Shown in pieces: positions 1 to 64,000 of a stretch of 64,000 nt of DNA. Source of the DNA: Lingula anatina (Eukaryota > Animalia > Brachiopoda); the NCBI GenBank assembly GCA_051362555.1, contig CM120643.1, forward strand, positions 19,658,848 through 19,722,847, given 5' to 3'. The translations under genes were made by a program, and so were the position numbers. Within the stretch, counting starts at the first letter, position 1, and the number at the start of each line of letters is the position of its first letter. A model generated the notes under the pieces. That model was not told the origin of the DNA, ran no database searches, and saw only the letters and a list, made by a program, of their open reading frames with translations.

Positions 1-555
1 GAACTTGAATATGAAGTCATTAGAGGCAATTTACTGTGACCTTTGACCTTCTTTTAACCATGAACTTAACTTTGCAAATTTTGGTTCCCTTTTATTTCCA
101 AAACTGATAAGATACGCCCATAGTTACTATTGAATTTGAATATGAAGTCATATACTGGCAAACTAAGTGTGACCTTGAAATTTTTTTTGACCTACTTTTT
201 ATCATGAATTGAAGATTACAAATTGTGGTTCCCTTTTATCTCCAAAACTGGCAGAGATAGGTCCATAGTTGCTATTGAACTTGAATAGGAAGTCATATAC
301 TGGAAATTTGCTGTGTTTTGAAATTGACCTTTGACCTACCTTACTATGAACTGAACTTTGATTGTACCATTTTTAGTTATATATTTTTTTTGCATATTTT
401 GAGAATTCTTGTTGATTGCATTTTTTACAGCTTGTCAAGCACAAGACTGGTGGTGGTGTCCCTTTTTTGTGTGTGTGGGGGTCTATACGATCGCGCTTAC
501 CCCAGCTGGTGGTACAATATTCGGAGGCGGTATCGCCTCTCTGATCCTCTAGTTT
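1..555. mobile_element. 3' part of a Helentron/HINE-like element with ~120-bp tandem units
   Basis: Three copies of gaacttgaatatgaagtcat...tgacctt; ends in a short hairpin and ctagt. Confidence 0.5.
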
Positions 556-1096
556 TGTGTTTATTTGGTTTTCTGGCTTTATTGGCACCCAAACCCCTGG
601 CCTTAGCACATTGAGTCATTTCTTCCTACTTTTTTCTTATAATTTCAAACCATGCAACTCTGATATAGGAAAAGGGGTATGCAAATTAGTACAATCTTTG
701 AAATACAAAATGCCAAAGAATGTAATGATTATTTTACTATCTAGATTGAACATTGTTGGTATTTAAGTGTGGCAAGAAGGAGTGATTATTACTCCAGGTG
801 AATCCCCAAAATATATGCATGGTGCTTCAGAAGTATATATCTGTTGTATGCTATTTATATAGTGTACAGTTGCTTTGTTTTTTTAATGGGGTGTAATATA
901 GACATTTTATTAGTATCACAAAGGGTGTGTTCAAATCAGTTCTAAGTTAAAACCACTTTGACTCTACATGCATCATTGAATGACAAGAGTAATACAGAGT
1001 GACTAATGGTTTTCACATAGAATCCAAGTGAACAGGCCTTTGAGTATGAAAGGAACTGGGACTATTGTTGCATGGCCTGTTGTCAGAGGTATGCCT

Positions 1097-1520
1097 TGGG
1101 GGTTGTTTAAAATGAGTTAGCACACACAAACTCTGCAGGGATTTACAGACTAACAGACCTTTTCTTGTTTCCAATGCACTCATACAATCACTATCTTCTC
1201 TATATTCTACCTGGGAGGAGGAGGTGTGTAAGTCTGTTAATTACACCCCATTCTCATAGATTAGATCGACCTACATTGGATCGACCTAACTCCCTGGGGG
1301 TTCACGCTAAATAGCTGTCAGCCGGGCGGACACGAAAGTTAATTACCCCTTATAGCTTGTAGTAGGCGGGGACGGACACTTAAGGCGGATTATCTGACAG
1401 TAATCTAGTGAGACTCCCCGCGGTGATAGATCGATCTAAAAGTTGTGAGAACAGAGCCTTTGATCGCATTCGGCAAGTTTTCCTATAGAGTTAGTGTGCA
1501 CTGATTTTTTAACAACCCAT
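1097..1520. mobile_element. MITE (TIR ggggttgttt.aaa) with a second MITE nested at ~1243-1460
   Basis: Inverted ends at 1097 and ~1518; the inner sequence is homologous to 59267-59488. Confidence 0.55.
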
Positions 1521-1768
1521 TGTCTATGAATCATGCAGATCTTTTTTTGTGTTTGTTTGGGGAAGGGAGATATTTGGAGTCGTGCATCATCTTAACCCTC
1601 AATTTTGGCTGGCCTGTGTGTCAAAGCCAAAGCTTTGTACTAATAGCATGTGTTTTATTGCAGCTGATGACAAGGAAGAGAATTCTCTTATGGTTTTAGA
1701 CATTGAAGTGTGTGGCGAGATGACAGAAATAGGGACATTATTTTAGTTTAAGGCACAGTTAAACTGGG

Positions 1769-1799
<31 letters not shown>

Positions 1800-4700
1800 T
1801 TCATTATCTTCCTTTAATTTTGGTTATGGAAAATATTTCAATCTATGGCACTCATGTGCTCTTACTTGGGTACATTGATTAAATCTCATAGAAAGTAGTT
1901 AATGTATTAGTTTGAATAGATTAGACTGCATTGGATGAACATATATTTAAATTACTAAAAAAATTGCTATGCTCTATTATACATAGGCCAAGTTTGTTTT
2001 AGGAATATATCTCGGTATTACCTTTATTTCAACTAAAGTGTATTAGATACCTATTTCTTGACTCTTTACCTATCAGTTCACAGTTTCTTTTTATGTACAG
2101 ACACAGATGTGTCTGTACATATAGCCATCATCTGCGTCTGTCGTCGCCGTCGCCGTCGTCGCTGTCGTCACCGTCGTCGCCGTCGTCGCCGTCGCCGTGC
2201 ACTTTTACCGATAACACGATAAGTGGAAAACCATTTTGCCTTTTGATTTGAAACTTGCAGTACTGATGAATATTCATAATACGCAGGTCGAGTTCGAAAA
2301 TCAGCATGATCGGGTCATTTTTAGTGAATTTAGGCTATTTTTTATTCTCTTTTTTCAGCATATATGCAGCACCGATAACACCATAAATGGAAAACCATTT
2401 GACCTTTTGGCTTGAAACCTACAGAACTGATGAATATTCATAATACGCAGGTCAAGTTCGAAAATCAGCATGATCGGGTCACTCTTAGGGAATTTATGCT
2501 GTTTTTTCACTTTTTTCAACATATATGCAGCACCGATAACACGATAAGTGGAAAACCATTTTACCTTTTGGCTTGAAACTTACAGAACTGATGAATATAC
2601 ATAATACGCAGGTCAAGTTCGAAAATCAGCGTGATTGGGTCATTTTTAGTGAATTTAGGCTATTTTTTATTCTCTTTTTTCAGCATATATGCAGCACCGA
2701 TAACACGATAAGTGGAAAACCATTGTACCTTTTGGCTTGAAACTTACAGTACTGATGAATATTCATAATACGCAGGTCGAGTTCGAAAATCAGCATGATC
2801 GGGTCATTTTTAGTGAATTTAGGCTATTTTTTATTCTCTTTTTTCAGCATATATGCAGCACCGATAACACCATAAATGGAAAACCATTTGACCTTTTGGC
2901 TTGAAACCTACAGAACTGATGAATATTCATAATACGCAGGTCAAGTTCGAAAATCAGCATGATCGGGTCACTCTTAGGGAATTTATGCTGTTTTTTCACT
3001 TTTTTCAACATATATGCAGCACCGATAACACGATAAGTGGAAAACCATTTTACCTTTTGGCTTGAAACTTACAGAACTGATGAATATACATAATACGCAG
3101 GTCAAGTTCGAAAATCAGCGTGATTGGGTCATTTTTAGTGAATTTAGGCTATTTTTTATTCTCTTTTTTCAGCATATATGCAGCACCGATAACACCATAA
3201 ATGGAAAACCATTTGACCTTTTGGCTTGAAACCTACAGAACTGATGAATATTCATAATACGCAGGTCAAGTTCGAAAATCAGCATGATTGGGTCATTTTT
3301 AGTGAATTTAGGCTATTTTTTCACTTTTTTTCAGCATTTTTGCAACACTGATAACACAATAAATGAAGAGCTGTTTTACCCTTTGGCTTGAAACTTACAG
3401 AACTGATAAATATTCATAATACGCAGGTCAAATTCGAAAATCAGCACGATCGGGTCACTTATAGGGAATTTATGCTGTTTTTTTTTCACTTTTTTCAGTA
3501 TATATGCAACACTGATAACACAATATAAGAAAAACAGATTGGCCAATTGTCATTATACTCACAGGAGGGGCCAATCTTACTAAAACGCAGGTTGAGTTTG
3601 AAAATCAGCATAATCAGTCCATTATTTTAAAAGGTAATGCTGTTTTTTCACATTTCCTCACATTCAATTCTTAGGCATGTTAACAGTCTCATTATTGAAC
3701 TAATAAGATACGTAAATGTGTTTGTTTGGCATTTCCTGCATCTTTACAACATTGTTAGTTGATTTTGTAAAAATGATGGTAAACTTGTTATCATGTATTG
3801 TGTAATAAAGTGTCAAAAATGGAAATAAACTCATATCATTGCAGTTTGTCAGATGCATTCATCCACTATGTTCAGAATCTCAGAATGGAGGAAGTTGGGC
3901 ATTTAAAACTGTTCTATTGATACTTTTCCCATCTCATCAATTTTCTTCATTGGTCATATAAAAATGGCAGTAAACTGTTTATTTTGTTTTATGTTTAAAA
4001 AGTGTTAAAAATGGAAATAAACCCATTTCAGAACAGTGCTGTATTGTTTACATTTTGGCATTTTCAATATGTGACTTTGAAGTTCCATGGGCCTGAAGGC
4101 TTTTGCTAGTCACATTTTCTGAATAACCATGATACTAATATTTTATAATTAAAAATTGATGGTCATTATGCTGTAAAACATTATGTAATATTGCATGAAA
4201 ATTTGAAGAAACCCCTATTTTGGGCACTGCTCCCATGATGACCATTTAAGGAAAATCATGTCACTTACTGTTCTCAAACTTACAGGAAAGAAACATGGGA
4301 CTAAAATACAGCTCCAGTAGGCAATGCAGTCTGTTTGGTAAATTTTTCTGGCAATTAAACAGTTTTTTGTGAAAATTTAATTTTTCACTTATTGGCATTT
4401 TCAAGGTGTGACTTTGAAGTTCCATGATCCTGAAGACCTTTGCTTGTCACATTTCCTGAATATCCGTGATACTAATATTTTATAATTAAAAATTGATGGT
4501 CATTATGCTGTTAAACATTATGTAATGTTGCATCAAAATTTGAAGAAACCCCTATTTTGGGCACTGCTCCCATGATGACCATTTAACAAAAATCATGTCA
4601 ATTACTGTTCTCAAACTTACAGGAAAGAAACATGGGTCTAAAATACAGCTTCAGTTGGCAATGCAGTCTGTTTGGTAATTTTTTCTGGCAATTAAACAGT

Positions 4701-5806
4701 TTTTTGTGAAAATTTAATTTTTCACATATTGGCATTTCCAAGGTGCGACTTAGAACCTCCACGGGCTTGAAGACCCGTGCTAGTCACATTTTGTGAAAAT
4801 CCATGACACTTATATTTTATTATTAAAAATCGATGGTCATTATGCTGTTAAGCATTATGTAATGTTGGATCAAAATAGCAGAAAACACAATTTTTGGTGC
4901 TGCTGCCTTGATGACCATTATGGAAAAACCGTGTTACTTATGACTGTAAACTTTCAAAAAAGAAACACAGGACTAAAATGCAGCCTGAGTTAGAAAAGCA
5001 GTCTAATTGGCTTCTTTTTCTGGAAGTTATACATTTTAGTGTTATATTCATTATCTTTTTTGGCATATTCATTATGGGACTCGGAGCTCCCATGGACATG
5101 AAGCCAAATGGTAATCATATTTTCTACATGTCCATCCTATTTATAGTCAATAAACAAAAATTGGTGATAATTATTCTCTAATTTATTATGTAATGTTACA
5201 TCAAAATTGACAATCTTTTTGCACTGCTACTGCAAACATTATGAAAAGAAAACTGTGCTACTTATTATAATTTTAAACTTACAAGTACGATTTTTAGGAT
5301 TGGCCTTCAGCTCATGAGAAAACCAGCTCTATCGGATTATCATGTTTATTGTATTTATGCATTTTTTGTGAAATTTTCATTTTTCTCATTCTGGCACTTT
5401 TTAAGTATAAACTTGAACTCTGATGGGCCTGAAGCCTTATGCTTTTACTTTCGTCTGTGTTACCTGTTGTGCATAAGTTGATGTTGACTGTGCAGTTAAA
5501 CATAATGTATTATTGCATCAGGATTGGTAGTCTCCTATTTTGGGCATTATGGTTTTGTGCTTTTCTTAAGGTGTGACTTATGGGCCTGAAGACCTTTGAG
5601 TGGGTCAGTCTGTAAATTACCCTTGGGTATCACTAGATTAATTTCAGAGTTATAAAGTCATTTGCTTTAATAGGCCATTAAATGAGATTACGTAAAGCAT
5701 ACGTAAATTATGTAAACTCCCAAAGGTAAAGCTCTTTGCTAGATTAATAATAAGGAAGCAGTGATAATTATGCAGGTAAATTTTGTTTAATATTGCAAAT
5801 AAGTTT

Positions 5807-5807
<1 letters not shown>

Positions 5808-5866
<59 letters not shown>
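5808..5866. repeat. (TA)n microsatellite
   Basis: Direct read. Confidence 0.95.
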
Positions 5867-5869
<3 letters not shown>

Positions 5870-5914
5870 AACTGGAAGATTAAAAGTTTGAATAGCAGCT
5901 TCATTGGAATTATA

Positions 5915-6149
5915 TTTACCTCAAGCTCTGCCAAGGAGGTTATATTTTCACCCCTGTTTGTCTGTCATCCACATAACACAAAAAGTTATGGACTGATTTT
6001 GCAGAAATTTTCAGGAACTGTCGGAAGTGGGCCAAAGAGGACAATGATTAATTTTTGGTGGTGGTCCGGATCAATAATCAATCAATTATCAATATAATCA
6101 ACAATTGCTGCCTTGGCAGAGGTCTGCACTCTCAAAGTGCTTTTCTAGT
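5915..6149 (+). mobile_element. Short HINE/DINE-1-like element
   Basis: Subterminal IR ctc.gccaagg...ccttggc.gag, gtct microsatellite, 3' hairpin gcactctc.aagtgc plus ctagt; copies at 18502 and 62121. Confidence 0.75.
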
Positions 6150-6392
6150 TTTGTTGTTTTCCTTTATAATTTTTTCTCAAACACTTGCATTTGTGACTTT
6201 TAGCCCCAGGCAGGCTCTCATCTGCCTGGGGCTCTGCACATTTTCTGTATTTCTACATAAGCAGTTGTATTGTTTTTTATGTCTTTAAACATTATGTAAT
6301 ATTATTTTATGCACTGTCATCATTTTTCAAATATTGAGACTTTCATAATGTGAATTTGAACTCTCATGGTCCTGAAACTGTAATCTTATTGA

Positions 6393-6557
6393 AGGGGTGG
6401 ATTGAGACCATCTTCTGGGTCTTCCGGAAGACAGTCAGGTTATTAAGTTTATATTGACTGGTATCTATTTTTTCTGTTGGAAGACCATCAAAATGGAGGA
6501 TGGATCAACATAGATACTTTGTAATACTGTCAGAAAATATCTCTGGGTCCGCTCCTG
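6393..6557. mobile_element. ~165-bp MITE (CAGGGGCGGATC-type TIR)
   Basis: Homologous to 28208-28375 and 36879-37046; flanking ttattg duplication. Confidence 0.75.
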
Positions 6558-6939
6558 TTATTGACCATGTTACCTGTTGTGCAAGATTAAAATTCAGTGT
6601 TGACTGACAGTGCTATTATAAGCATTATTTATTATTGCATCAAAATTGACAAAATGACCTTTTTTGCATCTTTATTTTCTGTTTTTTGTCTGTACATTTG
6701 ACAGCTTTGCTGCCTTGTTTTTTTTTTAATCAAAATATGATCTGAATGCTTTACTGTCAAGAAAGAGAAGAGCTCTCTGTTATATTCTTCTGTCCACTTA
6801 GATAGAGTTTGGGGGATTTTTAATCACACCTTAAACCAGTGTGCAGTCAGGCATGCTTATTGAAAATTATTCTGCCTTATTTTTGAATTGGCAGCAAATA
6901 TCTTTCATTCCTAACAACATGGTTGGTAATCTGTTGCAG

Positions 6940-7076
6940 CAATTCGCTCTGGAGACTACTACATGTTTGAAGATGACTCGGACGAGGACACCATTTCCAC
7001 GGACATCCATCTTGGCAGGGATGAGGATGAAGATGAAGGGACGGAGGAGGAGGACAGGAAACCAGGACCAATGGAG
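6940..7076 (+). CDS. PIEZO: Piezo exon (IRSGDYYMFEDDSDED, beam/latch region)
   Basis: ttgcag acceptor, gtaatt donor; resembles the Piezo2 VRSGDYYLFETDSEEE motif. Confidence 0.9.
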
Positions 7077-10000
7077 GTAATTGACAGGAAATATTTTGTG
7101 AAAATATATAGGTCGAAAAATAGGGGGGGAAAGGCTGAAGAGGGCTTGAAAATTTTTTAAATTACCAAAGGTAATGATATTGAGGAGGAAAGGGTGAAGG
7201 AACAGAACATTTTATCAAAATGAAAATATTTCTAATTTTATGAATGATTTAATCAATCATATTTATAATATTACACGTTTTAACAAACAATTTTATTAAT
7301 CTTATATTATCTAATAGTAAATTTAACAATTTGTTATTTTACAATCCAACTATTTGGTAAAACATAATTTGAAAACATTATTGTATAATCTGTTTACTTA
7401 CAGATTTAACGTTATTATTATTATTATTATTATTGTGTATCTCAGTTGCTGACCACAGCACTGGAGCAGGGTACAGGGGCGGCCCTGGACAAGGCACAGG
7501 TGCCCACAGAAGGGGAACACACAGGAGAGGAACAGGTAGGACGATGTCAGTTGTGGTGATGATGCCATCTCTTCAGTGCACATAATTTTGGAGCCATTAA
7601 AAGTTAATGATTTGGTAATGATTTGGATATTTTCAGAGGGGGAAATGATCAGTCTTTCAGATACATACATAGTTTTGGAACTATTTAAAATTATATTTCT
7701 ATATAGCATTTGTGGTCCTTTTGGGCTTTTACGATAGAGAGAACTATAAGATAGTGGCCTGCTTTTCAATTTTGCTGCAGCTATGCACTCAGTGGAAATG
7801 TTTTAATTTTAAGAATTTATGACTTAAAAAAGTAAAAATACCATCTGCGAAATTCACAATTTCCGCCATTGAAAAGATCAGTTTATTGCCAAAGGTGATA
7901 TATTTCATAGACATTTTTAGATTTTGTCAGATTGTTTAAAATAATTAAGGGATAATGCCTACTTACAGTATTTGACTTGATGAAAATGTAGCCACCTGTT
8001 CTTTGAATAAATCATTCTCTGGCTTACAGGTGAAGTTTTTAGCTAAATTGAAAAGTAAGGCAGCCCATAAGGCCAAGGCAATGCAAAGTTTAATTGAAGA
8101 TTAAATGGATTTGAAAGTGAAAAGTGAATATTGATCCATAGCATGTGATAATGTCCAGCTCAGATCATACTTTGTACAAGTTGAAATTGTAAAAAAAAAA
8201 ATAGCACTGATGAATTTGACAAATGTCAATAAAATAGAAGTTGAGATATAAGACACTTAGACAGTGAAGAAGAACTCGGTTCTAAATTTAAAAAGAGACT
8301 TACCCCTGTGTATTCTCTACTCTAGCCCCCAGGTCAGTCAGGCACTGAGGATAGTGCCACAGGGCCCAGCACCACTCAGACTGGCGCCAGCGGTGCTGAT
8401 GGTGGCCGTGGTGGTGGTGGTGAGGATGGAGCAGAGGAGGAAGAGGAGGAAACAGAAGGTGTCTTTCATGATAAATGCATTAAATGCATTTAATTTCCAT
8501 TTAATTAATTGCAGTCTCCCAAATCTGAGGGATCTATTGGATCACTTAATACTTTACATAAGCCCATGTTCAAAGGGAGTTGGTGGAATTTAAAGAATGA
8601 CTCTTTTGGTTGGGGAAAATGTCAACTCTGAATAATAATTTAATCCAGGGTCTTTATGCCATTTAAAATAATAATAGCAGGATTCACACAGAAAAAAAGA
8701 TCCACCTATATAGACAAAGACTTCTACCCCCACCCCTTATTAAGTTGTTTGCTACAGGCGTGTTATTTATGTCATTGCTATTGATGTATTTCAGCAACAA
8801 AATGGCAGAAAGTGAAGAACTACTTGAAGTTGGGTGTTGCCTTCTTTGGAAGTCTTCTGGATTCCTTCATCAACCTGCTGAATGACATCTCACGGGACTA
8901 CAGACTGGTGGCACGCATTCTAGAGCGCGAAAAGGACCAGAAGAAGGAAGAAATAAAAGTAAGGAATGTATGTATGCCACTCTACTCTCCTAGATGTGCT
9001 TTCCTGTTTTCCAATTTTTTCATCAGAACAAAATATCTGCTTAACAGTTTTATTTGTGAACATGTTTGTTATGTGATAATTTAATAATTTTAGAGGAATA
9101 GTGAATATGGGTACAGTGGTTTTTGGAAGAACGAGATAAAAGAATGTTTGGTCTCATGTTCAAAAATTCAAAAAGGCAAAAATCAAAAATGACAGTTCTC
9201 AAACACAAGCCAGGTCTGGCTGCTATACCACTTACTGGTCAGTGAGTAACAACATCTACTCACATCAATCTGATGAAGGCCTACGTCCAGGTTGACTGTA
9301 AGCTAATGGTATGAAAGTTTTTCGGCTTGTGTTTGATAATTTTCATTTTTGATCCAACTTCCAAGCTTATTAACATTTTCGCTCATTTAGAAAGGCAAAT
9401 CTGGTAAGTGTATGTGAAAAAATGATAAAACCTTTAAAAACATATTGAAATGAATAAGGTGTTTGAAAATTATGCATGCTTGTGTAGTTAACATACTGAG
9501 GTTTAACATACATGTATATACGAAATATAATGTGTTTGTCGTTGATATTCTAGCATGGAGGAAGGGAGATGGAAGACTCAACCAGAGCTGATCAATCAGA
9601 TGAAGAAGCTGTCAGGAAACCTGCAGAGTAAGTATAGGAAACTAGAAAGACTAGTCGAATAATTCTTTAAATTCAAACGCAAGCTTTTTAACTCATTTCA
9701 TAAATTAAAATGTTAAGCTATTTTAGAATCAATATATTATTCAAGTAGCTGAAAAGAAGACGTTTGCAAGCACACCCCTAGGGGTGAAGATCATTTTTAT
9801 TGCTTTCCAAATGCGTACAATGTTTAGGAATTAACCCCACCCTCACCCCCGGTATGATTTGTGGGGTTTTGAAAATTTTGATATGAAAAAAGTATGATCT
9901 TTTAAGTTAATATGTACTTTGATGTTGATTTCAGAGTGAGAATTGAAGTGGAGCCGAGCAGTGCTAGAGACAACATGACATTGGTGCATTTAGAGACGTA

Positions 10001-13000
10001 AGAACACTCTCTATGGGGGAATGGTTTTTCAGTTTAAGTGAAATACGAAAAGGGAATATGCATTGAACTCATTTGCTATATTTATAAGTTGAGTTTTTAA
10101 AGCATACAGTCTTTATGACTCTTCTGGCCCCCTTGTTGTTGAACTACAAAGGGCGGTTGGTTTTGGTTTACCATTTTATGAAAGATATCTTCTTACTTGC
10201 ATGGTTCTTGAGGCTTTCCTTACTCATAAGTCCTGGGTCTATCTTTCAGGCTAGAGCAACAAGCCTTTGATGACCTAGAATACCTGGAACGCCACTCCAG
10301 AATTTACCGCCTTCTTAGCGCCCTCTATACGGCCATCATCTCGCGGACAGAGCTCCTGTGCTACTTCTTCATGATCCTGAACCAGATGCTGTCGGCCAGT
10401 CTGCTGTCCCTGCCGTACCCTTTTGCTGTGTTCATGTGGGGGATGCTGTCTGTGCCCAGGCCAGCCAAGGTGTTCTGGATCACCATCATTACCTACACAG
10501 AAGTAAGGATGCACACGCACGCACTCACTCACTCACTCACTCACTCACCTACTCACTCACTCACTCACTCTCTCTCTCTCTCTCTCTCTGACAATGTGTG
10601 CACAATAATGAGCATATAATAAGAGGAACAATCATGTTCATATGTACACACATACCTATATTTTAAAATGGCTAAGATATCACACATATACATTTCATTC
10701 ATATGGTGCACTGTGCACGCGCGCACACACATGCACACACACACATGTCGATGAAGACAAGTTACAATATTATTGTTGTACATGGTCCTTGCAATGGTAA
10801 CAGTCATACATACATCAATTTTTCTTGACACTGGTGGTCCACCATTAGATGTTATCTTCTCTGCATTAAGTTAAAAGATGAGTGTGCACTTCAAAGGGTT
10901 TTATGACAGCTATGAAATGATATATTTATGTGTCCCTCCAGGCGGTGGTGGTCCTCAAGTACCTGTTCCAGTTCGAGTTCTTCCCCTGGAACTCTGAGGT
11001 CTTGGTTCACAAGGATGACGTGTTTTGGCCGCCCAGGATCCTGGGAATTGAGAAGAAGGATAACTACGCCACCGTGGACCTGTTTTTACTGCTTATACTC
11101 TTCATACATAGATCTGTGCTGAAGGTAGGATTAGTGAAGATTGTTTGTGTGTGGAGAGAGGGAGAGAGAGAGGGGGGGATGAGATTGAGAAGAAGTCAGA
11201 AACATTCTTTGTAAAAAACTGTCATCAGTTAGAACTCTTCTTTCTTTGACACCTTACTTCCTATTCTATTATCCTTTGTTTCTGAAGCTGTTTTTTCCTT
11301 TCATCTATATTTTTCCTGGCTTTACTGTTGACCTTGTAGAGTTATGGGTTTTGGAGAACCAAGGAATCATTGGTAGAACAGTTCAATAAAGCACATAAGA
11401 TGCACCAAAAAAAATGTGTCACACGTTTTAAACATAGGAAGTCAAAAGTAGGTCTGTTTATAAGCACAGTTCAAAAATTTGTTTGTTTATTTATTTTTTG
11501 TTTTGTTTTTTCTGTTCGATGTTACTGCATTATTAATGCTTAATGTTTTCAAAGTTTGATTTCATGTGTTAAAACTTATCCAGTTATTTTATATATCCTT
11601 ATTTAAGTATTTCAGTCTAAAATTTTTAACAAAAATGATATATTTGAAATTGACTTTTTGTATTTTAAAGATTCATCAACAAGAAGTTGACTAATATTTT
11701 TCTTTGTGGCCATATTTCTTTAAATGTTTGCTTTGTTTGTTTAATTCATTGGCCTTAAATTATTGAATGTGCCTTTGCTTTTTTTTCTTTTTAATCATAA
11801 GAGTGAATGAAAGCTGATATACTGCTTAATTGCTGCAAGTGTTTTCATGCCATTGAATTTGAACATTTCCAGTTCATATTTGAAATTGAATGAAAGCTGA
11901 TATACTGCCTATTTGCTGCAAGTGTTTCCATGCCATTGAAATGGGAGAATTTGAAAATTTCCAGTTCATATTGGAGGGTGGGGTGGGGTGAGGTACTGTA
12001 AGCACTAGCTGGGGGTGGGGTAAGGGGGGTATGGACTGTGATCAGCTAATGTCTGTTAGGGTTATGGACTTTGATTTGTTAATTGCTTTTAGGGTTGTGG
12101 ACTGTGATTTGTTAGGGTTATGTATTGTGATCTGTTAATGTCTGTTAGGGTTATGGACTGTGATTTGTTTATTACTTTTAGGGTTATGGACTGTGGAAAG
12201 ATGAGCAGAGTCTTGAGGAAGATTTCCGCAAGGCTGAAGCCAGTGAGAGAAGCCACCCGGGCTCCCCTGAAGACGAGAATGTGGTAAGATTTGGACAACT
12301 TTTTTCTTATCTTAAATTTTTTCATGCAAGCTGCATGTATGAATGGCATAATTGACTAACCCTTTATTCAACATCAGATTCTGTTCTCTCTGCAGCTTTT
12401 TTTATTTAAAAATGACAGTTTTTCTACATTGCATTGTCACAACTGCAATATTGTATAAACAAACGAGCAGTAATATTTTTTTACTTTTCCAAGTGAGGTA
12501 AAAAGATAGTTTTGAGCTGAAAAGGAGATAGCATGCATTGAAAGAAGTTCAACCTTTAAAGAAGTGCAGCATGTTCAACTTTTAGTATGTTGTATGAGAA
12601 CCTTCACTTTTTTGCACTGCATTTTTTACAAATTAAAAATAGCTATGTCATTTTAAATGAAACATCAACATTGTTTTCAGACCCTGAGCACAGAAGCTGG
12701 TGCTGCTAGTGATGAGAAGGAAAGCAGCGGGGAGACTGCGGCTGAAGAGGATGAGCAAGGGGAGGAAGAGGGAGAGGAGGAGGAGGAGATGTTGGATGAA
12801 GAGGAGGAGGAAGAGACAAAGAAGAAGAAAAAGAAGAAAAGAAAGAGGAAGTATGGACAGATTATTACAGTTTTTTCTAATGTCATCTTTTTTCAATCCA
12901 ATTATCTTTCAAGGGATATAAAATTGGTATTGGGAAGTCATGTTAGCAGTTTTTTTTTTTTTTTTTTTTTTTTATACACTGTACTTACTTACCAATAAAT

Positions 13001-15410
13001 AACTACACAATAACTAAACAGTAACTGAGAAGAACATCTCATGGTGAACAAAGACCTTGTTTTGTATATATAAATCACAATATTAACAAATACGTATTGG
13101 CAAAGACTACAATAATTCCCCTTTTCAGGCCCACCATGTCATGGACCAAGTCAGTGAAGGAGTTCTATCAGAATATGACCAATCCTCTATACAATGCCAC
13201 GGCAGATGCCTATGCTCCCATGTTTGCCTGTGACTTCATTAACTTCCTCATCATCATGTTTGGGTACTGGGCATTTGGACCACCTGTAAGTATACACCTC
13301 CCATGGCACATGGCATATTCTGATAGAAATAGTCCCAAAGTCCCAAAAGATGGTCCCAAAGATTATAGTTAGTATCTTGATGTTTAAGGTTTTGGGATTA
13401 TTGCATGATTTGTAAGTTGGATCCTTAATTTAAAGGGATAATAACTCTTCGTATGATATCTATATTTCACAATAAAAACATTGTGAACAACTCATAGAAA
13501 TATAATATATTCTGTTTTACCACAAAAACGTCAGTTATAGCTATTATTCTCATATCTGAGCTTGTCTTCAGATCACGTGACCTCCATTGATGGCTGTACT
13601 CAGTTATAATCTCTTAAGAGATTTTAACAAAAAAACAAACTTTTTAGAAAAAAACCAGGGACTAATTTTGAATATAAAAATGGATTCATTAACCATTGGT
13701 AAGTATGGGAAAATTGTTGTTTACTCCAGGAAAATTCATTTTTTGGCCAAAACGAAGAGTTATTATCCCTTTAATTGCTTTTTTTTGCCATTGAAAAGAT
13801 GAGAGTAATCCTTTTTGCTTCAATTGATTGATAGATTTAAAGAAATTGAATATCAAGACATAAGATGGATTTAAGACAATATTTAAACTTCCAGACTGCA
13901 GCCAGTGGGGATGCCTCCAGTGTGGCTACATATATATCAGAAAACAGGGTAAGCATGAAAACATAAGAACCAGACTTAGCCCTTTCAAACTTTTTTCTGC
14001 TCCTGGCAAGAAATAATTTTCTTCAGTAGTACGAATTGAAATATATACTCAGACTTTTTTAAAATTAAAATCAGAAATGTGTTTTTTTTTTCTTGAGTTT
14101 TTACTGGCTTCAGTTGCTCTTTGGTCATAAGACCATCAAGCTTCCAACTTTTTTTTTTCAAACAACCCCAAATCCTCCTTGTACACCATATTAATGTCAG
14201 TTTGGCTCTTGGACTTGCCATTTTCTATTACAATAATTCAGTAAGGATTTATCAAACAGTCCTAAAGGCATTTGCTCTTGTGACCATTCTAGATCCCATG
14301 GCCATTCCTGGTCATGCTGATTGTCCAGTTTGTCCTGATAGTGGTGGACAGAGCTCTGTACCTGAAGAAGGACGTGTTTGGCAAGTTTGCGTTCCAGATT
14401 ATCCTGGTCCTGGTGCTACATATTTGGGTATTCTTTGCTCTGCCTGCTATCACTGAAAGGTGAGATGGTGTGTGGGTGTTTGTGTATGTGTATGTGTATG
14501 TGTGCACCCCTGTATGAGTGTGAGAGAGCAAGAGAAAGAGAGAGAGAGAGCAATAGAGAAAGGATAAAAGTACAATCTTTTCACTAAGACCACATTCAGA
14601 TTCACACATCTGTGGGGGATTCTCACTATAGTGCAATCAGGGGAATAAGTTTCTCAAGCAGAGGGGGGGGGATAATTATCTACTGTGTGCTTATGAAGCT
14701 GATTCCACTGACTGCACTTTAGGCAAAATCCTTTGCAGAGTTGGATTAACACAGCTAGTGTGATGAGTGAATATGAATGCACCCTAAGTGTACCTCAGAA
14801 AATGAGACTTAGGAAGGAAAGAAATTTTGGTAGTCTAGCATGACAAATTAAAGTTACTTGACAAATTATAAAAATAATTTGACATCTTGCTTTTGTTTCA
14901 GAAAATTTGTAGACAATGTCCCAGCTAATCTATGGTACTTTGTGAAGTGTGTTTACTTTGGGTTGTCTGCCTATCAGATCAGATGTGGCTATCCGACCAG
15001 AATCCTGGGCAACTTCCTCACCAAGTCCTACAACTACCTCAACCTCTTCTTATTCAAAGGGTGAGTATTTAACTAGGTTTTTCTTTATATTGCAAAATTG
15101 CAGAACTTATTTTATTCAAAACTGGTTGGAAGAGGTTGTTTTTTCCTCTGTGGTCATATTTTGTCGTCAAACTATTTATCAGCAGGTATTTTATGTCTAT
15201 CACTTTTGTCTTTCTGCTTTCACACATACACATTAGCACGCACGCAAGCAACCATGGGTGTACAGCACACACATACACTAGTTTTCACACTGATAAATGT
15301 ATTTGTCATATTTTTCTTGTTTTTATTTCCGTTCCTCTGGAATTCCTCTGTTTGGTAATCAAGTTTCAGTCAAGCACCCCAATATCACTTCAGTGATTCA
15401 TTCTTTTAGT

Positions 15411-15480
<70 letters not shown>

Positions 15481-15754
15481 GCATTTTCTCACTGATAAAT
15501 GCAAATGTACATGTATGATAAATGTATGAAATACTTGATTATTTCAGCTTTCTGGCCATCCCGTTCTTGCTGGAGTTGCGTGCTCTGATGGACTGGATCT
15601 GGACAGACACCACCCTGGCGCTGGGCAGCTGGCTGCAGATGGAGGATATCTACGCCAATATCTACGTCCTCAAGTGCTGGAGGACTGCAGAAGATGTGAG
15701 CAGAGATGTTCTTTTATTATTATTTATTTAAATTCGTATTTATTTTCTTTTTAA

Positions 15755-15798
<44 letters not shown>

Positions 15799-17026
15799 GC
15801 AGTAGTTATAGTGAACTAGTTTGTGAGAGTGCCAAATTGAACAAATGCATAACTGTTTTATATAACTTTATTAAAATTACTGTAAGTCAAATGCGTACAA
15901 ATATTGCACAAAATGTGTGCATCACTGATGTGACTCATCTGTTCACTTTTTTTTTAATTTTACAATTATGAAGTGAAGATATTATACCACCTATTTATTT
16001 ATTTATTTATTTAATTTCAGAAATACCCCACACCTAGAGGCAACCCACGGCGAGCGATAGTGAAATACGGATTTGGTGGCTTGGTGCTTTTCCTCATCAT
16101 CTTCATCATCTGGTTCCCGCTGGTCCTCTTCTCCTTCGCCAACACTGTATACCTGCCCAACCCTCCCATAGAGTGCAGGATCTCTGTGGAGCTGGCAGGA
16201 TATCTGGTAGGTGATAAAAGGACTAGAATTCTGAGTAAAAGAGTACAATTAGTAATAATGAATTCGCTAGACACAGTTGTTATTCGGACAAATATCAGGT
16301 AGGTAAGGTTGAAATATATTATTCTCTTTTCTGGAACATTTCTTCAAATGATCAGAAAATGTTCACTAGTAAAAATGACTATAACTTACTTAAAAATGAG
16401 ATGGCAGGTAATTATGGTGCTTGTATAGCATATTCATATGACCATCCTGACTAAAGTTTCATACTAATCAAATTTCCTGTATGAGCCATAAAATACTAAA
16501 TTTATTCATACCAAGCAGTATTCAGCATGGCACAAAATATGAGGGGCACTGTAAGGGATGTATAAACCTGGATGTCTTCACTGGATTAACTCCTGATTTC
16601 CTTTCCAGCCCCTGTACCAGATGAATGCCCAGCCGGGCCAGATCTACCAGTTCACAGACCAGGATTACAGGACACTGCAGGATAACTATAAAATGGATAA
16701 CGTAAGGCTGCATGCAAGGCATTTTTGTGTTATATATAACCCCAACTCTCTATTATGTTATCCTGTTATCTCATTTCTTTGTGGAATTCTACCTGAATGT
16801 GGCAAAGACATTGCTGTTTAAGTTTGTGTTAAGAATATGTTACAAGAATATAATCAATAATGATAATAATGTTTACACATATTACTTTTAAAAGAAGTAG
16901 TAGTTGTAACAGTTACTCTAGTAGTAGTAGTAGTTATAGTTGCACTATATTAAGTTTTTTTATTATTATTATTGTTATAATTATTATCATTGTTTATTAT
17001 TTTTAAATTATCATTATCATCATATT

Positions 17027-17117
<91 letters not shown>

Positions 17118-20100
17118 ATGTCCAAGCATTCCTGAGTATCTATGAGGCCAAGGATACAGTGAGGATAGAAGTCCTGGGGACGTCCACCGCCACCTGGGCC
17201 ATCAGCCCACCCACCATGATGGACATGGTGAAGGACCTGAACGACACGAAGAAGGACATCAAGATCAGGCTGAAGGTGGAGATGATCAGGTGATGAAGGA
17301 GTTCTTGGTAACGAGATGGAGGTCTTGTGGATTTATCTGGGAATAGGGATGTTTGGGTGTTCAAATGATGCCTCCAAGACCTCCTACCCCCATAAAGAAT
17401 GGCACTTCCCTCGAATGCTTGCATTTTCAGGGTTTTTTTTCTTTTTTTTTCAAAATAAAGAAAGGTCCACTTTCATCTCTGTTGGCACTTAGGCTAAGGC
17501 CTAAGGACATTGCTGACAAAATTGTTTTAGTTTCATCTTATTATAATGGACATTTGATTGTAGCCCCACCACCAGTATAATCAAGGTAAAATTTTCATGA
17601 AATAAATGTGGAGAGCTGAAGAAAAAAAAGGAAAGTAATGTATATGAAACTGGTTGCAATTCAAGTAGTAGGTGCACGTAATGGAAGTAGTTTTTGAAAA
17701 TTAAGCAATTAAAAGACAGTTTTAACTCTAGGTTACACTTTGAAAACACCAGGTAAAAGTTAGGTAATCAAATTCTAACGTTGTTATCTATAAATTTACC
17801 TGGATAGATGACCTTGAATCAGCCTATGAATAAAATATAGATAGAAAGATATTGCTAAGACATACGAGTTACTGAGGATTCAACAATAGTTACATGTTAA
17901 TGTCTAGATATTCTGTGATACATTTCTATTTTCTGGCTGTCATTTTTCCAGGGATCCAAAAAAAGGCCAGTCAGCCAACATCATCAGTCAGTGGTTTGAG
18001 CAGCCACTCAATAAAAGTCAAAGAATCGAACTTGCAAGGATTGTTAATACTAGTAATACATTTGGAAGTTTGGGCAGTATGTAAGTACATCTAGGCTTGC
18101 ACGCAATTTGTTAAATTGACACATGGTAATACATTTGGAAATTTTGACAGTAGCTTTGGTCACATTTTTTTTATATATATAATTTGAACAGTGCAGGTGT
18201 ACAGTAGTTGGACATAGGGAAAATATTTTGCACTGTGATCAAACTGTGTATAATCAGGCCTGTACAGGGGGGGTGTGGGGTCTACGAACCACCCTTTTTG
18301 CAGGGAGTGGTCTGCTCTGGATAAAAATTGATCTACATACATGAAGGCTTAATGGTAAAAGGTCCACTATTTCAGGAAAAGAGCTCCCAATTTCAGGATG
18401 GAATCGCTGATAACGGGCCTGATAATAATAATTCTTATCAAACTAGTTGTAAGTGCATACAGGAGCACATTTCAGTGTCTTCAAATCAAGATTTGATCTA
18501 GTTATCTCCGCCAAGGAGGTTATGTTTTCAACCCTGTTTGTCTGTCTTTCTGTCCGTCATCAACATAACTCAAAAACTTACGGACCGATTTTGATGAAAT
18601 TTTCAGGAACTGTCAGAAGTGGGCCAAGGAACAGATGATTAGTTTTTGGTGGTGATCCGGATCAATAATCAATCAATAATAATAATAATAATAATAAATT
18701 GCTGCCCTGGCGGAGGTCTGGGCTCTCGGAGTGCTTTTCTAGTTGGCAATATATTTATTCTCAATTTCAGATATGTGTTGAGGCTCCTTCCAAAGTTTCT
18801 CCAAGTCCCTGTGAATGGACGACCGTCAGAAGTCCGTGCTCTTAAAGGTACAATAGAACCAAGTGTTGGTGGAGCATGGATTCCCAGTAAAGCAAATAAA
18901 CCACTTCTGCAGTGTGCTAGTTTCTTATACGACTAAAATAAAGTCAACATGCTAAGGGATAAACTGAATTAATCATTTGATCAGACATAAAAGAGCCTTA
19001 AACCGCACCTTCTTCAAAGTTTTGGTCATAAATTTGGCCTGCTTATCTGACCAACTTATCTGCCTGTTAATATACATGTACAGCACAGAAGGCAAACAGA
19101 AAAATCTGTTCAAATATCATTTTTCAAGTAATACGGAACAATGTCTTTTGGTATTTCTCTAAGTTATACCATTTCAAACGATATGGTCGCATTCAGTCTG
19201 TTTTTGAGGCAAAAAAATGACCTCAAATGCATCTTTAAAAATGATAGTAAGACTTTATTAACAAGAGAGACAGGGCTATACAGTGTATGTACCTTTAGCA
19301 TATTTTAACAGCAGGCTCACTGTAAACACAATAATGGTCTCTCGTTGGGGATCAGTGATTGCATACTGGATCTCATTTTAGTTTTTCATGTACACTTTGA
19401 CAATGGTTATCACATGGACCATGCACAACACATATTTTAAGCCACATAAAAACGGTTTGACATTGCTCAATATACTAATCATCCAGTCCCATATACAATT
19501 TGATAATACACTGTCCATATACCCTTTCTAGAAGGAAGTCCTCTCCCCACCAACATCAGCCTGACCCTGAAGAGAGGGGACGTCTTCAACAATGAGAGTA
19601 CCAGTGCTGAGTGGTGGGAGGTTCAGGAGTTTGTCAGAGGGAGATACAACCTGAACTCAAATGACAAACTGGTTAGAAGAGATTACCTGACACTGGTGGC
19701 CTTCAGTGAGAGGGTGGCACCTCCTGGGTTTGATTTGCTCACAGGATATGGGTAAGTGTGGTTGAGTGTGTTGGGTGAGAGGCTGAGTGTGGTAGGTGAG
19801 AGGCTGAGTGTGGTAGGTGAGAGAGAGGAGTGTGATAGATGAGAGAAGTTTAGTAGGTGAGAGGCTGGGTGTGGTAGGTGAGAGGCTGAGTGTGGTAGGT
19901 GAGAGAGAGGAGTGTGATAGATGAGAGAATTTTAGTAGGTGAGAGGCTGGGTGAGGTAGGTGAGAAGCTGAGCATGTTAGGTGAGAGGCTGACTGTGGTA
20001 AGTGAGAGGCTTAGTGTGGTAGATGAGAGAGAGGAGTGTGATAGGTGAGAGACGGTGTGATAGGTGAGAGGCTGAGTGTGGTAAGTGAGGCTTAGTGTGG

Positions 20101-23100
20101 TAGGTGAGAGAGAGGAATGTGATAGGTGAGAGACAGAGTGTGGTAAGTGAGAGGCTTAGTGTGGTAGATGAGAGAGAGGAGTGTGATAGGTGAGAGACAG
20201 TGTGATAGGTGAGAGGCTGAGTGTGGTAAGTGAGAGGCTTAGTGTGGTAGGTGATAGAGAGAGAAGTGTGATAGTTGAGAGAAGTGTAGTAGGTGAGAGG
20301 CTGAGTGTGGTAGATGAGAAATGTATTCTTATGGTGGTTTCAATTGGTGGTTACAGAATGCATGTTTATACATGTGAATACATCTATGGTCTGTTGGGAG
20401 GGGGGGTAAATGGTGTGCATGTACATGTGTGTGTATGTTCTTTTCTAAAGGAGCTGATAAGTGTTTTTGTGTTTTGAACAGGTGAGGGCCTTGAGTTTTG
20501 GACAGTTGTTCTATTGACTTGTGAGCATGGCATGCCAGCTTTTTTGCTTGTTCATGTACATGTGAATGTTTTATTTGAGAATATTTACAGTATATGCTGT
20601 GATAACTTTTTGTATTTTTTAAAGATTTTGAAGATAATGAATGACAATTAAAATTCTTTTTAATGCTGTCACTTCATCTAAGCAACCATTGTTTACATCC
20701 TCTATGTTTCTTATAACTCTGCTTTATCTATCATGCATTGCAACATTTCTCTTCTATTGATTATGATGTTATCTTTTAAATTCAATAGAATTAAGTTTAT
20801 ATTTTTATTTTTTGTTGTTGACAATGCACTTCAGTTTGATAGCTCCCCCCTGCCCATCTCGATCAAATCCCCTTCCCCTGGGTTATCCTGAAGTATTATG
20901 CATTCACCATTTAGTTTTTTTTATCTTGTTTTACATGCCAGTGAGTTAGATCTGTCTTCTAATGATGGTTTCTATGAGTTTGCATGATTTTCAACTTTAA
21001 ACTGCTTTTGATTTCACATTTTTTACACTCAGAAATACTGTGACTTTTTAATGTTGCATCATTTTTCTATTAATGTGTTTTTTAATTTTAAAGTTAAGAA
21101 ATATTTGAATTTTAAGATTATAAGCATTTTAAAGTTGTGTTCACAGTGGAACTAAGATAGACCCTTCAGTGACTTGATGACGTCACCCAACAACCATATC
21201 ATGAAACCAGTGTTTTTAGTGTCTGAGGCAGGGTGGATTTTAGTTACATCATAATTTTGCCAGATGCCAAAGATGATCCACATTTGTTTAAAAAGAATAA
21301 TTATTTTATGTTGACAATTACTTGCTATTTTGACTCAAAATTGTGATTGGCTAATTGTTTTCAGCAGTTGAGCTGAAGGAAAATTTAAGCTAGAATGAAC
21401 CCTGTGTTACAATCCTTACAGAATCTGGCTGTCTTGTGACATCATATAGTCTACAACAGGTCTTAGTTTGTCCTCATTTGACCAAAGCAAGGCTCTAACA
21501 CCTTGTGTTTTTACTTCAGTGTTGATATGTTGTATGGTTTTATCCTTATTGTTTCCCAGTGGATGACGCATGGTTTCAGAATTACTTTGTTTTTTGTTCA
21601 ACTTCATGTTTCAATTTTTTTGGTTTTGAAAATGTAAGAATTAAGGCTGTTTTCAGCATGGTTTATATCAGTGTTGTCAATGTCTGTGTTTAGATGTGAC
21701 AGGAGAATATGAAGAATGATTAAGTGTCTTTTAATTGTCATATTACTTTTAATATTCATCAAAAGGTGTTATTTAATTTGCTGTAGGCAGTTATTGTATT
21801 AAAATACTATCCACGTGTTGAATTGCAGTAGATTTTTTTCTTGAATTGTTGAATTTCGTTTTTAAGAGAGTGTTAGTTAAAACAAGTGAAAACATCAACA
21901 AATTGAAAGTCAGTTATATACATGTACTTAAGTTATAAAAATATTGTACAAAATGTTTTATTTATTTATTTTATTATTATTATTTTTTTTGTATTTATTT
22001 ATTTTTATTATTATTATTTTTTTTTTTTGCAAAATTGAAAATTGACAGTTATATTAATAGCATAGCAGTACTTATTGTTCTTTGCTGCTCACAGGGCTGT
22101 CAATTATTTTACCATGTTTAGTGACAGCTAATAAGAAGGGTATTATGTATGCCATTCATAAGTTCCCTCATGATCAACTTCTCATATGCCAATTGACCTG
22201 TTTCACACTGTCACAGTCTGTCCTCCATGTTATGTGCCCACTTTTACAGCATCATCGGCCTGTATCTCTCCTTCATTCTGGTCATTGGACGAATCTTCCG
22301 CTACAGCACCACTGGGCTTCTTTCTTGGATTATGTTCCGAGAACTGCCATACGTGGATCGAATTCTCAGCCTCTGTTTGAATATCTACCTTGTACGTGAG
22401 ATGAAGGATTTCAAGCTGGAAGAGGAGTTGCTGGCAAAGTTGTTGTTTGTGTATCGTTCTTCAGAGACGATGATTAAATGGACACGTCGACCCAAGCAGG
22501 ATTAACAACTGCCCATCACATTGAAATTTATAGATATGAGTCAAATGTAGTTTGAATCACAAGGTTGATTCTAATTGTTTGCTTAAAACTACTATTGTTT
22601 AAAGAAAGTTTTAGAAAGATTAAACGGCAGCTGAGCTCTATTTATAACTTACACAGTTTTATTATAAGATATTAGTCTCATTTCTAATGTTTTTACACGG
22701 TTTTTGTGTGTGCCTTTTTTCTTTTGAACTCTTTTCTTCCTTTAATATGTTGAGTAAAGGTTATTTCTTCCAACATATTCAGTGGATATTCTGTAGGTTT
22801 TATAAAAAAATGTAAAAATAGTTATTAGTTTATTAATAACTATTTAAGAAAGAATTTTTCTGCTTTTGACACCATTGTAATGTTTAAGGTATGCTCATCA
22901 AATTTGACTCTCTGATTATCAGTCCTAAGCTTTGTTAACTTTTGACTTAGATTGTTCTTTTCTATTTTGACACTCATTAGAGAAAGGAATATCAATATTT
23001 GTCCTTAGTATCTCCATAAGTAAATGAATGATCACACAGAAGTGCATTTTAAATTGTTACAGAAAATTTTGTTAACATGTGCTGTAGATAGACACTTGCA

Positions 23101-23629
23101 ATATTCTATAACATGTAAACTCCAAAAACTGTCATTAATGGCAGTGTCTTAAACTGCTTCCCCCCCCCCCCCCCCCATCCCCCCTCCCATCCCCCCCCCC
23201 CCCCCCTCCTTCTTTTACAACCACAATATTATGTACTGTAGATTTAAAGTTTTTTTTTTTATCATCAACACTTTCCCCTTTCCATCCCCCCCCCCTCTCC
23301 CCTCATTTCCCTTTCTAAATCCACTACTTTTTACTTGTATTATAATTTCACGTGAATTGTGCTGGTCTCGTTACAGTGTCATTGGCCTCTATATCTCCCT
23401 GGTATTTGTGGTGGGACAATTTGTAAGGACGTTCACCAGTGGCATGCACCGACAGATCATGTTTGAAGAACTCCCTTACGTAGACAACATCCTCAAACTG
23501 TGTCTGAATGTCTACTTGGTGCGGGAGTGTCGGGAGTTTATGTTAGAGGAAGACCTTTATGCCAAACTTATATTTTTGTATCGCTCTCCAGAGACAATGA
23601 TAAAATGGACCAAACTGAAGGAAAGCTAG
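6940..23629 (+). CDS. PIEZO: Piezo mechanosensitive ion channel, 3' portion of a multi-exon gene (5' exons lie upstream of the window)
   Basis: GT-AG exons join in one frame: 6940-7076, 7446-7535, 8326-8458, 8795-8958, 9554-9627, 9935-9997, 10250-10502, 10942-11124, [11340-11447 and/or 12182-12283], 12681-12850, 13129-13285, 13895-13948, 14293-14459, 14902-15060, 15548-15695, 16021-16206, 16609-16701, 17117-17289, 17952-18080, 18771-18847, 19532-19751, [22250-22505 or 23377-23629]. Piezo motifs: IRSGDYYMFE, KYLFQF, DRALYL, SAYQIRCGYP, PFLLELRALMDWIWTDT, IIWFPL, MFEELP, AKLIFLYRSPETMIKWT. Confidence 0.97.
7446..7535 (+). CDS. PIEZO: Piezo exon (LLTTALEQG...GEEQ)
   Basis: ctcag acceptor, gtagga donor, phase 0-0, open frame. 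Confidence 0.75.
8326..8458 (+). CDS. PIEZO: Piezo exon, low-complexity intracellular loop
   Basis: tctag acceptor, G/E-rich open frame, phase-1 donor gtgtct compatible with the next exon. Confidence 0.7.
8795..8958 (+). CDS. PIEZO: Piezo exon (KWQKVKNYLKLG...ISRDYRLVARILEREK)
   Basis: tttcag/gtaagg sites; helix resembles the Piezo SR.YR.V...L..EK segment. Confidence 0.88.
9554..9627 (+). CDS. PIEZO: Piezo small exon
   Basis: ttctag/gtaagt, phase 0-2, frame-compatible with neighbours. Confidence 0.72.
9935..9997 (+). CDS. PIEZO: Piezo small exon (VRIEVEPSSARDNMTLVHLE)
   Basis: tttcag/gtaaga, phase 2-2, 63 nt. Confidence 0.72.
10250..10502 (+). CDS. PIEZO: Piezo exon, transmembrane repeat (ELLCYFFMILNQM...PRPAKVFWITIITYTE)
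   Basis: Conserved Piezo TM motifs; tttcag/gtaagg. Confidence 0.95.
10942..11124 (+). CDS. PIEZO: Piezo exon (VVLKYLFQFEFFPWN...PRILGIEK...HRSVLK)
   Basis: Conserved motifs; ctccag/gtagga. Confidence 0.95.
11340..11447 (+). CDS. PIEZO: Candidate alternative Piezo exon (SYGFWRTKESLVEQFNKAHKMHQKKCVTRFKHRKSK)
   Basis: Pyrimidine tract plus ttgtag acceptor, gtaggt donor, 108 nt phase 0-0 with no stop; starts with the YG(F/L)W motif that follows HRS.L in Piezos; paralogous to 12182-12283. Confidence 0.6.
12030..12195 (+). repeat. Tandem copies of a Piezo splice acceptor plus exon start
   Basis: Repeated tag-ggttatggactgtg units. Confidence 0.85.
12182..12283 (+). CDS. PIEZO: Piezo exon (GYGLWKDEQSLEEDFRKAEASERSHPGSPEDENV)
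   Basis: ttttag/gtaaga, 102 nt phase 0-0; YGLW motif. Confidence 0.88.
12681..12850 (+). CDS. PIEZO: Piezo exon, acidic then polybasic loop
   Basis: tttcag/gtatgg; E-rich run followed by a K/R-rich run. Confidence 0.8.
13129..13285 (+). CDS. PIEZO: Piezo exon (ADAYAPMFACDFINFLIIMFGYWAFG)
   Basis: Conserved D.Y..MF..D and FG..AFG motifs. Confidence 0.95.
13430..13774. mobile_element. TTAA-flanked Kolobok-like MITE
   Basis: TTAA-AGGGATAATAAC...GTTATTATCCCT-TTAA; homologous to 35500-35810. Confidence 0.8.
13895..13948 (+). CDS. PIEZO: Piezo exon (TAASGDASSVATYISENR)
   Basis: ttccag/gtaagc, 54 nt, phase 0-0. Confidence 0.88.
14293..14459 (+). CDS. PIEZO: Piezo exon (IPWPFLVMLIVQF...DRALYLKK...LPAITE)
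   Basis: Conserved motifs; ttctag/gtgaga. Confidence 0.95.
14902..15060 (+). CDS. PIEZO: Piezo exon (WYFVKCVYFGLSAYQIRCGYPTRILGNFLTK)
   Basis: Highly conserved Piezo segment; tttcag/gtgagt. Confidence 0.97.
15414..15474. repeat. (CA)n microsatellite
   Basis: Direct read. Confidence 0.95.
15548..15695 (+). CDS. PIEZO: Piezo exon, anchor domain (PFLLELRALMDWIWTDTT, MEDIYANI)
   Basis: PF.E......W signature motif; tttcag/gtgagc. Confidence 0.97.
16021..16206 (+). CDS. PIEZO: Piezo exon, outer helix (KYGFGG...IIWFPLVLFS)
   Basis: Conserved outer helix; tttcag/gtaggt. Confidence 0.96.
16609..16701 (+). CDS. PIEZO: Piezo exon, cap domain (PLYQMNAQ...)
   Basis: ttccag/gtaagg, phase 0-0. Confidence 0.9.
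17031..17113. repeat. (TAT)n microsatellite abutting a Piezo splice acceptor
   Basis: Direct read; runs into cag at 17114-17116. Confidence 0.95.
17117..17289 (+). CDS. PIEZO: Piezo exon, cap domain (S.ATWAISPP)
   Basis: W.ISPP cap motif; attcag/gtgatg. Confidence 0.92.
17952..18080 (+). CDS. PIEZO: Piezo exon, cap domain
   Basis: ttccag/gtaagt, phase 2-2, open frame. Confidence 0.85.
18255..18421. mobile_element. MITE with CAGGCC.GT TIR and ataat duplication
   Basis: caggcctgt...acgggcctg flanked by ataat on both sides. Confidence 0.6.
18502..18743 (+). mobile_element. Short HINE/DINE-1-like element
   Basis: Homologous to 5915-6149. Confidence 0.75.
18771..18847 (+). CDS. PIEZO: Piezo exon, cap domain (YVLRLLPKFLQVP)
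   Basis: L.PK.. cap motif; tttcag acceptor; donor gtacaa lies inside a transposon end. Confidence 0.85.
18842..19238. mobile_element. TTAA-flanked Kolobok-like non-autonomous transposon overlapping a Piezo exon end
   Basis: TTAA-AGGTACA...TGCATCT-TTAA; colinear homolog at 58883-59266. Confidence 0.8.
19532..19751 (+). CDS. PIEZO: Piezo exon, end of cap (EWWEV...FSERVAPPGFDLLTGYG)
   Basis: EWW and FS.KV.P...L.GYG motifs; ttctag/gtaagt, ends phase 2. Confidence 0.94.
19752..20320. repeat. G/A-rich minisatellite (ggtaggtgagaggctgagtgt-like units)
   Basis: Starts at the donor of exon 19532-19751. Confidence 0.9.
22250..22505 (+). CDS. PIEZO: Piezo alternative last exon A: inner helix plus CTD (divergent)
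   Basis: ttacag acceptor, phase 2; GIIGLYLSFILVIGRIFR...IMFRELPYVDRILSLC...AKLLFVYRSSETMIKWTRRPKQD*. Confidence 0.88.
23377..23629 (+). CDS. PIEZO: Piezo alternative last exon B: inner helix plus CTD (closer to consensus)
   Basis: ttacag acceptor, phase 2; GVIGLYISLVFVVGQFVR...IMFEELPYVDNILKLC...LYAKLIFLYRSPETMIKWTKLKES*. Confidence 0.92.
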
Positions 23630-25091
23630 TTCACAATGTTTGGGAAATGAATTCTTTCACTGGGCTTGTAGTTCTACTTTTTGGTTTTAGCTGAGAAGAT
23701 CAGATTTTGACCTTTAAAAAAATGAGGGGAAATTGCTGAATTGATAATTTACACATTTCAGTTAATAACTTTTGATAGTGTAGGGTGAAATTGAAAATTA
23801 GCCCAGCCATGGAGTGCTTAGGTTTATAGTGCTAGAATAGGAATCAATGTATTAATTATAAATGGTGATGCGCTCAAGATTTTTAAAACATGGATTAATA
23901 ATGTTATGTGCAAGATAATGTTTTAACGGGGAGTGTACATTTTTCTTGGGGGGGGGGGGGGGGTTGGTATATATTTATTGGGATGTCTGTTGTGGTTTTT
24001 AACTTGGTTGAATTACTAAAAGTACGCATTAACTGTTTGTCACCACTGTTTGAATACATGAAGTAGCACTTTTTTTTCCATTTCTTAAGAGTTGCGTTGT
24101 AGTCGCACCTTGTAGATAGTTTCACATTGGGCTTTGTTTTTGTATTTTTTCACGTTACTGCCTTACCAAAAATAATGCATTAGTAAATAAAGGATGAACA
24201 TTAAATGTTAAATCCTCCGCTTGCTGCATGAAATGTGTGATACACAATAAGATCTGCTTTTATGATATTAATTGAAAATTAAGTTATATTTATTGGGCAG
24301 CCGATTTTGATATAGATCAATGTTGTAGTTCATGTACTTACCTGGGGTTAGGACTTCAAACTGCTCAAAAATTGGTTTTGAAATAAAAAGCGCTTTGAAG
24401 CCAATTTTAAATATGTCAGTGTTTAGGGACAAAATATATGCATAAATTACAGTAAAAATTTACTAAGTAGTTTTAAAGATGTGTTAAGAAAACGTTTTGC
24501 TTGTTTGTTTATTGCATGTAGCTTTAATCATGAATGTCAATAAGTCCTTTACTGTAGCTTGCATATTTGTTCCAGATTGATATGTTTAGAAGGTAGCACT
24601 TCTATATCAGGTAAGGTCACTGGCAGAAATAGAACTTGTAGATTAACAGAAAAAAACTTAATTTAAAACTAAAAAAAAAATAATTACTGGATGATTTTTC
24701 TTGCATCCTGTGTTGTACATTGGACATTTTATCAGGGGAATTTTTACAGTGTTATTGGTGATAAGGGTTTTTGTTTTGTTTTATAATATTTTAATTCTAG
24801 AATTACTTTTTTGTGGATAAATCAAATGTTGTGGATAATGTGGCCAAAACTGAAATTAATGAGACAAATTCTATAAAAAAAAAAGCTGCTCAATTTTAGG
24901 ACAGTAATATCAGAACTGAAATACTATAATTATTTTAAGTGGATTAACTGAGCTCATCGAGTTCAGCGTAGTGTTAACAAAGTACATTTCTCACATACAC
25001 ACAAGCTAGATAATGTGCAAGGAGGATGGGAGCAAGTTTATCTTATTCATATTGTAACTAGCATCTGCACTATCTTGGTTTGTCGGTCAGT

Positions 25092-25097
25092 AATAAA
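25092..25097 (+). terminator. Candidate Piezo polyadenylation signal AATAAA
   Basis: AATAAA at the end of a T-rich 3' UTR-like stretch; other AATAAA near 24186 and 24383. Confidence 0.4.
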
Positions 25098-25124
25098 ATT
25101 TCTTACATGAACATTTTACTACTC

Positions 25125-25130
25125 TTTATT
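25125..25130 (-). terminator. Candidate GMPR polyadenylation signal (TTTATT on +)
   Basis: AATAAA on the minus strand about 2.1 kb past the GMPR stop; alternatives near 25442 and 25581. Confidence 0.35.
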
Positions 25131-27243
25131 TCACCTTGAATTCATGTAAGGACCTATTTTTATCCACAATCCACAATTTGTGATGCATGTGCACACATTT
25201 TGAGCAACATGCCAAACTGAAAGTCCTTAATAAGCAGCAGTAAAGTTTTGAAAGTTTAACCCAAATTCTCAGTAAGGTCACTAAGTGAAACAGGGTCAAG
25301 AGTTTTACAGCAACACCTAGATATAGCCTTCTCTGATATATTTGACTAGAAGGCTAGGATTAATCATTTCTAGGCCCCTGTGACCTCATAAACTTTGAGA
25401 AAAAAAATGCAGTTCATGGTTTCACTTATTTGTGAAGGGAATTTATTACTCCAAATACATGCTGATTGTCCACAAAGTTAAAACAATTCAAAATCTGGCA
25501 AGATGGGATGCGCCAATCACTTCAACCTTAAACACTGCCCTCAACCATCATATGGAAATAGTTCTCACTAAATACTATGATTTATTTTGTAAAGTTTTGC
25601 ATATATTTAAGTTGGACCATAATTTCTTAAAGAATAAATAAAGTACTTGTCTAAAACTGGATTCTTACAGACACTAAATACAAAGATCAGTACAATGCAA
25701 TAGAAACTGTGATCTTAATTATGAGACACCTCAACTGAAGGAAATGCTGTAAAGATACAAAAAAGTAACAAAAGGTGTGACTGCCCCACATCACGAGATC
25801 GGTCAACATTTTCAGGCAAAATTAACACCACAATTCAAAATTTTACGACATGATCCCACAAGAGAGATCCTTAACCAGATATATATAACATTCATATCAT
25901 GTAGGACCTCTTACACTGTAGTAGCTGAAAACAATCACTGATGTGCAATTGTACTGGCCTTATTATTCCTCTATTGTACTTACCCACAAATCTCATACTT
26001 CATTTATTTCAACATTGTTTTTGTTTTCAAGGTTTACCATGTATAACTCAAAATAATATGCTAATTTTAAGTGGTGGAATATCTCTTTAAGGTATTACAC
26101 ACAAAAGCAGAATTTAAAGAGGTCCACACTTGATCAACATTACTCAAATTTGGTGAGGAATCGTCACACTGGATCATGTACTTGAATAAGCACTTGTGTA
26201 TGTTGACAATAAATAAGGCGTGTGACACACAGTATATGAAGTCAATAAGTAACGGTGAAAGACTACATCACACAAGAACAACAACAGTAACAACAAAGAC
26301 AATGTTAAATACTGTATATGACCTTAACTCCAGCTGTTTTCAATGCCAAACTTAACCACTGAGATCTCCAATTGAAGGATAACAAGTGTCTCTCATCCTG
26401 GCCATTTACTTATGAGCAATAATACTTTTACCTCCATCCTGAGTTTGAAGTCTACTGGAAGCTTACCCAGAAGACTGCCACTACAGCCACTGAACTTGAC
26501 TACACGAAACTGACCATTTTTTACCCATTTTCATTCCAAATTTTCCCCAGTGTGAACACAAACTAAGACACATGCATAAGGCAACAATTACTGAGGTGAA
26601 GTGGACAACTCACTTAACAATAAGTACACGACATCTGCCACTTGGACAGGGAAGGTGTGCCGGCATCATCAGCAACAATTTGCAGTATGAAACCAAAATA
26701 CTGCCACAGTTGCATACATATTTGGACTATTTCGAGTCAAATATTGGTCTTACTTGTGTTGTCAAAAGAGAGGGAAACCGAAGTCCGCAGGCACTCTTGC
26801 TGAATGCAATCAGGTTAACAGAATGACATGCCTCCTCAAGCAGCACAAGGAAGTTAACCACCCCTAGCTGCTAGAGGAGGCTTGTGTTTCAGTCAATCTG
26901 ATTGATTCAGTGAGTCCTCGCAGAGTTAGGTCGATCCACTAAGGATGACAGTTTCACTGTGAATGCACCCTGTAACAGGGCTAGTGTGAGTGCTGCATGG
27001 CCACACAGTGTATAACTTGCACATTTCCATTTACTAGCCAACTCAAATGTCTTACAACTGTGGTCAATTCTTTTGAATATAGAATGAGGTAGCAAGCTCA
27101 CTAAACCCATGGATACAGATCTGTTCAATTCAGTTGGCTTCACAAAAAAAGAGAAAAGCATGCGCAGCAAGAAATTAAAGCTGGTTCTATTTAGAGTTTC
27201 TGTCCTCCTCCTTTCTATATTCTACTATATTTTACTTTGCAAA

Positions 27244-31610
<4,367 letters not shown>

Positions 31611-31743
31611 CTTTAGCTCTGAATCAAATATTTCCCGCCAAACTGTATTCACTAATTTTAATCTCTCAACAAATGTGGTCGAGACGAAAGAAGAAAGTCG
31701 CCTCCGTATTCTGGAGAGTTCCTAATATTTCCCGTTATATTTG

Positions 31744-31748
31744 ATTGG
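31744..31748 (-). promoter_or_regulatory. CCAAT box in the GMPR proximal promoter
   Basis: gATTGGtt about 135 bp upstream of the GMPR ATG in a CpG-containing stretch. Confidence 0.35.
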
Positions 31749-31756
31749 TTGATATT

Positions 31757-34436
31757 TAGTCCGGTGGCTTAAGGAAAAAATCGTGACACGGCGGATAAAA
31801 GCACCAAATTTGGCATGTAGTTACCTTTTGACATTCTAAATCAAATTAGAGCCGTAGCCCTCTCAAACAATTTACCGTTTGGTCAAAAAATCCAAAATGG
31901 CCGCCAATTTATGGAATTCTTTAGAAATATGTACATACCCATGTTTATTTTTATCAAATAAATTATTTCCTCAGAGTTTTCCACATCCTAATTACCCATT
32001 TTATTCATATATGCCAGATAGCAAACAAGTTCCCTTGGACTTTTTGAAAAAATCCAAGATGGCTGTCATATGCCATAGAAACAGCCATAGGAATACCAGT
32101 GCACAACTAATACCAGCTATAAAGATACGTTGTCCACTATCAAATTAAGTCTGTTTCTCAGATTTTTGTTACCCACATAATATGTTTGAGGTGAGTAACT
32201 GCGAATTAAGTGTTCTTGGGCATTTTGGAAAAGCCAAGATGGCTGCCATGTGCCACAGGAATTCTAGCATACGGGGGATTCAACTAATGGCAACTGGAAA
32301 GATTAATTTTCCACTATAAAATTAAGTTTGTTTCTGAGTGTTTTCCACATCCTTTCCACCCACACAATATGTATGTGGTGAGTTACTAACATGTATTCTT
32401 GGGCATTTTGAGAAAATCCAAGATGGCCGCCATATGTCATAGGAATTCTTCTAGTATTACAAAGGGTTAGAACTAATGCCAGCTAGGAAAAACATAATTC
32501 ACTATCAAATTCAGTTTATTTTTTCAGTGTTTTACACATTATTATTACACTTTGATACATATCTAGCAGGTAATAAATGTGCACATTTGATCATTTTGAG
32601 AAAATCCAAGATGGCCGTCATTGGCCATAGGAATACTACTGGAATTACAACTGCACATCCATGGCTTTTCATCTACTACCAGGGTGCAATTGTGTTTGCT
32701 TATCACGTTTTTCCCATCCTTATTAGTCCTTTAGTCCTATGATATATATCTGGTGGGTAAATAGTGTGCATCCTTGGATATTCTGAGAAAATCCAAGATA
32801 GCTACAATTTGACATAGGAATACTAAGGAGTGGGTTTCAATTGCTGCATGTGGTTCATTATACAATTACATTGCCTTGGGTTTGTTTTAAAAATAATTTA
32901 CGTTTTTCTTTCCATTTGTTATTACCCCTATGATGTATACCTCGTCTGTAGCATGTGTGTATCTTTAGGTATTCTGAAAAAAATTCAAGATGTCTGCCTT
33001 TTGTCATTAGAATATTGGTACACATAATCAGATAATGCCAGAGATACACTGAGTACAATTTAAATGTTGTTAACTTTAGATTGTTTTTAAACGTTTTCCC
33101 TTTCATATCCTATTTATCCTTATGACATACTCTGTGTGTGTAGAAAGTGTATGTATCCTTGAGTACTATTCACTTGCGATAGGAATATATCATTCAAATG
33201 CACATAGGTGTCAATTAATGGAACAGTTCAGACATTGATTCCAACATGAAATAAAGCCGTTTGATGTTCAAACACGTTGACATCCTTATTAACCTTAATC
33301 TATATAAATCTGGTGTGTAGCAAGTGTGCATCTTGCGTATTTGAGAAAATTCAAGATTGCTGCAATTCACAATAGGAATAGTACAGTCAACTAGTGCCAG
33401 AGAGACATTGGGTTCAATATAAAATGAATTTTGTTTCTCGGTATTTCCCACATTCTATTTGGACTTTGAGATATCTATCTGGTGGGTAACAAGTGTGTAC
33501 CCTTAAGTATTTTGACAAAATATCATAATGACCTTGATTTGCCGTAGAAGTGCCTATAAAATCCAATGCACCAGTTTTCCTATGGGGAAAAGAAGGCCAT
33601 CTTGAATTTCCCCAAAATGATCAAATATGGACATTAATTACCTAACAGATATGTATCATGGGATAATAATAATAATAGAAGAAAAACAACTGAATGTAGC
33701 TTCATTTTATATGGAAACCCATCTCTTGCAGGTATTAACTTAACCCCACCTTCTATGGCTAATGGCAGCCATTTTGTTTTGTTTCAAAAAGGATACACAT
33801 AACATTCTCATCACATATATATTATGTGGATTAAAAAGATGTGGAAAATACTCAGAAACAAACCTAATTTATCAATTAATATTATATCTCAATGGCAGAA
33901 GAAGCCCTATGTGTATACTATAGTGTTCCTTTGATATGGCGGCCATCTTGGATTTTTCTCGAAATGCCTGAGAATAAAGGTTAGTTACTCACCAAAAATA
34001 TATTATTTCTGTAATAAGGCACTCAGAAACAAAATTAATTAGATAGTGGGCAATGTATCTTCCTAGTTGGCATTAGTTGAAAACCCTTGTACATGTTCTA
34101 GTATTCCTATGCCATACGGCGGCCATCTTGGATTTTCAAAAAGTCCAAGGACACTCGTTTGTCATCTGACATTTATGCATAATATGGGTAATAAGGATGT
34201 GGAAAACATTGAGAAAATACTTAATTTGATAAAAATCAACATAGGTATGTATATATTTCTACAGAATTTCACATATTGGCGGCCATTTTGGATTTTTTGG
34301 CCAAAGGGTAATTTTTTTCCGTGGGCTACGGCTCTAATTTGATTTAGTATGTCAAAAGGTACCCACATGCAAAATTTGGTGCTTTTATCCGCCGTGTCAC
34401 GATTTGGCCATTTTTTTGCCCTAAGCAACCGGACTA
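31757..34436. mobile_element. 2.7-kb non-autonomous DNA transposon with long TIRs, Academ-like
   Basis: TAGTCCGGT...ACCGGACTA ends, ATT 3-bp duplication, long matched arms, internal aaatccaagatggc repeats mirrored between halves, no transposase ORF. Confidence 0.8.
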
Positions 34437-34837
34437 ATTGTTAAACAGTTTGAAGTGCAACTGCGACATCGTGACTTGTTTGTGAATAGTTCAACAGAGG
34501 AAACCCTGATTACAGATTTTATGTGAAACAACTACAACGCTTTTTTTTTTTCAAACGAGAAGAGATGTTTATTTGTTCAATAAAGCTTTTCGAATTTACA
34601 CCATATCAAAAGATTTATTCAATTCACACTTTTTGCCAATAACGTACGTAGGCTTAATTTGTTTTGTTACACTTATCTTGCAACCACAAGTATATTTTTC
34701 AGGCTGTACACGTAGCTAATAAAAACAGGAAAACTGGAAAAGGCGTAAGCCTTTGCAGTTTCAATCAGTCTTTCCTTGTTATCTGTAAAGTCGGGGTAGA
34801 CATCCATATCTAATACTGAATTTTATTTTATTATATT

Positions 34838-34896
<59 letters not shown>

Positions 34897-35005
34897 TTTT
34901 GGCTAAGTTCTTTTAATTCCATTTATATCATTTACTGTTGATCTATTTCATCTTTTTTTTTTGTCTTATTTTATCTTGTCACGCTTATCATATCATCGTA
35001 ATCAT

Positions 35006-35060
<55 letters not shown>

Positions 35061-35499
35061 TTCATTTATTTATCGTACAATGGTACATTTTTATGTGGTT
35101 GTCAATGTGAATGATACACCTGTTTTAATAGTTTCCGTACTTATTTGATTGTATTGTCCTCATGTGGTAGAACTTCAGAATTATTCAGAAAAAAAGGTAA
35201 ATGAGTACAATTTTTTATCAAAATAAGATTTTTCACATTCTGAATGCACCATGAAAAATAGATCTAGCGTTAATTTAAAGAGTTAAGGATGTATTTTTTC
35301 CGTGTCACTAACATACTTATGTCCTACGTTAATCACACGCATGCACACACGCACGCACGCACGCACGCACACTAAGTCTTTACATTTCAACTTTTTTGGT
35401 TTCAGAACTTTCTCTGTCCGACATGGACTACTGGTGCAGTAAGAACACTTATACAACCCGTGCTTTTCTAGACAAGCTAGTGCTGTGAGTCATATTCTG

Positions 35500-35810
35500 T
35501 TAAAGGGATAACAACTTTTCGTATGAGATTCATATGTCACAAAAATACCTTGTAAACAACTCATAGAAATATAATACATTCCATTTTACCGCCAAGAAAG
35601 CGGTTATGGCAATTATTCTGGCATATCATCGTGTCATCTTGTTATCGTGGACCTTCATAGATACCTACACTTAAGAGATTATTACAAAAAAAATTAGAAG
35701 AAATGCCATGAACTAACTAGTTAGTATAAAGTATGGGAAAATCTTACACAGAAAAATTTTTTTTTTTTTTATTTTTTTTTTGCAAAAGCAAACAGTTGTT
35801 ATCCCTTTAA
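35500..35810. mobile_element. TTAA-flanked Kolobok-like MITE
   Basis: TTAA-AGGGATAACAAC...GTTGTTATCCCT-TTAA; homologous to 13430-13774. Confidence 0.8.
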
Positions 35811-36878
35811 AATAATTACAGAGAGGAATTTTAATTAAAATTAGCATATCTATATCCAATGATATGAAAAGAACTTGGCAGATATGTTATACGATCACTG
35901 ACGTTTATTAATAACCGAGAATTACATGTGGAAATTAGTAAAAAGCGAGACAGTCCCTTCATCAAATTGTACTACGTCGACGTGGCCCCGACCCTACCCT
36001 TTACCAGGGCTACAGATTGATTTTTCACTAGAAGTTCACAGATATGTCTCTGGTTAAATATACGGTAATTCTCTACACTGTGAGAGAAAAAGTCCACATA
36101 TATAATATGCGGCCCTGGTAGAGGGTACCCCGACCCCTTCTGCAGCGCGCCTTGCCCCCCCCCCCCCCCCAAAGCCCCCCCCCAAGCCGCCTTAGCACAA
36201 TGTCATTCATTTCCTAAACATGAAGAATGCGTTGCCGAAATTTTGACACTGAAATTGATACGAGGTTAGTTTAAAAAAATATTGTTTGAAAAATTAGATT
36301 TAAGTTTGGTGATGTATTTTAACACAATTTAAAAATAATGCTGCGTGATAAAGTAAAGGTTTCCTTCAGCAACAGATTTTTATAATATCTTTTCAACAGC
36401 AATAACAATGCAATATGGTTAATTTGGCTCAATTTAGTTGACTAATTATGTTCAAATTAAACTGCCAAGAGAATTACTAACAGATACTTGAGTCCACAAT
36501 GGATAGCGCCTTCTGTTTAAAGCAACATCCCATTTTATTAAATAATTCAGATCGTTGATCTCCCCCCCCCCCCCCAATGCTGTCTGGTTGCTCTTCCCCA
36601 GTGTCTAGGATGCCTCCGTTCCACCAACTCTTCTTAATTTGGAATATATTTGATAATATTTCATCAATCAGTCAATATCCTTTCGTTTTTTTCTGAATTT
36701 CCGGATGTAACAGATATGTAGGCCTACTCAAATGTATTTTAATGCTAAGGTTGCGGTGGCTACCTGTAACAAGGAATAGGCAGATTTTTTCTTTGATTTT
36801 TTTTAAAGATTCAGTCGAAAAGTAAAGAAAATTTAAAATAAAGAAAAGAAAAGTAAGAAAAGAATATTGTTAATAATG

Positions 36879-37046
36879 CAGGGGCGGATCTAGAGTTATT
36901 TTCTGACAGTCTCCCAAATTATCTTTGTTGATCCATCCTCCATTTTTGACCGTCTTCCGACAGAAAACATACGATATATGTCAATGTAAACGTGAAAATC
37001 TGACCGTCTTCTGAAAGACCCAGAAGACGGCCTAAATCCGCCCCTG
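36879..37046. mobile_element. ~165-bp MITE
   Basis: caggggcggatc...atccgcccctg with aataatg duplication. Confidence 0.82.
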
Positions 37047-37769
37047 AATAATGACACTTATGATTCCATTATAACCTGTTCAACTTCTTGCTTTCAAACA
37101 TCTCTGTTTGTGCAGACCTCAAATCTTAAAGTTGAACCGTTTCCCTTGGGTCGATAGGTGCCGTAATTTCTCCCCAATACTTTATTAAAATTTGAAATAT
37201 TAGGACGCAGTGGCGTCTTAAATTGCCCCAATATGTTGAAAGGAATATAAAAATATTTTCCTCGATAAAGGGCCCAACAGATTTCAGTATGTCAAATGAA
37301 GAAACGATGCTAACTGATAAAATCCATGGATCTTTTGTTTAAGTCATTGAAATAATCAAATTCTTCGTGACTAAAATTACCAAGCAGCTCTCTATTTCTG
37401 AAGCCACCCTCCTCTATTCCGATAAGTCGCCGGTCGATGAGCTGCTCATTTCCCAGCATGCCTCTCGCTTCAGGTGTTTATCTGCCCATAATTTGCCGAG
37501 TATCGACTGGCTGTCAATAGTTGCTAAGAGCCGCCGCGCCCCGTGTACTGGGTAGACATGACATCGGGAGAAAACGCGTCGCGACCCTCCGACGACAAAT
37601 AATGCTCACTTGGCCGTGAAACTGGGAAGGGATTATACCGTTGGCGATTTCCAGTGTCCATCGCTGTATATACATTATTCAGAGAAGGATTTACACGGTG
37701 AAAAACAGCGCCCGGGCGCTTAGTTCTATTCTTATATCTCAGGTCCACTCGCCGCAGTGCTCGGCGAAC

Positions 37770-37890
37770 ATGGGCTGCTTCGGAGGGAATGAGGGTGACG
37801 ACGATGCCAAGAAAAAGAACAAACAGATCGAAAAACAATTAGAAAAGGACAAGCAGAATTTCAAGGCGACACATCGTTTGCTTTTATTAG
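37770..37890 (+). CDS. GNAS: G protein alpha-s, distal first coding exon (1a)
   Basis: [41 protein letters not shown] then gtaggt, phase 1; the ATHRLLLL motif is Gs-class specific. Confidence 0.9.
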
Positions 37891-40800
37891 GTAGGTACGG
37901 CAATGCACTGCGCATCATGATTGTAATGTATGTTGCATAATTAAAGAGGTTGTTTCCACTTGGTTATTTAATGATACATATGGATATCTATAGGGGTGCA
38001 TTGACAATGGACGCGAAGGGCTTTTCTTTCCTTGCATGCAGCCAAGGCACTAATGCTTTATTTGCTTTCCACCTCTTATTCCACAACATTGGGCAAACAA
38101 AATTCCGACATTCTGTGTGCAAACGTGTACGAGCAAACACCCAACCCATTGACCGGTTTTCAATGCTGATTGCAGTGCCGGTGACAAGATCTACTAAGTG
38201 TGTGGACTCTTTGCCTCGTGTTTTTCGGGTTACTATTTGAGTGTCCATAAACAAAACTGAGCGTCTATCAGTGAAGCTCATGGAACCGTGGTTAATTCGT
38301 GCCTTTTTAATACACTTCCATAGGCATGCAGCATTATCACACGCCCAAAATGGCGGCTTTAACGATGACCACTTCACCATTTTCACATTAAGAATATTAA
38401 GACATTAAACAGAAGTCAGTCATTGGTATTCGTAGATTTTCAACATTGACCCGTTCAACAATAACTTATTTACAATACGAAACCCTAGAATTTGCAATAT
38501 CAAATTATATAGGCCGCGTTGATTCTATTGAAGCACGGCGACTGCTGCGTCTATATTTTTGTCAACTCCACAGACATACATAACATACACATCAGCTTCG
38601 CTTGGCGAGCACACACGCACCGCCGACCAGCAGCTTTCTCCTCAAACATGAAGATTCGTGTGATAGTAACAACGCTTGACCGACGCCTACACTAGAAAAC
38701 CCCTTTTCATGAAGAGGTTTGGCTTATCACATTATCAACCAAAACGCTGGAGGGCAAATATATATAATGTCACTGCATTATACTAGGAGAAAAAAACTCT
38801 GGATTTCATGTTAGCAGTGCTCCGATGACAATTGACGTTCTACACAAAATATGCCATAAATTTGTAATGCTTGCACTTTGTCGGATACGTGCATGTATAT
38901 TGCACATGATGCATGAGCCAGTAGTATTCATACACAGCTCTCCTTCGCTGGCTACAGCCAGATCCATACATCTTAGGGCGAGTTATTGTAGTGGGATTTT
39001 GCAGAGCGAAAAATCGATGGCCGCTATCCAGCCGGCATGCTCTCTGTCGCTATCCCAATGTAGGCTTGTATGAAGACAAGCAAAGTGCAGAGGAGAAAGC
39101 ATGCTGGCACATGTAGGGGAAAAGATTATAGGAGATATTGGTTTTTATGGTTTTGTTTTCATAAATAAATAAAAAAACGTTAAAACTTGAGTCTGCTGAT
39201 CTCAACCGACCGTACCGACAGTGTCCTATTTGAGACGATGAGGAAAATAGGCTGTTCTGACAGAATAAAAGAATATCGTCTCCATTTGACCGTTTTATCT
39301 AATTTTTTTTCTTTAATGATATATTCTTGGGTTCAAACATTCTACGATTCCGTCATATCATATTTCCATAAAGGTCTTTAGTGTTGATTCAGTTTCATTC
39401 CAACGGTGTAAGTTGTCCATGACTGGATGAAGTTAAACCTGTATTTGTATTGGAAGACATCGGCTCCATGACGGGCTATTACACACACCATATCAGCTAA
39501 CAGGAATATTACATTGCGCGAAGAAGTAAGAAATAACTACGGTAGAAAGACATTACAGGACACACTCACAAATATATATGCTATGTGCAAGTCCCTTATT
39601 TCGATGTAATTGTACTAGCCAGGATGTAAAAACGCTGCATATAAAATTTTTGTGAATAGAGTGTCAGTGGGGCTCATTGTTTGCCTTTTCTTCCCTGGAA
39701 AGTTACGAGAAGGGAGTTAACCCATTATTTTAATTTTAGATAGAGTCTGAATCCGTTTTTACACTTGAGAACGAGTTGTTTATGACGCATAATTAACGTC
39801 TTGGATGTAATTATCAATATTGCTATATTTAACATAGGTGATAGGTTTAGGTGATTTCGTTGTTAGTAACTTAGTCTTGGTGCTACGCGTTTTTCCGACA
39901 TTTTATTAAAATAAACTCAGTTGTGGCAACGCAACTATAGCGATCTGTGTTTATGGACACAATAAAGCAAATTACCCTACATATCGATTTAGTCTTTTTT
40001 TTTTTTACTGCGTCGTTAACTTCTGGGGCACAATCACTAAAACAACTGCTGGAATTTCGGCGATATAACTAACAAACCGTGGCCATAAAATTTGCTTTCA
40101 TATTCGACCCCCCCCCCCCCCACCACCACCACCACTCAATCGACTTGACGTTTTAGAGAAAAATTGATCAGCCAGCACGCTGTCATCATCATCATCATCT
40201 TCTTCTTCTTCCCCTCCCCCTACTTCCCAGCCATGCCCTTTTTGTTGTCACAAGTAAAAAAAAAAAGTAACGCTGCTTTCCTTATGCCTGGTAGCACTCA
40301 AAACACAAGAAGCTGGAAGCTGAGGAAGATGTGTCGCACACAATTAAGATGACTTTGAAACGATATGCCACGAAGGACAAACCAATCATCCATAGTCACG
40401 TTGTAAACAGAATAACAGGTCTCAATACCCTGATTGATAGCACTATAACTAACTCCAAATGCCATGAGTATCGAGCGTTGACATTTCCTGTTTCATTACA
40501 TCATGCAGAAATCTTCATAAATGTTGCGTTTACAATCCCATGACAGTTTTCATTTTTTATAACCTCCACCAGACAGTGTAAGTAAACATCTTTCTGTTCG
40601 TCTGTACGGCTATGCACGTCTGGTAAAAAGATTGCAGACCTGCGGCTAGCAATTTCAAAGGTGGTTCTTTTTCTGAAAAAGTGGGCCTTTTTTACCCCCT
40701 TAGTTGACAGTTGATCCAAGTATATATCTTTATAAAAACGTGGTGGACAGAGTGGATAAACGTGGATAATATGCTCAGTAATCCAGGTATGTCCATTAAT

Positions 40801-43297
40801 CCGTCTCTGAACAGATTCAATGTGATTGGGTATAACTTATTTTTGAAAAAAAAAAAAACTCGTTCTATGTTTTGTTAATAGTGTGCTTAAATCGGCATAC
40901 TTCCGAATTTGGACATTTTAGGTCACGAAATGTCGCTATTATTTGGTGTCGATTGCTGTTCGTACCTGTATATATGTCTTGAATTCATCTTCTCGGTAGA
41001 TTGGAAATCTTATTTATGACTTGCACGATGATGCCATTAATATTTCAAATAAACCTTGCTTCACTTGCTTTAACACTGATCAGACGACAGCGAGATGACG
41101 AGGTGAAAGCCATAGGGGTGATCTTTCGTATGAAAACGAAGACAGTCTCGAGATTTGGTCCGATAGAACTTCTCTTTGAAAAGTTTCTGAAACGCAGGTG
41201 TTGGGAAAAAAACATACTCGGTGATCTTTGTGAACTTGCACAGAGAAGAGGTGACAGTGAATGTGATAAGATCAGATGGAACGAAATATAACAAATTGAT
41301 CATTTAGATAAAATGTCGAAAACGCCATCAAAATCCGCTTCAGAGTATTTCGTTCCCCGGTGTTGTCGGCTAGACTGTCCTTTGCTGTGACCAGCCTCTT
41401 TACTTTACAAATGATTAATTGATAATTATTTAAAGACGAGAGAAGTTGCTGTTTTGGCTTTACATGAAACGAAAGAAATTAAAGTGTTGGTTATTTTTCA
41501 ATTCTGAGATCCTGATTGCAACCAAATTCATCTTTCTGTGATTACAACTAAAAAAAAAAAAATTAATCAAATACCGACCATAGCGCGGCCAATGTCTCTC
41601 GTCAAATTAGTATTATTTTATGTACTGTTGAGGGGGATTTCTACTTGTCTGAAAACTGCCATTTTTCTTTACAAATACCTTGCGCTAATGTTTCGTAGGC
41701 ATGTGACGACCTGTTTGGGTGATTAAACGTCTGTCCCTTCACGAAAATATTACGCTATCAGTGGAAGTGAAAATCAAAGCAATGTATGCAATGGCTCGCT
41801 ACATGCAAGTGTTAGGATTCTGTGAGACAGCAACGATTGAAAAGAATATCTGTTGTCTTGGATTGCTTAGGTTGAAAAAAGAAATTGTCTTGGAACTTAT
41901 TTTATGCAAAAGGTGGACTCCTGACGTACTATAGAGGGTTTCTTTTTATTGCATGCGATTTATTGAAGACCTCAAGAAAACTCATTAAAGAATTTGTCCT
42001 GCCTCAAATCCCACCAACCGTTTCTTAAACAATAGCCTCGCATCCTTTCCCTATTATAACAAAAATAACGTTTTATTTCAACAAAAATAGTATATAAAAA
42101 CATCAACGCCAGAGTGAAGGTCTTATCACCTACTGACGACGTCTAGACTACGGCAATACGACTGATGTAAATAAAGAAAGGTATATTGACTCTGTGAGTC
42201 GAGTTGGTCAATAGTGAAAAAAAACTATTTTTGAAGACATATAGTCGTGAACCATTACACGGACGCCGTCTTTGTTTTGTTTTGTTATATGTAGTAGAGT
42301 GACATAAATTTGGGATATAAAAATTGGCATATAAACTTGGACATCAAAATTCTAGGTCGCAAATTGTCTCTACTCTCACAGCCTAGAAAAATATTTGGTC
42401 TTGATTGTTGTTCGCACATGCACATAGAATCTATACATTGAATATGTCTTTTGATAAGATTTCCCTCGCTTATCGTTGTGTCCTTAGGCGCAACAATACG
42501 AACACATTGCCTTTCTTCAACCGTAAGATAAATATGGCATTAAATTATATAAAAATACTTGCTATCAAATAACCCTAGCTAAGATTTAAAATAGGATTTA
42601 GAATAAAATATAAAGTACTAGTCTGTGAATTGGAAAGTATTCTGCAAGATAGTCTAATATCTAATTCAAAAGAGAAAGAGAGGGGGGGGGGGGAGAGAGA
42701 CTCAGTGCCACTTCTCACCACAGTGGGTAAACAGTAGCCTCGGTAGATTGGGCCCTTCGGAGGAATCAGGCTTTCTTGGCCAAAATTTCGTATTATTCGC
42801 CCAAGCTTCTTCTCAAAGGAAAAAGAAACAAATGTGTCGATGCCTGTCGTAAATGTTCACGGTTAGACTGGTCCAGAACAGAGACACTTTTGATTTCGGT
42901 AGATGGTTTATCTATTATCTGTTATTACTTTCTAATAATGATAATTACTTGAAAAAAATCTAATACTCTACAGTTAAAACTTGAAAAAGTGGGCATGACT
43001 GTATTCCGTGGAAACTTGTGAAACGAGACGTAGAGAAAGTGCAGGCCTGGACGGAGGTGGGGGGGGGGGGGGGGGGGGCAGGGGGAGGTAGTGCTTCCCC
43101 ACTCGAGATTTTTAAAAACTTTTTGGTCTGATCTTTGCAAAGTGTTAACATTTCTATTCTACCAGTCCATAAGAAGTTTTTAACTTCTCCTTCAGCCAGC
43201 CTCTAGGTGAAGACCGTGGAGGGTACAAAAAACTTATTTGCGTGTATTGTAAGCCTTCGATAGCTCCCCTTCCCCATGCATTTTTTAGCTTACGGCC

Positions 43298-43336
<39 letters not shown>

Positions 43337-46099
43337 GCTGAAATCACACACGCCCCATACTATATGTTTATATTGACCTAACTTGTTCCCTTCAAATATA
43401 CTACAAGTTCAACACAGGCATTGATTACCCTGGACTTCATTTAATTTACAAAGTCAGAGTATACGATTTTCTTATTGATCTAAAAAATAAAATCATGCAC
43501 TCAATTCAATGAAAAAATGGCTTCTACTTCATGTTTACATCAGTTTTAAATTAAAACCATTCTAGTTCTAATATTTTTACCACAAAATATTTGCTTTACT
43601 CCTTACTGTCCTTAGACAGTCCTTGTAGCCTATCTAAACAACCCAGACGCAGGGTCTTATAAACAAATACTTGAGAGTAAGGCCCAACGTTTTCTGTGAG
43701 ACGTGTTCGTACCGAACCAACTTAAAAAAGGTTGACACGTTTCACATTGGGTGCTCTTTTAAAAAGAAAATATCTTTCTAACCTATGTGTCCAACCCTTA
43801 GCTTCTCCCTGCTCTCTGACCATAGGGTGCGCTAGTTGTCTGTTACAAATTTTATTGTATAACCTACACTTAAACTTTTACACTATTTTAGAGGCCCATG
43901 ATATCAGAGGGAAGTTTATCCAATACGTTGCTGAGAAAAAAAAAAGAATAACAATGATCAATCGGCAGCACTTGTTAGATAACTTATACGCCTGTGGGGC
44001 TTCATTGTGAGCGTGTTTTTCCCCGAAGGCAAGGAACTGAGGCTGAACCCGCCATTTTGTAAAATGAAAACAGGAGAAAAGGTGGGGGAGCTACCCCTTA
44101 GATTCGCCTATGATAACGAACCATACATTTTATAGTCAAAGTCACATTACCAATCTGAACCTGCCGTGGAGACTGAAATATGTTTCTGAGATCAGAATCG
44201 ATCTGTAGTTCCCCAGCGCGATCCTTGCAGCCCTAAGATAGACCAATCATATTATTTCGTAAATTGTTTACAGACAGAGTTAATCAAATATGTCGCACAA
44301 TGCGCAGTACATTTGTAATTTCCTTCCCGCGTTCTTTTTCTCTTGACAAGTTTGCAAATTTCCATTACACCCTGCTCTTTTAATAGACTAAAAGCCCCTT
44401 TTGGGAAGTTTTTTTTTTTTTTTTTTTCAATTCCAAGGCCAAGTAACGAGGAAACGCAGGTCGACCAACATTAAACTACTCAAAATAGATAGATTCATCG
44501 CATACAGCGTTGATGGCAAACACCCTCCGCTCTCTTCCGAATCCTGCGAAATTTCGCTAGATTTTGCGCTAGTTCACGAGACATTTAGGTTACGTTCCAT
44601 TCCATTCAAAACACCGGGTTATATTATCACCGGCAATCAGTTGTGATAATCGATGATCACAAATACGGGGAACAAAATGATGGGTAGAATTGACAGCAAG
44701 ACAACGCAACGGGAATTCCCTCTCCGACAAGATTCTCAGTTTTGAAGTGATACCGTCGTAGTTGTACAGGCATCTTTTTTTTCCTTTTTTTCATATCGGA
44801 TTATCGAATTCGGAATTTTTCATTGTTTAAGTTAAGTTTTTATGGCCCCAAACGTTGGTGTTTATTTATTTATTTCAATCCTTCTTACAATTAAGTCTAC
44901 CTTTCTATAACCCTCAATATATCCGCCCCCAGTTACCTGCACCTTCAAGCGGCCTTGGTACGCCAACGAGTGCGTGTAAAATTACAACACAATACCACAT
45001 CACACTGCTAAAAATATCGTCTTCATGGAAAGTAACGTTTGTTTTGAAATGAGGCGGAGCTATCCCCCCACGCGCAGACTTACTTCTTGGTAACGCTTTG
45101 GAAGTAATAATTTGGTCACAGTTACAAGGAATACAGAAGAGGGAACTTCTGGCATGATGCAAGAAAAAACATTTTTTTATTTTTGTGCAAACGTCACAAT
45201 TTTTAATGCTGCTAAGGAAGTATAACAAAACTATGTAATGTGCGGTTTAAAACGGGCGTGCAAGTTGATATATCCGTTGTCATAATTTGTAAAACTAATA
45301 CAGGCAATGGGATTTTGATTTATATACACTGAAAATACCAGTAAACATCCACTTTAAATCATGCTGTAAACTGCTTGGCTTCACAAAGAAAACAATATTA
45401 CAGTCGACATTGAGATAATCATTTGTCCTTTTTTTCTAATACAGAAACGTCTCTGTGTCGCGGCGTATAGGAAGTTCTAGTGATTAAATTCAATCGATAA
45501 ATAATGATTCTAGACTTCAAATCAAATGCTAAATATACGCATTACATCACCAAACAAATACTCCACAATATTCCAAAAAGAGTCAATAAGGGTTTCATTT
45601 ACATTCTCTTCTCTGGATGATTTTTAAAATCTCTCTTTTTTGCCCTTTGTAAAATTATATTTTACAAATGCACATACTGAACGCAAGTTACTAAATGTAT
45701 TACTTCAAGTTTTGGTTAACATGTGATATCAATAGTTAAGTTATCTTAGCACTTCTTTTTATTTTTAAACTTTATTCATTCAGTCATTTCATTAACTTGA
45801 TCGAGGCAAAACTCATTCATTAAAAAAGTTCGTATTAATAGCGGCAATGCGAATAAGAGCTGTATATATTTGATAGTGCCAAGTGGTTGCTTTCTTTGAC
45901 AAAATCAGACTCAGAAGTGAAGAAAAAAATTCATCTGGTGATATGGTTTAATTTTATACGTAAAATAAAAAAATAGCATCATTGGACCATAGACATTCCC
46001 CACTATCCACACGCAGCGCTGACATCTGTAGTGCATGTTAATTGTGTAAAAAATTCTCAGAATGTGGAAAAAGCATGAAACTGCACACAAATGTTCTTT

Positions 46100-47305
46100 G
46101 GACTATGCTGATCATTTTCAAGGGTAGTGCCACAAATACCAAGGCGTTTCTTAGCATCTGTTGCTATGGAAGTGGATTGCCTTAATAACAAGCTAAGCGG
46201 ACCTTTCTTGTCCAGTTTAAATGATTTAGAGAGTCTGGTTACAATGTTTCAGGATATCCGAACTATCAGTAGACTATTTTAAGACATTTAAAACCGAAAT
46301 AAGCCTTAGCAACAGTTGCTAGGCAGCATATTACCCTAGCAATAAGCGTTTGGAGTTGTGGCAAACCTACGTAAATGGCTAGGAACTATAAAATTGATCA
46401 ATATATTCATAACTAGTTGCTGAGGCAACATATTCAAAGTTAGTAACCAGTCATTATCAAGTTTGTTATCACCTTAGGACTGTTTATGAACCTTTGCCAT
46501 AGTTTAGGCGTTACTATTCCCCTTGAACGTGCAATATACAGTGTGTTTTAAGAGCGCCCTTACACATTCCAGTCTCTACCAGTGCATCTGCTCCTACAGG
46601 CACACTTCAGCTCTTTTGCACAGTGCACTCTAGCTTCTGGCAAATGTGTCCACAAGGGCGTACACCAGTCAGCGGGAGATGGTATTAGACGGTACGGCTC
46701 CTTAGTACTAGCCCCAGCCATATCCACCTTGCGAGACTGCTCTTCTAATATGTTGCTGTAGAGCAGCCTTGGTGGGAGGAAGAGATGACATCTGATGCAC
46801 TTTAAATTGAATGTGCTAGGGAGAAACTATGGCAAAGGTTCATCAACTGTCGTAAGGTGATAACAAACTTGAAAATGACTGGTTACTAACTTTGAATATG
46901 CTGCCTTCAAGTATCAGCAGCAATTGTTTTGATCAGATGTGTATAAATTTAACACAATGGTTTCAACTAACTGTCTCAAAAGTATGAATATCTTGATCAA
47001 TAGAATAGTTCCTAGCCAGTAACATAAGTTTGCCTTATTAAATAGATTACATAATTTAAACGCTTGTTGCTAGGGTAATATGCTACCTAGCAACTGTTGC
47101 TGTGGTTTATTTCGGTTTTTAATTACTTATCTATTCTACTGGTAGTTCTCATGTCCTGAAACATTATAAACAGCCTTCCTAAACCATTTAATCTGGACAA
47201 GAAAGGTCCAATTAGCACGTTACTTAGGTAATTCTCTTCTCTAGCAACGGTTGCTAAGCAACGTTTTGGTATTTTTGGCTCTGCCCTTGAAAATGATCAG
47301 CTATA
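46100..47305. mobile_element. Foldback element: ~400-480-bp inverted arms around a ~320-bp spacer
   Basis: gctgatcattttcaaggg (46107) vs cccttgaaaatgatcagc (47284); gaacctttgccatagttt (46488) vs aaactatggcaaaggttc (46824). Confidence 0.75.
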
Positions 47306-49032
47306 AGCACCATTTTAAAACCAAAAACTTAAAAACCAATAACTCTTTGAGGAGCATCGGAAGACTGCCATATTTTGTAACGAAATTGAACCTTTTCATT
47401 TAAGGCAAAAACGGGTTGATTTTATTAGTGCGAAATTTTCAATGAGACGAATTTTGAACGCATTTTGATACCTTTTAGATTGGCATGTGTCACATTCACC
47501 TTATTCGTCCATTAATACATTTGTTTGTTCTTTTATTATCCAGCTGTATCCAGATGTGTTCCCCAGACGATTTTTTAAAATTTAGCAATTTGTAGTTCGC
47601 ATCTTCCCACTATGAATCTACTTGAATGATCTCAAATTTCGTTAATTTCTACAACACGTGTATTTTAACTGTTTTAAATTTATATGTATAAGTCATATTA
47701 GGCTGATCAGTCACAAACTATCTTTGTTCTGATGCCTGAAAAATGCATGTTTTGCCTTTGCTATATGTTCTTACACAGGTCTGCTTGTGGCTAATCTGAA
47801 TCTTATCGATTGGATTCTGTCAATAATATCAAACAGTGTGGCGAGAGTGTGTAGTATGCATACACGACCAGAAGAGGATTTTATATGAGTGAAATCGAGT
47901 GATAATCCTGGGATTATAAGTTTTATATTCCGGTATTTGAAACCGAAAAAGGTAATGATATGATTTAGTTTTGGTAAATAAGGAGTATTTGGCATTCTAC
48001 AGTGGAAAAAGGTATCCCTTTGAAATGGGGGGTGGGGTCTTACTGGTCCATGTTCCGTTTTATATAATTGTTTCTTTATATTGTGGATATCGATCGTCCT
48101 ATCTCATTACCCCTCCCTTCCGAGAGAGAGAGAAAGAGAGAGATCGTTTGAGACATGTAACGGAACCTTGGTCCATATCTATATAATTGTATTATAGCCA
48201 TGACCTTGACCATCAAGTGCAAATATTTTTTAAGTCGTCGCCAAGGTAAAATATACAATAATGACACCACTGGATGCTGAGGGCCACTTTCCCTTTCAGT
48301 ATCAACCGAGGGGCCAGGCTGGGTGGGCTGTAAAGTGGTTCACACCTTTTACGAATGAGAAAAGATGTAAGAAAATATAGATTTATCGAAATGTAGAGCT
48401 CATTGAGGAAAGGTGTTCAAGCGCGCTATAACATAAACATGTTTTGGCGCATTTTATCCACTGTATTGGTTTTATTCATATATGTAATTAAGGCCTAAGA
48501 AAATATACTTTTACCTGCCTACCGGTACGATTACGTGTCATAAAGGACGTCATTTACTTGTTGAATAAACAAATCATTGAAAAGATAAACATTTAGTGAC
48601 ACCTTTTGATACGATTTAATTTTCAAGTTTTTTTCTCGTCTTTTCTGTTCAAGAATAAAAGAAGCTTAAAGTAATATACCGTATGACGTAATGGAATCAA
48701 TAACAAAAACAAACGTAATTTATATCGGATTTTCGCGAAAATGTGTGATATTCTTAATGCTGTAAGGACAGAAGCATATTAGACACGGGCCCTTAGTCTG
48801 GGAGTTGATTCGGGTCGGGCTAGGGCGTTTTAAGGTAATAACCTTAACATTTCAACGAATTAGACCGGGGTGTGGAACATGTTAATATAACATAAAAAAA
48901 TATTTGTTTAAAATTGTAAAATGAACGCCAAGACGCGATAAATCTGGAATAAAAGTAGAAATTGGGTGCTCATTTTCCCACCCCGGCTACACGCTTGAAA
49001 CGCTGCTTTTTGTTTACTTTTTTAAAAAACTT

Positions 49033-49099
<67 letters not shown>

Positions 49100-50295
49100 T
49101 TGCTGTAGAAGGTTTGAATTTGAAAAAAAATATGGGCCATTTTATACAAGATCTTAACTGATACTGAATTCAAAGCTTTTCCTTTATGTGATAATGTTTA
49201 TTTCCTGGTACATTATACTCGCCACACCCTACAGAGCTTTATGACGCGAAAACACCGCACTCCCTTCACAATTAATACGGGAACAGTCGAAAATGAAAAG
49301 TTTCAATGTCAGAACAACAGTCACTGTATTCTATTGATTAAATCGTAATGTAAGGTTAATTTTAATGAACGGATTCTGTCACGAAAAAAGAATAATAATA
49401 ATTAAATAAAAGGCAAAAACGGGATATATAACGACTGTTCTAGTTATAAATTTATACGAATATAAACTTTATCACCAATTAATGAACAATTTTGTTTCAA
49501 ACTTTCACTTTAGAAAAATGTCTCAGTCAATTTATGTATGAAGACTATAAAAAATTGACCCGGCTTTAACAAACAAACAAACAAACAAACGAACGAACAA
49601 ATTTGTAAACAAAACGAACAAACAAAACGAAAAGACTTATTATATAAGATTATTTTATCGTCTAAAGCGAATCACAAAATTAGAAGTTTGTAAAATCATA
49701 AGCCACAATCAGCGGCTAATACCAAAAAATAAAGTCTGTTTTTAAGACTCTACCTCGAAACGCCACCACTATTTGCGTGCTGTGACGCTATGTATAGTTT
49801 CTTTGAAAAGGGTGGGCGTTTTCTAATACGCAGAGGCGGGAACAGTAGTGTTGCCCTGTGTAATTAAGAGAGAAAAAATATACGTTTTAGCCAGTTTAAT
49901 ATATAGAAGGTCAGGTATGCTCGGGGTTGGGTGAGAAAAATTAAAGGCAACCAGGGTAGGAAATACCAGTACGTGTAGAATTTCCACTTGAAAAAGTCCC
50001 AGTATTAGAGTCCGCTGTGTGGCGCTAGTAGTTTCAACACGCGATAGCCTCGGTGTGGAATGAAATATTTTCCCACAATCCTTACCACACCTAAAACATG
50101 TAATGGCCGACTGGTGACTACACAGGAAAGATTTGTGTCTACGGAGCCAGAACGAAGGCCTAGATTTCTGCTCCACTCTCCCCAGATGCTTTAAAGAAGC
50201 TGGACTGCACTTGAGAGCCGGGCAATCGGTTGGTGTTTATTTAGGAACTCGCTAAGATCGGTCTATTGGAAGCGGAGCTCCCCCCGATTTTTGAC

Positions 50296-50437
50296 ATGAT
50301 GGGAAGATGGAACTGCATTCGGGGGTCCAAAGAAGACGACGATGCGAAAAGATTACGCGAGAATAACAAGAAAATCGAAAAACAGCTGCAGAAAGATAAA
50401 CAGCTCTACAAGGCCACACATAGACTTCTTTTATTGG
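50296..50437 (+). CDS. GNAS: G protein alpha-s, proximal first coding exon (1b)
   Basis: [48 protein letters not shown] then gttagt, phase 1; in-frame TAG upstream at 50242. Confidence 0.88.
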
Positions 50438-50582
50438 GTTAGTAATACCGCTTAAATATCGACGCCGCATCGTATTTGTGGGTTTGTTTTGTAGCCGTGT
50501 GGGCGGCCATGATATTTGTTACCTTCGTCATACTGCACCGGCTTTCTGCCGACTAACAGATATCCATGTCGTGTTTTTTCAG

Positions 50583-50655
50583 GGGCAGGAGAATCAGGAA
50601 AGTCCACAATTGTCAAGCAGATGAAGATCTTGCATGTCAATGGATATAACACAGA
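50583..50655 (+). CDS. GNAS: G protein alpha-s exon 2 (P-loop)
   Basis: tttcag acceptor; [25 protein letters not shown]; gtgagt donor; 73 nt. Confidence 0.96.
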
Positions 50656-53600
50656 GTGAGTAGAATTACTATGAAGTTGCCAATTTGTTATTGTTTTTTT
50701 GAAGGGTTGCTGGGGAAGGTAAGGGACGTGATATACTCAGTTTAGGAAGAGAAATACCGATCAGTTTCTTTGAGATTACTCTTTTCAAATTTAAAAAGAA
50801 ATAAATAATAAATGCCCCCTTTATAATTAGACTGTTTAAGATGGATCAAGCCAGAGAAAAGCTGTGACATGTCCAAAGTAGAATTGTTTTTCTGCATGAC
50901 ATGAAGGTGACAAGTTTATAATTGTGTACAGTGTGACTTGTCACCTGCAATAGAAAGGTTACATATCTGAAGATTCAGTCATCAAAATTGTCTGTTCCTT
51001 TCAGCTGAAGATAACATAGTAAACATGTGCATATTGTTGCCATTCTGTTTAATTACTATATTTTTGCATGAACTTAAATTTTTTTTATGTACAAGAACAA
51101 CCAACAGCAATGCCTGGATTTTCCACATAAAATGGTCAACTATAACTTTGTCTGAAAATGATGCTTGAAATCAAGAGGAGACTAAAATTATGTCTTGCGT
51201 CTGACATTTACCTAAGATTCAGTTTTGGAGGCCCTTGGTACACTTTCTTGGTGAATAGTCCTCCACAATCTATATCAAAGGAACATAGGAGTGATCTCAA
51301 AGTCAAATTTTAAAAGGAAACTCTGACTCTGATGTTAAAAGAAGTTGCCATGGTGATGCACTCAGTGATAGCACACCTATTGCTGTCACTTTGTCACCAA
51401 GACTTAGTTTCCGGGACACACAGGACAGAGTTGGTTATTTCACTTAGAAACATAAATTGTTTAGACAAACACTTTTTTTTTCCGTTTTTCTTGTGAAACA
51501 ATGCAGACAGTTATCCGGATCCTTCACGGTAACACCTCTCTTCCCCCTCCCTTGTTCATAGAGGTGATCTGACTGCTATATGATTTGTTTTATACTACAG
51601 CTTCAGACAGTTGAGATTTTCTTTTCTAAATCTGGGAAAGTCCGGTATTGGAATGTAGTATATGAGTTAATAGGTTTGGCTTGTTCAGTTTGTAATTGGC
51701 CTTAAAATGGTCTTTTTAAAGACAATCCTGTATTGTACATGAATGAAACTTTGTTGAATGTATCATTAGATCCATTAAATTTCGTTTATTTTAGTAAGAC
51801 GGTTATGTCAAAGTGTTCAAGGGGTCCCTTAGTGATGCCTCTCAGACCTAAGTTTATGGCTGCCATAGTGCAGGGAATGGCTATGCTGTGTTTCTTTTCT
51901 CTGTGTATGGGTTGCTTTTGGCTGGTTTGTACCAGTTTCGAAAACCTGTAGTGGTGTTTTTGACAACCTGTTACCATTCCAAGGGAAACATAGTGATAAA
52001 AGAGTGCCTGTATTTGGTGGTAGGGTGAGGGTTTGCTCAGACACCAGCTCCGGAGTCGAGAACTTCTCTCTCTCTCTCTCAGATTATAAGTTTGGTCCTA
52101 CTTTATGCCAGGCAGTGTGATCGTTTCAGCTCAGTGTTTTGGTGCCTGCTTCTCACTCATTGCTATCATTACCCAGTTGTAGACATAATAAATGTAATTT
52201 GACAATACTGCTGTTGACTTTTATGAGAGGATGAAAAAAAAAAGAAAAGGGGAGAGATGGAGTTGCCTTTGGAACCTTTATTGCCAGATCACCACAGAGT
52301 GTAATTCACTTGAGGATTTCTCCAGATTTCTGCTGTGTTTCTCTCAAGCTATTATTATCTGTACTCAGGATGTGTGACAGAAGTGTACTTGTTACCGTGG
52401 CAACATCGCATCATCTCATATCACATATCTAAGCTGTTGGAAATAAATAATACAGATGTATTGGGCAAATACTCATTATTGTAATGAACATTTAAAAGGG
52501 TTCTTCTGCTTGTGTCTTGATACACTAGTGACCATAGCTTGACTGCTGTCCACTTTATCTGCTCTCAGCTACAGTATTAAATATGAGCAATAACGCTTCA
52601 TAAGCATTCCGCTCATTTTTGCCTTGTGCCTTAAAATCTGGTTGCATGTCTCTAATAGAAATATCAAATACTTGACCATATGATGCAGGCTCTACTAGTT
52701 TGGAGACATGGGATTTATATCTTTATGGTATAGCAAGATAATATAGCACCTTTTTCAAACTATAAGAAAAAATTTGTCTTCTCTGGCATGGAAAACTGTT
52801 CACTACAAATTCATTAATATTTGATACATGTTGTTCGTCATTGTCTCTTTGATTTGGTTCCGATTTTTGATATGCATAATTTGTTTGGTATTTTTGGCAG
52901 AAACTTTGTTTGAAACCAGAGCCAAGATAATCTGTTGATATTGCCGCATTTAGATTTCACCTTCAATCGCCTAGGAATTTAAGATGCATAGAATAGGACT
53001 GCAGTTTTCGTTTCCCAGTTTTAAGGGTGACAGAGCCGAGAGTATTGCTCCTTTGCGTCTAAATTATCATATATATATATATATATGTACATAGCAACAA
53101 CAATGCGAGGTGGATTTAAAAAATTAATTAATAGTAAAAAATGCCATTTAGATTCAGGACCAAATTCTAAAGAAGCATGACATAGTTAGGGAATCAGAAT
53201 AGAGAATCATGACCTACCCCTATTTAAGAGGAGTTTTGAATATATGAGCTGACTATATTTGGCCTAATTTGATGTGGGTTCAAACTCCAGAATCACAAAT
53301 GACAAAAATGAATGAGAGAGTGGCCTTGTTAACAGGAGGTCAAGTGTAGTGCAGATAAAAATAGCAACAAGGAGGACATATTTAGCATAGTTTACATAAT
53401 TTATGGAGCAGAGGGCCATTTTTAACTGCCTAATGGCTGTGATTAGTTGAGGTGCTGGTGGCAGCTCAGGGCATAGCTAAGACACTCACCAGCTAGCTGG
53501 GGTACTCTGTTGTACTGAGTGGGGTGAGATAGCCATTAATGTTCCTAGTGGTGCTGCTGCCCCCCCCCCCCTCCCCCCAGAATTACTCTGTCGTTTCAGT

Positions 53601-55004
53601 TTGGGAAAATTGTTAATTTGTAGGTACTGTATTTTTAAACCCGTAATTTCTTAAAATTAGAACATACCTATTGAGTGGTAACAAGAAAATTAAAAAGCAT
53701 CTTACGTACTCTATGGTTCTATACTATGCAGTAAAGGCTCCATAAATGCTATATAGAAATATAATTTTTACAATTTTTGAATTATGTACCTGAAAGATTG
53801 ATCATTTATCCCCATTGAATAGATTGAGTAATCACCGTATATGTTCAACCTGTAATGAAGGTCCATCTTCCAAACTTCCTGATCTCCCAAGTTCACTCAG
53901 CTTGAAAAAAGACATAAAACATGATCAAATTTGAATTCAGTTCAGACTTTTCCTGCCCCCTTCTTCCCAACTCCTTCACCTTGCCTACTGGTCTGACTAT
54001 GAAGCAAATAATGGAAACATTTAGTAAGAGCTGCACCATTCATTTGATTTTTGAGAAGTGAATGAAGGTTTCAGTTTGAAAAAATGTACAGATCTATATT
54101 TAGAAATTTATTTTTGGGTGGTACTGAAGGTCTTTCCTTTACCTTTTGTGAGATTTAGCATTATTTGTGTTTCAAATGTTATTCTAGTTAAAGAATTGAG
54201 GAAGAAGGAAGTAAAGGATCAGATTGTGCAAAAAGCATAGGTTCATTTCAGCTTATCAAATGTCTTGCCAAAGCCCTTAGTCTAGCCAGATAAGATTTGT
54301 AAAAATCTTGCTATTTTACACAAATATTTTTATATGAATTTGATTTGCTAAAATAACAATTAAAATTTTAATTGAAATAAAAATGTACAAAATGTACACC
54401 AAGGCACATTTTGGCAAATCGGTTTTCTTGCTAAACATCCAATTCTTGTTAGAAAATGTGAAAATGTGTAAATAACCCTCTTTTTTACATTAGAATGTTT
54501 CTAAATGATTTTGATTTACTAGAATTATGAGCTTAAATAAAAATGCCAGTTTAGTTTGTTATATTGATGTGAGTCTACCATGTTGAATAATATATCCTCC
54601 CAGCAGCTCCCTGGGCCATGCCCACTATCCACAGCGGCATATGGAAAGTGATAAATTACGCTCCAGAAATAGCACTGTTTTGTTATTACTTTACTATTGT
54701 GGGCTGCAGGCCCTAATTATTTTCATAGGATATCAGGACATCAGTCACTATTTATATCAGGTGTACTGTTTCTGACTGTGTCTTACATTTGGAACATCGA
54801 TATGCAGTAGGCTAGTGTGACTGCTATTTCTTCATTGACACATGGTTTGGTTAGATAATATCTGCCTTTTGATAATTGTAATGACAAGTCTAGATGAAAC
54901 TGCTGTGCCTGTAGAAATAGACTAATGCATTATGAAGAAATGAAGTCTCCATGTATTAGGAGTTCAGCTGCACTGGCTGAGACTGACTATGCCAGCATAC
55001 ATGC

Positions 55005-55410
55005 TACAGCACCCTGTGACCCACTGTATGGACTGTGGCCTTCTGCTAGAGCACCCTGTGACTCACTGTATGGACTGTGGCCCTCTTTTTACTCAGCATG
55101 TTTCCCATTACCTTGAGTTTAGGAGCACTTACTATGACTCAGCACCTAGGATGCCCTCCCACCCCCCTACACTAGTCCCAATTCTAAATCCCCCCCCCTA
55201 CACTAGTCCTAGGTCTAAAACCCTGAGGGCATTCACCCTTCCTAGATAGGGCACTAGTCGAGTTTTGTCCCAGGTTATTCTGAAACTCTGAGGACATGCA
55301 CTCTCCCTGGATAGGGTGGGAATTACTAGTCTAGAGTAGTCCCAGGTTACTCTGAAACCCTGAGGACATTCACTCTCCCCTGGATGTGGTGCTAGTCTAG
55401 TCCCAGTTCT
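55005..55410. repeat. Degenerate tandem repeats
   Basis: agcaccctgtgac..actgtatggactgtggcc x2; actagtc...aaaccctgagg.cattcac about x4. Confidence 0.6.
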
Positions 55411-56083
55411 ACAACTGGATAAAGAGAGACACTGGATGTTAAGACACAGGGACACAGTGAGGACTAGTCAACAGAAGTTAAGTAAATAAAAAGTAAGTTC
55501 AGTTGTGTTATATAGCGTACAACACATCTCAGTGCAGTTTTCAGTGGATGCCTGTTCATTTTTGGGTCTAACAGACTGAGTGATGACGATCTCGCATCCA
55601 TGACGAAGTTGTGAATCCTGGTCTCCATGTCGTCTTTCTTGTAATCCAGGCCTGTAGTCTTCAAGTTCAAGAGGTGGGGGAAGGAGGGGTGTCTTTTTCT
55701 AAAATTGATGTGTCCCTCTCCTGTTGACTTGAAGAAATGGCATAGAATCTAGAGCAAATTTTGATGCATGGTAGTCATTTCCGGTCAGAAAAGTGGATAT
55801 CAGTAATTGGAATTCCATGGGATACCCTCGTCTGTCTGCTGCCTGTCATCACAGCTTTCCAACTGTGGTGGTGGAGTTATGAATGCTAGATACTTGCTGA
55901 GGTGGTTTCTGCTGAGCTGTTGACTTTCTGGTCATAACCAATAGTTGATACAATTCTGCTTCCTTGATTTTGACATGATAAAGATATGAGAATTAAGTCA
56001 GGTTGATCGAAATGTTAGTTTTGAAGACGTTATTAGAGTTCAGACATTAGTATTCAGGCCAGGGAGGAGATTTTTCTGACTAT

Positions 56084-56165
56084 CGGTGGATTTCTGACTT
56101 TTTGGGAGCCAAAAATATCATTGACCTAGGTGACCCCCTGGATCCCATACCATATTTTCAGACTT
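56084..56165. repeat. Interspersed repeat fragment, second copy at ~58068-58150
   Basis: ggtggatttctgactttttgggag.caaaaatat...cctaggtg.ccccctgg in both. Confidence 0.6.
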
Positions 56166-58882
56166 TTTTTTTGCTAAATGACAGTTTCAACCTAGTTCAG
56201 GTACATTTCAGTTCATCTTAAAATTGCTGAGCACTACCATGTCTGTCTCTAAGCTGGGAATTTAGTAAAGGTAGTCTTCTGAAGTATTGTTTGCAACACA
56301 AATATAGACCCATCCAGGTTTGGTTTCACATAGCATCATCAGACAGCCACATTCTCATCTCAATAAAAATGCTGAAGCCTAGCAATAGCCCTATTTACTA
56401 CCTGCTAATTACTGCTGGCTGCTATTAGAGATGTTGTTCTTTGTTGATGATGTTTCAGGCACTTGGTTGTTGTAGATCTGTCTGTTGACATTGTTGAACT
56501 GTTGACATTGTTCCTAGGTTGTTGTAAATATAGATCGTCTGTACAGTGTTCAATATATACATATTTGGGAAGCAGGTAGCAGTTTTGACCTATGTAACTA
56601 GATGGCAGTAACTGTTGTACTGATTGTCCAATGCACACTGCCAGTTTTAAGCTGAGCTAGGTAGCAGTATTGACTGTTGTAATGGCTGTCCAGCACATGC
56701 TACCAGTTTTTAGCTGATCTGTTGACTTTTTAGAGATGGCAGTTTTTATTTTCTTTATATTTTAATGATTTTTTTCTTTGGGGACATAAAGTAAAATTCA
56801 CCCTGCCTTACAACTCATTTGAGCATATTATTATTATTTTGTTTTGAGTAAATAGCTCGGGAATCACAGGGTATGTCGCTTATATAGCAAAGTGTGAAAA
56901 GCACAGTGTGAATTTGTCTGAAGAAGTGGGCAAGTGTTGAAATTGGATTCTTTTTGTCCATAAAACACCTGATTATAGCCAAAAATGTTGGTGTGAAGCA
57001 TACTTACATATATAAACTTTTTGATTAGTTGGGTTCAGAATTTTGATCAGGGCAAAGGGTTTCATTCATTTGGCTAGAATGGGTACCTGTGAAGTGATCT
57101 CTCACTAGTTCAATTGATAATGCAATTTAAAAAAGAAACTACTTTATGGAAATTATAAACCTCATTTATTTTTTATTTATTCCCTTTTTATTTTCTGAAA
57201 AAATGTGAAAATTTTATGAGAGAAATTCTGACAAAAATTTCAGTTGGATGCTTCTTTTCATTGTAAGTGAAGCACATCAAAAAACTGTATATTTATACCA
57301 ATTTATCTATTATTCAAGCTTGTAAAAAGACCAGATATTTGCAAAATCAAGATTAAATGTTAGTGAGTTTCCAGTGTGAATAAATTTTTCGAAGAACTGT
57401 GCAGTGGGAGGTGAGCATAACTGACATGTTAAATGTCATGTAGCAATTTTTGTGTGTTAATTGTGTATTTAAAGAACATTGTTGTTATTTCTGAAGACAA
57501 AACTTCCCAGATGTCCTGTGATAAGAGTCATGCATGGAGATGCACTCTGAGAGAAGCAATTCTTTGGGAGTCCAGAAGGTTTCTTAGTGTGAAAGTTGCC
57601 ATCATTTCAACATTTTTGAAGACTGTGGTTATTGCTTTCACTTTCCAAACACTCATTTCTGGCATTTACTATAAACTCTAAAGGAACAGATTTCTTTAAA
57701 CTAAGTGAGTGCTTTTTTTTTTTTTTTGAAACGATGCCAATATTTTTAATTCAATCAATTATTTATTATGCAAAAATAAAGTGGAACAAAATGAAATGCA
57801 CTAATACAGTATTTAATATTTTACATTTTACATAATATTTTATTTTATCTATAGTCAAATGGAACATGTTGAACATTTGGCTGGAATGTACTCGACAAGA
57901 ATGTGACAAATTATATCATGTGAAGATTTATGATACTTTGTTCCTTACCAAGAAAACTCAGTGTGAGCTCAGCTTCCTATGGTATTAGAGCAGGTTCACA
58001 GTCGTGCTAAATGGTTGCTGGGACATTTGTATGATTTCTCAGCCATGGATGATGTTTTCCTAATATTGGTGGATTTCTGACTTTTTGGGAGTCAAAAATA
58101 TTCATTGGCCTAGGTGCCCCCCTGGCCCCCATGCCATATTTTTTGACATTTTCAATCTCATCCCTGCTCAGAGAAGCAAGATCCTATTGTGTAAGTCCCT
58201 GTTGAGTATCATATAATACTAACTGAAGGTGTTTGGCATGGCTTGATTTTAAATAAGGCATTAGGCTCTGTTCCCATTTTCTCTTTGTTTTTCTTAAATT
58301 CTAACATTTGCGTTGAACTCTGATCCTGTTCTTCTGTTATATTCTATTTTATTCCCTTCCAGTAAGGCATAGGGCTTAAAGTTGAATAAATAATGAATGG
58401 ATCGTGATATTCTAACTTGTAACTAGGCACTAATTGATTGTAAATAGGTGTGCGGGGTCCTGAAATAGTTACCCTTAGGACCAGGCAATGGATATGTACT
58501 TTTGGGACTGTTCGTAATGAAGTATGCCGATTACTCTTCGGGAATTTTTGCTAAATGCAATCAGATTAACCAAATAACACACCCCCTTTTGTTTCCAATG
58601 TGCTTGTATAAACCCCAACTTCTCTGTTATCTTCTTGACGCCAGGAGATGGTGTGTTGATCTGTTAATCTGCTGCATTCAGCTAGAGTCCATGTGGAGTT
58701 GGTGCGCAGTAGCTAGTGCAACCTAACTCATTATGAACAGCCCCTAAGTCCACTTCAATTGTAGACCAAAACATGCTCATAATTGTTTTAGTGATATAAT
58801 GTTATTCAATCAATAAATTTCCACCTTAATGCAAGAAATTATAATTTTCTCTCATCAGGTTTAGTTGGGTGGTTTACCTTTG

Positions 58883-59266
58883 TTAAAGGTACATATGAAC
58901 TGAGCATCGGTGGAACGTGGATTCCCAGTAACACATGTAAACCACCTCAACTGGTTTCTTATATGACTTAAATGAATTCGACATGCCAAGGGATAAACTG
59001 AATAGATGACTCGATCAGCCATAAAAGAGCTTTAGACTGCTCCTTTCTTTAAATTTTTGGTCGGAAATTTAACCTAATTTCGTGACCTACTTTTCTGCAC
59101 CATTGACATACGGCATAGAATGCTAGCAGAAAAATCCGTTCAAACATCATTTTCGGAGATAATTAAACAATGCCTTTTGGTAATTCTCTTAGTTGTACTA
59201 CTTGAAACTATATGCTGGCATTTGGTCGGTTTTTGTGACAAAAAATGACTTTGTATGCATCTTTAA
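58883..59266. mobile_element. TTAA-flanked Kolobok-like element
   Basis: Homologous to 18842-19238. Confidence 0.8.
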
Positions 59267-59488
59267 GGGTGCTTTCCCAGAGATTTAGATCGATCTAAAG
59301 ATTAAGTTTTAGATCAACCTAACTGGGGGTTCAGGCTAAATTGCAGTCAGCGGAGCGGAAACCATAGTTAATTACCCCCTTACAGCTTTTAGTAGGCGGG
59401 ACAGACGCTTAAGCCGGCCAAGCTGACAGTAATCTAGTGAGACTCCCCACAGGGATAGATCGATCTAAAAATCTTTGGAAATGGGGTG
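59267..59488. mobile_element. MITE homologous to ~1243-1460
   Basis: Shared tagatcgatctaaa, gttaattacccc and gacagtaatctagtgagactcccc blocks. Confidence 0.72.
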
Positions 59489-59649
59489 TAATATGCCTCT
59501 ATAGGAATGGCTTGCTGCTAAAAATAGGTGATATTGTAATAAGGGATTGTTACAGTTAAAGGGAAGTGGACAGAGAGAGAGAGTTGGAAGTGAAGTGAGA
59601 AAATAATATCAGCAAGAGAAAGGTGAAGATGAAAGAGGTGTGATATAAT

Positions 59650-59975
59650 GAACAGGTGTTCTAAGGTTAGGTGCAAGGTGGGTGTTGATCAGGACCAGGG
59701 TGGGAATTAATATGAAGGACAGGTGTTCTAGGGGTGGGTGCTAGGTGGGTGTTGATCAGGACTAGGGTGGGAATTAATATGAAGGACAGGTGTTCTAAGG
59801 TTAGGTGCAAGGTGGGTGTTGATCAGGACCAGGGTGGGAATTAATATGAAGGACAGGTGTTCTAGGGGTGGGTGCTAGGTGGGTGTTGATCAGGACTAGG
59901 GTGGGAAATGATATGAAGGACAAGTGTTCCAGGGGTAGGTGCAAGGTGGGTGTTAATATGGACAGGGGTGGGAAA
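59650..59975. repeat. 67-bp G-rich minisatellite with alternating variants
   Basis: gaaggacaggtgttcta at 59714, 59781 and 59848. Confidence 0.9.
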
Positions 59976-60323
59976 TCAGGAGGCTGAAAGGGGGAGGGTC
60001 GGGGTTGATGAATTATGTGATTTCTATTCCATATCATGGAAAGAAGTTCAGTTCAAACAAGGGTTTCTCAGCAAATGTGCAACTTTTAGTGTGAAAACAT
60101 TAGTCAGGAGGATCTGGGGGCGAGCTCTGATGACCAGAGAGATAAAGAAATAAATAAGGCAGAGGGGAGGGCGGGCCTCCCGGCCACACCACTGTAATTT
60201 ACAATGTTATAGTCTGTAATTGAAATTTAGAAGAAGAAGAAAAAAAGAAACAACAACAGCTTGTTGGTTGGGTACATTTTATCAGTGTTGTCTTCTCTTT
60301 TGGATGAATTGTTATCTAACATG

Positions 60324-60376
<53 letters not shown>

Positions 60377-62120
60377 ACTTAAAGATACTTAACAAGTGAG
60401 AGTACAGCTGTATTCGTTCCTTTCAATGCATGCAAATTACTACTACCAGTTTTTTTTTACACAACTGGAATAAAATCCACATGCCAAAAATAGCCCAAAT
60501 TAATTACAGGATGATTCGCTGAAAGGCTTTAAAACCACAACTTTTCCAAATTTTTAGTAAGCTTGACCCAATTATCTTTCCTGACACAGTTTGTAATGAA
60601 ATAAAAATGAAACAAAGGGAAAATGACAAAACAAAACTATGTACCATTACTTTAACTTATTCTGTTTGAAACAATTTGGCAGCAATTTGTTGGGTTTAGT
60701 GCAAAATTTGACATGTCCACTGGCTTAATATGCACCTTAAAAGGTATGCCATTTGCATTAAAAAAAGTATGCCATTTGCTTTTAAAATGCCCCAAAGTCT
60801 TATTTTCTATATAACCATAGCCTACAAAGCTACATTTCCCAATTCATACCTCCAAACCAATGAAACCCTTCAAATAGAAGTATGTGACATTGATATTTCT
60901 TTCCAAAATGTACAGAAAGACCTGGTGTCAAAACACCTGGTCAGATATTTAGAAGTAAATTATAAAAATATGATTGGTATAAAACAGTCCAAGTGCAGAG
61001 ACGGTCAAGTAGTGAATTGTGAGGAAAAAATTAATTTTCCCTTCAGGAAAATATGATTCGACACAATAAACACAAATAGGATACTTGCCTGCACATTTTT
61101 ATATTTGTGTCTGTTATATATATAATTTTATTTTACAAAGAACAATAGATTTTATGCCTTTTATCAAAATGTTTTAATTGGTCAAAAAAAAAATTTTTTT
61201 TTGGTAGACTATTAGTTAGAGTAATTGCTGTATGTTCAGTTTTGGTATTAGCAAAAAAATTTAATGCACTGTAATTGGGAAATAAAAATGAAATTAAGTG
61301 AAATACCATACCCAGTAAAAAATACAATTCTTTTTCCATGACCACAATACACTCAAGAATCAATGAAGTCTTTGAATTCTTTAAAAATGTACACTAGATT
61401 CTGTTTTTTTTTTTTTTTCCTGTTTCAAGCTAAAAGTGGAGTTACTCAGATTACAAAAAAAAAAAACAAAACAAAACTTTTTGACCTTCAAGTTTTTTTC
61501 CTTTTTTTGCAGTCTAAGCAACTACATTTTAGATTTCATGTTCATACAGCACATAATTGATTTGCACCGACATATTCCAAATCATCATTGAAATAAAAGA
61601 CAGGCAAAAGAGTGCTATTTTAAGTTTAGCAGCAAAGCAAGTGTAGTAGGGCGTGTGACTCGAAGAAGTCTATCTCTTCAGCATCTTTTGGCCAGGATGA
61701 CCTCTGGTCTAGATGATAACTGTGTAAACCGACTGACCAGCCCATAAAGTCGCATGCACTACATCATTTATAAACTGATAAATTCATAATAACTTGTTGC
61801 CCACTTTTATAAAGATAGATAAATTATTAGGCGTTTTTTAAGCTCTTAGTGGTTATGGGTGTATTCAACTGTGCACTTAGACTTTTAGTGGTTAATGTTG
61901 AGGAGGATTTATAAATCAATTAATTAATTCATTAACCAAACCTGTGCTCTGGTTTATAGCATTTCTCTTTTAGCCCACACTGAATACAGAAAAAGCAAGT
62001 TTAATTTTTATTGAATTCATTGAATCATCTTGTGACATAAATAAGACCCAAACCTAACAAACCTGAGCATTGGCTATTTGAAACACAAAAATTATTCTTT
62101 GGATTTTTGGTAAGATTTTT

Positions 62121-62345
62121 GTCACCTCCACCAAGGAGGTTATGTTTTGTTACCGTTTGTTTGTGGGTTTGTTAAGTATTGTGCAGATTTTGTTGACATT
62201 TTAATAGTAGGTTACCAATGGCTCAAGGAACAAGTGATTAGATTTATTAACTAAGTCATTAATTAAGTAATATGGTACAGTTTTTGATGAAATTTTCAGC
62301 TTAGTTGAACGGGAATAAAACTGTCTGAGGGTGGTGGTATCTGTG
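62121..62345 (+). mobile_element. Degenerate HINE/DINE-1-like element
   Basis: acctcc.ccaaggaggttatgtttt head shared with 5915 and 18502. Confidence 0.55.
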
Positions 62346-64000
62346 ATATTTGGCGACCAGTGTGTTAAAGTCGAGTATCGGTATGATCAAGACCAAGGTT
62401 TTTAGTTACTGGTTAGCAGAAAAGTTTCCCTGAAATTAAGTTTTAACTCTAAGAAAGAAGCAAGTGTTCTCAGTCCTGTGTTGCAGTCTCCAAGATAGTG
62501 ATATATTACAAAAAAGTATCCCGCATTGTGCATTGTCTTTAGTGAAAACAAATTGCCTGTAACATTTGGGGAGATGTGGACGTGCAAGTTTGTGTTTGGA
62601 GTCAACTTTTTGTGGCTGTTTATACCTATTAGTGGGTTGCCAGGTGTCACCTTGTCTGGGACGGACACACTAACGTAGTCAACCCGTCCCAAATGCCAAT
62701 TTTAGCTTTTCTAATTCACAGTATTTAATGTCAGGAGTGATAGTTGATATTATTATGTCATAGCGGGAGTCTGGTATTTAGCTCAAATGTCGGATTGTTT
62801 CCGAGTTTGAAGTCAGTTTCATTGTCAAAACGTGAATGTTGTATTCTTTGAAAACAAGCACTGAAAATGTAGAACAAAAGAAAAATGCTTTGATGATTAT
62901 CAATAGTATAATATTTATAAATATATACAGGAGTGTTTATTATGAAAGTCTATAAATAACTTAATTGATGTTGTGTGTCTATTTTGTAAAACCAGGAACA
63001 AGTGTTCAATTTAGAAGTTTTCGTGTTGAAAATTTATGTTATGCCTTAATTACACAGTTGTTAATGTTCACTAAATAATATAAAATATTAACACTGCATG
63101 GATATTGCACAGTGAGATAAAAATACATGTCACAGACAGGACCACAGGTGAACGTTTCTCTCCTTTTTCTAGAATCCCACCTTTTGCTTTGGAGAAGATA
63201 GTTAAGATCTTTTATTTAATTATCCACAAAAGCAGGGAGAATGACAGTTCAGGTTAAGGGGGGGGGGGGGGGGGGATGACGGTTTTGTTCCCACCCTCAT
63301 CTTTGTTCTTGTTCCCGTCTGTGGCCAGTACACATTGCATGCCCAGTGTCCATCAGCTGTCCACTCCCAGGTCACACTGGTCAGTCAACTGTATCTAGCC
63401 AGCTTAATTTGAGAGCAGAGAGGTGTAATTCAGCTTAGTTATCAGACACAATTTATGAGCCCTGCCCTCTTATCTCTGCTAGGTGGGTCCTGTATGCTCT
63501 TTAAGGGTTGACTTTAGGTGCAGGTGCTTTGGCCTCCTTATGATGCCTGTGCATGTTTGTGCATGTGCATGCATGCAGAGATGCTGACGGTTGTTACGTT
63601 GTCGTAAACTCACAATAACAAATAAAGGCTAGTGCTCATTACACGATATCTCACTTTGTTTGCTCAAATACATTTTTTTGCTTGCTCATTTATGATTTGA
63701 CTTCAAATTTTAAATTGGGCAAATAATTTAGCTATTTGACTACAACAGAAATTATTCTAGAGAGAAGGGCTATTGTTGACATTAAGACGATAGATACATA
63801 TACCAAAATTGCTCAAGTTGTTGAACATTTCACTTATTTTCTATTTTTATTTATTTGTTTATTTATTATTATTATTTTTTAATTTTTATTATTATTATTA
63901 TTATTGTTATTATTATTATTATTATTTTTGAGACACAGCATTTAACATTGTACGAAAGCACTGTCTGAAATGAAACATCTCTCTCAATTTGTTACCTGAA

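Follow-up and report, generated by a model that had tools for sequence, protein, structure and literature searches.

Does a single Piezo gene build channels with two different pore linings? The question is raised by a 64,000-nucleotide stretch of a Lingula anatina contig (hereafter the window), which contains the 3' half of the Piezo gene of this brachiopod on the + strand and in which the gene runs out in two tandem copies, A and B, of the exon for the pore-lining inner helix (TM38) and the CTD. The answer developed here is that these tandem TM38+CTD last exons, likely the product of one duplication before the brachiopod–mollusc split and likely used one per mRNA, probably give rise to two channels with the same blades and cap and with a predicted difference in ion preference and gating.

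Several lines of evidence identify the gene: Lingula protein models align to the window exon by exon, from 6963 to 23626, in tblastn searches; the translation of exon A is 100% identical to the C-terminal end of RefSeq XP_013388062.1 (Lingula anatina); the Pfam families PF23188, PF24874 and PF12166 score above cut-off in both the isoform with the A end and that with the B end; and the Piezo domain series (THU, anchor, cap) is followed by inner helix and CTD. The donor of the penultimate exon, GG/GTAAGT at 19751/19752, is in phase 2, and the two homologous last exons have acceptors of equal phase, both reading TTACAG and ending at 22249 (A) and 23376 (B). Joined to either of them, the penultimate exon (19532-19751) forms one open frame, which closes at TAA 22505 or TAG 23629; a random 84-codon frame would stay open at the local intron composition with p = 0.002. 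The sequence-only reading had seen two intact paralogous last exons with correct-phase ttacag acceptors and their own stops, only one of which can be translated per mRNA, and the open spliced frames bear it out on each count. Its phrase "interchangeable pore modules" was too generous, since the swap covers TM38 and CTD only, while anchor, outer helix and cap are common to both products. Both exons align gap-free to the TM38+CTD of solved Piezos (Piezo1 residues 2466-2547; best E-values 3e-24 for exon A and 1e-31 for exon B), and hence mouse residue numbering is used for them throughout. An AlphaFold model of exon A alone (mean pLDDT 68, pTM 0.46) predicts a helix at residues 2-20 and three later helices; it thus shows the expected helices and is uninformative on the pore. 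Taken together, we consider it practically certain that A and B are two alternative last exons of one Piezo gene (Table 1).

Table 1. Features of the Lingula Piezo locus, in window coordinates
Feature	Position	Strand	Basis or remark
Further upstream Piezo exon matches	1016-1090, 1657-1743		tblastn of Lingula proteins
Shared upstream Piezo coding exons (distal blade, anchor, outer helix, most of cap)	6963..18846	+	tblastn with Lingula P0003, P0016, P0017, P0018, P0019; Pfam PF23188, PF24874, PF12166
Penultimate shared exon, end of cap to ...TGYG, phase-2 donor GG/GTAAGT	19532..19751	+	
Candidate conserved intron element 5' of exon A	21000..21031	+	27/32 bases match L002 783-814
Alternative last exon A, derived copy, TM38 + CTD, stop TAA	22250..22505	+	end of RefSeq isoforms X1, X3
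Candidate proximal poly(A) signal ATTAAA for A transcript	22619..22624	+	motif only
Alternative last exon B, closer to canonical Piezo end, TM38 + CTD, stop TAG	23377..23629	+	end of RefSeq isoform X2, model P0017
Candidate distal poly(A) signals AATAAA 24186, ATTAAA 24200, AATAAA 24382	24186..24387	+	motif only

In a gap-free alignment, the two exons have 49/83 residues and 149/249 bases in common, and their identity by codon position (51, 65 and 33 of 83 at positions 1, 2 and 3) is lowest at the third. The corresponding pS of 0.77 is saturated and the pN is 0.26; a pN of 0.25-0.26 alongside saturated pS holds both for A against B and for Lingula against its orthologues in L002, a metagenome locus described below. 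Saturated synonymous sites with low pN point to an old duplication with both copies under purifying selection, in keeping with the earlier observation that they had diverged without disabling changes. The 60% DNA identity, the saturated synonymous sites and the presence of the same pair in other animals exclude a haplotype or assembly artefact. Moreover, a second Lingula Piezo model on another contig, P0017 (XP_013404042.1), matches the window exons at 88-100%, is annotated with B only and has a C-terminal end identical to exon B; thus, A and B are not haplotypes of each other, as the sequence-only reading had also argued from their divergence, and the contig of P0017 is probably an allelic scaffold. 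A remnant of a second Piezo gene is excluded by the lack of any other Piezo exon between or after the two copies in the window. Translation of both exons into one protein is likewise excluded by the stop in exon A, and we take database models that fuse the two as annotation errors. Internal mutually exclusive exons of the Dscam type have a shared downstream coding exon and competing docking/selector RNA pairings; such a shared exon is absent here, as both last exons carry a stop codon.

A check of relatives, which the earlier reading had proposed for dating the duplication, reveals the A/B pair far beyond Lingula, in bivalves, abalone and octopus. Both ends were found in nine named molluscs, and RefSeq models of eight species contain both. 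RefSeq isoforms X1 and X3 of Lingula end in A and X2 and XP_013404042.1 in B, with XP_013388062.1 (X1, A) and XP_013388063.1 (X2, B) forming a pair. In Crassostrea gigas, XP_011438487.1 and XP_011438488.1 (X1, X2) have the two ends after the same penultimate sequence, and Haliotis asinina contributes the pair XP_067651571.1 and XP_067651570.1. The ratios of A to B that follow count gene models, not transcripts, and RefSeq isoforms are predictions: 6:1 in H. asinina, 9:1 in Ostrea edulis (two fragments set aside), 6:1 in Ruditapes (one fragment set aside), 7:1 in Mya, 14:1 in C. virginica among the matches listed (15 of 25 in the cluster) and 12:3 in the Octopus cluster among the matches listed (15 of 23), where B is found in O. 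bimaculoides. In the clusters examined, only A was seen in 11 named molluscs, namely Littorina (3/3), Nucella, Lymnaea, Elysia, Pinctada, Mactra, Ylistrum, Pecten, S. echinata, O. vulgaris and O. sinensis, and only B in Argopecten. Models from Mya, Solemya and Saccostrea cucullata fuse A and then B, by which the order of the exons is shown. The pair is, therefore, a real, old and conserved feature that is already present, unremarked, in automatic gene models.

Transcript evidence comes from oyster. The oyster cluster holds five long Logan proteins (893-902 aa; longest contigs behind them 3.3-6.8 kb), and the final 500 residues of every one are those of RefSeq X1, a span that includes the junction into A. 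Their uninterrupted reading frames probably reflect spliced transcripts, which would make this junction a genuine one in oyster; no assembled transcript of a mollusc was seen to end in B. For Lingula itself, we judge it highly likely that both exons are used.

An alignment scan of metagenomes found 100 loci, 80 of which were kept; two full copies occur in one of the 80, the above-mentioned L002. In its raw DNA, copy A (at 2346) precedes copy B (at 4244); both follow an AG acceptor in phase 2, both have a stop of their own, and both group with clam exons in the tree. In a separate metagenome scan that used exon A by itself, none of the 593 candidate stretches was confirmed. Eight related loci (L031, L035, L042, L043, L049, L054, L056 and L058) have a single B-like exon only, 0.9-2.3 kb past the penultimate exon, and L017/L018 have one copy with 10 kb downstream; the A/B pair is not universal. 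The phase-2 intron before the inner helix is also found in many of these loci, and this old exon boundary is what would have allowed TM38+CTD to duplicate as one unit. As to L002 itself, a motif of 13 intronic bases recurs immediately before the AG in its two acceptor regions (2300-2345 and 4200-4243), and its A and B, with a pS of 0.50, are closer at synonymous sites than other A–B pairs; the likeness may be due to a common splice signal, to gene conversion or to a codon bias of both exons. Another locus (L001:1-7871) encodes 2388 Piezo residues in one unbroken ORF, which resembles mollusc and Lingula Piezos to about the same degree and has an A-like end in which K-H at 2495-2496 marks the loss of both acids. 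Beyond these, fused models of Timema genevievae (P0264) and T. bartmani (P0287) contain two tandem inner-helix segments up to the first CTD helix, the extra copy having K at the R2482 position and grouping with insect sequences, and may represent an independent pair of alternative inner-helix exons. Model P0265 of the bdelloid rotifer Didymodactylos carnosus has two tandem, strongly diverged TM38+CTD copies that group together (97/82, long branch), which suggests a separate duplication.

What, then, sets A apart from B? We compared 22 A exons, 11 B exons and 10 outgroup ends in mouse Piezo1 numbering. Position 2473 is F in 22/22 A, no B and one of the outgroups; 2474 is I in 21/22 A and V in all others; 2476 is L in 18/22 A as against V in 10/11 B; and 2480 is I, M, V or L in 18/22 A as against F in 10/11 B. 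The stretch 2484-2486 is mostly S-T-T in A, with F2484 lost in all 22, and F-F followed by S, A or T in most B and outgroup ends. M2516 is found in every A exon and nowhere else. Position 2495 is never acidic in A (R13, L6, K2, N1) and is acidic in 8/10 outgroups. At the same time, A keeps R2482, E2496 (21/22) and the CTD core.

All residue calls of the sequence-only reading for Lingula are correct on the structure alignment (R2479, I2480, R2495 and S2536 in A; F2475, Q2479, E2495 and P2536 in B), and they differ in how far they can be generalized. The loss of the acid at E2495 extends to the whole A set, with R or K in 15/22. R2479 fails as a mark of A, being present in 22/22 A and 10/11 B, so that Q2479 is a peculiarity of Lingula B; the serine at P2536 is true of Lingula A but not diagnostic (S or A in 14 A exons, P in eight), and both positions were rejected as A marks. 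Similarly, B keeps MFEE in Lingula, but among the 11 B exons position 2495 is Q5, E4, D1 and M1. The most constant A marks, F2473, I2474, S-T-T at 2484-2486 and M2516, had escaped the earlier reading.

In terms of charge, the portal quartet 2487/2491/2495/2496 sums to 0 in A, whereas in B it carries -1 or -2; this holds for all ten named species pairs, which are not independent, four of them being oysters; in L002 the values are -1 (A) and -2 (B). The contrast often amounts to one charge, since the quartet sums to -1 in three outgroup Piezos, and 6/10 pairs show no A–B difference in net charge over the whole stretch 2478-2499.

These differences can be read against mouse data, cited here for the particular statements. 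Ions are reported to leave via lateral portals lined by E2487, S2491 and E2495/6, neutralization of which lowers cation selectivity (PMC7815867, PMC7796548). The pore-facing residues are given as L2469, I2473, V2476 and F2480; L2475/V2476 gate inactivation, serine at I2473 or F2480 did not prolong it, and the neck (P2536 region) affects deactivation and current size, not inactivation (PMC6349400). Further, F2484L raises and P2536L lowers the open probability, with conductance unchanged in both (PMC13157073), and K2479Q is reviewed as abolishing the voltage dependence of inactivation (PMC10531961); Lingula B has Q at this very position. When combined with the residues of A, the mouse mutants lead to the prediction that A is less selective for cations and Ca2+ and gates unlike B. 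Briefly, we advance the following mechanism: the lumen of A would be reshaped by F at pore-facing 2473 and a mostly non-aromatic 2480; the inner end of its lateral portal would be charge-neutral and might thus pass cations and Ca2+ less selectively; and it would open or close at rates different from those of B. The prediction for A stops short of an anion channel, as E2133 and E2172 are retained in the anchor common to both products. Cells with both exons could form mixed A/B trimers through the shared cap, which makes such trimers plausible. Provided that both ends are used, a measurable difference between A and B in permeation or gating appears likely on this analysis.

The main competitor of this reading holds that both ends are used and the channels behave alike, the pair being kept since the 3' UTRs or short tails control mRNA location, stability, trafficking or binding partners. 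Each exon does bring its own 3' UTR, bivalve A tails are longer and of a pattern unlike that of B tails, and invertebrate Piezos tolerate L, Q, D and E at 2495. Nevertheless, the constant A–B differences are concentrated in the pore helix and the linker of the portal (2473, 2474, 2484-2486, 2495) and recur in the brachiopod as well as in bivalves, gastropods and cephalopods, whereas the tails vary freely; hence, we regard this explanation as unlikely. Far less probable still is that A serves as a poorly conducting or regulatory subunit, which tunes or dampens B-containing trimers and forms no channel of its own. Such a role could be seen in the absence from A of F2484/F2485 and of the acid at 2495, residues that vary little or not at all among vertebrates and arthropods, and in Haliotis A, where both acids (2495/2496) are gone. 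Against it, A is the only end seen in the 11 molluscs named above and the commoner end in the RefSeq sets, all five long oyster Logan proteins end in it, it retains R2482, E2496 and the CTD core, and an A-like end with F2473, I2474 and R2495 is the sole end in 8/8 models of the nemertean Tubulanus, a sequence on a long unplaced branch.

The age and polarity of the duplication were approached with a tree of 48 rows and 80 columns. It unites all 22 A rows, from Lingula and molluscs, in a single clade (98/93) and leaves the B rows unresolved among arthropod, tunicate and vertebrate ends, with no supported B clade against the outgroups. An A clade with B among the outgroup ends implies that A is the derived and B the conservative copy, and the union of Lingula and mollusc A exons points to one duplication predating the brachiopod–mollusc split. 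In AU tests, a clade of Lingula A+B, as expected of a Lingula-only duplication, is not rejected with 48 rows (p 0.075), and is rejected (p 0.025 and 0.019) on a balanced subset of 16 rows chosen afterwards, in which a mollusc A+B clade has p 0.006 and 0.003 and the A clade 100/99. Profiles from which Lingula was left out give Lingula A 142 bits with mollusc A, 119 with B and 118 with outgroups, and Lingula B 142 bits with B, 139 with outgroups and 132 with A. In 11 columns Lingula A has the mollusc A majority residue and Lingula B differs, as against one crossed column; at eight columns the two Lingula exons agree although mollusc A and mollusc B have different majority residues. In a 64-row tree, a wider A group (94/85; bootstrap not settled) also takes in the annelid Ridgeia and several further rows. 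That one of the Lingula exons is a silent, unspliced relic, or that the pair arose independently in Lingula and molluscs with convergent changes, is very improbable: the B-only P0017, the 48-row AU result and the eight conflicting columns speak for it, but both frames are intact with synonymous sites saturated, 11 columns to one tie Lingula A rather than B to mollusc A, A likewise precedes B in L002, Mya, Solemya and Saccostrea, and the 16-row test rejects the Lingula clade. We conclude that the pair very probably has one origin shared with molluscs.

A more far-reaching version of the proposal would make A a splice-selected second Piezo pore of lophotrochozoans, the pair being more than 500 million years old, with a neutral lateral portal, a re-lined lumen (F2473/L2476) and weak cation preference or low Ca2+ permeability; it would be the main mollusc form, would mix with the canonical form in trimers, and, with pore-exon duplication recurring independently in a bdelloid rotifer and stick insects, would exemplify a general Piezo strategy. 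In this full form, we offer it as a tentative and rather doubtful possibility.

With respect to how one exon is chosen, an mRNA spliced to the near acceptor would encode A, whether it is cleaved at the candidate proximal poly(A) site (ATTAAA 22619) or runs on so that B lies within its 3' UTR; skipping of the near acceptor in favor of the far one, with the candidate signals at 24186-24387, would yield B. Among the 25 longest of 67 inverted-repeat pairs, there is no common arm pairing upstream of both exons, as docking-type RNA pairing would have it, and all 25 are A+T-rich or poly-C/poly-G. Poly-C tracts at 23160-23206, upstream of B, are complementary to poly-G at 23948-23967 in the B 3' UTR and would bracket exon B, probably by chance. 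The stretch 21000-21031 matches L002 783-814, also upstream of exon A there, with 36.5 bits, a score reached by 0/30 other window stretches, 0/100 shuffles and 1/73 stretches of other loci, and might be followed up as a weak lead to an intron element. The motif GCATG, which is linked to RBFOX proteins, is enriched upstream of A (7 copies, shuffle mean 2.1, 3/500; in L002 5 copies, shuffle mean 1.7, 16/500); TGCATG is not enriched there (Lingula 59/500, L002 112/500 shuffles). As TGCATG is not raised and 3/33 window bins reach six copies of GCATG, we give it no weight as a splice signal. A 21-base G-rich tandem repeat of about 27 copies lies in the intron at window positions 19763-20319 and begins 11 bases past the alternative donor.

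A close precedent is another channel. The Shaker variants of Drosophila derive from duplicated 3' exons. As in the Piezo pair, splice variants A and B of this one gene differ in the pore-lining helix (S6 position 463, A or V), and they are reported to differ roughly 100-fold in C-type inactivation (PMC2223370). Shaker, however, is a tetrameric voltage-gated K+ channel, and the Piezo swap also covers selectivity-linked portal residues. Within the Piezos, mammalian PIEZO1.1, which is without the lateral plug and has a conductance of 44 pS (bioRxiv 10.1101/2023.09.28.559900), and Piezo2 variants are described as tuning conductance and inactivation by splicing (bioRxiv 10.1101/2023.09.28.559900; PMC10531961); as presented in the relevant passages of these sources, they add or drop peripheral intracellular segments and involve no paralogous TM38/CTD swap, whereas in Lingula TM38+CTD is the variable segment. 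The mouse Piezo1 and Piezo2, fly and worm structures (6bpz, 5z10, 6kg7, 9w7x, 9uoy) match both exons gap-free, and the A signature (F2473-I2474, S-T-T 2484-2486, basic 2495) is in none of the three solved chains among the alignments listed. A mollusc Piezo phylogeny, self-described as the first, places mollusc Piezos in a single clade and has neither "isoform" nor "splic" in its main text (PMC11682238). A leech is reported to have two piezo paralogues, and the piezo passages of that report are silent on a duplicated pore exon (PMC7992859). RefSeq holds the same two ends in the Lingula, Crassostrea gigas and Haliotis asinina isoform pairs as unremarked predictions. Thus, splice variants in a pore-lining helix are known, as is Piezo splicing at the lateral plug and peripheral loops; for a duplicated Piezo pore exon, no earlier description was found in literature searched by title and abstract start, with subscription journals outside the scope.

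Piezo selectivity and inactivation have so far been dissected with engineered mouse point mutants. The pair offers evolution's own matched set, one sensor with alternative pore linings that recurs in 10 or more species, and hence a ready chimera series with which to trace Ca2+ permeability, anion leak and gating to particular TM38/CTD residues and to see whether mixed trimers are intermediate. It also suggests how animals with a single clade of Piezos could gain the division of labor that vertebrates get from two genes. On the practical side, mollusc Piezo studies using one model may have the wrong pore, and the database models of Mya, Solemya and Saccostrea that join both exons represent an artefactual protein.

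The remaining observations concern the window at large. Its own Piezo gene is annotated as two split models, P0018 and P0003. A short frame at about 50300-50440 on the + strand, which has no Pfam match, resembles the N-terminus of a G-protein alpha-s subunit. Finally, exons of a GMP reductase-like gene lie at about 27250-31720 on the - strand, convergent with Piezo, the last of them identified by PF00478 and the others by eye.
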